Source of the DNA: an uncultured Erysipelotrichaceae bacterium
GTDB taxonomy: Bacteria; Bacillota_I; Bacilli_A; Erysipelotrichales; Erysipelotrichaceae
Direction of reading: 5' to 3'
Length of the DNA stretch: 32,000 nt
Assembly: GCA_942493105.1 (NCBI GenBank)
Contig: OW818668.1
Coordinates: 1,200,001-1,232,000, forward strand
In this document: one piece after another, positions 1-32,000 of the stretch
Position numbering within the stretch: position 1 is the stretch's first letter
How the letters are laid out: each line of letters begins with the position of its first letter
Translations under genes and position numbers: made by a program
The notes under the pieces: generated by a model
The model's database searches: none
What the model was told of the DNA's origin: nothing
The model's input: only the letters and a program-made list of their open reading frames with translations

Positions 1-1
1 T

Positions 2-178
2 GTGGCTGAAGATAAACTAGAAATCGGTTTTGATAAGCGCGTTTTAAGTGTTGCGCATGTAACGCAAGCCATCTTGAAAAAATATGAAGTTTCAGATCTG
101 AAAATCATAGAGACGGATATTGAAAGCATTGTATCTCGAATTTATTTGGAAGGTAAGGTCAATGTTTCAAACGATTAG
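2..178 (+). CDS. 3' end of a gene entering from the left edge; probably the ATPase subunit of the downstream ABC-2 transporter (partial)
   Basis: Frame 2 is open from the window edge to TAG 176-178 (...ETDIESIVSRIYLEGKVNVSND*). Its end overlaps ATG 162 of the first permease, as in ATPase-permease-permease operons. Only 59 aa are visible, so the ATPase call is contextual. Confidence 0.4.
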   Translation: MAEDKLEIGFDKRVLSVAHVTQAILKKYEVSDLKIIETDIESIVSRIYLEGKVNVSND

Positions 179-980
179 ACCTTATTGGGCTTATGCGAAA
201 GCATCCTTTACAGTAGGCTTTGCATATCGTCTGCACATTTTGTTTTGGGTTTTGAGCGACTTGGTTCAAGTTGGGGTTTTATTGTTGATATGGATCGCAA
301 TCTATGGCAACAGTGATAGTGCATCGATGCAAGGATATACCTTATCGCAAATGATGATGTACAACTTGGTTATTTATATGACGGCTTCTTTTACCTACAT
401 GAAACCTTTGTTTGATTTGGCAGATGATCATTATGATGGAAAAGTTGCGATGAGTCTGATCAAACCAACCAAATATATCTATGAAGTTTTCTTTCGTAAC
501 TTAGGTAGTAACTTTGTAGGAAACATCATTATATCTTTACCCTTGATCATCATTTTGACTTTATTGAGTGTGAGTACGCAACATGGGGTCAGCTTTACCT
601 TAGGATCAAGCATACTCTATGTCATCAGTATCTTAATGGCCTTATTGATCAGTTTCTTTTCGAACTTTATCTTTGCGACCATGGTGTTTGTGACCGATGC
701 GACGTTTGGGATGATGCAACTCAATGAAGCCATCGTTCGTATCTTTTCTGGATCATTGATTCCATTAAGTTTCTTTCCGGGTTGGCTTAAGACCATTGCT
801 TATATTTTGCCTTATGCAAGTGTATATACAGTACCGACTTTGATCTTGATGAATCGCTACACTCCAAGTGAACTATGGATCAGTTTATTGACTCAATTGG
901 CTTGGGCAGTTGGATTGATCATCTCTTGTAATATACTTTGGGCTTTCATCATCAAAAAAATGAAAGTTCATGGGGGATGA
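162..980 (+). CDS. ABC-2 type transporter permease, subunit 1
   Basis: ORF track 120..980. I prefer ATG 162 (GGAAGG about 8 nt upstream; MFQTIRPYWAYAK...). It is a polytopic hydrophobic protein that resembles the paired COG4587/COG3694-type ABC-2 permeases. It is followed by a paralogous second permease. Confidence 0.7.
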   Translation: MFQTIRPYWAYAKASFTVGFAYRLHILFWVLSDLVQVGVLLLIWIAIYGNSDSASMQGYTLSQMMMYNLVIYMTASFTYMKPLFDLADDHYDGKVAMSLIKPTKYIYEVFFRNLGSNFVGNIIISLPLIIILTLLSVSTQHGVSFTLGSSILYVISILMALLISFFSNFIFATMVFVTDATFGMMQLNEAIVRIFSGSLIPLSFFPGWLKTIAYILPYASVYTVPTLILMNRYTPSELWISLLTQLAWAVGLIISCNILWAFIIKKMKVHGG

Positions 981-981
981 T

Positions 982-1770
982 ATGAAACGTTATTTTGATA
1001 TTTATCTTAAGTTTACAGCCCAGCATTTAAAACGGATGCTTCAATATCGATCAGATTTTTTGATTGGAGCAGGTTCATTTTTGTTTATGCAAGGATCAGG
1101 TCTCTTGTTTATGGTCCTTGTCTTTCAACAAATTCCTGATCTTAATGGTTGGACCTTAACTGAAATGATGTTTTTATATGGTTATTTTCAATTGCCAAGA
1201 GGACTTGATCATTTACTGACGGACAATATCTGGCTCATTCCACAAAAAGTTAGACGAGGAGAAATCGATCGTTATTTGCTTAGACCAATCAATCCTTTGT
1301 TTCAGCTGATCATCGAACGCTTTCAAATTGAGGCATTTGGAGAATTGATCGTAGGGATCGCATTGATGGTGATCACGATTCCTAAACTTGCGATTGAAGT
1401 TAATCTGATGAGTATCTCACTGGGTGTTTTATTTATTATCCTTGGTGCTTTGATTTATACTTCGATCAAACTGATTACAGCTTCAATTGGTTTTTGGGTC
1501 ATCAACTCTATGCCGATCATGACGACCATTTATAACATCGCAGATTTCTCAAAATATCCCACCACGATTTTCCCTAAAGTCATTCAATGGACGGTGACCT
1601 ATTTGATTCCGTTTGCGTTTGTATCTTTCTTACCCGCAACTGTTCTTCTTAATCGAACTGATAGTCCAAACATTCTGTTAGGATCCATCTTGGCAGTAAG
1701 CATCTTAACATTTAGTGCTTATCAACTTTGGGTCTTAGGTTTGAAGAGTTATCAAAGCGTAGGCAGTTGA
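982..1770 (+). CDS. ABC-2 type transporter permease, subunit 2
   Basis: ORF track 970..1770. ATG 982 lies 1 nt after the TGA of subunit 1 with GGGGGA just upstream (MKRYFDIYLKFTAQHLKRMLQYRSDF...). Polytopic membrane protein of the same family type as the preceding gene. Confidence 0.7.
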   Translation: MKRYFDIYLKFTAQHLKRMLQYRSDFLIGAGSFLFMQGSGLLFMVLVFQQIPDLNGWTLTEMMFLYGYFQLPRGLDHLLTDNIWLIPQKVRRGEIDRYLLRPINPLFQLIIERFQIEAFGELIVGIALMVITIPKLAIEVNLMSISLGVLFIILGALIYTSIKLITASIGFWVINSMPIMTTIYNIADFSKYPTTIFPKVIQWTVTYLIPFAFVSFLPATVLLNRTDSPNILLGSILAVSILTFSAYQLWVLGLKSYQSVGS

Positions 1771-1788
1771 TACTTAATGATTTAACTA

Positions 1789-1815
1789 GAAACCCAGATA
1801 AATCTGGGTTTTATG
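1789..1815 (+). terminator. Intrinsic terminator after the ABC-2 operon
   Basis: AACCCAGA (1791-1798) / TCTGGGTT (1803-1810) stem with a 4-nt loop, followed by a T-rich tract. Confidence 0.6.
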
Positions 1816-1927
1816 CTTTTATTAAATAATGAGTTGGTGCTATACTACTTGTATAGATGTGCAGTTGATAGTTTATATTCGTGATGTGATGTGATGGTGT
1901 TTGACAAGAAACCAAGGAGGAAGAGAA

Positions 1928-2332
1928 ATGTCAAAGCTAAGCATGATTGAAGGAATTGGACCGTCTTACGAAGTAAAATTAAAAGCGGCCGGAATCGGAT
2001 CTGTAGAAAAACTACTTGAGTTTTGTGCAGACAAAAAAGGCAGAAATGCTTTGGTTGAAAAAACCGGAATCAGTGATAAACTCATTTTGAAGTGGACAAA
2101 TCACGCTGATTTATTTAGAATCAAAGGCATTGCTGGACAGTTCGCTGAATTGCTGGAAGCTGCAGGTGTTGATACCGTAGTTGAATTGGCCAATCGTAAG
2201 CCGGAAAATTTATATAAGAAAATCGTTGAAGTGAACACTGAAAAGAATCTTGTAAATCGTATTCCTACTGAAAAAGACCTAAAGAAATGGGTTGAACAAG
2301 CAGCTAAATTACCTAGAGCTGTACACTATTAG
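1928..2332 (+). CDS. DUF4332-type helix-hairpin-helix protein (function unknown)
   Basis: ORF track 1901..2332. ATG 1928 follows AAGGAGGAAGAG. The sequence MSKLSMIEGIGPSYEVKLKAAGIGSVEKLL...IKGIAGQFAELLEAAGVDTVVELA has two HhH-like GIG/GIA motifs typical of DUF4332. Confidence 0.7.
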   Translation: MSKLSMIEGIGPSYEVKLKAAGIGSVEKLLEFCADKKGRNALVEKTGISDKLILKWTNHADLFRIKGIAGQFAELLEAAGVDTVVELANRKPENLYKKIVEVNTEKNLVNRIPTEKDLKKWVEQAAKLPRAVHY

Positions 2333-2347
2333 AATCAGGCAGTACCT

Positions 2348-2920
2348 GTGACACAATTTAACGACATATTAAGTCAACTTTCTGATCGAAAGGTTCTTAA
2401 GAATCTCGGCAAGACCGTTGAAGCCAAACCAGATCAAGTTAAACAACTTTTAGATTTAGGGATACCAACGTTGGTTTCAGCGCTCCAAAAGAACGCCAGT
2501 ACCCCAACTGGAGCCAAATCTTTAGCGAAAGCCTTGGATCAGCATCAAAAAGATCCCATGGAAGATTTAATGGGTTTCTTAGGTCAAGTCGATACTCAAG
2601 ACGGATCCAAGATCATTGGTCATATCTTAGGCGCAAAAACACAAACCGTACAGAAGAAATTAGGTGCTCAAACAGGACTCGACATGAATCAAGTCGCATC
2701 CCTAATGAGTATGTTGGCGCCCTTACTGATGAGCAGTTTAGGCAAGCAAAAAAGTAATCAAGGTGTCAGTGCTAATGGGTTAGGTGGTTTATTGGGAGGT
2801 TTGTTAGGCGGATCTGGACAAGATCTTGCTGGACTTGCTTCCAGTTTTCTAGATAGCGATAAAGATGGTGACATCATGGATGATGTAGGCAATCTCTTAA
2901 GCGGATTCTTAAAGAAATAA
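2348..2920 (+). CDS. DUF937-type protein (function unknown), Gly-rich with a C-terminal DxDxDG loop
   Basis: GTG start 15 nt after the DUF4332 gene. Contains ...DGSKIIGHILG..., GLGGLLGGLLGGSG and DSDKDGDIMDDV motifs, as I recall for DUF937. Confidence 0.65.
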   Translation: MTQFNDILSQLSDRKVLKNLGKTVEAKPDQVKQLLDLGIPTLVSALQKNASTPTGAKSLAKALDQHQKDPMEDLMGFLGQVDTQDGSKIIGHILGAKTQTVQKKLGAQTGLDMNQVASLMSMLAPLLMSSLGKQKSNQGVSANGLGGLLGGLLGGSGQDLAGLASSFLDSDKDGDIMDDVGNLLSGFLKK

Positions 2921-2924
2921 AGTT

Positions 2925-2951
2925 AAAACCGACAGTCATCTGTCGGTTTTA
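2925..2951 (+). terminator. Intrinsic terminator after the DUF937 gene
   Basis: ACCGACAG (2928-2935) / CTGTCGGT (2940-2947) stem with a 4-nt loop, flanked by an A-run and TTTT. Confidence 0.75.
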
Positions 2952-2998
2952 ATATGATGAAAAGACATGTAATAAAATGATAACTAATGAAAATGTCC

Positions 2999-3027
2999 TT
3001 GCATTTATTACATCTTTGGTTTAAACT
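2999..3027 (+). promoter_or_regulatory. Putative sigma-A promoter of the asnB T-box leader
   Basis: TTGCAT (2999-3004), 17-nt spacer, TAAACT (3022-3027). Confidence 0.4.
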
Positions 3028-3033
3028 ATAAAA

Positions 3034-3277
3034 AACGATGAATAGGATATGTGGATTTAAGCACTTCTGTCTAGCGAGTTGGAGATGGTGTAAGCCAACC
3101 TGAACCTTAAATTTGTAACCCCTATGAGTGTTGTGGTGAACTTGAAGTAGCCACTGCCGGGTGTTCCCGTTATAGAACTAGGGTTTGAGTGAACCTGAAA
3201 AAGAGACCTTTTGGTAAACAGGGTGGTACCGCGGAGCACAAACAGCCTTCGTCCCTACGGATAGGCTGTTTTTTTGT
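3034..3277 (+). promoter_or_regulatory. T-box riboswitch leader, Asn (AAC) specifier, with terminator
   Basis: Canonical T-box sequence GGTGGTACCGCG at 3222-3233. Stem I has a GATGA...GAG K-turn base (ATAGG 3042-3046 / CCTAT 3121-3125), ATTTAAG 3055-3061 / CTTAAAT 3106-3112, an AGCGA bulge at 3073-3077 and a GGTG distal loop. AAC (3117-3119) sits at the 3' end of the specifier loop. Terminator AACAGCCT 3241-3248 / AGGCTGTT 3263-3270 followed by a T7 run. Confidence 0.85.
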
Positions 3278-3294
3278 TCTCTGGAGGAAAAACC

Positions 3295-4872
3295 ATGTGT
3301 GGAATCTTGTTTGTAGAAGGACAGGCTGATCTTGATCAATTTAAATCCTCATTTATAAAAATTCAGCATCGCGGACCGGATATGAGCCGTATCTTAAGCA
3401 ATGACTTAGGAACCTTTGGCTTTCATCGCTTAGCGATCATGGATGTCACTGAACATGGGATGCAACCCTTTGTTGATCACGATACCATGGCCGTATGTAA
3501 TGGTGAGATCTACAATGAGAAAGCCATCAAAACGATGTTTCCATCATATCCCTTTCAAGGTCACAGTGACTGTGAAGTTTTGATCCCAATGTATGAAAAG
3601 TTAGGAATCGAGATGTGTCGTGCTTTAGACGCGGAATTCGCATTCGTACTGACAGATTTGAAGCATAAAAAAATCATTGCAGCTCGTGATCCAATTGGGA
3701 TAAGACCTTTGTTTTATGGATATCAAAAAGGATCTCGCAAAATCGCTTTTGCTTCTGAAGCTAAAGCCTTGGTGGACTTATGTGATGAGGTACAGCCATT
3801 TCCGATTGGGTCTGTATACGAGAATGGAAAGTTCATCTTATATCATGACATCACCAAAACAAACACTCAAAAAATAACAGATGAACAACACATCAAAACA
3901 TTGATCAAAGAAAAATTAACTTTAGGTGTTCAAAAAAGAATGATGTCGGATGTGCCTGTAGGCTATCTGTTAAGCGGAGGACTTGATTCTTCACTCGTAT
4001 GTGCTATCGCATCTCGAAGTTCAAATCAAGCCCTAACAACTTTTGCGATTGGGATGCAGGAAGATGCGATCGATTTAAAGTATGCTATGCAAGTAGCCAA
4101 GCACTTAAATACAGATCATCATGAAATCATCATGAGTGTTGATGAAGTCATAACTGCTTTGCCTGAAGTCATACGTATGCTTGAAACTTATGATATCACC
4201 ACCATCAGAGCTTCTTTAGGCATGTATCTGTTATGTAAAGGTATTCGAAAGTGTTCCAACATCAAAGTCTTATTGAGCGGTGAAATCAGTGATGAACTTT
4301 TTGGCTATAAATATACAGACTTTGCCCCAAGTGCCCAAGCCTTTCAAATCGAAAGTGAGAAACGTTTAAGAGAACTCTATCAATATGATGTCTTAAGAGC
4401 TGATCGTTGTATCGCCGCTTGGTCTTTAGAAGCCAGAGTTCCTTTTGGTGATTTAGATTTTGTTTCAACGGTTTTAGCCATCGATCCGCAACTGAAACTT
4501 AATACCCATAAGATGGGAAAGTATTGGTTACGTGCTGCTTTTGAAGAAGGAGATTATCTTCCTGCTTCAATATTATGGCGCGATAAAGCTGCTTTTTCTG
4601 ATGCGGTAGGACATTCAATGGTGGATGCTTTAAAGGCTAAAGCTGAAAGCTTATACAGTGATGAAGATTTTAAACAAGGCTGTTTACGTTACTTAGATTG
4701 TGTTCCTTTATCTAAAGAGGCTTTATGGTATAGAGATCTGTTTGAAAGCTTCTATCCCAATCAGAGTCATTGGTGTTCCGCTTATTGGATGCCTAATCCT
4801 AATTGGGATGGTTGTGCTGTCAGTGATCCTTCTGCCCGTGTCTTAAGCAATTATGGACTAAGCGGGACATAA
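3295..4872 (+). CDS. asnB: Asparagine synthetase B (glutamine-hydrolysing)
   Basis: ORF track 3274..4872. True start is ATG-TGT at 3295 (MCGILF, the Ntn class-II amidotransferase Cys2) after GGAGGA. Contains the SGGLDSS PP-loop motif. Length about 525 aa. Confidence 0.9.
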   Translation: MCGILFVEGQADLDQFKSSFIKIQHRGPDMSRILSNDLGTFGFHRLAIMDVTEHGMQPFVDHDTMAVCNGEIYNEKAIKTMFPSYPFQGHSDCEVLIPMYEKLGIEMCRALDAEFAFVLTDLKHKKIIAARDPIGIRPLFYGYQKGSRKIAFASEAKALVDLCDEVQPFPIGSVYENGKFILYHDITKTNTQKITDEQHIKTLIKEKLTLGVQKRMMSDVPVGYLLSGGLDSSLVCAIASRSSNQALTTFAIGMQEDAIDLKYAMQVAKHLNTDHHEIIMSVDEVITALPEVIRMLETYDITTIRASLGMYLLCKGIRKCSNIKVLLSGEISDELFGYKYTDFAPSAQAFQIESEKRLRELYQYDVLRADRCIAAWSLEARVPFGDLDFVSTVLAIDPQLKLNTHKMGKYWLRAAFEEGDYLPASILWRDKAAFSDAVGHSMVDALKAKAESLYSDEDFKQGCLRYLDCVPLSKEALWYRDLFESFYPNQSHWCSAYWMPNPNWDGCAVSDPSARVLSNYGLSGT

Positions 4873-4890
4873 ATCATGATTTATCCATTA

Positions 4891-4916
4891 AAAAAGGTCT
4901 CGATAGAGACCTTTGT
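4891..4916. terminator. Bidirectional intrinsic terminator between convergent asnB and the polyprenol-kinase-like gene
   Basis: GGTCTC (4896-4901) / GAGACC (4906-4911) with a GATA loop, an A5 run upstream and a T-run downstream. Confidence 0.7.
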
Positions 4917-4921
4917 GTTGA

Positions 4922-5572
4922 TTAGAAGATATATACAAAGTAAATCAAAGCAGTAATCAAGGGCACAAACAGATTATCAAGCCCATAGGGAGATATGGCT
5001 TCAATCAAGGTTGCTAAGACAGGGATAACGATCACCATTGACCAACTGAGAACAGGCGTCGTATATGACAAATAAGCAATCACAACGATCACAGAAACGA
5101 TCAACATGGCCACAGAACCTTCGATACTCTTTTTGCCTTGGAATATTGAAAAAGTGTGCTTACCAAAGAATTGTCCAATCACGGCTGCAAATCCATCACC
5201 ATAACCCATGACCAAGATCCCTAAACCACCAGCAACTCTCAACACGGGATCAAAGAAATAAAGATGGGTTAAAAACAAAACCGAAATCGCATAATAAACA
5301 GTCCCGATGTTTCTTTGTTTACTGTTAGAATTGATGGCTGGGATCCAGTTGAATATGGCATTTAAGGTATTGAAAACCACAAAGAAAATAGGCGCTGCCA
5401 TAACGACCCAATACGAACTCATGGTAAGCGAGGCAATGATCCACCAGTTTGAAACCATGATATGTGAAAAAGTCCGACTCATTTCATGAGGCAGTTTAGA
5501 CATCATTATCGATATAACAAGGATGATTCCGATATAGGCAAAACCTAAGCCTAAGCCAATCAGTTCAGACAT
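4922..5572 (-). CDS. CTP-transferase-1 family membrane protein (diacylglycerol/polyprenol/dolichol-kinase or CdsA-like)
   Basis: Polytopic membrane protein with GYGDGFAAVIGQFFGKH...KSIEGSVAM, the signature shared by the CdsA, dolichol-kinase and phytol-kinase families. Confidence 0.65.
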   Translation of the reverse strand: MSELIGLGLGFAYIGIILVISIMMSKLPHEMSRTFSHIMVSNWWIIASLTMSSYWVVMAAPIFFVVFNTLNAIFNWIPAINSNSKQRNIGTVYYAISVLFLTHLYFFDPVLRVAGGLGILVMGYGDGFAAVIGQFFGKHTFSIFQGKKSIEGSVAMLIVSVIVVIAYLSYTTPVLSWSMVIVIPVLATLIEAISPYGLDNLFVPLITALIYFVYIF

Positions 5573-5605
5573 GGTGGTCCCCTTAATATGCTTTCACATT
5601 ATAAT

Positions 5606-6400
5606 CTATGCTGAAGTTTCATGCAAGACTTGATAAATTGAGATATGAAACTGAGCAGTCACATTTAAATGTGACAATGACTTAACTTTAATGACTGCTT
5701 CTTTACTGGAAGTATGGACATAAGGCGTCATATCCAACAAATCACAGATGGAGTCTTGATCTAGAACCATTGTAAAACTGCATTCTTCTTCTAGGATACA
5801 CTTCAACTGTGACAGATTTGTGTCAGGAACAGGATTCTTCAAAACTTTCGTATAAAGTGCTTGCTTAAGCTCTAAGAGATGATCAGGATTAGGTCTGACT
5901 AGGATTAGAAATCGTTTGCATATTCGACCAACTTCATTTAAATCAATGGGTGAGAAAACAGACAATACAGCATCAGTATCTTGATCTGATAAAGGGGTCT
6001 TGGTGATGTTGGCCAACACATAATCCACTTTTTTATTGGATTTTGAAGCGATCTTAAGGGCTGCTTTGGATAAGTCGATTCCAATCACTGGTACACTTAA
6101 AGCTTCTTGGATCGCATTGGTATAGTTGCCTTCACCACATCCCAAATCCACAAGCGACGAAACTTTAAGATCTTTTATGAGCTCAATCAGTCTATTTTTT
6201 AAAGGGTCATAAAATCCTTGACTTAAAAAACGTGTTCTAGAAAGAACCATGGCTTCATCATCTCCATGACTTTTTGTCGAGGATCCAATCAAAAGATTGA
6301 CATAACCAGACTTTGCCTTATCATAAGCATGACCTTGCATACAGCAAAATCGCTTGGGTTCTTCTAGTAATTTGGTTTTACATATGGGGCAAATCAACAT
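5606..6400 (-). CDS. rlmA: 23S rRNA (guanine-N1)-methyltransferase RlmA
   Basis: N-terminal zinc ribbon CPICKTKL...CCMQGHAYDKAKSGYVNLL and SAM motif VDLGCGEGNY. Collinear with E. coli RlmA as I recall it. Confidence 0.85.
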   Translation of the reverse strand: MLICPICKTKLLEEPKRFCCMQGHAYDKAKSGYVNLLIGSSTKSHGDDEAMVLSRTRFLSQGFYDPLKNRLIELIKDLKVSSLVDLGCGEGNYTNAIQEALSVPVIGIDLSKAALKIASKSNKKVDYVLANITKTPLSDQDTDAVLSVFSPIDLNEVGRICKRFLILVRPNPDHLLELKQALYTKVLKNPVPDTNLSQLKCILEEECSFTMVLDQDSICDLLDMTPYVHTSSKEAVIKVKSLSHLNVTAQFHISIYQVLHETSA

Positions 6401-6418
6401 GTCCCTATTTTATCACAG

Positions 6419-6448
6419 ATGACAAAGGGTGTCTTCATACAGTATAAT
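6419..6448 (+). promoter_or_regulatory. Putative promoter of xth
   Basis: ATGACA (6419-6424), 18-nt spacer, TATAAT (6443-6448). An AAGGAG SD follows, before ATG 6468. Confidence 0.45.
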
Positions 6449-6467
6449 GACACAAGGAGTGTGTCCT

Positions 6468-7217
6468 ATGAAATTTGTATCTTGGAATGTCAATGGTTTA
6501 AGAGCCATCTATACAAAAGGTTTCCCTGAAATCTTCAAAGCATTCAATGCTGACTTTGTATGTCTGCAAGAGACTAAAATGCAAGAGGGTCAATTGGAAT
6601 ACAAGCCAGAAGGCTATCAGTCTTATTTTAATTCTGCCCTTAAGAAAGGGTATTCAGGAACAGCCATCTATACACGTCATACCCCACTCGCAGTATATCG
6701 CGGAATCGACATGGAAGAACATGACCAAGAAGGCCGTGTTTTAACTTTGGAGTATGAAAATTTCTATTTGATCAATGTGTATACACCCAATGCTCAAGAT
6801 GAATTGCGCAGATTGTCTTACCGTATGGTATGGGAAGATGAATTTAGATTATTTCTGATGCGTTTGGATCAGAAAAAAGGTGTGATCGTGTGTGGTGATT
6901 TAAATGTTGCCCATGAAGAAATCGACCTTAAGAATCCTAAAACCAATCATAATAGTCCAGGTTTTAGTGATCAAGAAAGAGAAAAAATGACCCGTTTATT
7001 AAAAAGTGGCTTTATTGATACCTTTAGAGCGCTATATCCTACCAAAGTTCAATACTCTTGGTGGAGTTATCGTATGAATGCCCGTGAAAAAGGGGTAGGC
7101 TGGAGAATTGATTATTTTATCATCTCTGAGCGTTTAAAACTGGCTTTAAAAGAAGCCAAGATTCATGATGATGTGTTTGGATCGGACCATTGTCCAGTCA
7201 GTATCGAGATCTTTTGA
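6468..7217 (+). CDS. xth: Exodeoxyribonuclease III (AP endonuclease)
   Basis: ORF track 6429..7217. ATG 6468 follows AAGGAG (MKFVSWNVNGLRA...). Contains CLQETK, GDLNVAH and SDHCPV motifs of the ExoIII/APE1 family. Confidence 0.9.
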   Translation: MKFVSWNVNGLRAIYTKGFPEIFKAFNADFVCLQETKMQEGQLEYKPEGYQSYFNSALKKGYSGTAIYTRHTPLAVYRGIDMEEHDQEGRVLTLEYENFYLINVYTPNAQDELRRLSYRMVWEDEFRLFLMRLDQKKGVIVCGDLNVAHEEIDLKNPKTNHNSPGFSDQEREKMTRLLKSGFIDTFRALYPTKVQYSWWSYRMNAREKGVGWRIDYFIISERLKLALKEAKIHDDVFGSDHCPVSIEIF

Positions 7218-8431
7218 TGCAAGACGAGAGCTATTTTGAATTAAGGATCAGTAACCAAGATCTAGAATCGATTAAGAAATCAGCAGCACCTAAAGGTCAT
7301 TATTGCCCCTACTTTTTAAAGTGTGGAGGCTGCCAGCTGCTTAATTGGGATTATGACAAACAATGCGAGTGGAAATCTAAACAGATGGAAGCGTTGTGTA
7401 ATGACATTCAATTAAGTCCAAAACCTTTCTTAAGAGCATCAGAAATTTTTGGTTATCGTCATAAGAATACGTATACGTTAAAGGCCTACAAGAATGAAAT
7501 ATTAGGCGGCTTTTATGCGATGAATTCTAAGAATCTGGTCACCATCAATCATTGTCTGATTCAGGATCAAAAAGCAGAGGCCATTTTCAATTCTTTGAAA
7601 GTGATCTTGAAACAGCAAAAACAACAAATCTATGAACCAGACTATGATGAAGGATATCTTAAACATATCGTCATCAGAGTTTCAAGTTTTACCCAGGAAA
7701 TCATGGTGATCTTGGTCAATGCATCCAGTGATTTCCCTGGACGTAAAAATGTCGTATCAGCACTTAGAAAAGCACATCCTGAAATAACATCCATCTATGA
7801 AAATACCAATCCTAAGCAAGGCCCTTATGTCTTATCCAATACCAATCATTTGTTGTATGGGAAAGAAACTTTGACTGAAGAGATTAGCGGATTTCAGTTT
7901 AAACTGGGTCCATCTTCGTTTTTTCAAGTGCATCCCAAACAAGCAGAGTTGATGTTTAAAGAAGCACTCTCACATCTGGATATCAGATCGAGTGACACAG
8001 TAGTTGATTTGTACAGTGGTGTAGGTGTCATGGCTTTAATGTGTGCTGCGAAAGCCAAATCAGTCATTGGGGTCGAAAGTAATCCTGTTGCGGTCAAATT
8101 TGCGATTGAAAATGCGAAATTGAATCAAATCGAAAACGTTAAATTCATCAAAAAAGATGTCGATGAATATATGAGTATGGCAGAAGGAGCTGATGTTGTG
8201 TTAATGGATCCACCTCGTGAAGGTGCATCCATGGTTTTCATCAATAAGCTCATCAAAATGAATCCTCGTCAAATCCTTTATATATCCTGTAATCCATTGA
8301 CTCAGATCCGAGATTTAAAACAATTGAGCCAACAATATAAAGTAACTTGGATCCAAGGCATTGATCTTTTCCCTCATACCAAACACATCGAATCTTTCGC
8401 CATCTTAGAAAAAAAGGCCTTTAGGCCTTAA
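7217..8431 (+). CDS. RNA (uracil-C5)-methyltransferase, RumB/RlmC-RlmCD (TrmA) family, Fe-S type
   Basis: ORF track 7190..8431. ATG 7217 overlaps the xth TGA (TGATG). Cys cluster CPYFLKCGGCQLL plus a later INHC. SAM fold VVDLYSGVGV, DPPREG and a C-terminal ISCNP motif. No obvious TRAM domain. Confidence 0.8.
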   Translation: MQDESYFELRISNQDLESIKKSAAPKGHYCPYFLKCGGCQLLNWDYDKQCEWKSKQMEALCNDIQLSPKPFLRASEIFGYRHKNTYTLKAYKNEILGGFYAMNSKNLVTINHCLIQDQKAEAIFNSLKVILKQQKQQIYEPDYDEGYLKHIVIRVSSFTQEIMVILVNASSDFPGRKNVVSALRKAHPEITSIYENTNPKQGPYVLSNTNHLLYGKETLTEEISGFQFKLGPSSFFQVHPKQAELMFKEALSHLDIRSSDTVVDLYSGVGVMALMCAAKAKSVIGVESNPVAVKFAIENAKLNQIENVKFIKKDVDEYMSMAEGADVVLMDPPREGASMVFINKLIKMNPRQILYISCNPLTQIRDLKQLSQQYKVTWIQGIDLFPHTKHIESFAILEKKAFRP

Positions 8432-8724
8432 TAATGATACTTTCTTTGTCTGGAATATTCATCACTTTTAAATCCAAGATAAAAAAGCAAGCTTGACGTT
8501 AAGATCAAGGCATCACTGACCAATATGATCAACAACAAGGAATCCTTCAAGATCTCATAGTCTGTATTCATCAGTAAAGGAAAAATCCATAAGAAATACA
8601 TGGAGGTTGGGGCATCATATATACCGGAGAGATTCAAATTAAACAAAGCAATCACATCCAATTGAAGCAAGACCGCAAAGGCCAATACCACAACTGCACT
8701 CAATAAGATCAAGAATCGTTTCAT
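8428..8724 (-). CDS. Small hypothetical membrane protein (98 aa, about 3 TM)
   Basis: GGAGGA lies 6-7 nt upstream of the ATG on the minus strand. Hydrophobic segments and a basic C-terminus. Its 3' end overlaps the methyltransferase stop by 4 nt (convergent). Confidence 0.5.
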   Translation of the reverse strand: MKRFLILLSAVVVLAFAVLLQLDVIALFNLNLSGIYDAPTSMYFLWIFPLLMNTDYEILKDSLLLIILVSDALILTSSLLFYLGFKSDEYSRQRKYHY

Positions 8725-8763
8725 AGGTGTCCTCCAAGTGCCTCTATCATATCATGAAAAAAC

Positions 8764-8798
8764 CTCACCAAAAGCACACGATCGTGTGCTTTTGTGAG
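8764..8798. repeat. Perfect 24-bp palindrome (8770-8793) with extended arms, in a divergent intergenic region
   Basis: AAAAGCACACGATCGTGTGCTTTT is self-complementary at all 12 pairs. Flanking CTCAC (8764-8768) / GTGAG (8794-8798) extend it with one bulged C. Confidence 0.8.
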
Positions 8799-8848
8799 AA
8801 TTTGATGAAGATTGATCAAACGATAAGCGAACGGAGGAACATCAGTCG

Positions 8849-10051
8849 GTGAAGTGTCATGCTATAATGAAATCAACCATGATGCCTCCTTATCCAATCC
8901 CAAAAGCTGCTTCTGTTTTAATGTCCTTGTTGGAAGACAAGGGTTTTGAAGCTTACATCATAGGTGGCTTTGTCCGAGATTTATTGTTGGGAAGATTTGG
9001 CGGAGACATCGATATGGCGACCAATGCTTCAACTCAGCAGATGATTGAACTTTTTAAGGATTATCCTTTGTCTAGGATTGGTGAAAAATTAGGAACCATT
9101 GGGGTTAAAATCATGGACCAATGGATTGAAATCACGACTTATCGATCAGAAGGGACTTCTAGTAATTATCGTCACCCAGATGAAGTCCGCTTTATAGGTT
9201 CTTTAAAAGATGATGTCTTTCGCAGAGACTTTACCATGAATGCGATGGCCATCAACATCTATGGCGATCTGATTGACTATACTGATGGTTACATCGATCT
9301 AAAAAAACGTTGTATCAAAGCCATAGGACTCCCAGAGGAACGATTTCAAGAGGATGCCTTAAGGATATTAAGAGCACTGCGTTTTTCCGGTCAGCTTGGT
9401 TTTACCATTGAAGACAAGACTGCTCTAGCGATCCTGAAATATCAGGATCTGACCAAAACTTTACCCATTGAAAGAATCTCTTCCGAACTTGATAAATTGA
9501 TACAGTCTCCGCATCCTCAATCTTTGTTTGAAAACTATTCAAGTGTACTCAAGCTTTGGTTTGATTTTGATTTAACCCATATCCAATATCTAGAAAAGTT
9601 CACAGATAAAGGTTTACGTTATTGTTGTCTATTGAATCATATGGATACAGATAGGATACAGAGTCAACTGACTCATTTGAAGCATCCAAAAAGCTTTGTT
9701 AAAAAAGTACATTCAATTAAGATCCTAAGCGAGATTAAGACTAAAGATCGTTATACCATGAAGACACTCTTAGGAAGCTATGGTAAAGCATTGATCCTTT
9801 TAGCACTTGAATATCAAAAAGTACTTCAGATCGATGGGATCGACCCTTCATTGATGAATCCATTGATCGAAGAAGATCCTTGTGTCTGTCTAAAAGATTT
9901 AGCCATCAATGGCGATGATCTGCTTAAAATGGGTTTTCAAGGCAAGATGATCAAAGTGCTTTTAAATCAACTTTTAGAAGCTGTTATGAAAGATGAAATC
10001 AAGAATGACTTGGCTTCTTTAAGACAGGCTGTTTTCGGCTTTCTTGACTAA
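8849..10051 (+). CDS. cca: CCA-adding tRNA nucleotidyltransferase
   Basis: GGFVRDLLLG...GDIDMAT head-domain motif, RRDFTMNA and a Firmicute-type C-terminal domain. The start is uncertain: GTG 8849 (GGAGGA 10 nt upstream) versus ATG 8867 or 8879. Confidence 0.85.
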   Translation: MKCHAIMKSTMMPPYPIPKAASVLMSLLEDKGFEAYIIGGFVRDLLLGRFGGDIDMATNASTQQMIELFKDYPLSRIGEKLGTIGVKIMDQWIEITTYRSEGTSSNYRHPDEVRFIGSLKDDVFRRDFTMNAMAINIYGDLIDYTDGYIDLKKRCIKAIGLPEERFQEDALRILRALRFSGQLGFTIEDKTALAILKYQDLTKTLPIERISSELDKLIQSPHPQSLFENYSSVLKLWFDFDLTHIQYLEKFTDKGLRYCCLLNHMDTDRIQSQLTHLKHPKSFVKKVHSIKILSEIKTKDRYTMKTLLGSYGKALILLALEYQKVLQIDGIDPSLMNPLIEEDPCVCLKDLAINGDDLLKMGFQGKMIKVLLNQLLEAVMKDEIKNDLASLRQAVFGFLD

Positions 10052-10097
10052 AGCTATGAAACTGTGTATCATAAGGTCATATTTTATGGAGAAAAAC

Positions 10098-10175
10098 ATG
10101 AGTGACGAGGGCAGTGATGAGCGAGAGCTCAGTGAGTTGATGGCATTAAAGAAATGGAGATCTAGAGTATGCTAG
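10098..10175 (+). CDS. Possible 25-codon upstream small ORF overlapping the CNNM gene start
   Basis: GGAG (10088-10091) lies 6 nt before ATG 10098. Peptide MSDEGSDERELSELMALKKWRSRVC*. Its TAG (10173-10175) overlaps ATG 10169 of the next gene. No homology recognised. Confidence 0.25.
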   Translation: MSDEGSDERELSELMALKKWRSRVC

Positions 10176-11497
10176 AATTTCTGTTTCTTATCGCTTTAGT
10201 CGGTTTAAATGCATTCTTTGCGGCTAGTGAAATGGCCTTTATTACCTTAAACGACAATAAGATCAAAGTTATGGCTGAAGAGGGAGATCCTAAAGCCATT
10301 CTTTTGGAGCGTGTTTTATCTCATCCTACAAAATTCCTTTCAACCATTCAGATTGGGATCACCATGGCTGGGTTTTTAGCTTCAGCCTTTGCATCTGATA
10401 GTTTTAGTGGACCCTTGGTTGATTTGATCTCTCCGTATGTCAATTTACTTTCTCAAGCCACATTAAGAACATTTGTGATGATTGGGATCACTGTGGTGTT
10501 ATCGATCATGTCATTGATATTTGGTGAATTGGTTCCTAAACGTGTTGCCATGAATTACTCTGAACAAATTGCTTTTAGTGTTGTTAAAGTTATTTATTGG
10601 ATTTCAATCCTATTTCATCCTTTCGTTAGATTCTTGACCTTTAGTACGAATCTAATCGTATCTTTATTTGGAATTGATCCCAATAAAGAGCCTGATGCTG
10701 TTACTGAAGAAGAAATTAGAATGATGGTGGATGTTGGTGAAGAAAAAGGATCCATTCGTAATTCTGAAAAGGAAATGATCAATAATATTTTTGAATTTGA
10801 TAATATCAATGTCTCAGACATCATGACCCATAGGACCGATGTCTCTGGAATAGAAATCGATGCGAGTTTTGAAGAAGTAAAGCGTATCGTATTTAGAGAA
10901 CAATATACTCGTTTTCCGGTGTATAAAGAAACCATCGATGATATCATTGGGATCTTGCATGTCAAAGATCTCCTTCAATTCATCGAACATGAACAAATCA
11001 TTAATTTTAATTTGAAGGCATTGATTCGTGATCCCTATTTCGTTCCTGAATCTAAGAAAACCGATGAATTATTCAGAGAACTACAGAAACGTAAAGTTCA
11101 TATCGCAGTGGTCATCGATGAATATGGAGGAACTGCAGGGATCATTACCATCGAAGATTTGATTGAAGAGATCGTCGGCAATATCTTTGATGAATATGAT
11201 GAAGAAGAAAAGCAAATCCAAGTGCTCAACCATTATACCTTTGATGTGGATGGTGGTATCGATCTTGAAGATTTAGATGAAGAATGTCAATTGAACTTAC
11301 CTTTGGAAGAACTTGAAGATTATGATACTTTAAGCGGATTCTTAACTGGGCTTTTAGGTCATATCCCAGAAGACAATGAAACAGTAGACATACTTTATAA
11401 GGACCTTCGATTTAAAATCTTAAAAGCTGAAGACAAGGTCATAGAAAAAGTTAGGATCATAAAAAAGGACAGAAGTCCTGAATCTAAAAAAGATTAA
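10169..11497 (+). CDS. CNNM/HlyC-CorC family transporter (DUF21-CBS pair-CorC_HlyC)
   Basis: N-terminal 4-TM DUF21 region (...ASEMAFITL...GELVPKR...), CBS pair (IMTHRTD...VYKETIDDIIGILHVKDL...AVVIDEYGGTAGIITIEDLIEEIVG) and a C-terminal transporter-associated domain. Confidence 0.85.
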   Translation: MLEFLFLIALVGLNAFFAASEMAFITLNDNKIKVMAEEGDPKAILLERVLSHPTKFLSTIQIGITMAGFLASAFASDSFSGPLVDLISPYVNLLSQATLRTFVMIGITVVLSIMSLIFGELVPKRVAMNYSEQIAFSVVKVIYWISILFHPFVRFLTFSTNLIVSLFGIDPNKEPDAVTEEEIRMMVDVGEEKGSIRNSEKEMINNIFEFDNINVSDIMTHRTDVSGIEIDASFEEVKRIVFREQYTRFPVYKETIDDIIGILHVKDLLQFIEHEQIINFNLKALIRDPYFVPESKKTDELFRELQKRKVHIAVVIDEYGGTAGIITIEDLIEEIVGNIFDEYDEEEKQIQVLNHYTFDVDGGIDLEDLDEECQLNLPLEELEDYDTLSGFLTGLLGHIPEDNETVDILYKDLRFKILKAEDKVIEKVRIIKKDRSPESKKD

Positions 11498-11503
11498 TTA
11501 CTT

Positions 11504-11530
11504 AAAACGACACCCTTGTGTCGTTTTCTT
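11504..11530 (+). terminator. Intrinsic terminator after the CNNM gene
   Basis: AAAACGACAC (11504-11513) / GTGTCGTTTT (11518-11527) with loop CCTT. Confidence 0.8.
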
Positions 11531-11567
11531 TAAATTCATTAAGAAATGAAAGGAGTATAATTGATAT

Positions 11568-11684
11568 ATGGAAGTCAATAAAAATTCAAATAAACGCAAC
11601 ATTCTAACCAGAATGTTGTCTCCCAAAGGTTCTGCTTTAAGAATCTCGATCTTCTATTTATGTATGGCGTTGTATGGATCTTAA
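11568..11684 (+). pseudogene. Frame-shifted N-terminal fragment of the PAS-GGDEF-EAL gene (38 codons)
   Basis: ATG 11568 opens MEVNKNSNKRNILTRMLSPKGSALRISIFYLCMALYGS*. Joining ...RISIFYL to MYGVVWILTTDQ (the next ORF, -1 frame) recreates one continuous hydrophobic segment with a YxxxGxxWIxxxD pattern. Confidence 0.5.
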
Positions 11685-13549
11685 CCACAGATCAGTTTTT
11701 AGATTGGCTGGTAGGTAGTGATCATGAGACCTACAATCAATTTCAAACATATAAAGGATGGGTCTATGTGGCATTGACTGCTGCCTTTATTTACACTTTG
11801 GTAGCGCGCGCCTTGGGTCTATACGAAGACGCTAAAAGAAGAATTCAAAGTGGTAAAGATGAATTAGAAGTTCAATATGAGAAAACATTGGCCAGTGAAA
11901 AACGTTTTGATTTGGCTGTTAAGGGATCATTTGATTCGATTTGGGAATATGATGGGATCCATGATAAGTATTTCATGTCTAAAGCAATTCTTTATGCGTT
12001 AGGATATGAAGAACCATTAAAACTAGAAACATTGGAAGATTGGATGGCTTTCATCGTTGATGAAGACAGAGCTGATTTTAGCAAAAAAGTTGAGCAATTC
12101 ACTCAAGCTCCTACTGATATTTTTGAGGCAAACTATCGAGTTGGTCGAAAAGATGGCACTGTGGCTTGGATCAGAACTCGAGGTTCGGCTAACGTTGATC
12201 CTCAAGGAAAAATTCTGAAAGTCGCAGGATCTCATACTGATATTACATTATTCATCAATCATCAAGAAGAGCTAAAAAAGATTGCCTATTATGATCGACT
12301 CACAGGTTTACTTAATCGTCATGGTTTTAGTCAAAAAATCAAGGAACATATTGAGGTTCATCCTTACCAGCCATTTACCATCGTAGAACTGGATATTGAT
12401 GACTTTAAAAATATCAATGACTTCTATGGCTATTCGATCGGTGATAAGCTTTTAGTGTCCATCAGTAATTTGCTTAAGGATCATCTTGAAGAAAGTGATA
12501 TTTTAGCGAATCTTGGCGGAGATGGTTTTGGGATCATGATTGAAAGCATCGATAAAACATTATTATTTGATAGAATAAACAAAATATATGAATCTCTAGA
12601 AAATATTCCCTTGATCGAAGGACGCTTGATTGAAGTTCATGCCTGTATTGGCTTAGCTCAATATCCAAAAGATGAGAAAGATGTCCAAGAGTTACTGTAC
12701 TGTGCTGATGAAGCCATGTATGAAGCTAAAAATAAAGGCAAGAATACACATGTTTTCTATACAGAATCCATTCATCAAACTCATCTTAGTCAGATTGCTT
12801 TGACCAATCAATTGCGTAAAGCAGTCGAAAATAAAGAACTGTTGATGATGTATCAACCCATTTATAAATTAAGCGATAATAGTTTATCTTCTATGGAAGC
12901 CTTAGTAAGATGGTTCCCTAAAGATCAAAATCCTATATCTCCTGAAATCTTCATTCCTTTGGCCGAAACATCAGGATTGATTTCAAAAATTGAACTATGG
13001 GTCTTTGAGGACGTGTTTAAACAAATTGTAGCTTGGCGTAAGGTCAGAACACGAAATATCCCCATCGCAATCAATTTATCCTCAAAAGGGTTAACTGATG
13101 AAGGCTTTATAAGTTCTGTTTTAGCGTTGATCTCAAAGTATAAGATCAAACCAGGTGAAATCGAAATTGAAATCACGGAAACATCTTTGATCGAATCTAG
13201 TGATATCGCATTAAAACACATCGGTTTATTAAACAGTCAAGGCATCCATATCTTACTTGACGACTTTGGGAAAGGATATTCATCATTGACATATCTGGTC
13301 TCATTACCCATCGATGTTTTAAAAATAGACAGAGGTTTTACTCAACAAATTCATAGTTCATATGAAATCGATGAGGTGATTGCGACCATCATCAATTTAG
13401 CCCATTCTATCAATTTAAAAGTCATCGCAGAAGGCATAGAGTATGAAAACCAAAAAGAATTTTTGAAGTCACTGGGAACCGATTATGGGCAAGGTTATTA
13501 TTTGCATGCCCCAGCACTTCCCATTGACATTGAACCACTCTTACATTAA
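11660..13549 (+). CDS. PAS-GGDEF(degenerate)-EAL signalling protein, likely c-di-GMP phosphodiesterase
   Basis: PAS region (FDSIWEYD...RKDGTVAWIRTRG). GGDEF domain with RLTGLLNR, but the signature reads GGDGF (12515-12529). EAL domain has EALVRW (EAL at 12896-12904), DDFGKGYSSL, KIDRGF, AEGIE and GQGYY intact. ATG 11660 has no SD and lies inside a TM segment (see the frameshift finding). Confidence 0.85.
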   Translation: MYGVVWILTTDQFLDWLVGSDHETYNQFQTYKGWVYVALTAAFIYTLVARALGLYEDAKRRIQSGKDELEVQYEKTLASEKRFDLAVKGSFDSIWEYDGIHDKYFMSKAILYALGYEEPLKLETLEDWMAFIVDEDRADFSKKVEQFTQAPTDIFEANYRVGRKDGTVAWIRTRGSANVDPQGKILKVAGSHTDITLFINHQEELKKIAYYDRLTGLLNRHGFSQKIKEHIEVHPYQPFTIVELDIDDFKNINDFYGYSIGDKLLVSISNLLKDHLEESDILANLGGDGFGIMIESIDKTLLFDRINKIYESLENIPLIEGRLIEVHACIGLAQYPKDEKDVQELLYCADEAMYEAKNKGKNTHVFYTESIHQTHLSQIALTNQLRKAVENKELLMMYQPIYKLSDNSLSSMEALVRWFPKDQNPISPEIFIPLAETSGLISKIELWVFEDVFKQIVAWRKVRTRNIPIAINLSSKGLTDEGFISSVLALISKYKIKPGEIEIEITETSLIESSDIALKHIGLLNSQGIHILLDDFGKGYSSLTYLVSLPIDVLKIDRGFTQQIHSSYEIDEVIATIINLAHSINLKVIAEGIEYENQKEFLKSLGTDYGQGYYLHAPALPIDIEPLLH

Positions 13550-13572
13550 AAAGGACGCATCAGCGTCCTTTA
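13547..13572. terminator. Bidirectional terminator between the convergent GGDEF-EAL and capA-like genes
   Basis: AAGGACGC (13551-13558) / GCGTCCTT (13563-13570) with loop ATCA, A-run on one side and T-rich on the other. Confidence 0.7.
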
Positions 13573-14682
13573 GTCTTTTTTAACAGATTCAAAACTTAAT
13601 TTAGCACCATAAGCATTGACGATCTTAAGATACTTAGCTTCCCACTGTGCTTTATCAGGTAATAATTTAACGGATAAATCATCCCAAGGATAGACCTTGA
13701 AGTTGAGCCTGTTGCTGTCATAGTACGTGTAGTTAAGATCCACTTTCAAATCATGCAGTTTTATTTGTGAAACAGAACCCATGGTTATTTTAGTAATTGT
13801 GATCGCAGAAGTTAACCCTATGAGTCTTTCAGTTCCGATTTGACTTGAAATGAAGTTTCCTAAAGCATAATAAACAAGGCTATCACCGATCCATTCAATG
13901 GGTTGAATGGCATGAGAATGATTTTGAATGATGATGTTGACACCTAAACCTGCTAAGAATCGAGCAACAGAACGTTGTTGATCGGTTGGATAATTAACAT
14001 ATTCTTTACCAATATGTACAGACACGATCAACACATCGACATGTGGTTTTAGTGCTAAAACATCAGCTTCCATTTGATCTAGGTCCATATAGGCAATCAT
14101 ATGTTCATTGCCTTTAGGTAACCTGACATTTGTTGATTTTGTATAGGCAAGAAATCCAACCTTGATCCCATTGACGGTCGTTATGTTTAAAGCGGCTTTG
14201 TCACTTGGTGTCAAATAAGCTCCAGAAGTGACCACATCCTTATCTCCCCAATACTCTAACGTGTTCAAAATAGCTTGTTTACCACGATCAGAAGTATGAT
14301 TGTTGGCCAGTGATACCAAATTAAATCCAAGATTGATCATCGCATCCCCAAACTCAAACGGAGAGTTAAACAATGGATAGTTTGAAAGACCTAATTCAGT
14401 TCCACCTAAAACTGATTCTTGGTTATAAAAGGCGAGATCATAAGGCTCGATCACTGGTTTCATCAATTCAAGTTGACCTGTAAAATCATAGATGCCATTT
14501 GAATAGGCATCCTTATAAACAGTAGAATGAACGATCGCATCTCCAACCATGACCAAATCAAAAGATTGAACCACTGGTTTTGGAAGCAATAATGAATACA
14601 GTGAATCAAAAGTTTCTTGTTTGGTGTTTAAGTTTGAACAAGAACTTAATAGGAATAAGGCTAAGACAAGGAGTCTTTTCAC
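13570..14682 (-). CDS. CapA-family (PGA_cap) metallophosphatase-like lipoprotein
   Basis: GTG start. Signal peptide plus lipobox LLSSC. Contains MVGDAIVH, ANNHTSD and NHSHAIQP metallophosphatase-type motifs characteristic of CapA/PgsA-like proteins. Confidence 0.75.
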   Translation of the reverse strand: MKRLLVLALFLLSSCSNLNTKQETFDSLYSLLLPKPVVQSFDLVMVGDAIVHSTVYKDAYSNGIYDFTGQLELMKPVIEPYDLAFYNQESVLGGTELGLSNYPLFNSPFEFGDAMINLGFNLVSLANNHTSDRGKQAILNTLEYWGDKDVVTSGAYLTPSDKAALNITTVNGIKVGFLAYTKSTNVRLPKGNEHMIAYMDLDQMEADVLALKPHVDVLIVSVHIGKEYVNYPTDQQRSVARFLAGLGVNIIIQNHSHAIQPIEWIGDSLVYYALGNFISSQIGTERLIGLTSAITITKITMGSVSQIKLHDLKVDLNYTYYDSNRLNFKVYPWDDLSVKLLPDKAQWEAKYLKIVNAYGAKLSFESVKKD

Positions 14683-15686
14683 TATCTAAAGCCCCTTTTG
14701 TAGGAACTAAAAAGTTGATCAGGATCTTCTGTAGCAAAGATTTTATTCACGAAATTTGGATTACGTAATAGTTCTCGACCTAAGGCAACCAAATCCGTAT
14801 CTTGAAGCGCTTCTTCGACTTCTTCGGGGGTCGTGATCAACCCAACACTGATCACGCTTTTATTTAAAGCATGACGAATCGTTTTGGCATATTCAACTTG
14901 ATATAAAGGTTTCAAAGGAATTCTGCGATTGACGACCCCACCTGAAGAGACATGGATCATATCAAGTTTATCTTTGATGGGACGCAATAGTTCTATCACA
15001 TCTTCTGGATGATTGCCAAGCGGATCATATTCTTCCGCAGAGACACGTATCATCAACCATTTTTCTTTAGGCCATACCATGCTGATCGAATCGACCAATT
15101 CATGGACAAAACGACTTCTGTTCTCAACACTGCCTCCATACTCATCTTCTCTCAGATTGGATAAAGGCGACATGAATTCATTGATCAGATAACCATGAGC
15201 CCCATGCAGTTCTATCCCATCAAAACCAGCTTGATCAGCTCTTTTGGCCGCCTCTGTAAAGGCAATGATGGTATTTTGGATATCTTTAAGCGTCATCGAA
15301 TCTGGTGTTTGATAGTTATCATCAAATGAAAGATCTGAAGGTGCTATGTGAGGTAAAGATGTGGTTTGAGCTTTACGTCCAGCATGTCCCAATTGAACAG
15401 CGATCTTAGCACCATAACGATGAACTTCATCGACCAACTGTTTGAGTCCGGCAAAGTGATCATCGCTCCATATCCCTAAATCATTATCGGTAATACGACC
15501 TTGTGGAGTGACAGCTGTGGCTTCTACGATCACAAAACCAACACCACCCATCGCTCGGGTCGAATAATGCGAGACATGAAACAGATTAACAAATCCGTCT
15601 TTGGCTTGATACATACACATAGGCGGCATAACGATTCTGTTTTTCAAGGTAATATTCTTATGGGTAAAAGGCTTTAGAGCTTCCAT
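14682..15686 (-). CDS. namA: NADPH dehydrogenase / Old Yellow Enzyme (YqjM/NamA type)
   Basis: ORF track 14682..15704. I prefer ATG 15686 preceded by AGGAGG (MEALKPFTHKNITLKNRIVMPPMCMYQA...). Contains HGAHGYLINEF and ...RVSAEEY... The stop TAG overlaps the capA-like GTG by 1 nt. Confidence 0.85.
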   Translation of the reverse strand: MEALKPFTHKNITLKNRIVMPPMCMYQAKDGFVNLFHVSHYSTRAMGGVGFVIVEATAVTPQGRITDNDLGIWSDDHFAGLKQLVDEVHRYGAKIAVQLGHAGRKAQTTSLPHIAPSDLSFDDNYQTPDSMTLKDIQNTIIAFTEAAKRADQAGFDGIELHGAHGYLINEFMSPLSNLREDEYGGSVENRSRFVHELVDSISMVWPKEKWLMIRVSAEEYDPLGNHPEDVIELLRPIKDKLDMIHVSSGGVVNRRIPLKPLYQVEYAKTIRHALNKSVISVGLITTPEEVEEALQDTDLVALGRELLRNPNFVNKIFATEDPDQLFSSYKRGFR

Positions 15687-15721
15687 GGGACCTCCTGAAG
15701 TCATTGGACTGGGCTATGTTT

Positions 15722-15750
15722 AGTTTAGCGTTTATAATGAAAGATGTAAA
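15722..15750 (-). promoter_or_regulatory. Putative promoter of namA
   Basis: On the minus strand: TTTACA (plus-strand coordinates 15745-15750), 17-nt spacer, TAAACT (15722-15727). Confidence 0.4.
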
Positions 15751-15780
15751 GCGATGAACAAGTGTTATTGTGGTTGATGA

Positions 15781-15809
15781 TTGACAAGCATAGACCTCAC
15801 CTTTACACT
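15781..15809 (+). promoter_or_regulatory. Putative promoter of cysK
   Basis: TTGACA (15781-15786), 17-nt spacer, TACACT (15804-15809), then a TAGGAG SD and ATG 15827. Confidence 0.5.
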
Positions 15810-15826
15810 TGACTTAGGAGTTCACC

Positions 15827-16759
15827 ATGTCAAAGATTCATTCTAACATCACTTCATTGATCGGTAAGACTCCTTTGGTCAGCATCGATCGATACAATCA
15901 AAAACACAACGGCTTAGCTCGCTTATTGGTTAAACTTGAATCGTTTAATCCAGCAGGCAGTGTTAAAGATCGCATCGCATTAAGAATGGTTCAGGTTGCC
16001 CTTCAAGAAGGTAGACTAGTGCCTGGTGGAATCATCATAGAACCTACCAGTGGTAATACTGGCATTGGTTTAGCCAGCGTTGCTGCATCGTATGGATTTA
16101 AGTTGATCTTAACGATGCCTAAAAACATGAGTGTTGAACGCATCAAGATCTTAAAAGCTTATGGAGCACAGATCCATTTAACACCTGCTCACTTAGGGAT
16201 GAAAGGATCCATCGATCAAGCTAAAGTCTTGGTCACTGAACACCCAGGATCCTTTATGCCTTCACAATTTGAAAACATAAATAACCCTAAAGTTCATTTT
16301 GAAACAACAGGACCAGAAATCTTTCATGACACAGATGGTCAAGTTGATATCTTGGTGGCTGGGATCGGTACAGGGGGAACCATCACTGGCGTTGGTGAAT
16401 ATCTCAAAGGAAAAAATCCGAAAGTAAAAATCATCGCAGTTCAACCCAGTGATTCACAAGTACTAAGCGGAGGAGAACCGCATGCGCATCAACTCCAAGG
16501 TTTGATGCCTAATTTTATCCCCAACATCCTCAATATGAAGATCATCGATGAAATCATTAATGTGTCAACTCAAGAAGCTATGGATGCTGCCCGTGATTTA
16601 GCGAAAAGCGAAGGCATCTTATCTGGAATCTCAAGTGGAGCTGCACTACATGCCGGCATGCTTCTCTCACAACGCAGTGAAAATCAAGGCAAGACCATCG
16701 TTGTCATCCTTGCGGATGGCGGTGAACGATATTTATCTACTCTTCTATATGAAGAGTAA
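15827..16759 (+). CDS. cysK: Cysteine synthase A (O-acetylserine sulfhydrylase)
   Basis: PLP lysine motif NPAGSVKDRIAL, TSGNTGIGLA and GIGTGGTITG. Length 310 aa. Confidence 0.9.
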   Translation: MSKIHSNITSLIGKTPLVSIDRYNQKHNGLARLLVKLESFNPAGSVKDRIALRMVQVALQEGRLVPGGIIIEPTSGNTGIGLASVAASYGFKLILTMPKNMSVERIKILKAYGAQIHLTPAHLGMKGSIDQAKVLVTEHPGSFMPSQFENINNPKVHFETTGPEIFHDTDGQVDILVAGIGTGGTITGVGEYLKGKNPKVKIIAVQPSDSQVLSGGEPHAHQLQGLMPNFIPNILNMKIIDEIINVSTQEAMDAARDLAKSEGILSGISSGAALHAGMLLSQRSENQGKTIVVILADGGERYLSTLLYEE

Positions 16760-16771
16760 GAAGGGGTTCCT

Positions 16772-17356
16772 ATGACCAGAAACAGACAACGTTTACTTAT
16801 GATCACCACTTTAGGATTACTGATGGCCATGATCATCATCATGACCTATATCCCAAATCTTGGCTACATTACCACCGGATTTTTTTCCATCACCATCATC
16901 CATATCCCAGTCATAATCGGAGCCATTTTAACTGGACCGATTGGTGGTTTGGTTTTAGGGGCAACTTGGGGTTTGACCAGTTGGCATTATGCCACGACCT
17001 TAGGTACCATTGAAGCTACGATCTTCGTCAATCCTTTGGTTTCGATCGTACCACGCATCTTGGTTGGGTTGATCATCTCGTATACGGCATTGGGTCTGCG
17101 TAAACTGATACGTTTGGATTTCCCAAGACATGTCGTTGTGGCAATTGTGGGAACCTTATCCAATACGATTTTGGTCCTAAGTGCGATCTTTCTGTTTGCG
17201 TCCAGCGGTTTGGTCACCTTCAACAAAGGCTTATCTACAATCTTTTCTATTGTGATTTCACTCAATGGATCTTTAGAGATCATCTCAGCAGCTTTGATTG
17301 CCCCAGTGGTATTAAAAGCCTTAAGCAAAGTCGGAAGTCAAAGAAAATCTGTCTAA
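16772..17356 (+). CDS. ECF-transporter S (substrate-capture) component, substrate unknown
   Basis: 194-aa protein with about 6 TM segments and ...IHIPVIIGAILTGPIGGLVLGATWGL...NPLVSIVPRILVGL..., typical of the ECF_trnsprt family. Starts 12 nt after cysK with a GAAGGGG SD. Confidence 0.65.
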   Translation: MTRNRQRLLMITTLGLLMAMIIIMTYIPNLGYITTGFFSITIIHIPVIIGAILTGPIGGLVLGATWGLTSWHYATTLGTIEATIFVNPLVSIVPRILVGLIISYTALGLRKLIRLDFPRHVVVAIVGTLSNTILVLSAIFLFASSGLVTFNKGLSTIFSIVISLNGSLEIISAALIAPVVLKALSKVGSQRKSV

Positions 17357-17360
17357 TAAT

Positions 17361-17388
17361 AAACATCGATTCATTCGATGTTTTTTTA
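17361..17388 (+). terminator. Intrinsic terminator after cysK and the ECF-S gene
   Basis: AAACATCGA (17361-17369) / TCGATGTTT (17375-17383) followed by a T-run. Confidence 0.8.
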
Positions 17389-17494
17389 TGGGTTCATCGC
17401 ATTTGAAACTTAGTCACTTCCTTAAGTCGGTCAAAGCAATTGATGGATAACACATTCTAAAGTAAAGTATGGTTAAACACAGGAGAAAACAATA

Positions 17495-18100
17495 ATGACC
17501 TATACTTTACCTAAATTGCCTTACGATGTGGCCTCACTAGAACCCCATATCGATGCGCAAACCATGACCATCCATCATACCAAACACCATCAGGCTTACG
17601 TAGATAACCTCAATGCTGCATTAGATAAGCATCCTGAACTCTATGACGTATCCCTTGAAAAACTGCTTCAAAACCTTTATTCAGTTCCTTCAGACATAAG
17701 AATGGCAGTTACAAATCATGGAGGAGGTCATTATAATCATTCATTATTCTGGAAATTACTGACTCCGCAATATAAAGATCCTTCCGCAAAGTTACTTCAT
17801 TTGATCAATCGTGACTTTGGATCGATGGAAGGTCTCAAGGATAAATTCAATACTGCTGCTAAAACTCGTTTTGGCTCAGGCTGGGCCTGGGTCGTATTGA
17901 CCAAAGAAAATACTTTGAAAGTCACTTCAAGTGCCAATCAAGATGTCCCCTTTGATGAAGGAACTCCTGTTTTAGCACTGGATGTATGGGAACATGCTTA
18001 TTATCTAAAGTATCAAAATAGAAGAGTAGACTACATCAGTGCATTCTGGAACATCATCAATTGGGAAATGGTTGAGAATTTGGTCAACGCTGCGCTATAA
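17495..18100 (+). CDS. sodA: Superoxide dismutase (Mn/Fe family)
   Basis: MTYTLPKLPYDVASLEPHIDAQTMTIHHTKHHQAYV... and a C-terminal DVWEHAYYLKYQNRR motif. Confidence 0.92.
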   Translation: MTYTLPKLPYDVASLEPHIDAQTMTIHHTKHHQAYVDNLNAALDKHPELYDVSLEKLLQNLYSVPSDIRMAVTNHGGGHYNHSLFWKLLTPQYKDPSAKLLHLINRDFGSMEGLKDKFNTAAKTRFGSGWAWVVLTKENTLKVTSSANQDVPFDEGTPVLALDVWEHAYYLKYQNRRVDYISAFWNIINWEMVENLVNAAL

Positions 18101-18107
18101 TAGGTGC

Positions 18108-18761
18108 ATGACAAAAACCAACACCCACAAATACATTCGATTATCTATCGGAGAAGAAATTGGAAACGCAGTCACCCATGGGGTGATGGCGTTTCTTCTT
18201 TTATGGCTCAATCCATATATTGCGATCCATGCTTATCAAAATGGCGGGTATGTCTTAGCGACCAGTAAGATCATCTTTATCATCAGTTTGTTCTTGATGT
18301 TTATGGGATCTTGCTTATACCATTCGATGTCTTATGATACCCCGCACAAACGTGTCTTTCAGATCTTGGATCATATTTTTATTTATGTTGCCATAGCGGG
18401 ATCGTATACGCCGGTTGCGATGAGTATCGTTGGGGGCTGGTGGGGCATCTTGATCATGGTGATCCAGTGGGGCATGGTCCTTGCGGGGATCTTATATAAA
18501 TCCATCTCAAGACATTCAGTTCCTAAAGTGTCGGTTACGATTTATCTGGTCATGGGTTGGACAGCCGTCTTATTTATGCCCATCATCATCCAAAAAGCTT
18601 CACCTTGGTTTATTTTCTTCATTGCCTTTGGGGGTATCTTATATAGTGCCGGTGCCTGGTTTTATTCAAAGAAAGAACGGCCTTATTTTCACTTCATCTG
18701 GCACTTATTTGTCAACTTTGCGGCCATTGCTCATTTTATCGCCATTGTCTTTTTCATCTAA
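18108..18761 (+). CDS. Hemolysin-III / PAQR family membrane protein
   Basis: ORF track 18039..18761. ATG 18108 lies 7 nt after the sodA stop (MTKTNTHKYIRLSIGEEIGNAVTHG...). Seven TM segments, with LYHS, DHIFIY, GW...AG and FHFIWHLFV motifs. Confidence 0.8.
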   Translation: MTKTNTHKYIRLSIGEEIGNAVTHGVMAFLLLWLNPYIAIHAYQNGGYVLATSKIIFIISLFLMFMGSCLYHSMSYDTPHKRVFQILDHIFIYVAIAGSYTPVAMSIVGGWWGILIMVIQWGMVLAGILYKSISRHSVPKVSVTIYLVMGWTAVLFMPIIIQKASPWFIFFIAFGGILYSAGAWFYSKKERPYFHFIWHLFVNFAAIAHFIAIVFFI

Positions 18762-18804
18762 TAGGACTTGTTAATATATCTTAACGAAATCGCCTTGTTT
18801 TCAA

Positions 18805-18813
18805 TGCTATAAT
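18805..18813 (+). promoter_or_regulatory. Extended -10 element (TGcTATAAT) upstream of the MFS gene
   Basis: TGCTATAAT at 18805-18813, 23 nt before ATG 18837, with an AAAGGG SD-like element between. Confidence 0.4.
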
Positions 18814-18836
18814 GAAATTAATTTGAAAGGGTTAAT

Positions 18837-20081
18837 ATGAAACTAACTAAGGTAGAGAGAAGTTGGGTTTTGTATGATGTTGCGAATTCGGCCTTCACTT
18901 TGATGGCGACCGCTACGATTCCAGTTTACTTCAGAGAAGTGTTGGCAAAAGGACTACTTGAACCCTCCGAGATTTCGCGATGGCTCTATATTGGGACTTC
19001 CGTTTCCACCGTCGTCTTGGCTTTTGCTTCGCCTATCCTGGGTGCCATTGGGGATTATCATGGCATGAAGAAAAAAATGTTCATCAGTTTCCTGCTGTTG
19101 GGTTTGATAGGGGGTCTGACCTTTACTGTCACCAGCAATTATATGGCTTTCATGCTGCTGTACATCATGAGCCAAATTGGATACAGTGCCTGTAATATGT
19201 TCTATGATTCCATGCTGGTCGATGTCAGTTCCGATGAACGTATGGATACCATATCTGGATATGGTTATGCCTTTGGGTATGTCGGATCCACGATCCCCTT
19301 CATCATCGGAGTAGCATTGCTTATGCTTCGTGATCAGTTGGGTTTAAGTTTGACCTTAGCCATGCAGTTATCATTCATCGTCACCTTTATTTGGTGGGGA
19401 TCTTGGTCCTTGCCATTGATTAGAAACGTACATCAGACATATTATCTGCCCAAACAGGAACATCTGATCAAAACGGTCTTCGGTCGTATCGGCCGTTTAT
19501 TGAGCAAGATGAAAAAAGACAAACGCTTATTCTACTTTGTCTTAGCTTACTTCTTGTATATCGAAGGCGTCTATACGATCATTTCTTCTGCCACTACCTT
19601 TGGTGGTGAAGTCGGCATCGATTCGACAGCCATGATTTTGGCCTTGTTGCTGACGCAGTTTGTAGCTTTCCCGTTTGCGATTCTGGCTGGTCCGCTGGCA
19701 AAGAAATTCGGATCGCTGATTATGATCCGCTTTTATATCCTGATTTATGCTTTCGTTTGTATCTTGGGTTATCAGCTTTCGACCGCAACAGAATTCTGGA
19801 CTTTGGCTGTCATCGTTGGCTTGGCTCAAGGTGGCATTCAATCCTTATCGAGAAGTTACTTCGGTCAGATCGTGCCTAAAAACGAATCCAATGAATACTT
19901 TGGTTTCTTAGATATCTTTGGGAAATTCGCCAACTTGGTTGGTCCAGCTGTCTTGACCATTTCAACCTTGATTTTTGATACCAGTCGTCCTGGTATCCTG
20001 TTTCTGATCATGTTCTTCGTATTTGGTTTCATCCTGGTCTCCATGGTAGCCAAACTCGATAAACAAGCACAAAAAAATTAA
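18837..20081 (+). CDS. MFS transporter (UMF1/Atg22-like type)
   Basis: 414 aa with about 12 TM segments. The N-terminus MKLTKVERSWVLYDVANSAFTL... is typical of the UMF1 subfamily as I recall it. Confidence 0.7.
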   Translation: MKLTKVERSWVLYDVANSAFTLMATATIPVYFREVLAKGLLEPSEISRWLYIGTSVSTVVLAFASPILGAIGDYHGMKKKMFISFLLLGLIGGLTFTVTSNYMAFMLLYIMSQIGYSACNMFYDSMLVDVSSDERMDTISGYGYAFGYVGSTIPFIIGVALLMLRDQLGLSLTLAMQLSFIVTFIWWGSWSLPLIRNVHQTYYLPKQEHLIKTVFGRIGRLLSKMKKDKRLFYFVLAYFLYIEGVYTIISSATTFGGEVGIDSTAMILALLLTQFVAFPFAILAGPLAKKFGSLIMIRFYILIYAFVCILGYQLSTATEFWTLAVIVGLAQGGIQSLSRSYFGQIVPKNESNEYFGFLDIFGKFANLVGPAVLTISTLIFDTSRPGILFLIMFFVFGFILVSMVAKLDKQAQKN

Positions 20082-20090
20082 ATCAACATT

Positions 20091-20122
20091 AAAACATCTT
20101 GCTTACGCAAGGTGTTTTATTT
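20091..20122 (+). terminator. Intrinsic terminator after the MFS gene
   Basis: AAAACATCTTGC (20091-20102) / GCAAGGTGTTTT (20107-20118), with one G-U pair and loop TTAC. Confidence 0.75.
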
Positions 20123-20150
20123 ATGATGAAAAAAAGGAAAAGGGACACCT

Positions 20151-20834
20151 ATGAACTTTCTGCCATTGTATGTGATTGGGGCAATCCTGATCGGGTATGT
20201 CTTACTTCAGTCGATCTTATTCTATCGGAAAGCCTATCAAAGAGGTTTAGAGTTAGGGATGAGTAAACAGGCACTCAATGAAACAACGAGAAGTTCTGCG
20301 ATCTTTTCAATCGTACCTTCGATTCCCATTCTAATTGGACTGATTACGATGATTCCTTTATTTGGAGATGCTGCGATCCCTTGGATCAGATTAAGTGTTT
20401 TAGGTTCGGTGAGCTATGAAACGTATGCAGCATTGGCCATTAAGAATGCGGCTGGGATCACGACCTTGCTTGAAGATATGCAGGTATATTCCTCTGCGAT
20501 ATGGACCATGACCTTATCCATCATGAGTGGGATGATCATTCTTATTTTCTTCTACCAAAGTTACACCAAGAAACTTCAAGAAATTCGCTTAAAAGATTCG
20601 CGTTGGTCAGCCGTTTTGATATCTGCGATGTTTATGGGTTTGGTAGGAACCATAGGGGCTCAACAAATCGTTTTAGGAGGCTATAACTTGATCGCATTGT
20701 TGATCAGTATGGGCATCATGGCAGTTCTTGGCGCATTATCTTTTAAATTTAAGTGGCTGGAAGAATTTGCTTTACCGGTATCCATCTTAGGCACCTTAAC
20801 GGCCCTTTACTTTTTGATTGGGAGCGTCTCATGA
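20151..20834 (+). CDS. Polytopic membrane protein of unknown function (possibly DUF5058-type; from memory, unverified)
   Basis: 227 aa with about 6 TM segments. SD GGAAAAGGGA precedes ATG 20151. Its stop overlaps the next start (ATGA). Confidence 0.6.
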   Translation: MNFLPLYVIGAILIGYVLLQSILFYRKAYQRGLELGMSKQALNETTRSSAIFSIVPSIPILIGLITMIPLFGDAAIPWIRLSVLGSVSYETYAALAIKNAAGITTLLEDMQVYSSAIWTMTLSIMSGMIILIFFYQSYTKKLQEIRLKDSRWSAVLISAMFMGLVGTIGAQQIVLGGYNLIALLISMGIMAVLGALSFKFKWLEEFALPVSILGTLTALYFLIGSVS

Positions 20835-21490
20835 ATCAAGATCAATACATCCAAGGCATCCATAAAGCAGGTAAACGCTTTGTGATCATCTCAGCTCTTT
20901 TAATGATCGCAGTACCTTTAACGTTTAGTATTGCCTATAATGCTTGGCCAACTGTTGATTTGATGATCAAAGGCTTCTTATCGGTCGGTGCGATCTATAT
21001 TCCAATCGCCATCATTGAAACCTATAACTATGCCCCAATGATGGGCATAGGAGCGACTTATCTTTCAAACATCACTGGTAATATTGCCAATATGAAATTA
21101 CCGGCAGCTCTAACGGCCATTCGTTTAGCGAAGGTTGAATCAGGCAGTGATGAAGCTGAAATCGTCGCAACTTTAGCAGTGGCTACTTCTTCGATCGTAA
21201 CCACCCTCATCATCATTATTGGTTTAGTTGTCTTGCTTCCATATTTAGAAACCATCAAAGATTTCTTGGGACCAGTAACAGATTATCTTGTACCTGCGAT
21301 ATTTGGAGCCTTAGGTGTTGTTTTTGTGGTTCGCAATTGGAAATTGACCATTGCGCCACTGGTGGTCATGTTGTTTCTATTTGCCTTTGTGATCACCAGT
21401 CCAAGTATTCAGCCGGCTTTGGTTCCTGTCGCTTCACTCATATCGATCGGTGTTGCACGTATCCTCTTTAAGAAAGGTTGGGTCAAATGA
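20831..21490 (+). CDS. Polytopic membrane protein of unknown function, partner of the preceding gene
   Basis: ORF track 20753..21490. ATG 20831 forms an ATGA overlap with the upstream stop (MNQDQYIQGIHKAGKRFVIISALL...). About 6 TM segments. No family recognised. Confidence 0.6.
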   Translation: MNQDQYIQGIHKAGKRFVIISALLMIAVPLTFSIAYNAWPTVDLMIKGFLSVGAIYIPIAIIETYNYAPMMGIGATYLSNITGNIANMKLPAALTAIRLAKVESGSDEAEIVATLAVATSSIVTTLIIIIGLVVLLPYLETIKDFLGPVTDYLVPAIFGALGVVFVVRNWKLTIAPLVVMLFLFAFVITSPSIQPALVPVASLISIGVARILFKKGWVK

Positions 21491-22830
21491 TGAAAACAGA
21501 AACAGCTTTACAGCATCTACAAAAAGCCATACAGTGTGAAACAGTATCTTATGCGGATCGTTCACGCATCAACTTCAAGGAATTTGATAAGTTCATCGAT
21601 TTTCTTAAACACAGTTATCCCTTATTACACAAGAAAGCAAGCTTAGAACTGGTTGGTAAATATGCGCTTGTCTATAAGATAAAAGGCACAAGCAACTTAG
21701 ATCCCATCGCACTGATGGGTCATTATGATGTGGTCCCGGTGAAAGCTGAAGGATGGAAGTTTCCTCCTTTTAAAGGAGAAATCAGTGATGGTTATATCTA
21801 TGGAAGAGGCACTTTAGATATGAAAGGCCATGTGGTTGCGGTATGTGAAGCTGTGGAGGCTTGTTTATCTGAAGGGATCGTTTTTGAAAGAGATGTGTAT
21901 CTCTTATTTGGACACAATGAAGAAACAGGATCAGCCATGATTGATTCTGGAGCACGTTTGACTTGTGAACTTTTAAAACAAAGAGGCGCACATTTTTATA
22001 TGGTTTTGGATGAAGGTGGAGCTTTCATCAATGGGTTAGCCATGGGCGTTGATTCAACCTTAGCACTGGTTGGGGTCGGTGAAAAAGGTTATCTCGATGT
22101 GGAATTAAGTGCAACTCAAAATGGAGGTCATGCGTCAACCCCACCACACACCAGCGCCCTTTATGATGTCGCACAAGCAGCAATGAAGATGGAGTCGCAT
22201 AAATTCCAGGCTGATTTTAATCCAGCGACTGAAGCAATGTTTAAGGCGCTTATCCCATACATGAGACAACCATTAAAGTTCTTGTTTAAAAACAGACAGC
22301 TGTTTAAACCAATCCTATTATTGGCACTGGTCAAAAGTCCTGAAACAGCTGCAACCGTTAGAACAACTTCTGTCATGACCATGGCTTCAGGATCTTCTGC
22401 CCCTAATGTATTGGCTCAAGAAGCCAAGATCAACATCAATTGTCGAATCGTACCTGGAGATTCCATTGAGAAAACGATGAGACGCATAGAACTCAGAGTC
22501 GGTCCTAAAATCAAAGTCAGTTCACAAAACGGGACTCAACCCACAGACATCTGCAGATCTGATATTCCTCAGTTTGAGATCGTCAGTAATGCACTAAAAA
22601 CGGTTTATCCTGAACTAAAAGTGGTTGCCCCATATTTGATGGTTGCGGCAACCGATAGCCGTGTGTATCACGGAATGGCAGATGCGGTGTATCGTATCCC
22701 ACCCTTTAGTTCAGTAAAAGATGATCGGGCTACGATCCATGCGGATAACGAAAGACTCAGCATCGACTCTTATATGAAAGGCATCGAATTCTTCAAACAA
22801 ATTTTGCTTCAAGCAACAAAAACAAAGTAA
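21487..22830 (+). CDS. M20/M25/M40 family metallopeptidase (carboxypeptidase/amidohydrolase type)
   Basis: ORF track 21478..22830. ATG 21487 forms an ATGA overlap. Contains MGHYDVVP, GRGTLDMKG and GHNEETGS metal-ligand motifs plus a dimerisation-domain insert. No signal peptide. Confidence 0.85.
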   Translation: MMKTETALQHLQKAIQCETVSYADRSRINFKEFDKFIDFLKHSYPLLHKKASLELVGKYALVYKIKGTSNLDPIALMGHYDVVPVKAEGWKFPPFKGEISDGYIYGRGTLDMKGHVVAVCEAVEACLSEGIVFERDVYLLFGHNEETGSAMIDSGARLTCELLKQRGAHFYMVLDEGGAFINGLAMGVDSTLALVGVGEKGYLDVELSATQNGGHASTPPHTSALYDVAQAAMKMESHKFQADFNPATEAMFKALIPYMRQPLKFLFKNRQLFKPILLLALVKSPETAATVRTTSVMTMASGSSAPNVLAQEAKININCRIVPGDSIEKTMRRIELRVGPKIKVSSQNGTQPTDICRSDIPQFEIVSNALKTVYPELKVVAPYLMVAATDSRVYHGMADAVYRIPPFSSVKDDRATIHADNERLSIDSYMKGIEFFKQILLQATKTK

Positions 22831-22855
22831 AAACCTGCGTCAGCAGGTTTTGGTT
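22829..22855. terminator. Bidirectional terminator between the convergent M20 and M3 peptidase genes
   Basis: AAACCTGC (22831-22838) / GCAGGTTT (22843-22850) with loop GTCA, flanked by A-rich and T-rich sequence. Confidence 0.75.
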
Positions 22856-24549
22856 TATAAGGATGAATCTGAGATCGCATCTAAGGTTTGTTCAACCAAA
22901 GAAGTGACAGAAGCCACACAACCTTCCTCAAAAGGAGATTTTAGATGGGCAAGTTCGATCAGTTCTAAGAAAGATTTGGTACCTCCGACTTTACACAGAT
23001 TGAGATAATCATTCCACATCTGTGGATCTTGATCCTGAGCCCGTTTGAAGAACTGCAGTGCACAAATTTGCGCAAGGGTATAGTCGATGTAGTAGAAAGG
23101 TGAACCAAACACATGACCTTGCTGGAACCAATAACCTCCTCTTTCTAAAAAATCATTGCCGGCATAATCTTTATGCGGCAGATACTGTTTTTCTAGGTTT
23201 CTAAAAGCTGTTTTTCTTTCTTGGGGAGTCCATAAAGGGTTGGCATAAACTTCATGCTGGAAATGATCGATCAAGACCCCATAAGGCATAAAGGTCATTG
23301 CTGAAGATAAATGACTGAATTTAAACTTATCTGTATCTTTCCCAAAGAATTGATCCATCCAAGGCCAGGTGATGAATTCCATACTCATCGAGTGGATTTC
23401 AGCGGATTCATAGGTGGGGAAAGCACATTCAGGGATATCGACCCAACGTGACATATAGGCTTGGAAAGCGTGACCTGCTTCATGGGTCAAGACTTCAACG
23501 TCGCCTTGGGTGCCATTAAAATTAGAGAAAATGAAAGGGGATTGATGATCACTGATGTAGGTACAATATCCACCGGATTCTTTGCCTTTTTTAGCGACCA
23601 GATCCAACAGATCCCGATCGATCATAAAATCAATGAACTCTGCAGTTTCTTGGGACAATTGATGATACATCTTTTGACCTGAGGCAATGATTTCTTCAGG
23701 TGTTCCAATCGGTTTTGGATTTCCGCTGATGAATTCATAAGCCAAATCATAATAATATAAATGATCCAAACCTAGACGTTTGGCCTGTCTTTTCATGAGT
23801 TTTTGTACTAAAGGAACGATATCTGATAAGACTTGTTTTCTAAATACAGATACCATTTGGGCATTATAATCAAGCCGATTCATTCGGATATAACCCAGTT
23901 CGATGAAATCTTTATAGCCTAATTTACGTGCGATCTGATCTCTTAATTTGACCATCTTATCGTAGATCTCATCGATTTCTGCTTCATGGTTTTTAAAGAA
24001 ATCAGCTTTGGCCAACCATGCATCTTCTCTAGTTTTACGATCTGGATTTAAAGTATAGGGATACAATTGAGCCAAAGTCAAGGTTTCACCTTTAAAGTCG
24101 ATTTGAGCAGAGGCGATCAATTTCCCATAGGCACTGCGCAGTTTATTTTCTTCTTGAAGATCAGGAATGATGATTGGATCAAAAGCCTTAAGGGCATTAT
24201 CAGCCATCTGAAAGAAAGTCTTAGGAATATATGCTTCAAGTTCATTTCTGAATCGTGATGCCAAAACAGCCTTGTATAAAAGGGTATCGAGTTCAGCATA
24301 CATCGGATTCTGATTGTCCCAATAATCATTCTCAGCTTCATAGAAAGCATCGGTGGTATCGATGGAGTGACGGATGGAACTTAAGGTGCTCATGGAGGTC
24401 CAGTTTAAACGATAAGCGTTGATCTTTTTAAAAGTATCCAACTGAACCAAAGGGTTTGGTGCTTGTTCAAAAAGTTTAAGTAAATGTTCGAATTCAGTTT
24501 TGATATGATCAAAGTAGGGTCTGATGTAGGCATAGTCTTTAAATTTCAT
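22855..24549 (-). CDS. M3-family oligoendopeptidase (PepF-like)
   Basis: ORF track 22855..24573. ATG 24549 follows AAGGAGA (MKFKDYAYIRPYF...). Zinc motif HEAGHAFQ with a downstream E. About 564 aa. Confidence 0.85.
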   Translation of the reverse strand: MKFKDYAYIRPYFDHIKTEFEHLLKLFEQAPNPLVQLDTFKKINAYRLNWTSMSTLSSIRHSIDTTDAFYEAENDYWDNQNPMYAELDTLLYKAVLASRFRNELEAYIPKTFFQMADNALKAFDPIIIPDLQEENKLRSAYGKLIASAQIDFKGETLTLAQLYPYTLNPDRKTREDAWLAKADFFKNHEAEIDEIYDKMVKLRDQIARKLGYKDFIELGYIRMNRLDYNAQMVSVFRKQVLSDIVPLVQKLMKRQAKRLGLDHLYYYDLAYEFISGNPKPIGTPEEIIASGQKMYHQLSQETAEFIDFMIDRDLLDLVAKKGKESGGYCTYISDHQSPFIFSNFNGTQGDVEVLTHEAGHAFQAYMSRWVDIPECAFPTYESAEIHSMSMEFITWPWMDQFFGKDTDKFKFSHLSSAMTFMPYGVLIDHFQHEVYANPLWTPQERKTAFRNLEKQYLPHKDYAGNDFLERGGYWFQQGHVFGSPFYYIDYTLAQICALQFFKRAQDQDPQMWNDYLNLCKVGGTKSFLELIELAHLKSPFEEGCVASVTSLVEQTLDAISDSSL

Positions 24550-24583
24550 AATTGTCTCCTTGAAACATCCCATTGAGGGACTG

Positions 24584-24592
24584 TGCTATAAT
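24584..24592 (+). promoter_or_regulatory. Extended -10 element (TGcTATAAT) 9 nt upstream of ATG 24602
   Basis: TGCTATAAT at 24584-24592. There is no SD between it and ATG 24602, which implies a leaderless or near-leaderless mRNA. Confidence 0.45.
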
Positions 24593-24601
24593 CATTGTAG
24601 C

Positions 24602-25567
24602 ATGAGCCACCTTCAAAACAGATTGAAACCCATCCAACTTAGATTTTTGACCTTTCTAGTTATCTTCAGCCTTCTTTTAACGGGCTGTGCTTTGTTTCCA
24701 CAGAAATTCAAAGAAGTTGTAAAAGATTATAAGCCAAATCATACGTATTATAAACCTGAACTCATCGTACAAACACTCTCACAGCCTTTGTATGTTAAAG
24801 AAAAAGTTGTTTATCGCGTGGATTCAGAAATGGAATTGGCTGTCTTAGCCATGATCCTTTTTGAAGAAGGCACGTTTCAGATCTATTTCGAAGATCGCGA
24901 TTTTTCAATCGATCGTACTTATGCATATCTAGAATCTTTGATGATTCATGCGTTTAGATTCAGTATGGGAACCAAGACTTATACACAAGGCGATGAAACC
25001 GTTAAAACGTTAGATTATGTCAAAATCGAACTCTATAATGATCGAATGGGCCAAGTCGATACAGCCATTGATACGTTCATTGACAGCAAAATCAATTCAT
25101 CTGATTCACCTGAAAAAATACTAAGAGACATTCATGATGGTTTGATCCTGACCACAAAATATGACACGGCTATTTTAGAGCTGGATTTGACCAATATTGT
25201 AGATCATACGCCGTTTGAAGCCTATGGGCTGTTTGTAGAGCACAAAGCTGTTTGCAGTGGCTACGCCAAAGCATTTGTGGGAGTTGCCAAAGAGATGAAC
25301 ATTCCTGTTTTGACAGTATCCAGTACTAAAATGAATCATGCGTGGAATTTGGTCTATGTCAATGATGCATGGCTCTATATCGATGTCACCTTTGATGACC
25401 CAGTCCCTGATAAAGCAGGACGAGTTGTAGACACTTACTTCTTATTGACCTACAACAAGATCACCAAAGCCTCTTTTACGATCAAAGCCCATGAGTTTGA
25501 CGTGGCCTCTGAGACGACCTTGACTGCAGACCAATATTTAGAATTTGCCCAATATGTTTTCAACTAA
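24602..25567 (+). CDS. Transglutaminase-like (Cys-His-Asp) lipoprotein
   Basis: ORF track 24560..25567. I prefer ATG 24602 (MSHLQNRLKPIQLRFLTFLVIFSLLLTGC, lipobox LTGC). The core HKAVCSGYAKAF...NHAWNLVY...YIDVTFDD matches the transglutaminase-like cysteine-protease fold. Confidence 0.75.
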   Translation: MSHLQNRLKPIQLRFLTFLVIFSLLLTGCALFPQKFKEVVKDYKPNHTYYKPELIVQTLSQPLYVKEKVVYRVDSEMELAVLAMILFEEGTFQIYFEDRDFSIDRTYAYLESLMIHAFRFSMGTKTYTQGDETVKTLDYVKIELYNDRMGQVDTAIDTFIDSKINSSDSPEKILRDIHDGLILTTKYDTAILELDLTNIVDHTPFEAYGLFVEHKAVCSGYAKAFVGVAKEMNIPVLTVSSTKMNHAWNLVYVNDAWLYIDVTFDDPVPDKAGRVVDTYFLLTYNKITKASFTIKAHEFDVASETTLTADQYLEFAQYVFN

Positions 25568-25622
25568 AAATAGCTTAGTGTACAATTTAAACCAAATAGT
25601 GACAAAATTTAAATCTAACGAC

Positions 25623-25650
25623 TTGTATTTTGGCAACAATAGATTACAAT
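25623..25650 (+). promoter_or_regulatory. Putative promoter of the leader / ankyrin / EF-G-paralog operon
   Basis: TTGTAT (25623-25628), 16-nt spacer, TACAAT (25645-25650). Confidence 0.4.
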
Positions 25651-25684
25651 GAAAGTAACGAACAAAGAACAGTGAGGTATCAGG

Positions 25685-25777
25685 ATGAGCAGAAGTTTTC
25701 TTGTCCAATTTGAGACACCAATTGTAACAGAGACACCTGTCTTTGTTGTCGTGAATAAGACTAAATTTGCCTTTTAA
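25685..25777 (+). CDS. 30-codon leader ORF (putative regulatory leader peptide)
   Basis: GAGG (25674-25677) lies 7 nt before ATG 25685. Peptide MSRSFLVQFETPIVTETPVFVVVNKTKFAF*. The TAA (25775-25777) overlaps the first bases of the terminator stem. Confidence 0.5.
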   Translation: MSRSFLVQFETPIVTETPVFVVVNKTKFAF

Positions 25778-25810
25778 GATGGACTTAACACGTTCATCTT
25801 TTTTATTGTT
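25776..25810 (+). terminator. Intrinsic terminator acting as an attenuator in the 5' leader of the ankyrin/EF-G-paralog operon
   Basis: AAGATGGAC (25776-25784) / GTTCATCTT (25792-25800): 9 bp including one G-U, with a 7-nt loop, followed by TTTTATTGTTT. Located 20 nt upstream of the AGGAGGA SD of the ankyrin gene. Confidence 0.65.
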
Positions 25811-25829
25811 TGAACACAGGAGGACAACA

Positions 25830-26498
25830 ATGGATCAAACAAATCAAGTATTCTGGGAAGCTGCTGCGGCTGGAGATCTCTCTAAGGTCGTATTGGCAGT
25901 CAACCAAGGCGCTGACGTCAATGTCAGAAATGCTGAAGCTCGTACCGCATTGATGAGAAGTTCTAAACGAGGTTTTGAGAAAGTCGTTCGTTATCTCATC
26001 GACAATGGTGCCGATGTGAATGCGAAAGACAACAATGGGAAGACCGCTTTGATGGGTGCTGCTAAAAAAGGGCACATCGATATCGCCAAGATGTTGATTG
26101 ATTCAGGAGCCGATGTGAATGTCGCTGATAATAAAGGCAAAACTGCCTTGATCAGAGCCAGTTTCTTAGGTCAATTGGATGTGGTAGAACTCTTGATCAA
26201 GTCTAGAGTCAATGTGAATGCACAAGATGATATGGGTAGAACCCCTTTGATGGAAGCATGCAATGCCTTCAAATTCGATGTGATCAAAGCTTTATTGGCA
26301 GCAGGAGCCAATATCAATGCCGTGGATGATAATGGATGTACAGCCTTGATGAGAGCAGCCTATATCGGTTATACCGAAATGGTGCAATACCTCTTGGATC
26401 ATGGCGCAGACAAAGAAGTGATCGATAAAGGCGGCAATAAAGCCGTGCATTATGTTAGAACCGAATGTTTGGCTGAACTTAAGCCTTTACTTAAATAG
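25830..26498 (+). CDS. Ankyrin-repeat protein (six 33-aa ANK repeats plus a C-terminal cap), cytoplasmic
   Basis: ORF track 25767..26498. ATG 25830 lies 5 nt after AGGAGGA. Six tandem units of the form xTALMxAxxxGxxxxVxxLIxxGADVNAxDxxG. No signal peptide or TM segment. Confidence 0.9.
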   Translation: MDQTNQVFWEAAAAGDLSKVVLAVNQGADVNVRNAEARTALMRSSKRGFEKVVRYLIDNGADVNAKDNNGKTALMGAAKKGHIDIAKMLIDSGADVNVADNKGKTALIRASFLGQLDVVELLIKSRVNVNAQDDMGRTPLMEACNAFKFDVIKALLAAGANINAVDDNGCTALMRAAYIGYTEMVQYLLDHGADKEVIDKGGNKAVHYVRTECLAELKPLLK

Positions 26499-26512
26499 GA
26501 GCCCCAATCACC

Positions 26513-28594
26513 ATGAAAGATTATGCAGCCTTAGATATACGTAACATTGTCTTACTGGGTCATTCCGGTGTAGGAAAGACCCAAATCGTAGAAAGTATGC
26601 TGTATTTTACGAAAGTGACCGATCGTATGGGGAAGACCATCGATGGGAATTCTGTCATAGATTTTGATCAGGATGAAATTAAAAAAGGATTATCGATTTA
26701 TACAGGATTAGCCCCGATCGAATGGAAAGATCACAAGATCAATTTCATCGATACCCCAGGCTACTTTGATTATGCTCAGGAACAAGAAGCAGGCTTAGCG
26801 GTTGCAGACAATGCCTTGATCGTCGTCAGTGCCAAAGATGGGATCCAAACCGGAACCATCAGAGCTTGGAAATCGGTCAGTAAACGTAAGTTGCCTACGA
26901 TCTTCTTCATCAATAAGATCGATGAAGAAAATACATCATTTGATAAAGTGTATGCTCAACTCAGAGACCAATTTGGAAAGTCTGTCATACCTTTTGAAAT
27001 GCCCATCATTGAGAATGGTAAAGTCGTTGGATCCATCAATATCTTAAAGAATAAAGCCTGGTACTTAAAAGACAGAAATACCCCACAAGAAGTCCCTGCA
27101 GCTTTAAAAGCTCAAGTCGATGATTACCTCAATCAGATCTCAGAAGCTGTTGCGATGACATCTGATGAGTTGATGGAGAAGTTTTTCTCAGGGGAACCTT
27201 TTCAAGAAGCACAATTGATCCAAGGCGTTAGAGCTGGGGTCAGATCAGGTGATATTCGTCCTGTGTATTGTGGCTCCGCAACCCAACAGATCGGTATTGA
27301 GCGCTTATTGGATCTGATTGGAGAATATTTCCCGTCTTATGGTGAAAAAGGGCTTATTGAAGCTAAAAATCTTAGAGGTGAAGTGGTTAAATTACGTACC
27401 GATGAAAGTGAATCATTCAGTGCTTTGGTTTATAAGACCATCATTGACCCCTTCGTAGGTCGTATTTCCTATATTAAGGTCATGACTGGGGTTTTGAATT
27501 CAGATTCGGTGGTTCAAAATGTACGTGAAGAAAAACCTGAAAAGATTGCCCAAGTCTTTATCGTCAAAGGCAAGAATCAAATCGCTGTCGGTAAGTTGTT
27601 TACTGGAGATTTAGGCTGTGTCGTCAAACTTCAAGTGACACGCACCAATGATACTTTGGCCATCAAAGGCAAAGAAGTGGTCTATGATCACATCATCTTC
27701 CCAGAAGGTTTGTTGGCGATGAGCATCTTCCCAAAATCCAAACTCGATGAAGATAAACTCAGTTCTTCCTTACAACGCATTGAAGAAGAAGATCCTTCAT
27801 GCAAAGTCGTTAAAAACCCTGAAACCCATGAAATGGTCTTATATGGATTAGGGGATCAACATTTGGATGTCATCGTCAGTAAGCTTCGAAACAAATATAA
27901 AGTCGATGTTGAACTCAGAGAACCACGGATCCCTTATCGTGAAACCATTCGCGGAACTGTTACCGTAGAAGGCAAACATAAGAAACAATCTGGTGGTGCT
28001 GGTCAATTCGGAGATGTCTTCATTACCTTTGAACCCTGTGATTCAATTGAAATGGTCTTTGAAGAAAAAGTATTCGGAGGCGCTGTACCTCGTCAATATT
28101 TCCCAGCCGTAGAAGCTGGTCTTAGAGAAGCCATGGTCAAAGGCGTTTTGGCCGGTTATAAAGTCGTTGGGGTCAAAGCCACTTTGGTGGATGGGAAGTA
28201 TCATGAAGTCGACTCCAAAGAAATCGCGTTTAAAATGGCAGCCCGTTTGGCGTATAAAGCAGGTATGCCCTTGGCTAAACCTGTCCTACTAGAACCTGTC
28301 GTTAAAGTTGCGGTCACCATCCCAGATGAATTTACGGGAGCCGTCATCGGTGATTTCAATAAACGCAGAGGCATCATCTTAGGTATGGAACCCAATGAAG
28401 ATGGCGATCAAGTCGTCTTGGCTGAAGCACCGATGAGTGAAATGATGCGTTATTCAACGGAATTGAGATCATTTACTCAAGGCCGTGGTGTTTATACTCA
28501 AAAATTTGATCGATATGAATTTGCCCCACAGCCTATTGCTGAAAAAGTCATCGCAAATTCTGCCAAAGATCACGAAGAAGAAGAATTGGAATAA
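26513..28594 (+). CDS. EF-G-like translational GTPase paralog (non-canonical G motifs; not in an str-operon context)
   Basis: 693 aa. G1 GHSGVGKT, G3 DTPGY (Tyr at the catalytic His position), G4 NKID, G5 CGSA. Domain IV loops HKKQSGGAGQFGDV and YHEVDSKEIAFKMAA are EF-G-like. Starts 14 nt after the ankyrin gene, with a GGAG overlapping its stop. Confidence 0.9.
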   Translation: MKDYAALDIRNIVLLGHSGVGKTQIVESMLYFTKVTDRMGKTIDGNSVIDFDQDEIKKGLSIYTGLAPIEWKDHKINFIDTPGYFDYAQEQEAGLAVADNALIVVSAKDGIQTGTIRAWKSVSKRKLPTIFFINKIDEENTSFDKVYAQLRDQFGKSVIPFEMPIIENGKVVGSINILKNKAWYLKDRNTPQEVPAALKAQVDDYLNQISEAVAMTSDELMEKFFSGEPFQEAQLIQGVRAGVRSGDIRPVYCGSATQQIGIERLLDLIGEYFPSYGEKGLIEAKNLRGEVVKLRTDESESFSALVYKTIIDPFVGRISYIKVMTGVLNSDSVVQNVREEKPEKIAQVFIVKGKNQIAVGKLFTGDLGCVVKLQVTRTNDTLAIKGKEVVYDHIIFPEGLLAMSIFPKSKLDEDKLSSSLQRIEEEDPSCKVVKNPETHEMVLYGLGDQHLDVIVSKLRNKYKVDVELREPRIPYRETIRGTVTVEGKHKKQSGGAGQFGDVFITFEPCDSIEMVFEEKVFGGAVPRQYFPAVEAGLREAMVKGVLAGYKVVGVKATLVDGKYHEVDSKEIAFKMAARLAYKAGMPLAKPVLLEPVVKVAVTIPDEFTGAVIGDFNKRRGIILGMEPNEDGDQVVLAEAPMSEMMRYSTELRSFTQGRGVYTQKFDRYEFAPQPIAEKVIANSAKDHEEEELE

Positions 28595-28599
28595 GCTTC

Positions 28600-28625
28600 A
28601 AGGCACAATCTTGTGCCTTTTTTTA
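28600..28625 (+). terminator. Intrinsic terminator after the EF-G paralog
   Basis: AAGGCACA (28600-28607) / TGTGCCTT (28612-28619) with loop ATCT, followed by a T-run. Confidence 0.85.
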
Positions 28626-28697
28626 TGACTTGATATGCTTTGTTGGCTTAGAAGGGTTCTTATTTATGCTTGAGTGATTTTGAAGTATAATGAGTAT

Positions 28698-29630
28698 ATG
28701 AGTAAAATCGTTGTATTGGGTGGTGTCAGTGTTGATTTAGTAGGGGTATCTTATGATCCTTTGCGTATGCAAGATTCTAATCCTGGATCAGTATCCTTGT
28801 CTTTTGGTGGAGTTGGAAGAAACATTGCGGAAAACTGTGCCCATTATGGAGCTGAAGTACAACTGATCAGTGTATTTGGAGATGATCACTTAGGTCATCT
28901 GTGTTATAAAGATTGCGTAGAAAGTGGTATAAAAGTCGACCACAGTATTTTTAAGGACCAAACTTCTTCGATGTATCTAGCGATACTGGATCCTAGTGGT
29001 GATCTGGCTTTAGGGGTATCTGATAATTCGATCTTATCATGCTTAAATTATGATTCAATCAAGAGTGCTTTATCGATGATATCTACTCAAGATATCCTTG
29101 TCTTAGAAACCAATTTAGAAAAAGAACTGATCGACATGGTTTTGACACATAAGTCCTGTATGATCGCATGTGATCCGATCTCTACTCATAAAGCAGAGAA
29201 ACTGATCGATCATTTAGGTCAGATCGATATCTTTAAACCCAACGATTTGGAAGCTGCGGTCTATTTTGGATCAGTGCTCACTTCAGATGAAGATTTCCTA
29301 GAAGCTTTACGTTTCTTTAGAAACAAAGGCATCCAAGAAATCATCATCAGTGCTGCTGAAAAAGGGATCTATGTTTCTAAAGGTGAGTCGTATTTTCATT
29401 TATTGACTCCCAGTGTCAAACTCGTCAATGCGACAGGGGCAGGAGATGCCTTCATGGGAGCCTATCTAGTCATGCGTCAGCGCTATGATTTCCAAAGGGC
29501 ACTGGAACTGGCATGTTGTGCCTCACTGCTGACCTTGGAGTCACAAAGGACTGTCCTAAAGGATTTAAGCTTAGAAAGCATCATAACTAAACATGAACGA
29601 AGTATCTTCGTAAGGAAAGACCTATGTTAA
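28698..29630 (+). CDS. psuK: Pseudouridine kinase (PfkB family)
   Basis: ORF track 28674..29630. I prefer ATG 28698 (MSKIVVLGGVSVDL...). Contains GGVGRNIA and a C-terminal GAGDAF motif. Overlaps and precedes psuG. Confidence 0.8.
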   Translation: MSKIVVLGGVSVDLVGVSYDPLRMQDSNPGSVSLSFGGVGRNIAENCAHYGAEVQLISVFGDDHLGHLCYKDCVESGIKVDHSIFKDQTSSMYLAILDPSGDLALGVSDNSILSCLNYDSIKSALSMISTQDILVLETNLEKELIDMVLTHKSCMIACDPISTHKAEKLIDHLGQIDIFKPNDLEAAVYFGSVLTSDEDFLEALRFFRNKGIQEIIISAAEKGIYVSKGESYFHLLTPSVKLVNATGAGDAFMGAYLVMRQRYDFQRALELACCASLLTLESQRTVLKDLSLESIITKHERSIFVRKDLC

Positions 29631-30541
29631 AAATCAATCAAGAAGTAAAGGAAGCATTAAGACAAGGCAAGGCCGTGGTGGCTTTAGAATCAACGATCAT
29701 TTCTCATGGAATGCCTTATCCACAGAATGTTCAAACAGCTCTTGAAGTAGAAGCTGAAATCAGAGCCCATGGGGCAATACCGGCAACCATTGGGATCATT
29801 GATGGGATCATGGTCGTAGGGATGAGTCCTGATGAGATAGAAGCCTTTGGGAAGCGTCATGACATCGTTAAAGTATCAAGGCGTGATTTACCCATGGTCA
29901 TTGCGAATAAGGCGTGGGGAGCCACCACAGTGGCTTCAACCATGATCATAGCGGCTTTGGCGAAGATCGAAGTCTTTGTGACAGGTGGAATCGGCGGAGT
30001 TCACAGAGGTGCTCAAAATTCTTTTGATATTTCTGCAGATCTTCAAGAATTGGCGCATACCAACGTTACCGTGGTCTGTGCAGGAGCCAAAGCCATCTTG
30101 GATCTGCCTTTGACGATGGAATATCTGGAAACCTTTGGGGTTCCTGTCTTAGGTTATCAAAGCGATGAACTGGCAGCTTTCTATACCCCTAAATCAAACT
30201 TAAGAGTCGACCAAAGAGTCAATACAGCCCAAGAAATCGCTCGAATCATTCAAGTTAAACGTGAATTGAAATTAGACGGAGGGGTCTTGATCAGTAATCC
30301 GATCCCAAAAGAATATGCGATGGATGAACAGATCATAACCAAAGCCATTGATCAAGCGCTCAAAGAAAGTCATCAAGAAAACATCAGCGGGAAAGATGTG
30401 ACCCCTTACTTATTAGCCAAAGTCAAAGCATTGACTGGTGGTGATTCACTTGAATCCAATATTGCCTTAATCAAGAATAATGCGTTGGTTGGAGCACAAA
30501 TCGCTGTTGCCTTAAGCAAAGGAGTACAAGATGTACGATAA
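29624..30541 (+). CDS. psuG: Pseudouridine-5'-phosphate glycosidase
   Basis: ...VVALESTIISHGMPYPQN...TGGIGGVHRGA...DISADL...VVCAGAKAILD..., characteristic of the PsuG/IndA family. 305 aa. Confidence 0.9.
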   Translation: MLKINQEVKEALRQGKAVVALESTIISHGMPYPQNVQTALEVEAEIRAHGAIPATIGIIDGIMVVGMSPDEIEAFGKRHDIVKVSRRDLPMVIANKAWGATTVASTMIIAALAKIEVFVTGGIGGVHRGAQNSFDISADLQELAHTNVTVVCAGAKAILDLPLTMEYLETFGVPVLGYQSDELAAFYTPKSNLRVDQRVNTAQEIARIIQVKRELKLDGGVLISNPIPKEYAMDEQIITKAIDQALKESHQENISGKDVTPYLLAKVKALTGGDSLESNIALIKNNALVGAQIAVALSKGVQDVR

Positions 30542-30998
30542 ATGTGTTAAATTATTACAAGAAAGAGGCGTCACTTTAGAAGATATCGCTGAATTGGTCC
30601 TTTTTCTTCAAGGTAAATATCATCCGGAGATCGGTATGGAAGAAATCATGCTGACGGTCAAAGGCGTTATCGCTAAACGTGAAGTTCAACATGCGATCAT
30701 GACCGGCATCTTGATTGATCAGATGGCTGAATCCAATATCCCAATGGATGAACAATTACGTCAAACCTTGATGAATGATGAATCGTTATATGGCATCGAT
30801 GAAGTATTGGCTTATGGCATCTGTAATCTGTATGGTTCGATCGCATTGACCAATTATGGGTATATCGATCGTGAGAAGCCTGGAATCTTGGCTAGTATCA
30901 ATGAACACGGTGCCCAATGTAATGTATTCTTAGACGATATCGTTGGGGCAATTGCGGCCAGTGCGGCCAGCAAAATAGCCCATACCCATGGAAAGTAA
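30531..30998 (+). CDS. PgpA-family protein (B. subtilis YutG-like phosphatidylglycerophosphatase A homolog)
   Basis: LLQERGVTLEDIAELV...LYGIDEVL...YGSIALTNYGYIDREKPGI...FLDDIVGAIAASAASKIAH is collinear with YutG as I recall it. Overlaps the psuG end by 11 nt. AAGGAG SD. Confidence 0.75.
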   Translation: MYDKCVKLLQERGVTLEDIAELVLFLQGKYHPEIGMEEIMLTVKGVIAKREVQHAIMTGILIDQMAESNIPMDEQLRQTLMNDESLYGIDEVLAYGICNLYGSIALTNYGYIDREKPGILASINEHGAQCNVFLDDIVGAIAASAASKIAHTHGK

Positions 30999-31007
30999 GG
31001 TAAACCT

Positions 31008-31490
31008 ATGAAAAAAATATTACTTTTAATCTCAGTCTTGGCATTAGTATTGGTGGGCTGTTCAGATGGGATCCCAGAAAAGATCAAAGATAAAGCCCCA
31101 AACTTAGATAAGATCACCCAAGTCAAACCCAGTTACATCGTAGAGTTGATTGAAAACAAAGCCAGTTTTGTGTTCTATTTTGGTAGTTCTGTGTGTGGTG
31201 CTTGCCAATATATGAAGAATGTCAACAATGAAGTCGTTGAACGCAAAAGCCTTCCGATCTACTATATCGAAATGGATAAAACATCCGATAAGCAATTGAA
31301 TTTGATTTATAAATACGTGGTTAAACCACAAGCGACTCCGACCTATGTGATCGTCTTAAACGGGGTCGTCAAAGAATCCTTTACCCCTGAAATCATTGTT
31401 GGAGATGATACTGGTTTCGTCGATGAACATTTTGATTTGTATGTCGTTAATTTGATCGCGGTCCTTAAAGCTAAAGGTTTAATGAATTGA
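31008..31490 (+). CDS. Thioredoxin-fold lipoprotein with CxxC motif
   Basis: Signal peptide plus lipobox LVGC. FYFGSSVCGACQYM (CGAC) followed by ...TPTYVIVLNG..., consistent with a thioredoxin-like or PedC/BrcD-like fold. Confidence 0.6.
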   Translation: MKKILLLISVLALVLVGCSDGIPEKIKDKAPNLDKITQVKPSYIVELIENKASFVFYFGSSVCGACQYMKNVNNEVVERKSLPIYYIEMDKTSDKQLNLIYKYVVKPQATPTYVIVLNGVVKESFTPEIIVGDDTGFVDEHFDLYVVNLIAVLKAKGLMN

Positions 31491-31491
31491 T

Positions 31492-32000
31492 ATGTTGCCT
31501 GTGACCCTTGAAAGCGCAAGTGCTGCCTTTAGATCTTTAGGTTTAAAAGGCGGTGAAATTGTTGAACTTCATGGCTCACTAAAAGCCATTGGTTTGGTGT
31601 CCGGAGGACCCAATACCATATGTGATGCCTTACTCAAGGTGCTTTCCTATGAAGGCACTTTGATTATGTCTGCTCAATATTCAACCAACAGTGATCCTGC
31701 CCATTGGGAACACCCACCGGTCGATATCGAAGCCTTTAAGGCCATTCGCGAATCGCATCCCCCATATACCGGTAAATCGACTTATCTGGCTTGGATGGGA
31801 TCTTTGGCGCAAACTTTGCAGCTCAAAGATCAAACTGAATTCTCAGATCATCCCAGTATGGCAGTCATGGCCTATGGGAAACAAGCGAAATGGCTGACGA
31901 TGGATGCCCCACTGACTCCTGCATTTGGTTTAGATTCTCCTTATCATAAAGCCATACAACTTAAGGCCAAGGTTTTATTGATTGGGGTAGATTATGATCG
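31492..32000 (+). CDS. AAC(3)-family aminoglycoside N3-acetyltransferase-like protein (5' part; runs off the window)
   Basis: Not in the ORF track because no stop is reached. Hand translation from ATG 31492 gives MLPVTLESASAAFRSLGLKGGEIVELHGSLKAIGLVSGGPNTICDALLKVLSYEGTLIMSAQYSTNSDPAHWEHPPV...SDHPSMAVMAYGKQAKWL...SPYHKAIQLKAKVLLIGVDYD. This matches the Antibiotic_NAT (YokD/AAC(3)) pattern. Confidence 0.7.
   Translation, partial: MLPVTLESASAAFRSLGLKGGEIVELHGSLKAIGLVSGGPNTICDALLKVLSYEGTLIMSAQYSTNSDPAHWEHPPVDIEAFKAIRESHPPYTGKSTYLAWMGSLAQTLQLKDQTEFSDHPSMAVMAYGKQAKWLTMDAPLTPAFGLDSPYHKAIQLKAKVLLIGVDYD

Follow-up and report, generated by a model that had tools for sequence, protein, structure and literature searches.

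What is a paralog of elongation factor G (EF-G) doing beside an ankyrin-repeat gene, behind a short leader ORF and an intrinsic terminator, in a bacterium of the family Erysipelotrichaceae? The arrangement lies in a window of 32,000 nucleotides from an uncultured member of the family (GenBank assembly GCA_942493105.1, contig OW818668.1, positions 1,200,001 to 1,232,000 of the forward strand). EF-G2 is among the most widespread bacterial translation-factor paralogs and its role is debated, having been depicted as a slow GTP-independent translocase in Bacteroides, a stress-specific ribosome-trapping factor in mycobacteria and an active GTPase in Thermus. Bacterial ankyrin proteins are mostly known as secreted effectors, and several translation-coupled attenuators control products that act on the ribosome. 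The locus raises the question of what kind of GTPase it encodes, whether the ankyrin (ANK) protein belongs to it, and whether the leader controls the pair.

Layout of the operon

All of the elements listed in the original prediction, namely the promoter, leader, terminators, ANK gene and EF-G-like ORF, lie where it had placed them (Table 1). The first terminator-like hairpin spans 25776-25800 and is followed by a T-run, with the 5′ arm of its stem beginning within the leader's TAA stop. EF-G2 starts 14 nt past the stop codon of ANK, which is overlapped by the EF-G2 Shine-Dalgarno (SD) sequence AGGAG. The flanking genes, a transglutaminase-like gene and psuK/psuG, are not those of the str operon. 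In the window, the ANK frame, which is +1 to that of the leader, is open back to 25767. The promoter-like element scores below the threshold of a consensus promoter scan; the layout TTGnnn-16-TA[CA]AAT recurs in relatives, 20-50 nt 5′ of the leader ATG, with a mean best score of 9.05 versus 7.77 in shuffles.

Table 1. Elements of the ANK/EF-G2 operon, in positions of the window
Feature	Span	Strand	Components	Basis
Promoter-like element	25623-25650	+	TTGTAT (25623-25628), 16 nt spacer, TACAAT (25645-25650)	read from sequence
Leader	25674-25777	+	SD GAGG (25674-25677); 30-codon ORF (25685-25777), MSRSFLVQFETPIVTETPVFVVVNKTKFAF; last codons TTT TAA	
Intrinsic terminator (putative attenuator)	25776-25806	+	stem AAGATGGAC/GTTCATCTT, 7-nt loop, T6 run	forms in MFE fold
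ANK gene	25818-26498	+	SD AGGAGG (25818-25823); ORF 25830-26498, 222 aa, about six ankyrin repeats, cytoplasmic	
EF-G2 (EFG II subfamily) gene	26497-28594	+	SD AGGAG (26497-26501); ORF 26513-28594, 693 aa	
Operon-end intrinsic terminator	28600-28626	+	8-bp GC-rich stem (28600-28619), T-run	

The GTPase carries the signatures of the EF-G2 subfamily

Judged by its sequence, the EF-G-like gene belongs to the EFG II/EF-G2 subfamily already described by Margus, Remm & Tenson (2011; PMC3150367), for which T. thermophilus EF-G-2 (1WDT), B. thetaiotaomicron EF-G2 and M. smegmatis EF-G2 (9K0Z/9K10) serve as references, and not a new kind of GTPase. Its product aligns end to end with 2xex and contains the five EF-G domains (Pfam GTP_EFTU, EF-G_D2, EFG_III, EFG_IV and EFG_C, all above cut-off). 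The type-I signature of EFG II (Ala19->Gly, Thr28->Leu, Thr64->Ser, Ile316->Thr, Ala360->Gly and Gly379->Lys/Arg; PMC3150367) is found at all six positions, as G, I, S, T, G and K, with a hydrophobic Ile and not Leu at position 28, and is near-uniform over 80 loci. The likeness to EFG II thus comprises the five-domain architecture, the G1 Gly, the G2 Ser, Thr316, Gly360, Lys379 and the hydrophobic residue 28, as well as a gene position outside the str operon.

The GTPase motifs read GHSGVGKT (G1), GLSI (a relaxed G2 that has lost RGITI) and DTPGY (G3). In the last of these the catalytic switch II His is replaced by Tyr, as it is in 73 of 81 sequences; the same change occurs in M. smegmatis EF-G2, a protein without ribosome-dependent GTPase activity. 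These non-canonical motifs, including the His-to-Tyr replacement, are a family trait. Domain IV retains its loops HKKQSGGxGQ[FY]G and YHxVDS, and the G4 motif NKxD is kept in Erysipelotrichaceae EF-G2 and decayed in many of the sampled Clostridia copies. Within EFG II, the window protein falls into the less diverged 'Clostridia' sub-subgroup (G2 motif RxxSI). It scores 867 bits against the subfamily model NF009381 (PRK12740.1-5; cut-off 583), and stays below the cut-offs of the EF-G2 equivalog NF009377 (570 versus 890) and of the Bacteroides EFG2 model NF058620 (560 versus 1000).

Could the gene instead be the organism's housekeeping fusA, displaced from the str operon? The protein aligns end to end with S. 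aureus EF-G at 515 bits and by raw score resembles canonical EF-G more than it does the solved EF-G2s, which score about 417 bits, and its NCBI family name is plainly 'elongation factor G'. However, its 616 bits against the canonical EF-G equivalog TIGR00484 fall short of the 659.4 cut-off, the canonical motifs AHIDAGKT, RGITI and DTPGH are all altered, every EFG II signature is there, and in a neighbour-joining tree the protein sits on a long branch apart from canonical EF-G. Moreover, EFG II is never the sole EF-G of a genome and always accompanies an EFG I gene (PMC3150367). A displaced fusA is accordingly extremely improbable. No EF-G with canonical G1/G3 motifs was seen in 162 locus sequences, each covering only a few kb per genome.

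The original prediction of a non-canonical EF-G paralog therefore holds as far as motifs and HMM scores mark the gene as non-housekeeping, but the gene is not unclassified, since it falls into EFG II/EF-G2 (PMC3150367); its remark that such paralogs lack an assigned function is outdated, given the functional data on the T. thermophilus, B. thetaiotaomicron and M. smegmatis EF-G2s.

ANK and EF-G2 are paired across Erysipelotrichaceae

The ANK gene lies directly 5′ of EF-G2 in 46/46 Erysipelotrichaceae genome loci, at a distance of 8-83 nt, or 8-24 nt once two frameshifted or truncated matches are set aside. In the reverse direction, EF-G2 follows ANK in all 79 metagenomic ANK orthologues that have downstream sequence. 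This brings the pairing to 125 independent related loci (genome and metagenome), among which an ANK orthologue without EF-G2 was never found. A protein search with ANK is swamped by generic ankyrin proteins, and orthologues were drawn from the loci instead. Conservation of the adjacency had been set beforehand as a test that could refute the original prediction; it is kept in every related genome examined, in both search directions, while the genes flanking the pair vary and are unrelated from locus to locus in the loci examined. Present throughout the Erysipelotrichaceae sampled, the module is chromosomal and passed on vertically, being neither patchy nor mobile, and the ANK-linked EF-G2s form a single monophyletic clade in the neighbour-joining tree. 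No ANK gene is found within about 6 kb of EF-G2 in 34/34 Clostridia loci, where a leader/terminator was also looked for and is absent. The ANK/EF-G2 unit behind its leader and terminator is a real module under selection, in an arrangement far beyond chance.

The ANK protein consists of 5-6 repeats and no other domain (Pfam Ank, Ank_2, Ank_3, Ank_4 and Ank_5 above cut-off), and the tandem 33-residue repeat register that defines the ankyrin family is visible in the orthologue alignment. Its orthologues are 52-89% identical over their full length (46 genome and 80 metagenome loci), so that ANK is nearly as conserved as EF-G2 (52-92%). Among the 54 invariant columns are Arg/Lys residues at the repeat positions that make up the binding face of ANK proteins; the putative binding-face positions are invariant and the concave face is basic. 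A known anti-phage defence system was rejected with PADLOC, in which EF-G2 has no match and ANK matches generic ankyrin-containing models only. ANK-EF-G2 fusion proteins were not seen.

The strict pairing, the tight spacing and the overlap of the EF-G2 SD with the ANK stop suggest that ANK is a dedicated partner of EF-G2, which it is predicted to bind. An alternative is that the two are merely co-expressed, as an operon or stress regulon, and that ANK acts on a different target, be it a ribosomal protein, rRNA or an unrelated client. A basic concave face could bind RNA or any acidic protein, and the residues that set the EF-G2s of the ANK-linked clade apart are scattered over domains G, G' and II, with no obvious single patch. 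We nonetheless regard separate targets as unlikely, for the pairing is strict, bidirectional and tight in 125 loci while the surroundings change, and orthologues that never occur without EF-G2 follow a pattern typical of subunits or obligate partners.

As a dedicated partner, ANK would have a precedent in FusB/FusC of staphylococci, small non-ribosomal proteins that bind an EF-G and alter its behaviour on the ribosome, and which may by analogy serve as a model. The folds are unrelated: ANK has ankyrin repeats and no match to the FusB family, and membership is not claimed. FusB, moreover, targets the housekeeping EF-G, with which it is not co-transcribed, and is itself accessory and mobile. For none of the characterised EF-G2s has a dedicated partner gene or leader-peptide attenuator been reported, and literature on a link between ankyrin proteins and EF-G gave nothing relevant, in agreement with the earlier statement that no ankyrin partner of a translational GTPase has been described. 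The strict pairing and its conserved leader thus appear not to have been described before, and on sequence grounds ANK is the first candidate protein partner for the EF-G2 family.

The leader ORF ends at the terminator

An ORF of 19-44 codons with SD and ATG, ending at or inside the 5′ arm of the terminator, precedes the pair in 37/44 genome loci, about 7-fold more often than in dinucleotide shuffles (5.3 ± 2.1). The terminator stem covaries, each of its 7 pairs occurring as 3-6 kinds of standard pair in a set of 40 distinct hairpins, and the anticipated co-occurrence of leader and upstream terminator with ANK-EF-G is in this way borne out. In 44/45 genome loci a terminator precedes the start codon of ANK by 23-48 nt; with only this distance between T-run and ATG, there is no room for an internal promoter.

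Leaders were found in 97 loci overall, corresponding to 81 distinct peptides that share a loose pattern (VF[LI]VQN ... LFGGV ... F-stop), which would allow a peptide-specific arrest mechanism, and otherwise drift almost freely. The position of the stop codon is far more constrained: in 38/84 distinct leaders it sits right against the hairpin (position -3), and in 71/84 it falls between -6 and mid-hairpin; in the other 13 it precedes the hairpin by 9-14 nt, so that a terminating ribosome would cover the 5′ arm only partly. All three stop codons are used, and where the leader frame differs, the stop shifts into the hairpin, not away from it. At least four T precede the stop in 50/84 leaders.

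The unit has the anatomy of a leader-peptide attenuator, with a short ORF 5′ of an intrinsic terminator on one transcript with the genes it would regulate. It resembles the E. coli pyrBI and Tn916 tet(M) leaders in that a short translated leader reaches the terminator and a T-rich tract precedes the hairpin, in pyrBI likewise just 5′ of it; in those systems read-through is set by the position of the leading ribosome, and the same may by analogy apply here. The likeness to the drug-sensing leaders of vmlR, hflXr and erm is looser. The present leaders differ in having no alternative antiterminator helix and no run of regulatory codons, and in a stop that lies exactly at the hairpin base. The mutually exclusive antiterminator of classical trp/erm attenuation was not found: the 5′ arm gives a value of 0.41 for pairing with the sequence before it, versus 0.49 in shuffles, and its partners are inconsistent. 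The leader region has no Rfam match at the gathering threshold or at E ≤ 10. Two further candidates were discarded, namely a conserved pause hairpin in the leader ORF (formed in the window, where z is -2.2 for the whole leader, but with a mean z of only -0.41 over 42 leaders, and hence unsupported as a general feature) and a programmed +1 frameshift at TTT-TAA fusing leader to ANK, which is precluded by stops between terminator and ATG in most loci.

Is the pair regulated at all? The leader might be an independent small-protein gene followed by a leaky terminator, with ANK and EF-G2 expressed constitutively by partial read-through, which would accord with the shared peptide pattern and C-terminal Phe and with the weak hairpin of the window (-6 kcal/mol). 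Against this stand the nucleotide-exact spacing of stop and hairpin despite peptide drift, the shift of the stop into the hairpin in differing frames, the lack of space for a second promoter, and the absence of a rationale for a plain terminator before an operon that needs expression; we therefore consider constitutive expression improbable.

A leader and terminator before a ribosome-binding GTPase also recall the tet(M), vmlR and hflXr systems, and EF-G2 could be imagined as a Tet(M)/FusB-like ribosome protection factor of an antibiotic-resistance module, induced by drug-stalled leader ribosomes. Its similarity to the tet_protect models is weak, though, at 309 bits for NF012153 (cut-off 775) and 235 for NF033148 (cut-off 1100), compared with 560-867 bits for EF-G-type models, and TetM/TetO chains align to it at about 200 bits versus 515 for EF-G. 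The domain IV loops are of EF-G type, inheritance is chromosomal, vertical and family-wide, and an antiterminator of the drug-sensing-leader kind was not found. A resistance role is thus very unlikely.

Discussion

With moderate confidence, we favour an explanation that combines an ANK/EF-G2 partnership on the ribosome with a translation-dependent, terminator-occluding attenuator, the bicistronic operon being a lineage-specific elaboration of the EF-G2 system that arose once, in the Erysipelotrichaceae EF-G2 clade. EF-G2 is a full-length EF-G look-alike whose decoding-centre loops in domain IV are intact and whose GTPase centre is altered by the P-loop Gly, the switch I Ser and the replacement of the catalytic His by Tyr. 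As the behaviour of its relatives suggests, it would bind the ribosomal factor site, working beside a canonical EF-G, and would either act as a translocase that is slow or impaired in hydrolysis, or hold the ribosome. ANK, presumably made from the same mRNA in view of the tight spacing and the SD/stop overlap, would most likely use its conserved, basic concave face to bind EF-G2, tuning or gating the access of this factor to the ribosome, as activator or as holdase.

Upstream, every transcript would have to pass the terminator whose 5′ arm starts at the leader stop codon. Since no antiterminator helix was found, we propose direct occlusion: a ribosome on the last leader codons or the stop would block the hairpin and permit read-through, and if that ribosome is missing when RNA polymerase reaches the T-run, transcription would end. 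The original prediction has the pair switched on when translation is perturbed; with the stop next to the terminator and no antiterminator detected, the layout would suit control in either direction, and it points, if to either, towards read-through when RNA polymerase has a ribosome close behind it. The RNA polymerase of Firmicutes often outruns ribosomes, so that occlusion would need a pause, for which the conserved T-run just before the leader stop is a conjectural site. More tentatively, and as a possibility to which we give distinctly less weight, ANK would be an obligate regulatory subunit of a hydrolysis-impaired EF-G2, acting as a ribosome-targeting adaptor, a GAP/GDI-like modulator or a release-controlled holdase, with its synthesis gated by an occlusion sensor of the distance between ribosome and RNA polymerase.

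In summary, a protein that always accompanies EF-G2 in a whole family of gut and environmental Firmicutes offers a direct experimental handle on this factor, and a putative cis-acting element that reads ribosome position offers a second one. With an obligate ANK subunit, if true, this would be the first EF-G-type factor with two components, and the output of an alternative translocation or ribosome-holding factor would be tied to the state of transcription-translation coupling. Bacterial ankyrin proteins would also gain a cytoplasmic, housekeeping-type role, and the stop-abutting terminator without an antiterminator may represent a compact, possibly general Firmicutes design for sensing transcription-translation coupling.

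Operon organization

The promoter-like sequence, leader open reading frame (ORF), hairpin, ankyrin-repeat gene (ANK), EF-G-like gene and closing terminator listed in the original prediction were all found in place. In addition, the leader hairpin forms in the minimum free energy fold of the leader transcript, and the AGGAG of the GTPase gene overlaps the ANK stop codon.

Features of the ANK/EF-G-like operon in the window
Feature	Position	Strand	Basis or remark
Promoter-like TTGTAT, 16-nt spacer, TACAAT	25623-25628, 25645-25650	+	read directly; too weak for the consensus scan
Leader Shine-Dalgarno sequence GAGG	25674-25677	+	precedes the 30-codon ORF
Leader ORF, 30 codons, MSRSFLVQFETPIVTETPVFVVVNKTKFAF	25685-25777	+	ORF reading
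9-bp hairpin, then T-run; starts inside the leader TAA stop codon	25776-25800	+	terminator scan
ANK ORF, 222 aa, ankyrin repeats only, AGGAGG ahead	25830-26498	+	domain search
EF-G-like ORF, 693 aa, all five EF-G domains	26513-28594	+	domain search; 14 nt past ANK
Strong terminator at operon end	28600-28619	+	terminator scan

Elsewhere the window is unremarkable chromosomal sequence from an uncultured Erysipelotrichaceae bacterium. It includes a T-box leader (3029-3259, +; RF00230, 101 bits) directly 5' of an asparagine-synthase-like gene with Asn_synthase and GATase_7 domains (3274-4872, +), as well as a PfkB kinase gene taken for psuK (28674-29630, +), which reaches only 155 bits with the pseudouridine kinase model (cut-off 540 bits) and overlaps a clear psuG (Indigoidine_A, 434 bits).

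The GTPase belongs to the EF-G2 family

In the HMM comparison proposed by the original prediction, the window GTPase exceeds the cut-off of NCBIfam NF009381 (PRK12740.1-5, an "elongation factor G" subfamily; 867 bits where 583 are required), stays below that of the EF-G equivalog TIGR00484 (616 < 659) and falls far short of the Tet protection models (309 < 775); its end-to-end alignment with S. aureus EF-G scores 515 bits. Canonical motifs are replaced, with GHSGVGKT for AHIDAGKT, KGLSI for RGITI and DTPGY for DTPGH. Six "type I" positions, together with a relaxed, Ser-containing G2 motif, define EFG II, which was found never to occur without a second EF-G and to include a Clostridia sub-subgroup placed near its root (Margus et al. 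2011, PMC3150367). The six positions are Gly, hydrophobic, Ser, Thr, Gly and Lys in the window protein and in nearly all of 80 related loci, and the His-to-Tyr change is near-invariant among these copies. The same change is reported for M. smegmatis EF-G2, which shows no GTPase activity dependent on the ribosome and, under stress, traps ribosomes in the post-translocation state.

Because of the family scores, the six signature positions, the His-to-Tyr change and the motif pattern, the window GTPase is, as judged from its sequence, a member of the known EFG II/EF-G2 family. Its description as a non-canonical EF-G paralog thus stands as regards the altered motifs and the score below TIGR00484, but the kind is not new, the altered motifs being a hallmark of EFG II/EF-G2. 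These signatures contradict a displaced housekeeping fusA, a reading we regard as extremely improbable. An antibiotic-protection module is also quite improbable, given that the family scores point elsewhere, domain IV is of the EF-G type and inheritance is vertical across the family. EF-G2 retains the domain IV loops extending to the decoding centre.

At the G4 motif (NKID, window residues 134-137, and the aligned positions of related loci L041-L080), Erysipelotrichaceae EF-G2 retains NKxD, but in many Clostridia copies the motif has degenerated (NGMD, NQMD, NHLD, SKMD), which hints at relaxed guanine specificity in the latter. Separately, the 718-aa chain PDB 7uvp_A, whose deposited name is "Tetracycline resistance protein TetQ", scores 417 bits with the window GTPase; the EF-G2 structures 1wdt and 9k0z score at the same level, TetM and TetO far lower (~200 bits), and the TetQ name may be misleading.

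ANK and EF-G2 are paired in every Erysipelotrichaceae locus sampled

A scan of one genome per species yielded the 80 EF-G2 loci, 46 from Erysipelotrichaceae and 34 from Clostridia. All 46 of the former carry a full-length ANK orthologue immediately 5' of EF-G2; two of these orthologues are truncated at contig ends, and one EF-G2 has a frameshift. The loci include Holdemania, Solobacterium, Amedibacillus, Faecalicoccus, Holdemanella, Absicoccus, Allobaculum, Longicatena, Merdibacter, Erysipelothrix and many MAGs, with ANK orthologues 52-89% identical, intergenic gaps of 8-24 nt and flanking genes that vary from locus to locus. All 34 Clostridia loci (46-53% identity) lack an ANK gene within ~6 kb of EF-G2. 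In the reverse direction, a profile of ANK orthologues searched against metagenome contigs found EF-G2 downstream in 79 of 79 matches having downstream sequence (gap 8-83 nt), so that the adjacency on which the original prediction had sought a neighbourhood survey recurs in both sets. When a neighbour-joining tree was rooted on S. aureus EF-G, all 46 EF-G2s linked to ANK fell into one clade without intruders, which implies that the pairing was acquired once and retained ever since; all named members of this clade are Erysipelotrichaceae. One record titled Segatella copri (L033, CAVKAP010000022.1) bears an Erysipelotrichaceae-type pair (55-58% identity) and is probably a bin contamination.

Since the co-occurrence is strict, tightly spaced and bidirectional, we infer that ANK is a dedicated partner of EF-G2. 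That the two proteins are co-expressed without being partners is a less favoured possibility, against which stands the finding of no ANK orthologue away from EF-G2 among the loci compared. Among 18 diverse orthologues, 54 ANK columns are invariant while many framework positions vary; invariant Arg/Lys residues occupy repeat positions (R38, K46, R47, K79 and others) that, from ankyrin and DARPin structures in general, we take to be a binding face. A PADLOC search matched ANK/EF-G2 to no system, and the literature searched holds no link between an ankyrin protein and EF-G. By analogy with characterised EF-G2s, the pair would act at the ribosomal factor-binding site, and ANK could activate, target or restrain EF-G2.

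A leader ORF abuts a conserved terminator

Of 45 genome loci, 44 have a hairpin and a run of 5-8 T situated 23-48 nt 5' of the ANK ATG; a spacing of about 250 nt is seen in Holdemania. As 23-48 nt is too short for an internal promoter, such spacing indicates that ANK/EF-G2 mRNA must arise by read-through. Across 40 distinct hairpins, each of seven basal pairs is filled by 3-6 standard pair types (for example GATGGA/TCCATC, CTGGG/CCCAG, GTGGACG/CGTTCAC and CGGATGT/ACGTCCG). A leader ORF preceded by a Shine-Dalgarno sequence, 12-50 codons long and ending between -9 and mid-hairpin, is present at 37 of 44 loci, compared to 5.3 ± 2.1 (maximum 12) in 200 dinucleotide shuffles, and a promoter-like TTGnnn-16-TA[CA]AAT recurs 5' of it in relatives. 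Leaders of this type are absent upstream of Clostridia EF-G2 genes; within Erysipelotrichaceae, the predicted leader and terminator proved to be conserved, with a covarying stem.

With metagenome loci added, the leader is found in 97 loci encoding 81 distinct peptides of 19-44 residues. Conservation among these is poor apart from a loose pattern VF[LI]VQN ... LFGGV ... F*; 46 of the 81 end in Phe. Among 84 distinct leaders, which use all three stop codons, the first stop nucleotide falls between -6 relative to the hairpin and mid-hairpin in 71, in 38 of them at -3, and the distance from stop to T-run end peaks at 30 nt. Just 5' of stop and hairpin is a run of 4-6 T (window 25771-25774; related loci L003-L054 and L082-L160), which encodes the C-terminal Phe and persists as a nucleotide run even in leaders of another frame. 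An independent small gene followed by a leaky, unregulated terminator is unlikely, for the stop codon keeps its register with the hairpin as the peptide sequence drifts.

Other upstream elements were seen at subsets of loci. In many, the stretch from the terminator T-run to the ANK Shine-Dalgarno sequence contains a GTTTGA or CTGA motif (GTTTGA at window 25808-25813), and Holdemania-type loci (L006, L007, L139, L147, L155) have ~220 nt of extra, GC-richer sequence between leader terminator and ANK start, which could hold a second regulatory element. The ANK-less EF-G2 genes of Anaerotignum/Lachnospiraceae (L055-L059, L066) share a palindromic box, TGTATATTGTG ... ACTGTATACA, ~60-90 nt 5' of their start; it may be an operator and hence reflect other control.

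Putative mechanism of attenuation

Because the stop codon is fixed at the terminator foot, the simplest reading is steric occlusion. A ribosome on the last leader codons or the stop codon would cover the 5' arm of the terminator, preventing the hairpin from forming while RNA polymerase crosses the T-run and so allowing read-through; with no ribosome at the leader end, transcription would terminate. The T-run ahead of the stop is conjectured to be an RNA polymerase pause site, possibly letting the ribosome catch up. The sequence fits an operon switched on either by translation that follows transcription closely or by ribosomes delayed at the stop codon. In its occlusion-type reading the window leader is closer to the coupling-dependent attenuators of pyrBI and Tn916 tet(M) than to drug-sensing leaders that form alternative helices. 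No antiterminator was detected: the 5' arm paired with sequence upstream of it no better than in shuffles (0.41 versus 0.49), with inconsistent partners, and leader body structure was not unusual across leaders. A general pause hairpin in mid-ORF was likewise not supported across leaders, and a +1 frameshift fusing leader to ANK, suggestive in the window, would run into stop codons at most loci and is excluded.

In summary, the original interpretation is supported in part, namely for the conserved ANK/EF-G unit and its leader-terminator, but its GTPase is of a known kind, EF-G2. The pairing and the putative attenuator are, among the loci compared, confined to one clade and strongly conserved there; as far as the literature was searched, an apparently obligate ankyrin partner and a stop-codon-abutting attenuator are undescribed. 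The ANK/EF-G2 system offers a handle for concrete experiments on EF-G2 function.

Follow-up and report, generated by a model that had tools for sequence, protein, structure and literature searches.

The two-gene operon in the window, by which we mean the whole 32,000-nucleotide stretch of DNA that was analysed, is probably controlled by a leader-peptide attenuator, in which a ribosome at the end of a short leader ORF occludes one arm of a terminator hairpin. The operon encodes an ankyrin-repeat protein (ank) and a paralog of elongation factor G (EF-G) that lacks the switch-II histidine. The dedicated promoter of the leader, its anatomy, its conservation throughout the family and the absence of an antiterminator are established by conservation and computation. 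The architecture itself is a known one, of the msrDL–msrD, pyrBI and pyrE kind, and for the leader family we found no prior description in Rfam or in the literature searched.

Anatomy of the leader region

The coordinates of the leader and of the operon that follows it are collected in Table 1. The promoter copy of the window scores 8/12 and predicts a transcription start at about 25657–25659. In the terminator, the 5′ arm AAGATGGAC (25776–25784) pairs with the 3′ arm GTTCATCTT (25792–25800) in a stem of 9 bp, three of them G-C pairs, which closes a loop of 7 nt (25785–25791) and has a folding energy of −8.5 kcal/mol. The stem runs out into TTTTTT (25799–25804), followed by ATT, and the ankyrin gene with its strong Shine–Dalgarno (SD) sequence lies 29 nt after the hairpin.

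Table 1. Features of the leader and of the ank/EF-G paralog operon in the window
Feature	Coordinates	Strand	Remark
Sigma-A-type promoter: −35 TTGTAT 25623–25628, 16-nt spacer, −10 TACAAT 25645–25650	25623–25650	+	sequence reading
Leader Shine–Dalgarno GAGG	25674–25677	+	7 nt before ATG 25685
Leader ORF, 30 codons + TAA, peptide MSRSFLVQFETPIVTETPVFVVVNKTKFAF	25685–25777	+	window translation
T-run directly 5′ of the stem (last Phe codon TTT + T of TAA)	25772–25775	+	
Leader stop TAA	25775–25777	+	overlaps the first two bases of the terminator stem
Intrinsic-terminator-like hairpin with T-rich tail	25776–25807	+	prediction
YTTGA motif (TTTGA in the window), between terminator and ank SD	25809–25813	+	present in most loci
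Ankyrin-repeat protein gene, 222 aa, SD AGGAGGA 25818–25824, ATG 25830	25818–26498	+	Pfam Ank families, E ~1e-45
EF-G paralog, 693 aa, 14-nt gap after ank	26513–28594	+	NCBIfam NF009381
Terminator ending the two-gene operon, 8-bp stem + T-run	28600–28619	+	5 nt after the EF-G paralog stop

A preliminary description of this DNA had already placed the SD sequence, the leader ORF with its TAA, and the stem with its T-run, and the sequence confirms each of them. It had also drawn attention to an in-frame 8-nt direct repeat in the leader ORF (GAGACACC, at 25712–25719 and 25730–25737) and to an internal hairpin, both of which are present in the window, the hairpin spanning 25726–25747 in the window fold at −9.2 kcal/mol. 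The pacing of polymerase or ribosome that it had suggested for these two elements did not hold up: both are lost in the closest relative of the window (locus L001), and we therefore treat them as probably incidental.

Two observations in the window count against ribosome occlusion. The terminator hairpin is weak, and the 180-nt leader as a whole shows no unusually strong folding, with a z-score of −0.78 against shuffles. Because the whole leader folds no better than shuffles, the window sequence taken alone is weak evidence. Among the curated RNA families of Rfam 15, the leader has no match at the gathering score, and the region 25560–25860 gave only chance-level hits (E>3).

Conservation of the unit across Erysipelotrichaceae

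Scanning species-representative genomes with the EF-G paralog gave 80 loci. The Erysipelotrichaceae-type loci comprise 44 complete ones and two, L002 and L035, that are cut off upstream; the window and the 44 complete loci make up the 45-locus set used below. In all Erysipelotrichaceae-type loci, the gene immediately before the EF-G paralog is the ankyrin gene (51–89% identity), and the leader is kept with the operon in every Erysipelotrichaceae locus that has enough upstream sequence. The full unit, consisting of promoter, SD sequence, ATG-started ORF of 19–38 codons, hairpin with T-run, ank and EF-G paralog, is present in 45/45 loci. The spacing from terminator to ank is 26–52 nt in most loci and about 255 nt in Holdemania. 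Clostridia loci, at 46–53% EF-G identity, lack both the ankyrin gene and any leader of this kind.

The first base of the leader stop codon falls within −12 to +12 nt of the first base of the stem in all 45 loci, 24 of which have it at −1 or −2; the mode is −1, which is also the value in the window. Seven loci (L011, L017, L018, L039, L040, L043 and L045) have the stop 6–12 nt upstream of the stem, so that occlusion would be only partial there. With shuffled ORF interiors, a stop would land in this range with a probability of about 0.16 per locus, which multiplies to 9e-27 for 32 dissimilar leaders, an estimate that may carry some ascertainment bias because the ORFs were picked by the analyst. 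An exact-motif scan of metagenomes returned 44 contigs, 29 of which have ank downstream, together with the EF-G paralog if the contig extends that far. In 28 of these 29 contigs we were able to call an SD-led leader ORF, which yielded 21 further distinct leaders; their stops lie within ±12 nt of the stem base, 16 of the 21 at −1. Judged by these comparisons of sequences, the layout of leader and terminator is real, conserved and beyond chance.

A promoter of the form TTGnnn-16/17-TA[AC]AAT is found 22–62 nt upstream of the leader ATG, with a score of at least 9/12 in 38 of the 45 loci. No consistently placed promoter was found between the terminator and ank, where only 6/45 loci score at least 9/12. 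The duplex of leader SD and anti-SD has a mean energy of −7.9 kcal/mol over the 45 loci. A hairpin with a T-run occupies the equivalent place in all loci, at −8 to −20 kcal/mol (mean −11.5), and each stem position shows many different base-pair types across loci.

Divergent peptides and conserved nucleotides

The leader peptides are poorly conserved, with a mean column identity of 15%. Locus L001, whose EF-G paralog is 92% identical to that of the window, has a leader that differs in 17 codons, 5 synonymously and 12 non-synonymously (counted by eye), with frame and length kept. The peptide sequence thus appears to evolve almost neutrally. Between the same two loci, the promoter is identical, the SD sequence and the block CCTGTCTTTGTTGT are nearly identical, and the stretch running from TTGCCTTTTAAG to the ank SD sequence, with the terminator, the U-run and GTTTGAAC in it, is identical at 62/64 positions (by count).

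Conservation at the stem exceeds what pairing needs, as seen in TTTT and RRGRTGG at the stem and in YTTGA downstream of it. In a 28-sequence alignment, two of the four T columns 5′ of the stem are invariant and two reach at least 90%, and over 65 loci the fraction of T at positions −5 to −1 before the stem is 0.66–0.92. A T-run of 4–5 nt precedes the stem in nearly all loci and persists where the ORF ends 9–12 nt earlier, which indicates that it is in part a nucleotide-level element. Phenylalanine is the C-terminal residue in 20 of the 43 distinct leaders, and its frequency may be a by-product of this T-run.

All three stop codons are used across the 45 loci (TAA 21, TAG 15, TGA 9), with a purine at position +4 (UAAG, UAGR and UGAR are seen); in E. 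coli, termination at UAAG is efficient. Runs of regulatory codons were not found in the leaders, the strongest amino-acid enrichment being 2-fold (Cys, Asn, Phe), nor was an arrest motif common to the leader peptides of the whole family. The +x+ motif KTK of the window peptide is not conserved among the listed leader peptides. What is shared is a clade-level motif, [VL][LF]FGG[V] at −13 to −8 from the stop, and a loosely kept pattern of two hydrophobic segments.

Folding and proposed ribosome occlusion of the terminator

For each locus, we calculated how much folding energy the upstream leader gains once the 5′ arm and loop of the terminator are included. This gain averaged −1.8 kcal/mol, compared with −3.3 kcal/mol for dinucleotide shuffles and −11.5 kcal/mol for the terminator, and it was significant in 0/45 loci. 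An antiterminator is therefore absent in 45/45 loci, in agreement with the preliminary description, which had held that the leader is not a classical antiterminator switch.

That description had also proposed that the 5′ arm would be covered once a ribosome has reached the final codons or the stop codon, and had suggested folding the leader with the end of the ORF masked. In this in silico fold, masking the footprint of a ribosome with the stop in its A site lowered the pair probability of the terminator from 0.88 to 0.00. With the ribosome masked 8 codons upstream the probability was 0.84, and upstream positions in general left it at 0.74–0.84. The masking results and the family-wide conservation of the stop-to-stem distance both support coverage of the 5′ arm by such a ribosome. 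In the absence of an antiterminator, and given these footprints, translation would act on the terminator only by holding its 5′ arm, and in the model a ribosome is able to do so only from the last ~5 codons or the stop.

In collided expressomes, the mRNA path from the ribosomal P site to the polymerase active site can be as short as about 34 nt. For a P site at 25772, this path would place the polymerase at about 25806, the end of the U-run, so a stop at the stem base would give roughly the shortest ORF with which a ribosome could escort polymerase past the release point. Experimental precedent comes from E. coli, in which terminators less than ~10–27 nt after a stop codon are repressed by the terminating ribosome; bringing a stop closer to a terminator, from 28 bp upstream to 5 bp, reduced termination from ~90% to <10% (PMC4824070).

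Several other candidate features were considered and rejected. A +1 frameshift at UUU-UAA that would fuse the leader to Ank, whose frame is open from 25767 in the window, and an N-terminally extended Ank starting at ATG 25779 both depend on a frame relation that is not kept in L001. A long-range helix that joins the 5′ UTR to sequence beyond the terminator, present in the minimum-free-energy fold of the window, is no better than shuffles across loci (mean z = −0.36). The terminator 5′ arm as a mimic of an SD sequence shows only a weak excess over control terminators. Sensing of amino acids or codon runs was set aside because codon runs are lacking and the cargo is unrelated to biosynthesis. 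A macrolide arrest motif (+x+, IFVI-like) as a conserved feature was dropped, since it occurs in only a few leaders.

The downstream operon

The second gene of the operon passes the NCBIfam model NF009381, 'elongation factor G', with 867 bits against a cut-off of 583, and lies under the cut-off of TIGR00484, the equivalog model for canonical EF-G. The model for ribosomal protection proteins (tet_protect, NF012153) gives it 309 bits against a cut-off of 775. In G2, KGLSI stands in place of RGITI, and GHSGVGKT, DTPGY and NKID are present. Loss of the RGITI consensus with G1, G3 and G4 retained corresponds to the EFG II subfamily as defined by Margus et al. 2011 (PMC3150367), and KGLSI resembles the 'RxxSI' Clostridia subgroup described there. 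The catalytic histidine is absent because G3 reads DTPGY and not DTPGH; the switch-II histidine, whose role is described in PMC4532990, is likewise missing from the EF-G paralog in 79/79 related loci, with DTPGY in 72 of these.

Compared with structures, the paralog of the window scores 515 bits against 2xex (canonical EF-G) and 416 bits against 1wdt (T. thermophilus EF-G-2), so that by score only canonical EF-G is the nearer of the two. An EF-G2 that lacks GTPase activity is known in Bacteroides. A homologue search with the Ank protein returned generic ankyrin proteins only. Searches of the EF-G-paralog literature found neither a leader-peptide attenuator nor an ankyrin partner for any described EF-G paralog; a search for ankyrin repeat together with elongation factor G in Erysipelotrichaceae found no paper, and the literature searched contained no description of the ank/EF-G gene pairing or of the leader.

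The terminator of the EF-G paralog itself follows the stop codon of that gene closely (Table 1), an arrangement similar to that of the leader. Stop codons placed within a terminator also occur at the ends of ordinary genes, as at the rpoE-like gene in loci L098, L104, L113 and L122, and such cases count against the occlusion model.

Proposed mechanism

We propose that transcription begins about 27 nt upstream of the leader ATG and that its continuation depends on where the first ribosome is. With no ribosome close behind the polymerase, the weak hairpin at 25776–25800 and its U-run would form, and transcription would stop before ank. A ribosome on the last ~5 codons or the stop would cover the mRNA to about 12 nt 3′ of its A site, which takes in the whole 5′ arm. 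With this arm held and no alternative pairing at hand, the hairpin would be blocked, and polymerase would read into ank and the EF-G paralog. Translation of the leader, termination of transcription at the hairpin and this direction of control are all inferred.

In Bacillus subtilis, the model Firmicute, polymerase outruns ribosomes, which speaks against the model unless the polymerase pauses. The T-run 5′ of the stem may cause such a pause, a suggestion to be read with caution because the strict NusG pause motif TTNTTT adjoins the stem in only 18/65 loci; the yxjB pause example has the geometry that would be expected, its T-stretch lying 5–7 nt before the pause.

The variable sensed would be a generic one, given that codon runs and a family-wide arrest motif are lacking and that all three stops are used. 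One candidate signal, on the pattern of pyrBI, is how far the first ribosome lags behind polymerase, which could be set by the NTP-dependent speed of polymerase or by pausing at the T-run, together with the supply of free ribosomes. The other, on the pattern of msrDL or tnaC, is how long the ribosome dwells on the stop codon, which would fit a cargo of translation factors and permit feedback.

Relation to known attenuators

By analogy, the closest characterised relative of the window leader is msrDL–msrD, the leader and gene of a macrolide-resistance ABC-F protein in streptococci (PMC10314930). Both systems have a short SD-led ORF followed by a Rho-independent terminator, a T-rich stretch adjoining it, which in the window may act as a pause element, and a ribosome-acting cargo that feeds back, or in the window could feed back, on its own induction. 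MsrDL differs in being a 6-codon peptide, MYLIFM, that serves macrolide sensing on a mobile mef/msr element, whereas the present family has 19–38 codons, an unrelated and poorly conserved peptide, a chromosomal and family-wide distribution, and ank and an EF-G paralog as cargo. Homology to msrDL is not indicated: the window peptide of 30 aa is unrelated, the locus lies among chromosomal housekeeping genes, and the plasmid similarity search gave no match to it.

The pyrBI and pyrE leaders of E. coli work in a similar way. These leaders have no antiterminator, a close-following ribosome suppresses the terminator, and U-rich pauses time it; the work of Roland et al. is discussed in PMC4824070. 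They differ in geometry and in purpose: the pyrBI leader ORF runs through the terminator, while the window stop lies at the stem base, and the ORF upstream of pyrE ends a few nt before the terminator. Both sense UTP and control pyrimidine synthesis, whereas the cargo of the window has no link to the nucleotide pool.

In the tnaC–tnaAB system of E. coli, the nascent peptide keeps the ribosome standing on the stop codon and thereby blocks the adjoining termination signal. The likeness lies in this blocking by a ribosome at the stop; the signal in tnaC is a Rho-loading site and not an intrinsic hairpin, and its sensor residues Trp12 and Pro24 are conserved, while no conserved residues were found in the window family.

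The leader of tet(M) on Tn916, orf12, also overlaps terminator-like hairpins upstream of the gene for an EF-G-related GTPase, and read-through has been proposed to follow its translation in a model that invokes rare codons and tetracycline. Its cargo is a ribosomal protection protein, which the paralog of the window is not (309 vs 775 bits). Whether the tet(M) leader peptide has such a role is disputed, and a 2021 preprint did not support it. Of the analogues named in the preliminary description, pyrBI and pyrE thus stand as similar in their working, and tet(M) gives way to msrDL–msrD, which has the matching geometry.

Alternative explanations

A specific version of the main model, somewhat unlikely in our view, is an inducible arrest sensor like msrDL. 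A drug or a shortage of termination or recycling factors would stall the ribosome at the last codon or the stop, the terminator would be blocked only upon such a stall, and the induced EF-G paralog and Ank would resolve the problem in a negative feedback. The geometry is that of msrDL, in which a ribosome stalled at the stop keeps the terminator from forming and MsrD acts back on its own expression. With the stop at −1 or −2 in most leaders, the footprint would coincide exactly with the 5′ arm; a translation factor is among the cargo, and both the clade-level motif and the frequent C-terminal Phe could be traces of arrest. Set against this are the missing family-wide arrest motif, the use of all three stop codons and the non-conserved KTK, together with a purine at +4 of the stop, which includes the efficient UAAG. 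The C-terminal Phe may itself derive from the T-run, which is kept where the frame differs.

A second specific reading, which we consider unlikely, is that the leader senses the time a ribosome spends on the stop codon, and with it the capacity for termination and recycling, in a homeostatic loop with the cargo. Post-termination ribosomes that linger when EF-G or RRF is limiting or inhibited, or when GTP is low, would cover the 5′ arm and turn the operon on. The His-less EF-G paralog and its ankyrin partner would then clear such ribosomes and switch the leader off.

It is quite unlikely that the leader is an ordinary small peptide gene with its own terminator and no regulation, ank and the EF-G paralog being transcribed by constitutive leak-through or from an unrecognised promoter. 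Stops within terminators are indeed seen at normal gene ends, many terminators in the literature lie within 50 bp of stop codons or overlap them, and the two-hydrophobic-segment pattern of the peptide is loosely conserved. However, the peptide is near-neutral between the window and L001 (5 synonymous vs 12 non-synonymous changes) at 92% identity of the EF-G paralog, promoters scoring at least 9/12 are scarce between terminator and ank (6/45) compared with upstream (38/45), and the leader accompanies the operon in all Erysipelotrichaceae loci with enough upstream sequence, as ank follows it in 29/44 metagenome motif matches.

Attenuation that depends on a factor is very unlikely. The Ank or EF-G products, NusG/NusA or another factor would act on the T-run, the purine-rich 5′ arm or YTTGA, with the ORF as an auxiliary. 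The conservation of TTTT, RRGRTGG and YTTGA beyond pairing needs would suit such a factor, and the 5′ arm is slightly SD-like, at −4.3 kcal/mol compared with −2.4 kcal/mol for controls (nominal p = 1.6e-5, with loci that are not independent). This SD-likeness is nevertheless far below that of real SD sequences (−11.5 kcal/mol), no known RNA family matches, and an SD-led ORF open up to the stem in every locus would be left unexplained.

A classical alternative-hairpin attenuator of the trp/erm/vmlR type, in which ribosome stalling within the leader would release an antiterminator that competes with the terminator, is extremely unlikely in spite of the internal hairpin of the window and of a segment CUGUCUU (25735–25741) that could pair over 5–7 bp with the terminator 5′ arm, since upstream pairing of this arm is below that of shuffles in most loci and significant in none, the internal hairpin is lost in L001, ribosomes masked upstream leave the terminator probability high (0.74–0.84), and no regulatory codon runs accompany the at most 2-fold enrichment.

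Implications

The ribosome-occlusion attenuator that we propose would add a family-wide chromosomal example to the few attenuators that work by direct ribosome occlusion and not by alternative RNA folding. What makes it interesting is chiefly the orphan EF-G paralog/ankyrin operon under its proposed control. Divergent EF-G paralogs were catalogued in 2011, and the leader offers a concrete, testable handle on their function; experiments are feasible because the leader system is kept in gut and rumen Erysipelotrichaceae that are in culture (Holdemania, Amedibacillus, Faecalicoccus and Absicoccus). Should the unlikely reading as a recycling sensor be true, ribosome recycling would gain its first transcriptional read-out in this leader, and a function would be assigned to a widespread orphan EF-G paralog. 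If the occlusion model is true, it is the arrival of a ribosome at the end of a 30-codon ORF, or its stay there, that decides whether the His-less EF-G paralog is synthesised together with Ank, its obligate partner.

Reading frame of the leader and stop codons within terminators

In some species, single-base indels change the frame of the short leader ORF that precedes the ankyrin-repeat gene (ank) and the EF-G paralog gene, as seen among the related loci in L007 versus L006, in L030 versus L026, and in L008. The frame-shifted ORFs still stop within the terminator loop (+9/+10), for example as ...LFLRWI*, and the leader terminator hairpin contains back-up stops for other frames. Stop codons within terminators are also found at ordinary gene ends, which calls for caution in reading such overlaps as regulatory. 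The gene for an rpoE-like acidic protein (L098, ~343–708; also L104, L113, and L122) ends in ...EEF-TAA within a hairpin whose 5' arm, TTTTAAGATGGA, is in common with the leader terminator. If a ribosome at the end of an ORF occludes the 5' arm, the operon's own terminator would likewise respond to a ribosome following close behind.

Features in the window and in related loci
Feature	Position	Strand	Remarks
T-box leader	3029–3259	+	Rfam RF00230, 101 bits; upstream of ORF 3274–4872
YTTGA/TCTGA motif	25809–25813		between leader terminator and ank SD
ank	25830–26498		222 aa; directly 5' of EF-G paralog
EF-G paralog	26513–28594		switch II DTPGY for DTPGH; G2 KGLSI for RGITI
Operon terminator	28600–28619		starts just 5 nt past EF-G paralog stop
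Extra spacer, Holdemania-type	L006 3066–3320; L007 3066–3319		leader terminator to ank

Spacer and other 5' regions

The YTTGA/TCTGA motif is kept at equivalent positions in most of L001–L079, often lying within short DNA palindromes (TGATTAATCA in L004, CTGATTATCAG in L029, TGATCA in L018, L025, and L027). The Holdemania-type spacer, also present in L082, L101, L112, and L120, adds ~255–280 nt of higher G+C content. It has no Rfam match, its predicted fold gives z = -2.1, and it may represent a second regulatory element.

The T-box leader is a tRNA-sensing riboswitch of the ordinary kind. The Anaerotignum/Lachnospiraceae EF-G paralog loci L055–L059 have in common another type of conserved 5' region, about 150–60 nt before the start of the EF-G paralog. 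In it, the inverted repeat TGTATATTGTGTAAT ... ATATACTGTATACA is accompanied by a small hairpin, with neither a leader ORF/terminator nor an Rfam family.

The EF-G paralog and its ankyrin-repeat neighbor

The EF-G paralog in the window lacks the catalytic switch-II histidine. None of the 79 related loci (within L001–L080), whether from Erysipelotrichaceae or from Clostridia, has this residue, a pattern that suggests a GTPase-impaired EF-G family; 72 of them carry DTPGY, and the others DTPGF/D/L or DAPGF. A homologue search with the ankyrin protein returned generic ankyrin proteins only. A gene of this 222-aa type always immediately precedes the EF-G paralog in the Erysipelotrichaceae loci (gap of 14 nt in the window) and does so in none of the Clostridia loci. 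The ankyrin-repeat protein may be an obligate partner of the EF-G paralog.

Follow-up and report, generated by a model that had tools for sequence, protein, structure and literature searches.

An ankyrin-repeat gene paired with a His-less EF-G2 paralog in a leader-attenuated operon of the Erysipelotrichaceae, and a proposed role for its product as a partner of the GTPase

In the window analyzed here, the whole 32,000-nucleotide stretch of DNA from an uncultured Erysipelotrichaceae bacterium, a gene encoding a 222-aa cytoplasmic all-ankyrin protein (ank, 25830..26498, + strand) is followed by a gene encoding a 693-aa EF-G2-type paralog of elongation factor G (EF-G2, 26513..28594, + strand), and together they make up a single bicistronic operon that is attenuated by a leader and bounded by two terminators. 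The pairing of the two genes is real, well defined and apparently undescribed. We give an even chance to the proposal that the ank protein is a dedicated cytoplasmic binding partner, whether cofactor or regulator, of the His-less EF-G2 protein. Genomic linkage, rate covariation and groove conservation, all of them read from sequence, suggest this partnership.

The ank gene, which was delimited by ORF reading, Pfam matches, orthologs, an AF2 model and dN/dS values, is real and under purifying selection: dN/dS is 0.06–0.09 against three congeners. It is the sole ankyrin gene of the 2.03-Mb genome. Sequence reading places its Shine-Dalgarno sequence, AGGAGG, at 25818..25823 (+), with the ATG 6 nt further on, and GGAGG precedes ank in all 29 orthologous loci. 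A longer form beginning at a TTG at 25767 was rejected; that codon lies inside the upstream leader/terminator and is used by no ortholog. At the 3' end of ank, the six bases TAGGAG (26496..26501, +, sequence reading) comprise the ank stop codon and the GGAG Shine-Dalgarno sequence of the EF-G paralog. The earlier note had reported that the stop codon overlaps this GGAG, and the two do share one base, 26498, between the TAG at 26496–26498 and the GGAG at 26498–26501. The ATG of the EF-G paralog lies at 26513, leaving 14 nt between it and the ank stop, and the two genes are in different reading frames.

The transcription unit can be defined as leader-attenuator, ank, EF-G2 and terminator, because terminators flank the pair, none lies between the genes, and the leader layout recurs in other genomes. 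A leader ORF of 30 codons (MSRSFLVQFETPIVTETPVFVVVNKTKFAF), equipped with its own Shine-Dalgarno sequence GTGAGG, was identified by sequence reading at 25685..25777 (+). Between this ORF and ank, a terminator-like hairpin with a 9-bp stem, a 7-nt loop and a T tract occupies 25776..25806 (+) and forms the attenuator; the TAA stop codon of the leader ORF shares the first bases of the terminator stem. At the other end of the two-gene operon, the terminator scan located an intrinsic terminator with an 8-bp stem and a T tract at 28600..28627 (+), and nothing convincing was found as a terminator between ank and EF-G2. The hairpins of the two terminators were placed at 25776–25800 and 28600–28619. 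Most of 24 orthologous loci have a leader of ~30 codons running into a terminator, 20–40 nt before the ank Shine-Dalgarno sequence, and the leader peptide sequence is not conserved among the 24. Leader-peptide transcription attenuators are known from ribosome-targeting resistance genes, such as tet(M) of Tn916 and msrD. In those systems a short translated leader likewise runs into an intrinsic terminator before a ribosome-directed factor; unlike tet(M) and msrD, the genes regulated here are not resistance determinants by score.

In the regions upstream of ank that were compared (the window, L024–L043, L060, L064, L068 and L069), approximately 15 of 24 leaders end in Phe right before the stop codon at the terminator stem, and this C-terminal Phe may have a part in the sensing of termination by the attenuator. 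The neighbors of the operon encode a transglutaminase-like lipoprotein, an M3 peptidase and psuK/psuG. The gene before the leader (window 24560–25567) encodes a transglutaminase-core protein with a weak match to the MAG6410 Mycoplasma-type lipoprotein model (58 bits vs 450). Downstream of the operon (window 28674–30998) come psuK, psuG and a gene of the PgpA family, which are partly syntenic with it in several but not all genera.

Every test applied places the ank protein in the ankyrin-repeat class, by its PF00023 and PF12796 scores as well as by its solenoid fold. Pfam matches to Ank, Ank_2 and Ank_4 have E values of 1e-45 to 1e-47, with bit scores of 153.8, 153 and 158.8 against gathering cut-offs of 21.1, 27.3 and 22.7, respectively. 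An exact 33-residue register at residues 34–198 defines five internal repeats (25929..26423, +, supported by the register and by groove conservation), flanked by an N-terminal cap (residues 1–33) and a C-terminal cap (residues 199–222), both assigned from the repeat register and the AF2 model. The protein thus consists almost wholly of 33-aa repeats, as first proposed, and the original count of six repeats is a fair one, although strictly there are seven helix-pair units: the N-cap, five internal repeats and the C-cap. Each repeat has an identity of its own, since the repeats are only 30–48% identical to one another. The AF2 model, built with 25 orthologs, has a mean pLDDT of 97.2 and contains seven helix pairs with a 33-residue period.

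The best Foldseek matches to the model, with a TM score of 0.96, are designed ankyrin proteins of the N5C type (DARPins; PDB 6moi and 6moj), which superimpose with an rmsd of 1.1 Å over 219 columns, are 36–39% identical in sequence, and have the same length and architecture. Compared with the DARPins, the ank protein is natural and has a specific surface at inner-helix positions 5, 10, 13 and 14 of the repeat. Positions 2, 3 and 33, which are the ones also randomized in DARPin libraries, are variable in the ank protein.

A cytoplasmic location without signal peptide or transmembrane segment, again proposed in the earlier note, agrees with the sequence. The highest Kyte-Doolittle 19-residue mean is 1.36, compared with ~1.6 for a transmembrane segment, and the N terminus (MDQTNQ...) is acidic, contains no Lys or Arg within its first 8 residues, hence no basic n-region, and is built into the first cap helix. 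Hydropathy and inspection of the N terminus thus gave no sign of secretion.

Three known kinds of ankyrin protein were considered as assignments and rejected. The NCBIfam models of Dot/Icm type IV secretion system ankyrin effectors (NF0430xx) give at best 101 bits vs 600 (AnkY), in repeat regions only. An exported helper of the AnkB type would be expected to carry a signal peptide or anchor and to have a catalase in the operon, and neither is present. For the MZA/PDC-M72 anti-phage system, the MzaA model scores 139 bits vs 800, and the PADLOC matches cover the repeat parts of longer models.

The downstream gene was identified from Pfam, NCBIfam and motif reading. Its product contains all five EF-G domains recognized by Pfam (GTP_EFTU, D2, III, IV and C). 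The P-loop GHSGVGKT and the G4 motif NKID are kept; switch II reads DTPGY, and the catalytic His is absent. The protein passes NCBIfam NF009381 (867 bits, cut-off 583) and fails the EF-G equivalog TIGR00484 (616 < 659 bits), and the tetracycline ribosomal-protection models are below cut-off, with tet_protect at 309 bits vs 775. Canonical EF-G, with DTPGH, is encoded elsewhere in the genome (C1:450342-452408) and is 35% identical to the paralog. The dN/dS of EF-G2 is 0.02–0.05. DTPGY was found in all EF-G2 proteins of the family that were examined, and 24 ankyrin-less relatives have DxPG[S/T/Y/A/I/F/N]. The paralog belongs to the EF-G2/EFG II subfamily, the signature of which is an altered switch II His (PMC3150367; B. 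thetaiotaomicron fusA2, PMC6989115). Like other EF-G2/EFG II paralogs, it is encoded outside the str operon, is His-less and exists beside a canonical EF-G; whereas Bacteroides fusA2 is under a transcription factor, the operon described here is under a leader-peptide attenuator. An ankyrin or other dedicated partner gene is mentioned neither in the main EFG II survey (Margus, Remm and Tenson 2011, PMC3150367) nor in PMC6989115 or the 2023 EMBO J paper of Han et al. (cited in PMC12172202), and a full-text literature search combining ankyrin with EF-G2 or elongation factor G returned nothing relevant.

The EF-G2 proteins of the sister family (L044–L055) have a degenerate G4, with SGLD, NGLD or NNID in place of NKxD, in addition to lacking the catalytic His, and may no longer be specific for guanine nucleotide, judging from these motifs. 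NKxD is kept by EF-G2 of the Erysipelotrichaceae and of other Bacilli families.

Linkage of ank to EF-G2 is a property of the whole family. In a first sample of Erysipelotrichaceae, a full-length ank ortholog (48–95% identity) was found in 33 of 36 genomes, from 17 genera, and in an order-wide sample in 205 of 218 Erysipelotrichaceae genomes from ~67 genera (E <= 1e-49), always as a single copy of ~222 aa. Only one of 81 sister-family genomes contained an ortholog, a weak match, and in ~360 further genomes of the class and phylum the best match (5e-28) was partial and in longer proteins. Wherever both genes were located (32/32 genomes, 17 genera), ank is directly upstream of EF-G2 on the same strand, with a gap of 1–24 nt in the 29 loci read and, in most of these, a G-rich Shine-Dalgarno sequence right after the stop codon. 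The earlier note, which proposed a scaffold role toward the GTPase or the ribosome, had suggested that orthologs be sought together with their genomic partners, and that a majority in unrelated contexts would speak against such a role; each ortholog whose position was compared with that of EF-G2 directly precedes the EF-G paralog and shares its strand, and none of them was seen in another context. Its suggestion of co-translation also gains ground, the conserved tight spacing and the Shine-Dalgarno sequence overlapping the stop codon being consistent with coupled translation.

The pair is maintained while its surroundings change: among 12 genera, four share no neighboring gene within 4 kb and two share one, and the pair is kept in all. 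It is also lost as a pair. Nine of ten family genomes without ank, four of them complete and single-contig, have canonical EF-G only, and in the tenth EF-G2 runs into the contig end exactly at the expected position of ank. Among ~240 genomes of the family no natural Ank-EF-G2 fusion was detected, and the open frames surrounding ank encode 222–297 aa. In genus g39, six of 12 species are without both ank and EF-G2, including four near-complete genomes of 1.7–1.9 Mb (G170, G180, G188 and G207), three of which are single-contig; this genus constitutes a natural knockout set for comparative work. One genome contains, far from the pair, a second ankyrin-like stretch (G081:C1:729271-729747) that is 37% identical to residues 9–167 and has an internal TAA, and which may be a decayed duplicate.

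Outside the family, the sister group, seven further families of Bacilli and Monoglobus commonly have His-less, ankyrin-less EF-G2 proteins with 40–48% identity, whose genes stand alone or in varied contexts. Because ankyrin-less EF-G2 is common so nearby, ank is a lineage-specific addition to an older factor rather than a general EF-G2 subunit. Conversely, none of 64 generic ankyrin loci of other phyla has EF-G2 beside it, the only nearby GTPase matches being two weak ones (23% and 26% identity). In one locus, from an alphaproteobacterial MAG, a generic ankyrin gene is preceded at ~1 kb by a translational-GTPase-like frame (L113:631-1977); this frame is 23% identical to EF-G2 over 468 aa, and the proximity is probably coincidence. 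Carriage of the pair by mobile elements was considered and rejected, the best EF-G2 match in the plasmid collection being 48.5% identical (Monoglobus, with no ankyrin gene upstream). Phage matches to Ank are generic, at <= 39% identity, and no close plasmid or phage copy was found. Word-indexed searches of protein sequences, with either the ank protein alone or the ortholog alignment as query, gave almost entirely generic or consensus-like ankyrins plus one ortholog fragment, and so carry no information on distribution. Ten orthologs looked up as exact sequences in the protein collection gave no match. A HMMER search of 1.84 billion representatives gave 749,231 matches, the best 150 of which are all proteins of 769–6572 aa; giant multi-ankyrin proteins dominate these results because scores are summed over repeats, and they carry no orthology information.

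Conservation within the repeats was assessed by per-column entropy in 17 orthologs filtered at 80% identity, with repeats numbered in the standard way, D1 xx G4 x T6 ... G15, in which the concave groove is lined by helix 1. Mean entropy is 0.43 bits at the groove positions (5, 10, 13 and 14), compared with 0.50 bits for the structural framework, 2.08 bits for the outer helix and 1.98 bits for the finger tips (positions 2, 3 and 33); the difference between groove and outer helix gives a Mann-Whitney p = 2e-8. Repeat by repeat, the groove residues are R38, R43, K46 and R47; K71, G76, K79 and K80; K/R104, R109, F112 and L113; R137, E142, A146 and F147; C170, R175, Y178 and Y181 in the last internal repeat; and Y208 and R210 in the C-cap. 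The resulting stripe is continuous, basic in repeats 2–4 and 6 and has an aromatic/hydrophobic patch in repeats 4–7. Only 2–27% of 64 unrelated ankyrin proteins have the same residue at these positions, and the groove residues are specific to the ortholog group and are not the generic ankyrin consensus. A groove that is both fixed and family-specific suggests one conserved ligand, and this pattern of conservation points to a single fixed ligand that is most likely EF-G2 or the ribosome. Overall, the ank protein is near neutral (pI ~6) and EF-G2 is acidic (pI ~5.2).

Evolutionary rates of the two proteins are also related. Over 20 genomes, the pairwise distances computed for Ank follow those for EF-G2 with r = 0.92, and the partial mirror-tree correlation given canonical EF-G is 0.81 (Mantel p ~2e-4), a value inflated by the fact that the control evolves half as fast (mean distances: Ank 0.59, EF-G2 0.57, canonical EF-G 0.28). 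Joint loss and correlated distances are, moreover, partly expected without binding, since neighboring genes are deleted together and, where there is transfer, move together. Within EF-G2, ten residues are the same throughout the family and absent from 25 ankyrin-less EF-G2 proteins. Six of them, Y147, E162, W183, R244, R264 and Y276, fall within residues 147–276, the region of the G' insert, a clustering that was noticed post hoc and among ten sites. The family-specific acidic residues of EF-G2 show no enrichment in any domain.

These observations have to be weighed against readings in which the ank protein does not act on EF-G2 as a partner. A basic groove could equally accommodate rRNA, which makes a ribosome-binding role a serious rival: the ank protein would have the ribosome itself as ligand, contacting either rRNA or one of the ribosomal proteins, perhaps near the stalk or the factor-binding site, and would serve the same pathway with no direct EF-G2 contact. 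RRF, which works with EF-G, provides a model for a shared pathway of this kind. Approximately twelve conserved Arg/Lys residues line the groove of a protein that is otherwise near neutral, the leader-translation gate links the operon to ribosome state, and the operon and co-occurrence data fit equally as well as they do direct EF-G2 binding. The C-terminal half of the groove, however, is aromatic and hydrophobic (F112, L113, F147, Y178, Y181 and Y208), as protein interfaces typically are, and the ribosome is highly conserved whereas Ank evolves like EF-G2, at about twice the rate of canonical EF-G. It is also general knowledge that protein ligands of ankyrin repeats are far commoner than RNA. 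We regard ribosome binding of this kind as unlikely, though a real contender. More doubtful is the possibility that ank is a passenger of the operon whose product has some unrelated ligand in the cytoplasm, the gene being kept in place by the shared promoter and attenuator. In favor of a passenger, EF-G2 does without such a gene elsewhere; yet the arrangement has been kept in >200 species and ~67 genera despite rearrangement of its flanks, neither gene of the pair was found alone, and their evolutionary rates match.

The layout of the operon, with a small gene first, tight spacing, joint loss and fast evolution, resembles that of a type II toxin-antitoxin system, and EF-G2, which retains the P-loop and NKxD without the catalytic His, could lock onto ribosomes. 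The ank protein might then be an antitoxin-like inhibitor that holds EF-G2 off ribosomes until needed. Ankyrin-less, His-less EF-G2 proteins are nevertheless widespread and evidently tolerated; the 693-aa protein with its full EF-G architecture and low dN/dS is unlike a toxin; EF-G2 has no PADLOC match and the ankyrin protein has only repeat-level ones; and no plasmid or phage copies were found. We hold the inhibitor to be improbable, and below the passenger in our estimation. That the ank protein leaves the cytoplasm, as an effector that is secreted or injected or as an AnkB-like helper in the periplasm, we judge very improbable indeed. Such a role would draw on NCBIfam, where Legionella Dot/Icm Ank effectors and MzaA are matched weakly, and on the PADLOC ankyrin models, but these matches all concern the repeats only and score far under cut-off, and it has to contend with the lack of a signal peptide or transmembrane segment, with a Gram-positive host family that includes free-living environmental MAGs, and with a housekeeping context that has no catalase or secretion-system neighbor.

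If the ank protein is instead a partner of EF-G2, the parts of the operon could work together as follows. Translation of the leader, which ends in the terminator stem, would set the amount of ank protein and EF-G2 made, and output of the module would follow the condition of the ribosome pool, with the leader reading ribosome performance and setting read-through. The ank protein would be made first and, through coupled translation, in step with EF-G2. Its basic/aromatic groove would then clamp an acidic surface of EF-G2; as far as we can guess at present, it would dock at the region of the G' insert, which contains most of the family-specific invariant EF-G2 residues. Once bound, the ank protein could govern the entry to and exit from the ribosome of a factor that binds GTP and is impaired in its hydrolysis. 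EF-G2 in general does not need such a partner, since EF-G2-type factors work without an ankyrin gene elsewhere. The full proposal, in which the ank protein would be the first ankyrin-repeat protein to serve a bacterial translational GTPase as its dedicated cofactor, with its groove on G', control of ribosome entry and exit, and a leader switch, is advanced tentatively, as something we consider a little less than an even prospect.

Several known systems offer analogies for such a role. FusB and FusC of staphylococci, products of fusidic-acid resistance genes, are small cytoplasmic proteins that have the binding of canonical EF-G as their sole task and change how long it stays on the ribosome. 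As small cytoplasmic EF-G binders from Firmicutes they are the closest functional model for the role proposed for ank; they differ from it in having a non-ankyrin fold, in targeting canonical EF-G, and in not being encoded in an operon with EF-G. A FusB-like domain was not found in the ank protein by Pfam or NCBIfam, which matched ankyrin families only, and any likeness to FusB would be one of function at best. Among eukaryotic chaperones, the ankyrin protein Yar1 binds ribosomal protein uS3, and the armadillo-type protein Hgh1 binds eEF2, the EF-G homolog. The possible likeness lies in an all-repeat solenoid that holds one translation protein in its groove; the difference is that Yar1 and Hgh1 are eukaryotic, have no operon logic, and bear no sequence relation beyond repeat type. 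We find no homology of the ank protein with FusB, Hgh1 or Yar1. In the katB-ankB pair of Pseudomonas aeruginosa, AnkB is exported or membrane-anchored and is thought to assist the periplasmic catalase. There too a bacterial ankyrin gene is co-transcribed with its neighbor enzyme, but the ank protein described here has no export signal and its neighbor is a cytoplasmic GTPase.

EF-G2-type paralogs are widespread, their role is settled in very few organisms, and the literature that we found treats them as stand-alone factors. A co-inherited, family-wide partner gene with a fixed groove makes the role of EF-G2 more testable, and a partner of EF-G2 could help to reveal the function of a His-less EF-G and the means by which normal elongation is protected from it. 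Bacterial ankyrin proteins are mostly discussed as secreted effectors, and, if the proposal is true, ank would add a housekeeping cytoplasmic role to them. Since Erysipelotrichaceae are common in the gut and in the environment, the module may matter for how these bacteria cope with starvation or with drugs that act on translation.

Follow-up and report, generated by a model that had tools for sequence, protein, structure and literature searches.

Results

The window, by which we mean the whole stretch of 32,000 nucleotides analysed here, carries on its forward strand an open reading frame (26513..28594) for a protein of 693 amino acids with five EF-G domains, referred to below as EF-G2. The frame begins with ATG behind a GGAG Shine-Dalgarno sequence (26498-26501) and is preceded on the same strand by a gene for an ankyrin-repeat protein (25830..26498; 222 aa, six repeats) with a Shine-Dalgarno sequence, AGGAGG, at 25818-25823. 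A promoter-like element, a short leader ORF and a terminator-like hairpin, all on the forward strand, lie ahead of the two genes, and an intrinsic terminator of the form AAGGCACA-ATCT-TGTGCCTT followed by TTTTT (28600..28626, forward strand) closes the presumed operon. Other neighbours encode a transglutaminase-like protein, peptidases, a PfkB kinase, an Indigoidine_A-family protein and PgpA. The EF-G2 gene lies outside the str operon (rpsL-rpsG-fusA-tuf); rpsL, rpsG and tuf were not found among the window ORFs scanned, which covered about 1-10 kb and 18.8-31 kb.

Pfam recognizes GTP_EFTU, EF-G_D2, EFG_III, EFG_IV and EFG_C in the EF-G2 frame, all above their gathering scores and corresponding to domains G with G', II, III, IV and V. 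The NCBIfam model NF009381 reaches 867 bits (cut-off 583), whereas the canonical EF-G equivalog TIGR00484 stays below its own (616.0 against 659.4 bits). At the signature positions of types I and II defined by Margus et al. 2011 (16, 25, 61, 291, 333, 352, 216, 250, 264, 471, 472, 513 and 603 in 1WDT numbering), compared on the verified 1WDT sequence, 11 of 13 residues are identical in the window protein, the two mismatches being Ile for Leu at position 25 and Ser for Asp at position 216 (217 in the window protein). From these results, together with the G1, G2 and loop I features given below, the predicted protein is a member of the already described EFG II / EF-G2 subfamily. Three other identities were considered and rejected: canonical EF-G (EFG I, fusA), since the His of DxPGH is absent (Tyr84), TIGR00484 falls short and the gene is not in the str operon; the Bacteroides-type EF-G2, whose model NF058620 reaches only 560 bits against a cut-off of 1000 and whose domain IV insertion is lacking; and a Tet(M)/Tet(O) ribosomal protection protein, for which NF012153 gives 309 bits against 775 and from which loops I and II differ in following the EF-G pattern. 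Members of EFG II are expected always to share their genome with another, canonical EF-G. The window EF-G2 is ~40% identical to canonical EF-Gs, and the gene most likely encodes a second elongation factor G kept alongside the canonical fusA product. Its full-length homologues have an intact frame and a near-constant length of 670-697 aa in more than 80 species.

The nucleotide-binding motifs are all intact in the translation (G1, Ser61 in G2, DxxG, NKxD and SA). G1 reads GHSGVGKT (26558..26581, aa 16-23), with Gly16 in place of Ala and Ser18-Gly19 in place of Ile-Asp; switch I/G2 reads KKGLSI (26681..26698, aa 57-62), with Ser61 for the Mg-coordinating Thr and Lys58 for Arg; and G3/switch II reads DTPGY (26750..26764, aa 80-84), in which Tyr84 (TAC, 26762-26764) takes the position of the catalytic His. 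G4 is NKID (26912-26923, aa 134-137) and G5 is GSA (27272-27280, aa 254-256). In domain IV, loop I, HKKQSGGAGQFGDV (27977..28018, aa 489-502), holds the Lys-Lys pair typical of EFG II, positions 471/472 of the published numbering (PMC3150367), and loop II is YHEVDS (28199..28216, aa 563-568) with His564; all of these lie on the forward strand. The published patterns for EFG II are GhxxxGKT in G1 and, for the Clostridia type, RxxSI in G2 (PMC3150367). Across 150 representatives, which stand for EF-G2 clusters at 50% identity, the Gly that replaces the Ala of AHIDAGKT is present in 120, and the switch I column holds Ser in 119 and Thr in 30. Most close relatives have KRGxSV, and Firmicute EF-G2 proteins as a group show the least diverged switch I, (K/R)GxS(I/V). 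Both tip loops are more constant still: the loop I pattern KKQ[ST]GG.GQ[YF]G is nearly invariant, the loop II His is found in 149/150 and its Val-Asp-Ser in 147-149/150. A first-pass annotation of this DNA had proposed an EF-G paralogue frame, had named each of these motifs and had called the domain IV tip loops EF-G-like and not Tet(M)-like; frame, motifs and loops were all recovered at the same positions, and the low NF012153 score agrees with the last point.

Phmmer alignments to the S. aureus and T. thermophilus EF-Gs contain no gap between residue 4 and a point past residue 106, and in both Tyr84 pairs with the His of DTPGH, which confirms the equivalence proposed in the first-pass annotation. 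The only other histidines near the nucleotide pocket are His17 and His74. The former is the P-loop residue, also His in canonical AHIDAGKT, and the latter is His in T. thermophilus EF-G as well ('kdhrin'). Since both are matched in canonical EF-G sequences, neither offers an alternative for the catalytic position, and a nearby substitute is ruled out by the gap-free alignment. The 120 database homologues closest to the window protein (66-93% identity) read DTPGY in 117 cases and DTPGF in two. Over the 150 representatives the column holds Tyr in 72, Phe in 33, Asp in 10, Leu in 8 and His in 5, so that Tyr, Phe and Leu together make up 113/150; Asn, Ser and Thr also occur. Loci from species-representative genomes and four assembly contigs gave 80 usable sequences, none with His at this position, and 48 of the 49 readable ankyrin-linked EF-G2 sequences have Tyr. 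The three solved EF-G2 proteins lack the His too (Thermus DAPGY, Mycobacterium DTPGY, Bacteroides DCPGS). Judged by these comparisons, Tyr84 is neither a sequencing accident nor a lone mutation, and the column counts indicate that the loss of the His is family-wide in EF-G2 and under selection. What had been presented as special to the window gene is in fact the rule in EFG II / EF-G2.

The ankyrin-repeat gene gives Pfam matches to Ank_2, Ank_4 and Ank. A mechanical ORF call from TTG at 25767 is too long, as orthologues start with MDQTN. In 49/49 Erysipelotrichaceae genome loci and in loci L001-L004, EF-G2 is preceded at a distance of 8-24 nt by an orthologue (52-89% identity), and the pair is kept while the flanking genes vary between genomes. 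The reverse linkage holds too: in a metagenome locus scan, 10/10 ankyrin orthologues were followed by EF-G2. This result was taken from that scan and not from a homologue search with the ankyrin protein, in which generic multi-repeat ankyrins crowded out the true orthologues. Many of these Erysipelotrichaceae stem from gut and rumen samples. The ankyrin protein is 222-225 aa long with 43 invariant positions in 42 sequences, and NCBIfam has no specific family for the 222-aa protein. Clostridial EF-G2 loci with upstream sequence available lack the gene. A search for an EF-G2 binding patch, in the form of residues fixed in the ankyrin-linked clade and different in clostridial EF-G2, returned six scattered positions confounded by phylogeny. 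A defence-system reading was dropped, as PADLOC gave no match for EF-G2 and generic ankyrin matches only for the partner.

The promoter-like element (25623..25650, forward strand) was read from the sequence and consists of TTGTAT (25623-25628), a 16-nt spacer and TACAAT (25645-25650). A consensus scan did not list it because its -35 hexamer matches at only 3/6 positions, yet 33/33 related loci have a TTGnnn-N16-18-TAnnnT element whose end lies 20-51 nt ahead of the leader ATG, compared with 12% of shuffles, and we infer that the operon promoter lies here. The leader ORF (25685..25777, forward strand) has 30 codons, MSRSFLVQFETPIVTETPVFVVVNKTKFAF, a GAGG Shine-Dalgarno sequence at 25674-25677 and a TAA stop (25775-25777) that overlaps the first bases of the terminator stem. 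That stem belongs to an intrinsic-terminator-like hairpin, AAGATGGAC...GTTCATCTT with a T-run (25776..25806, forward strand), 23 nt upstream of the ankyrin start, which we read as a putative transcription attenuator. A leader was counted in related loci where an ORF of at least 18 codons with a Shine-Dalgarno sequence and ATG ended between -14 and +12 nt from the attenuator stem; 38 of 46 loci have one, where shuffles would give 1.1, and its length across related loci is 20-36 codons. Eight loci failed these strict criteria, and in some lineages the terminator could be leaky and the leader ORF incidental. In 17 of the 38, the leader stop precedes the stem by exactly 1 nt, which would place a terminating and not an elongating ribosome on the terminator arm. 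The hairpin and T-run are present in nearly all ankyrin-linked loci, and among 42 loci there are 33 different 5' arms, each with a matching 3' arm, which amounts to compensatory variation. This conservation was scored from per-sequence folds, as MAFFT with RNAalifold misregistered the stems and recovered only 5 pairs. No antiterminator was detected: even the best pairing that the 100 nt upstream offer to the 5' arm of the terminator was no better than that of shuffles (mean z +0.4, 34 loci). Rfam gave no family for the leader in the window, in 25500-25900 at E up to 10, or in 12 related loci, and a T-box or known riboswitch was rejected on this ground. On inspection of clostridial EF-G2 loci, no comparable leader or terminator was evident.

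Discussion

The alignments support the window protein as a non-canonical EF-G paralogue, in which the canonical activation of the GTPase through the His and the sarcin-ricin loop cannot, with a Tyr predicted in its place, operate as it does in EF-G. The first-pass annotation had proposed a protein that binds GTP and reaches into the decoding centre, with a GTPase that may be impaired. The intact motifs and tip loops agree with binding and reach, but the Tyr alone does not predict loss of the GTPase, since T. thermophilus EF-G-2, with the same Tyr, is reported as a GTPase that is active with and without the ribosome and that sustains poly(Phe) synthesis (PMC3150367). [quoted passage not shown] B. 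thetaiotaomicron EF-G2, which has Ser for the His, is described as translocating without GTP hydrolysis (PMC12775393); it has little or no ribosome-stimulated GTPase activity and is induced by carbon limitation. With the published EF-G2 biochemistry split in this way, impaired GTPase activity is plausible for the window EF-G2 but not inferable from Tyr84. The P-loop His is also lost in the two GTPase-inactive relatives (GPSGGGKT, GSSGSGKT) and is kept in the window EF-G2; as Thermus EF-G-2 shares both the Tyr and the P-loop His and is reported to be active, the hydrolysis-impaired part of the earlier proposal may be wrong for the window clade. Han et al. 2023 reportedly traced the missing GTPase activity of Bacteroides EF-G2 to an insertion of 26 residues in domain IV. 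The window EF-G2 lacks this insertion and stays colinear with canonical EF-G up to and including domain IV. A blocker, sensor or rescue factor had moreover been preferred over a translocase, and this preference is unwarranted, because Bacteroides EF-G2 is described as translocating and the domain IV loops are near-invariant, which argues for EF-G-type work in the A site and decoding centre.

Our best reading is that the window EF-G2 is an auxiliary factor for translocation that is expressed under certain conditions and has a partner of its own. Taken as a whole, namely as a functional second EF-G of the EFG II type that docks on the ribosome and is encoded in a leader/terminator-controlled operon with a dedicated ankyrin partner, we consider this account reasonably probable. 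The operon would run from the promoter through the leader ORF, whose stop abuts the terminator, to the ankyrin gene, EF-G2 as the second cistron and the closing terminator. As antiterminator RNA pairing was undetectable, the ribosome is the proposed mask: when on the last codons or the stop of the leader, it would by itself cover the 5' arm of the terminator, and expression of the pair would depend on ribosome movement or termination on the leader relative to RNA polymerase, in either direction. EF-G2 would bind GTP and occupy the ribosome in the manner of EF-G, placing domain IV in the A site, and from such docking it would be expected to act on the tRNA-mRNA complex, either through slow or single-round translocation or by stabilizing the post-translocation state. 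The canonical His trigger being impossible, GTP hydrolysis would be very slow or would proceed by other chemistry. Their invariant linkage suggests that the ankyrin protein most likely serves EF-G2 as a dedicated partner, which might for example control the binding of EF-G2 to the ribosome or its release.

There is a small but real chance that EF-G2 is instead a fully GTPase-competent alternative translocase, tuned to some condition, in which another group activates the water. This is what Thermus EF-G-2 appears to be, as it combines GHAGSGKT and DAPGY with reported GTP hydrolysis, a higher intrinsic activity and poly(Phe) synthesis (PMC3150367), and the window protein resembles it in having the P-loop His and no Bacteroides insertion, within a Firmicute group whose switch I is the least diverged. 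The residue at position 84 is moreover mostly aromatic or hydrophobic across the family, as in HAS-GTPases, which according to Mishra et al. 2005 are said to carry a hydrophobic residue at the catalytic position. However, the same exchange in M. smegmatis EF-G1 (H88Y) nearly abolishes GTPase activity, the P-loop has Ser-Gly instead of the Ile-Asp that touches the sarcin-ricin loop, and Asp, Asn, Ser or Thr stand at the catalytic position in other members, so that no single replacement chemistry is conserved. It is rather unlikely, in our judgement, that the His-less EF-G2 works only with its ankyrin partner, the two forming a self-regulating back-up module for translocation and recycling. The ankyrin protein would in that case work in trans on EF-G2 that is bound to the ribosome: it would complete the active site in the manner of a GAP, or pry EF-G2 off the ribosome and so replace GTP hydrolysis; the leader would report the speed of termination and recycling, which amounts to canonical EF-G activity, and the back-up system would thereby regulate itself.

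We are similarly doubtful that EF-G2 is a ribosome brake that holds non-rotated post-translocation ribosomes under stress, neither translocating nor recycling, with the ankyrin protein loading or removing it. The M. smegmatis EF-G2 that is reported to trap such ribosomes has the same DTPGY, and the 'blocker' of the first-pass annotation would fit; yet that protein is far more diverged in G1, G2 and G4 than the window protein, the near-invariance of both decoding-centre loops is not obviously needed by a mere blocker, and Bacteroides EF-G2 does translocate. An inducible module for antibiotic tolerance or ribosome protection is improbable. Here the leader and terminator would sense drug-stalled ribosomes, and EF-G2 and the ankyrin protein would replace or protect inhibited EF-G or ribosomes (e.g. 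with fusidic acid or argyrin-type drugs). The conserved leader-peptide attenuator architecture invites this explanation, since leaders of this kind typically precede resistance genes whose products work on the ribosome, among them ABC-F genes and the gene for Tet(M), an EF-G homologue; Su, He and Clewell 1992 reportedly described the leader-peptide attenuator of tet(M) (Tn916). FusB/FusC are furthermore a precedent for a small EF-G-binding partner. Nevertheless, the pair belongs to the vertically inherited core of an entire bacterial family and sits in ordinary chromosomal surroundings without mobile-element genes close by, the domain IV loops are of the EF-G type with the ribosomal-protection model far below its cut-off, and the literature searched gave no link to a drug. 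A decaying or neutral duplicate, with a drifted catalytic residue and a meaningless inherited synteny, is strongly disfavoured: EFG II does evolve fast in domains I-III (PMC3150367) and residue 84 varies across the wider family, but the frame is intact at a steady length in all those species, the nucleotide-binding motifs, the domain IV loops and the Tyr of the ankyrin-linked sequences are nearly fixed, the pair keeps its 8-24-nt spacing, shared promoter, leader and terminator despite changing flanks, and the ankyrin orthologues of the metagenome loci never occur without EF-G2.

The relatives of the window protein behave in three ways, as an active translocase (Thermus), a slow translocase free of hydrolysis (Bacteroides) and a ribosome trap (Mycobacterium). 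A translational GTPase without the His is already part of the known EF-G2 story, to which the window gene adds one member. What appears to be new is the invariant two-gene ankyrin/EF-G2 operon behind a leader peptide and terminator in Erysipelotrichaceae. It provides two handles that the studied EF-G2 systems lack, an ankyrin protein as candidate partner and a cis-element that should reveal the translational state that switches EF-G2 on. Should the partner replace GTP hydrolysis in releasing or activating EF-G2, this would be a new way to run a translational GTPase; should it not, the locus is a well-conserved but ordinary EF-G2 locus.

Compared with EFG II as described (PMC3150367; NF009381), the window protein shares the five domains, GhxxxGKT with Gly16, the Ser in G2 with loss of RGITI, DxPG, NKxD, SA, the Lys-Lys pair of loop I and a location outside the str operon, and it belongs to the 'Clostridia-like', least diverged branch. 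The 2011 description gives G3 only as DxPG, leaves the missing His uncommented and includes neither an ankyrin partner nor a leader peptide (PMC3150367). Thermus thermophilus EF-G-2 (PDB 1WDT / 2DY1), 36% identical over the full length, shares the P-loop His (GHAGSGKT for GHSGVGKT), the Tyr (DAPGY for DTPGY), the KKQ.GG.GQ.G of loop I, the YHEVDS of loop II and the lack of a domain IV insertion; it differs in its 665 aa with deletions, its switch I (HRTTV) and TKLD in place of NKID, and no report of an ankyrin partner was found for it. Bacteroides thetaiotaomicron EF-G2 (fusA2, BT2167; PDB 7UVP / 8DMF), described as a starvation-induced, slow translocator independent of GTP hydrolysis, is likewise a paralogue without the catalytic His (DCPGS) and is colinear with the window EF-G2 in the G domain (residues 1-510 against 1-509). 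In contrast to the window protein, it has the 26-residue domain IV insertion (after residue 509 in 7UVP), GSSGSGKT without His in the P-loop, YGYSV in switch I and Ser in place of Tyr, and it is controlled by the transcription factor BT4338/Cur and not by a leader-peptide attenuator. Mycobacterium smegmatis EF-G2 (PDB 9K0Z / 9K10), a non-essential, stress-linked second EF-G, shares DTPGY, its Tyr98 in place of His88 being explicitly described, but is much more diverged (GPSGGGKT, switch I QQRSV, TKLD) and is reported as a ribosome trap without translocation or recycling.

The two elements that set the locus apart have looser counterparts. FusB/FusC are small proteins dedicated to EF-G that modulate its residence on the ribosome and have a zinc-binding two-domain fold; the likeness to the ankyrin protein is one of concept, as the two have no sequence or fold relationship and binding of the ankyrin protein to EF-G2 is hypothetical. 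The tet(M)- and pyrBI-type attenuators share with the leader a short ORF with a Shine-Dalgarno sequence that overlaps an intrinsic terminator ahead of structural genes, and differ in their unrelated peptide sequences and in the stop lying 1 nt before the stem, as it does in 17/38 loci here. In attenuation of the pyrBI type the ribosome masks the terminator itself and a separate antiterminator helix is unneeded, and the window leader, having no detectable antiterminator pairing, is compatible with this subtype.

Results

The EF-G2 gene (26513-28594, + strand) has an ATG start codon with a GGAG 11 nt upstream; its product has 693 residues, in which all five EF-G domains are detected with Pfam. 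The first-pass annotation had described it as an EF-G paralogue without the catalytic histidine of the PGH motif, and we find that the ORF is real and that every motif named there lies where it had been placed. In the translation, G1 is GHSGVGKT (residues 16-23), switch I is KKGLSI (57-62), G3 is DTPGY (80-84, with Tyr84 encoded by the TAC at 26762-26764), G4 is NKID (134-137) and G5 is GSA (254-256), while loops I and II of domain IV are HKKQSGGAGQFGDV (489-502) and YHEVDS (563-568), respectively. Alignment to the EF-G of S. aureus and T. thermophilus runs without gaps from residue 4 to past residue 106 and sets Tyr84 opposite the His of DTPGH, which confirms the proposed His-to-Tyr equivalence. 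We also looked for a nearby histidine that could fill the catalytic site instead; the other histidines close to the pocket, His17 and His74, both have histidine counterparts in canonical EF-G, and therefore neither is a substitute. Nor is the protein Tet(M)-like, since it scores 309 bits with the ribosomal-protection model, below the cut-off of 775.

The protein belongs to the EFG II subfamily, defined by Margus, Remm and Tenson in 2011 (PMC3150367). It scores 867 bits with the NCBIfam subfamily model NF009381 (cut-off 583), and 616 with the canonical EF-G equivalog TIGR00484, under the cut-off of 659.4. In EFG II, G1 reads GhxxxGKT with Gly16, RGITI is relaxed to xxxSx with Ser replacing Thr, DxPG, NKxD and SA are kept, and a Lys-Lys pair in domain IV loop I is a further trait (PMC3150367); the protein carries these defining features in G1, G2, the kept motifs and the Lys-Lys pair. 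Aligned to the verified full 1WDT sequence, it is identical to this reference at 11 of 13 EFG II signature positions, the remaining two being a conservative Ile25 for Leu and a different residue, Ser217, for Asp216. Judged by its neighbours in the window, the gene is not located in a str operon: it is surrounded by genes for an ankyrin protein, a transglutaminase-like protein, M3 and M20 peptidases, a PfkB kinase, an Indigoidine_A-family (PsuG-like) protein and PgpA, with ordinary housekeeping genes farther away.

As a rule, the catalytic His is missing throughout the EFG II family. How widespread DTPGY is had been raised in the first-pass annotation; DTPGY stands in 117 of the 120 database proteins closest to this one (66-93% identity), and DTPGF in two. 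HMMER was run exhaustively against 1.84 billion cluster representatives, and in the best 150 (34-59% identical to the window protein) residue 84 is Tyr in 72, Phe in 33, Asp in 10 and Leu in 8, and less commonly Asn, His and Ser (5 each) and Thr (4). No His occurs at this position in the 80 usable sequences from loci of species-representative Erysipelotrichaceae and Clostridia genomes plus four assembly contigs. It is absent, too, from all three EF-G2 proteins of solved structure, namely T. thermophilus EF-G-2 (GHAGSGKT, DAPGY), M. smegmatis EF-G2 (9K0Z; GPSGGGKT, DTPGY) and B. thetaiotaomicron EF-G2 (7UVP; GSSGSGKT, EYGYSV, DCPGS). The 2011 paper makes no comment on the position (PMC3150367); for M. 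smegmatis the swap is explicitly described, Tyr98 standing for His88, and H88Y in EF-G1 nearly abolishes GTPase activity (bioRxiv 10.64898/2026.05.25.727771). The missing His is known biology and the gene one more EFG II member. The nucleotide-binding motifs and the domain IV tip are under strong constraint: among the best 150 representatives, Lys490 occurs in 140, Lys491 in 138, Gln492 and Gly494 in 150, His564 in 149 and Val-Asp-Ser 566-568 in 147-149.

Directly upstream, 14 nt from its stop codon to the EF-G2 start codon, lies a gene for a 222-residue ankyrin-repeat protein (25830-26498, + strand; Pfam Ank_2, Ank_4 and Ank). Its ATG at 25830 was set by orthologues, which together with an AGGAGG at 25818-25823 rule out the TTG at 25767 that a mechanical ORF call had given and that overlaps the attenuator hairpin. 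The linkage of the two genes is invariant. An ankyrin orthologue (52-89% identical) stands 8-24 nt upstream of EF-G2 in 49 of 49 Erysipelotrichaceae loci of the genome collection, in genera including Holdemania, Solobacterium, Amedibacillus, Faecalicoccus, Holdemanella, Absicoccus, Allobaculum, Longicatena, Erysipelothrix and Merdibacter, and the pair is present in all four assembly contigs as well, one of which has the Anaerorhabdus furcosa protein. Holdemania filiformis, Amedibacillus dolichus and Faecalicoccus acidiformans are cultured carriers of the operon. When metagenomes were scanned with the ankyrin sequence, 10 orthologues (73-89% identity) were returned, each with EF-G2 downstream; none of the next-best ankyrins (≤46% identical) has such a neighbour, and no ankyrin gene was found at those clostridial EF-G2 loci (46-53% identity) that include upstream sequence. 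The flanking genes vary among genomes and the pair is retained; the ankyrin protein is nearly fixed in length (222-225 residues), with 43 invariant positions in 42 sequences. For the uncultured Erysipelotrichaceae of the window, the closest genome match is the MAG 'Loclat_bin-03787' (EF-G2 92%, ankyrin protein 89% identity).

A contig labelled Segatella copri (CAVKAP010000022.1, locus L037) has an ank-EF-G2 operon typical of Erysipelotrichaceae (58% and 55% identity) and probably entered its assembly as a binning contaminant. On the 3' side of EF-G2, PfkB-family kinase and Indigoidine_A-family genes (28674-30541), resembling a pseudouridine kinase/glycosidase pair, separate it from pgpA; pgpA adjoins EF-G2 in contig L001 and the kinase alone intervenes in L003 and L004, so this stretch is variable beside the conserved pair. 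Several Solobacterium-like relatives have an 84-nt long-arm tRNA gene on the same strand about 100 nt downstream of EF-G2 (L016 7146-7229, L020 7178-7261, L033 7174-7257).

Within 262 nt upstream of the ankyrin gene, sequence reading of the + strand reveals a promoter-like TTGTAT-16-TACAAT (25623-25650), a Shine-Dalgarno GAGG, a 30-codon leader ORF (MSRSFLVQFETPIVTETPVFVVVNKTKFAF; 25685-25777) and a terminator-like hairpin with a T-run (25776-25806) that begins inside the leader TAA stop; the ankyrin start, with its own AGGAGG, follows 23 nt later. Since a strong terminator (28600-28626, + strand) closes the operon 3' of EF-G2, the unit comprises promoter, leader, attenuator, ank, efg2 and terminator. 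Both leader ORF and terminator are conserved. Of 46 loci, 38 have a leader ORF (Shine-Dalgarno plus ATG, at least 18 codons) that ends between -14 and +12 nt of the stem, where 1.1 would be expected, and in 17 its stop lies exactly 1 nt 5' of the stem; the promoter-like element occurs 20-51 nt 5' of the leader ATG in 33/33 loci versus 12% of shuffles. The hairpin with T-run is found in nearly all ankyrin-linked loci, and 42 loci have 33 different 5' arms, each matched by its 3' arm. The leader peptides vary, and many have a (V/L)-F-(G)-G-V-like stretch about 9-15 residues from the C-terminus; in these peptides Phe is last. The leader region matches no Rfam family, no comparable leader or terminator was seen at the clostridial EF-G2 loci inspected, and the terminator 5' arm pairs with no upstream segment above chance.

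Between the T-run of the attenuator and the Shine-Dalgarno of the ankyrin gene is a TTTGA motif, often GTTTGA (window 25810-25815). It occurs at -21 to -36 in 25 of 46 related loci, against a background of 7%, and in Holdemania it stays beside the ribosome-binding site although the terminator is 256 nt upstream. In the minimum-free-energy fold of the window's leader, a 9-bp hairpin, UAACAGAGA CACC UGUCUUUGUU, forms inside the leader ORF (25726-25747). A rumen/gut Erysipelotrichaceae subclade (L043, L044, L047, L048, L049) has a shorter EF-G2 of 670 residues (51-53% identity, a deletion of about 20 residues) in which DTPGY is kept; neither the ankyrin partner nor the attenuator has been lost there. 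Elsewhere in the window, a T-box leader (3029-3259, + strand; RF00230, 101 bits, above the Rfam gathering score) precedes an asparagine-synthase-like gene (ORF 3274-4872; Asn_synthase and GATase domains).

Discussion

In the literature searched, no EF-G2 is described with an ankyrin partner or a leader-peptide attenuator. The simplest reading of the leader is ribosome-mediated attenuation, in which a ribosome on the last codons or stop would mask the terminator arm; ank-efg2 expression is then likely to respond to the behaviour of the ribosome on the leader. The ankyrin protein is a plausible candidate partner that would bind EF-G2 and modulate its cycle on the ribosome.

His-less EF-G2 proteins show three different behaviors. 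Thermus EF-G-2 binds and hydrolyzes GTP, with a higher intrinsic activity. M. smegmatis EF-G2 binds nucleotide, has minimal ribosome-dependent GTPase activity, does not recycle ribosomes and is said to trap them post-translocation in stress. Carbon limitation induces Bacteroides EF-G2, which is required for gut colonization (PMC6989115) and which, according to a citation in PMC12775393, translocates without GTP hydrolysis. Whether hydrolysis by the window protein is absent, slow or by an alternative route cannot be read from its sequence. A fully active translocase like that of Thermus is the rival that survives best, favored by the P-loop and domain IV features that the two proteins share. 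The first-pass annotation had instead preferred a blocker, sensor or rescue factor; the mycobacterial case keeps alive a ribosome brake of this type as a rival, but neither the conserved decoding-centre loops nor the Bacteroides and Thermus data support that preference. A further rival is that the operon is an inducible drug-tolerance module. A neutral duplicate is strongly disfavored by the conservation. The P-loop His is lost in both EF-G2 proteins reported without ribosome-stimulated GTPase (Mycobacterium and Bacteroides), whereas Thermus EF-G-2, which is GTPase-active, keeps it, as do the window protein and 126 of the 150 family representatives; this is a correlation of three data points only.

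We favor a role in which EF-G2 likely binds GTP and the ribosome as EF-G does and acts on the tRNA-mRNA complex, with hydrolysis uncoupled from the canonical His mechanism. Comparison of the P-loop, switch I and domain IV with Thermus, Bacteroides and other EF-G2 proteins gives good grounds to infer that the protein binds GTP and docks like EF-G, placing domain IV in the A site. Its switch I, KKGLSI, is the least diverged of all EF-G2 compared, most relatives having KRGxSV. The P-loop Ile-Asp is lost here as in the other EF-G2 proteins. The 26-residue domain IV insertion of Bacteroides EF-G2 is absent from the window protein, which in this respect, and in keeping the P-loop His, resembles Thermus EF-G-2.
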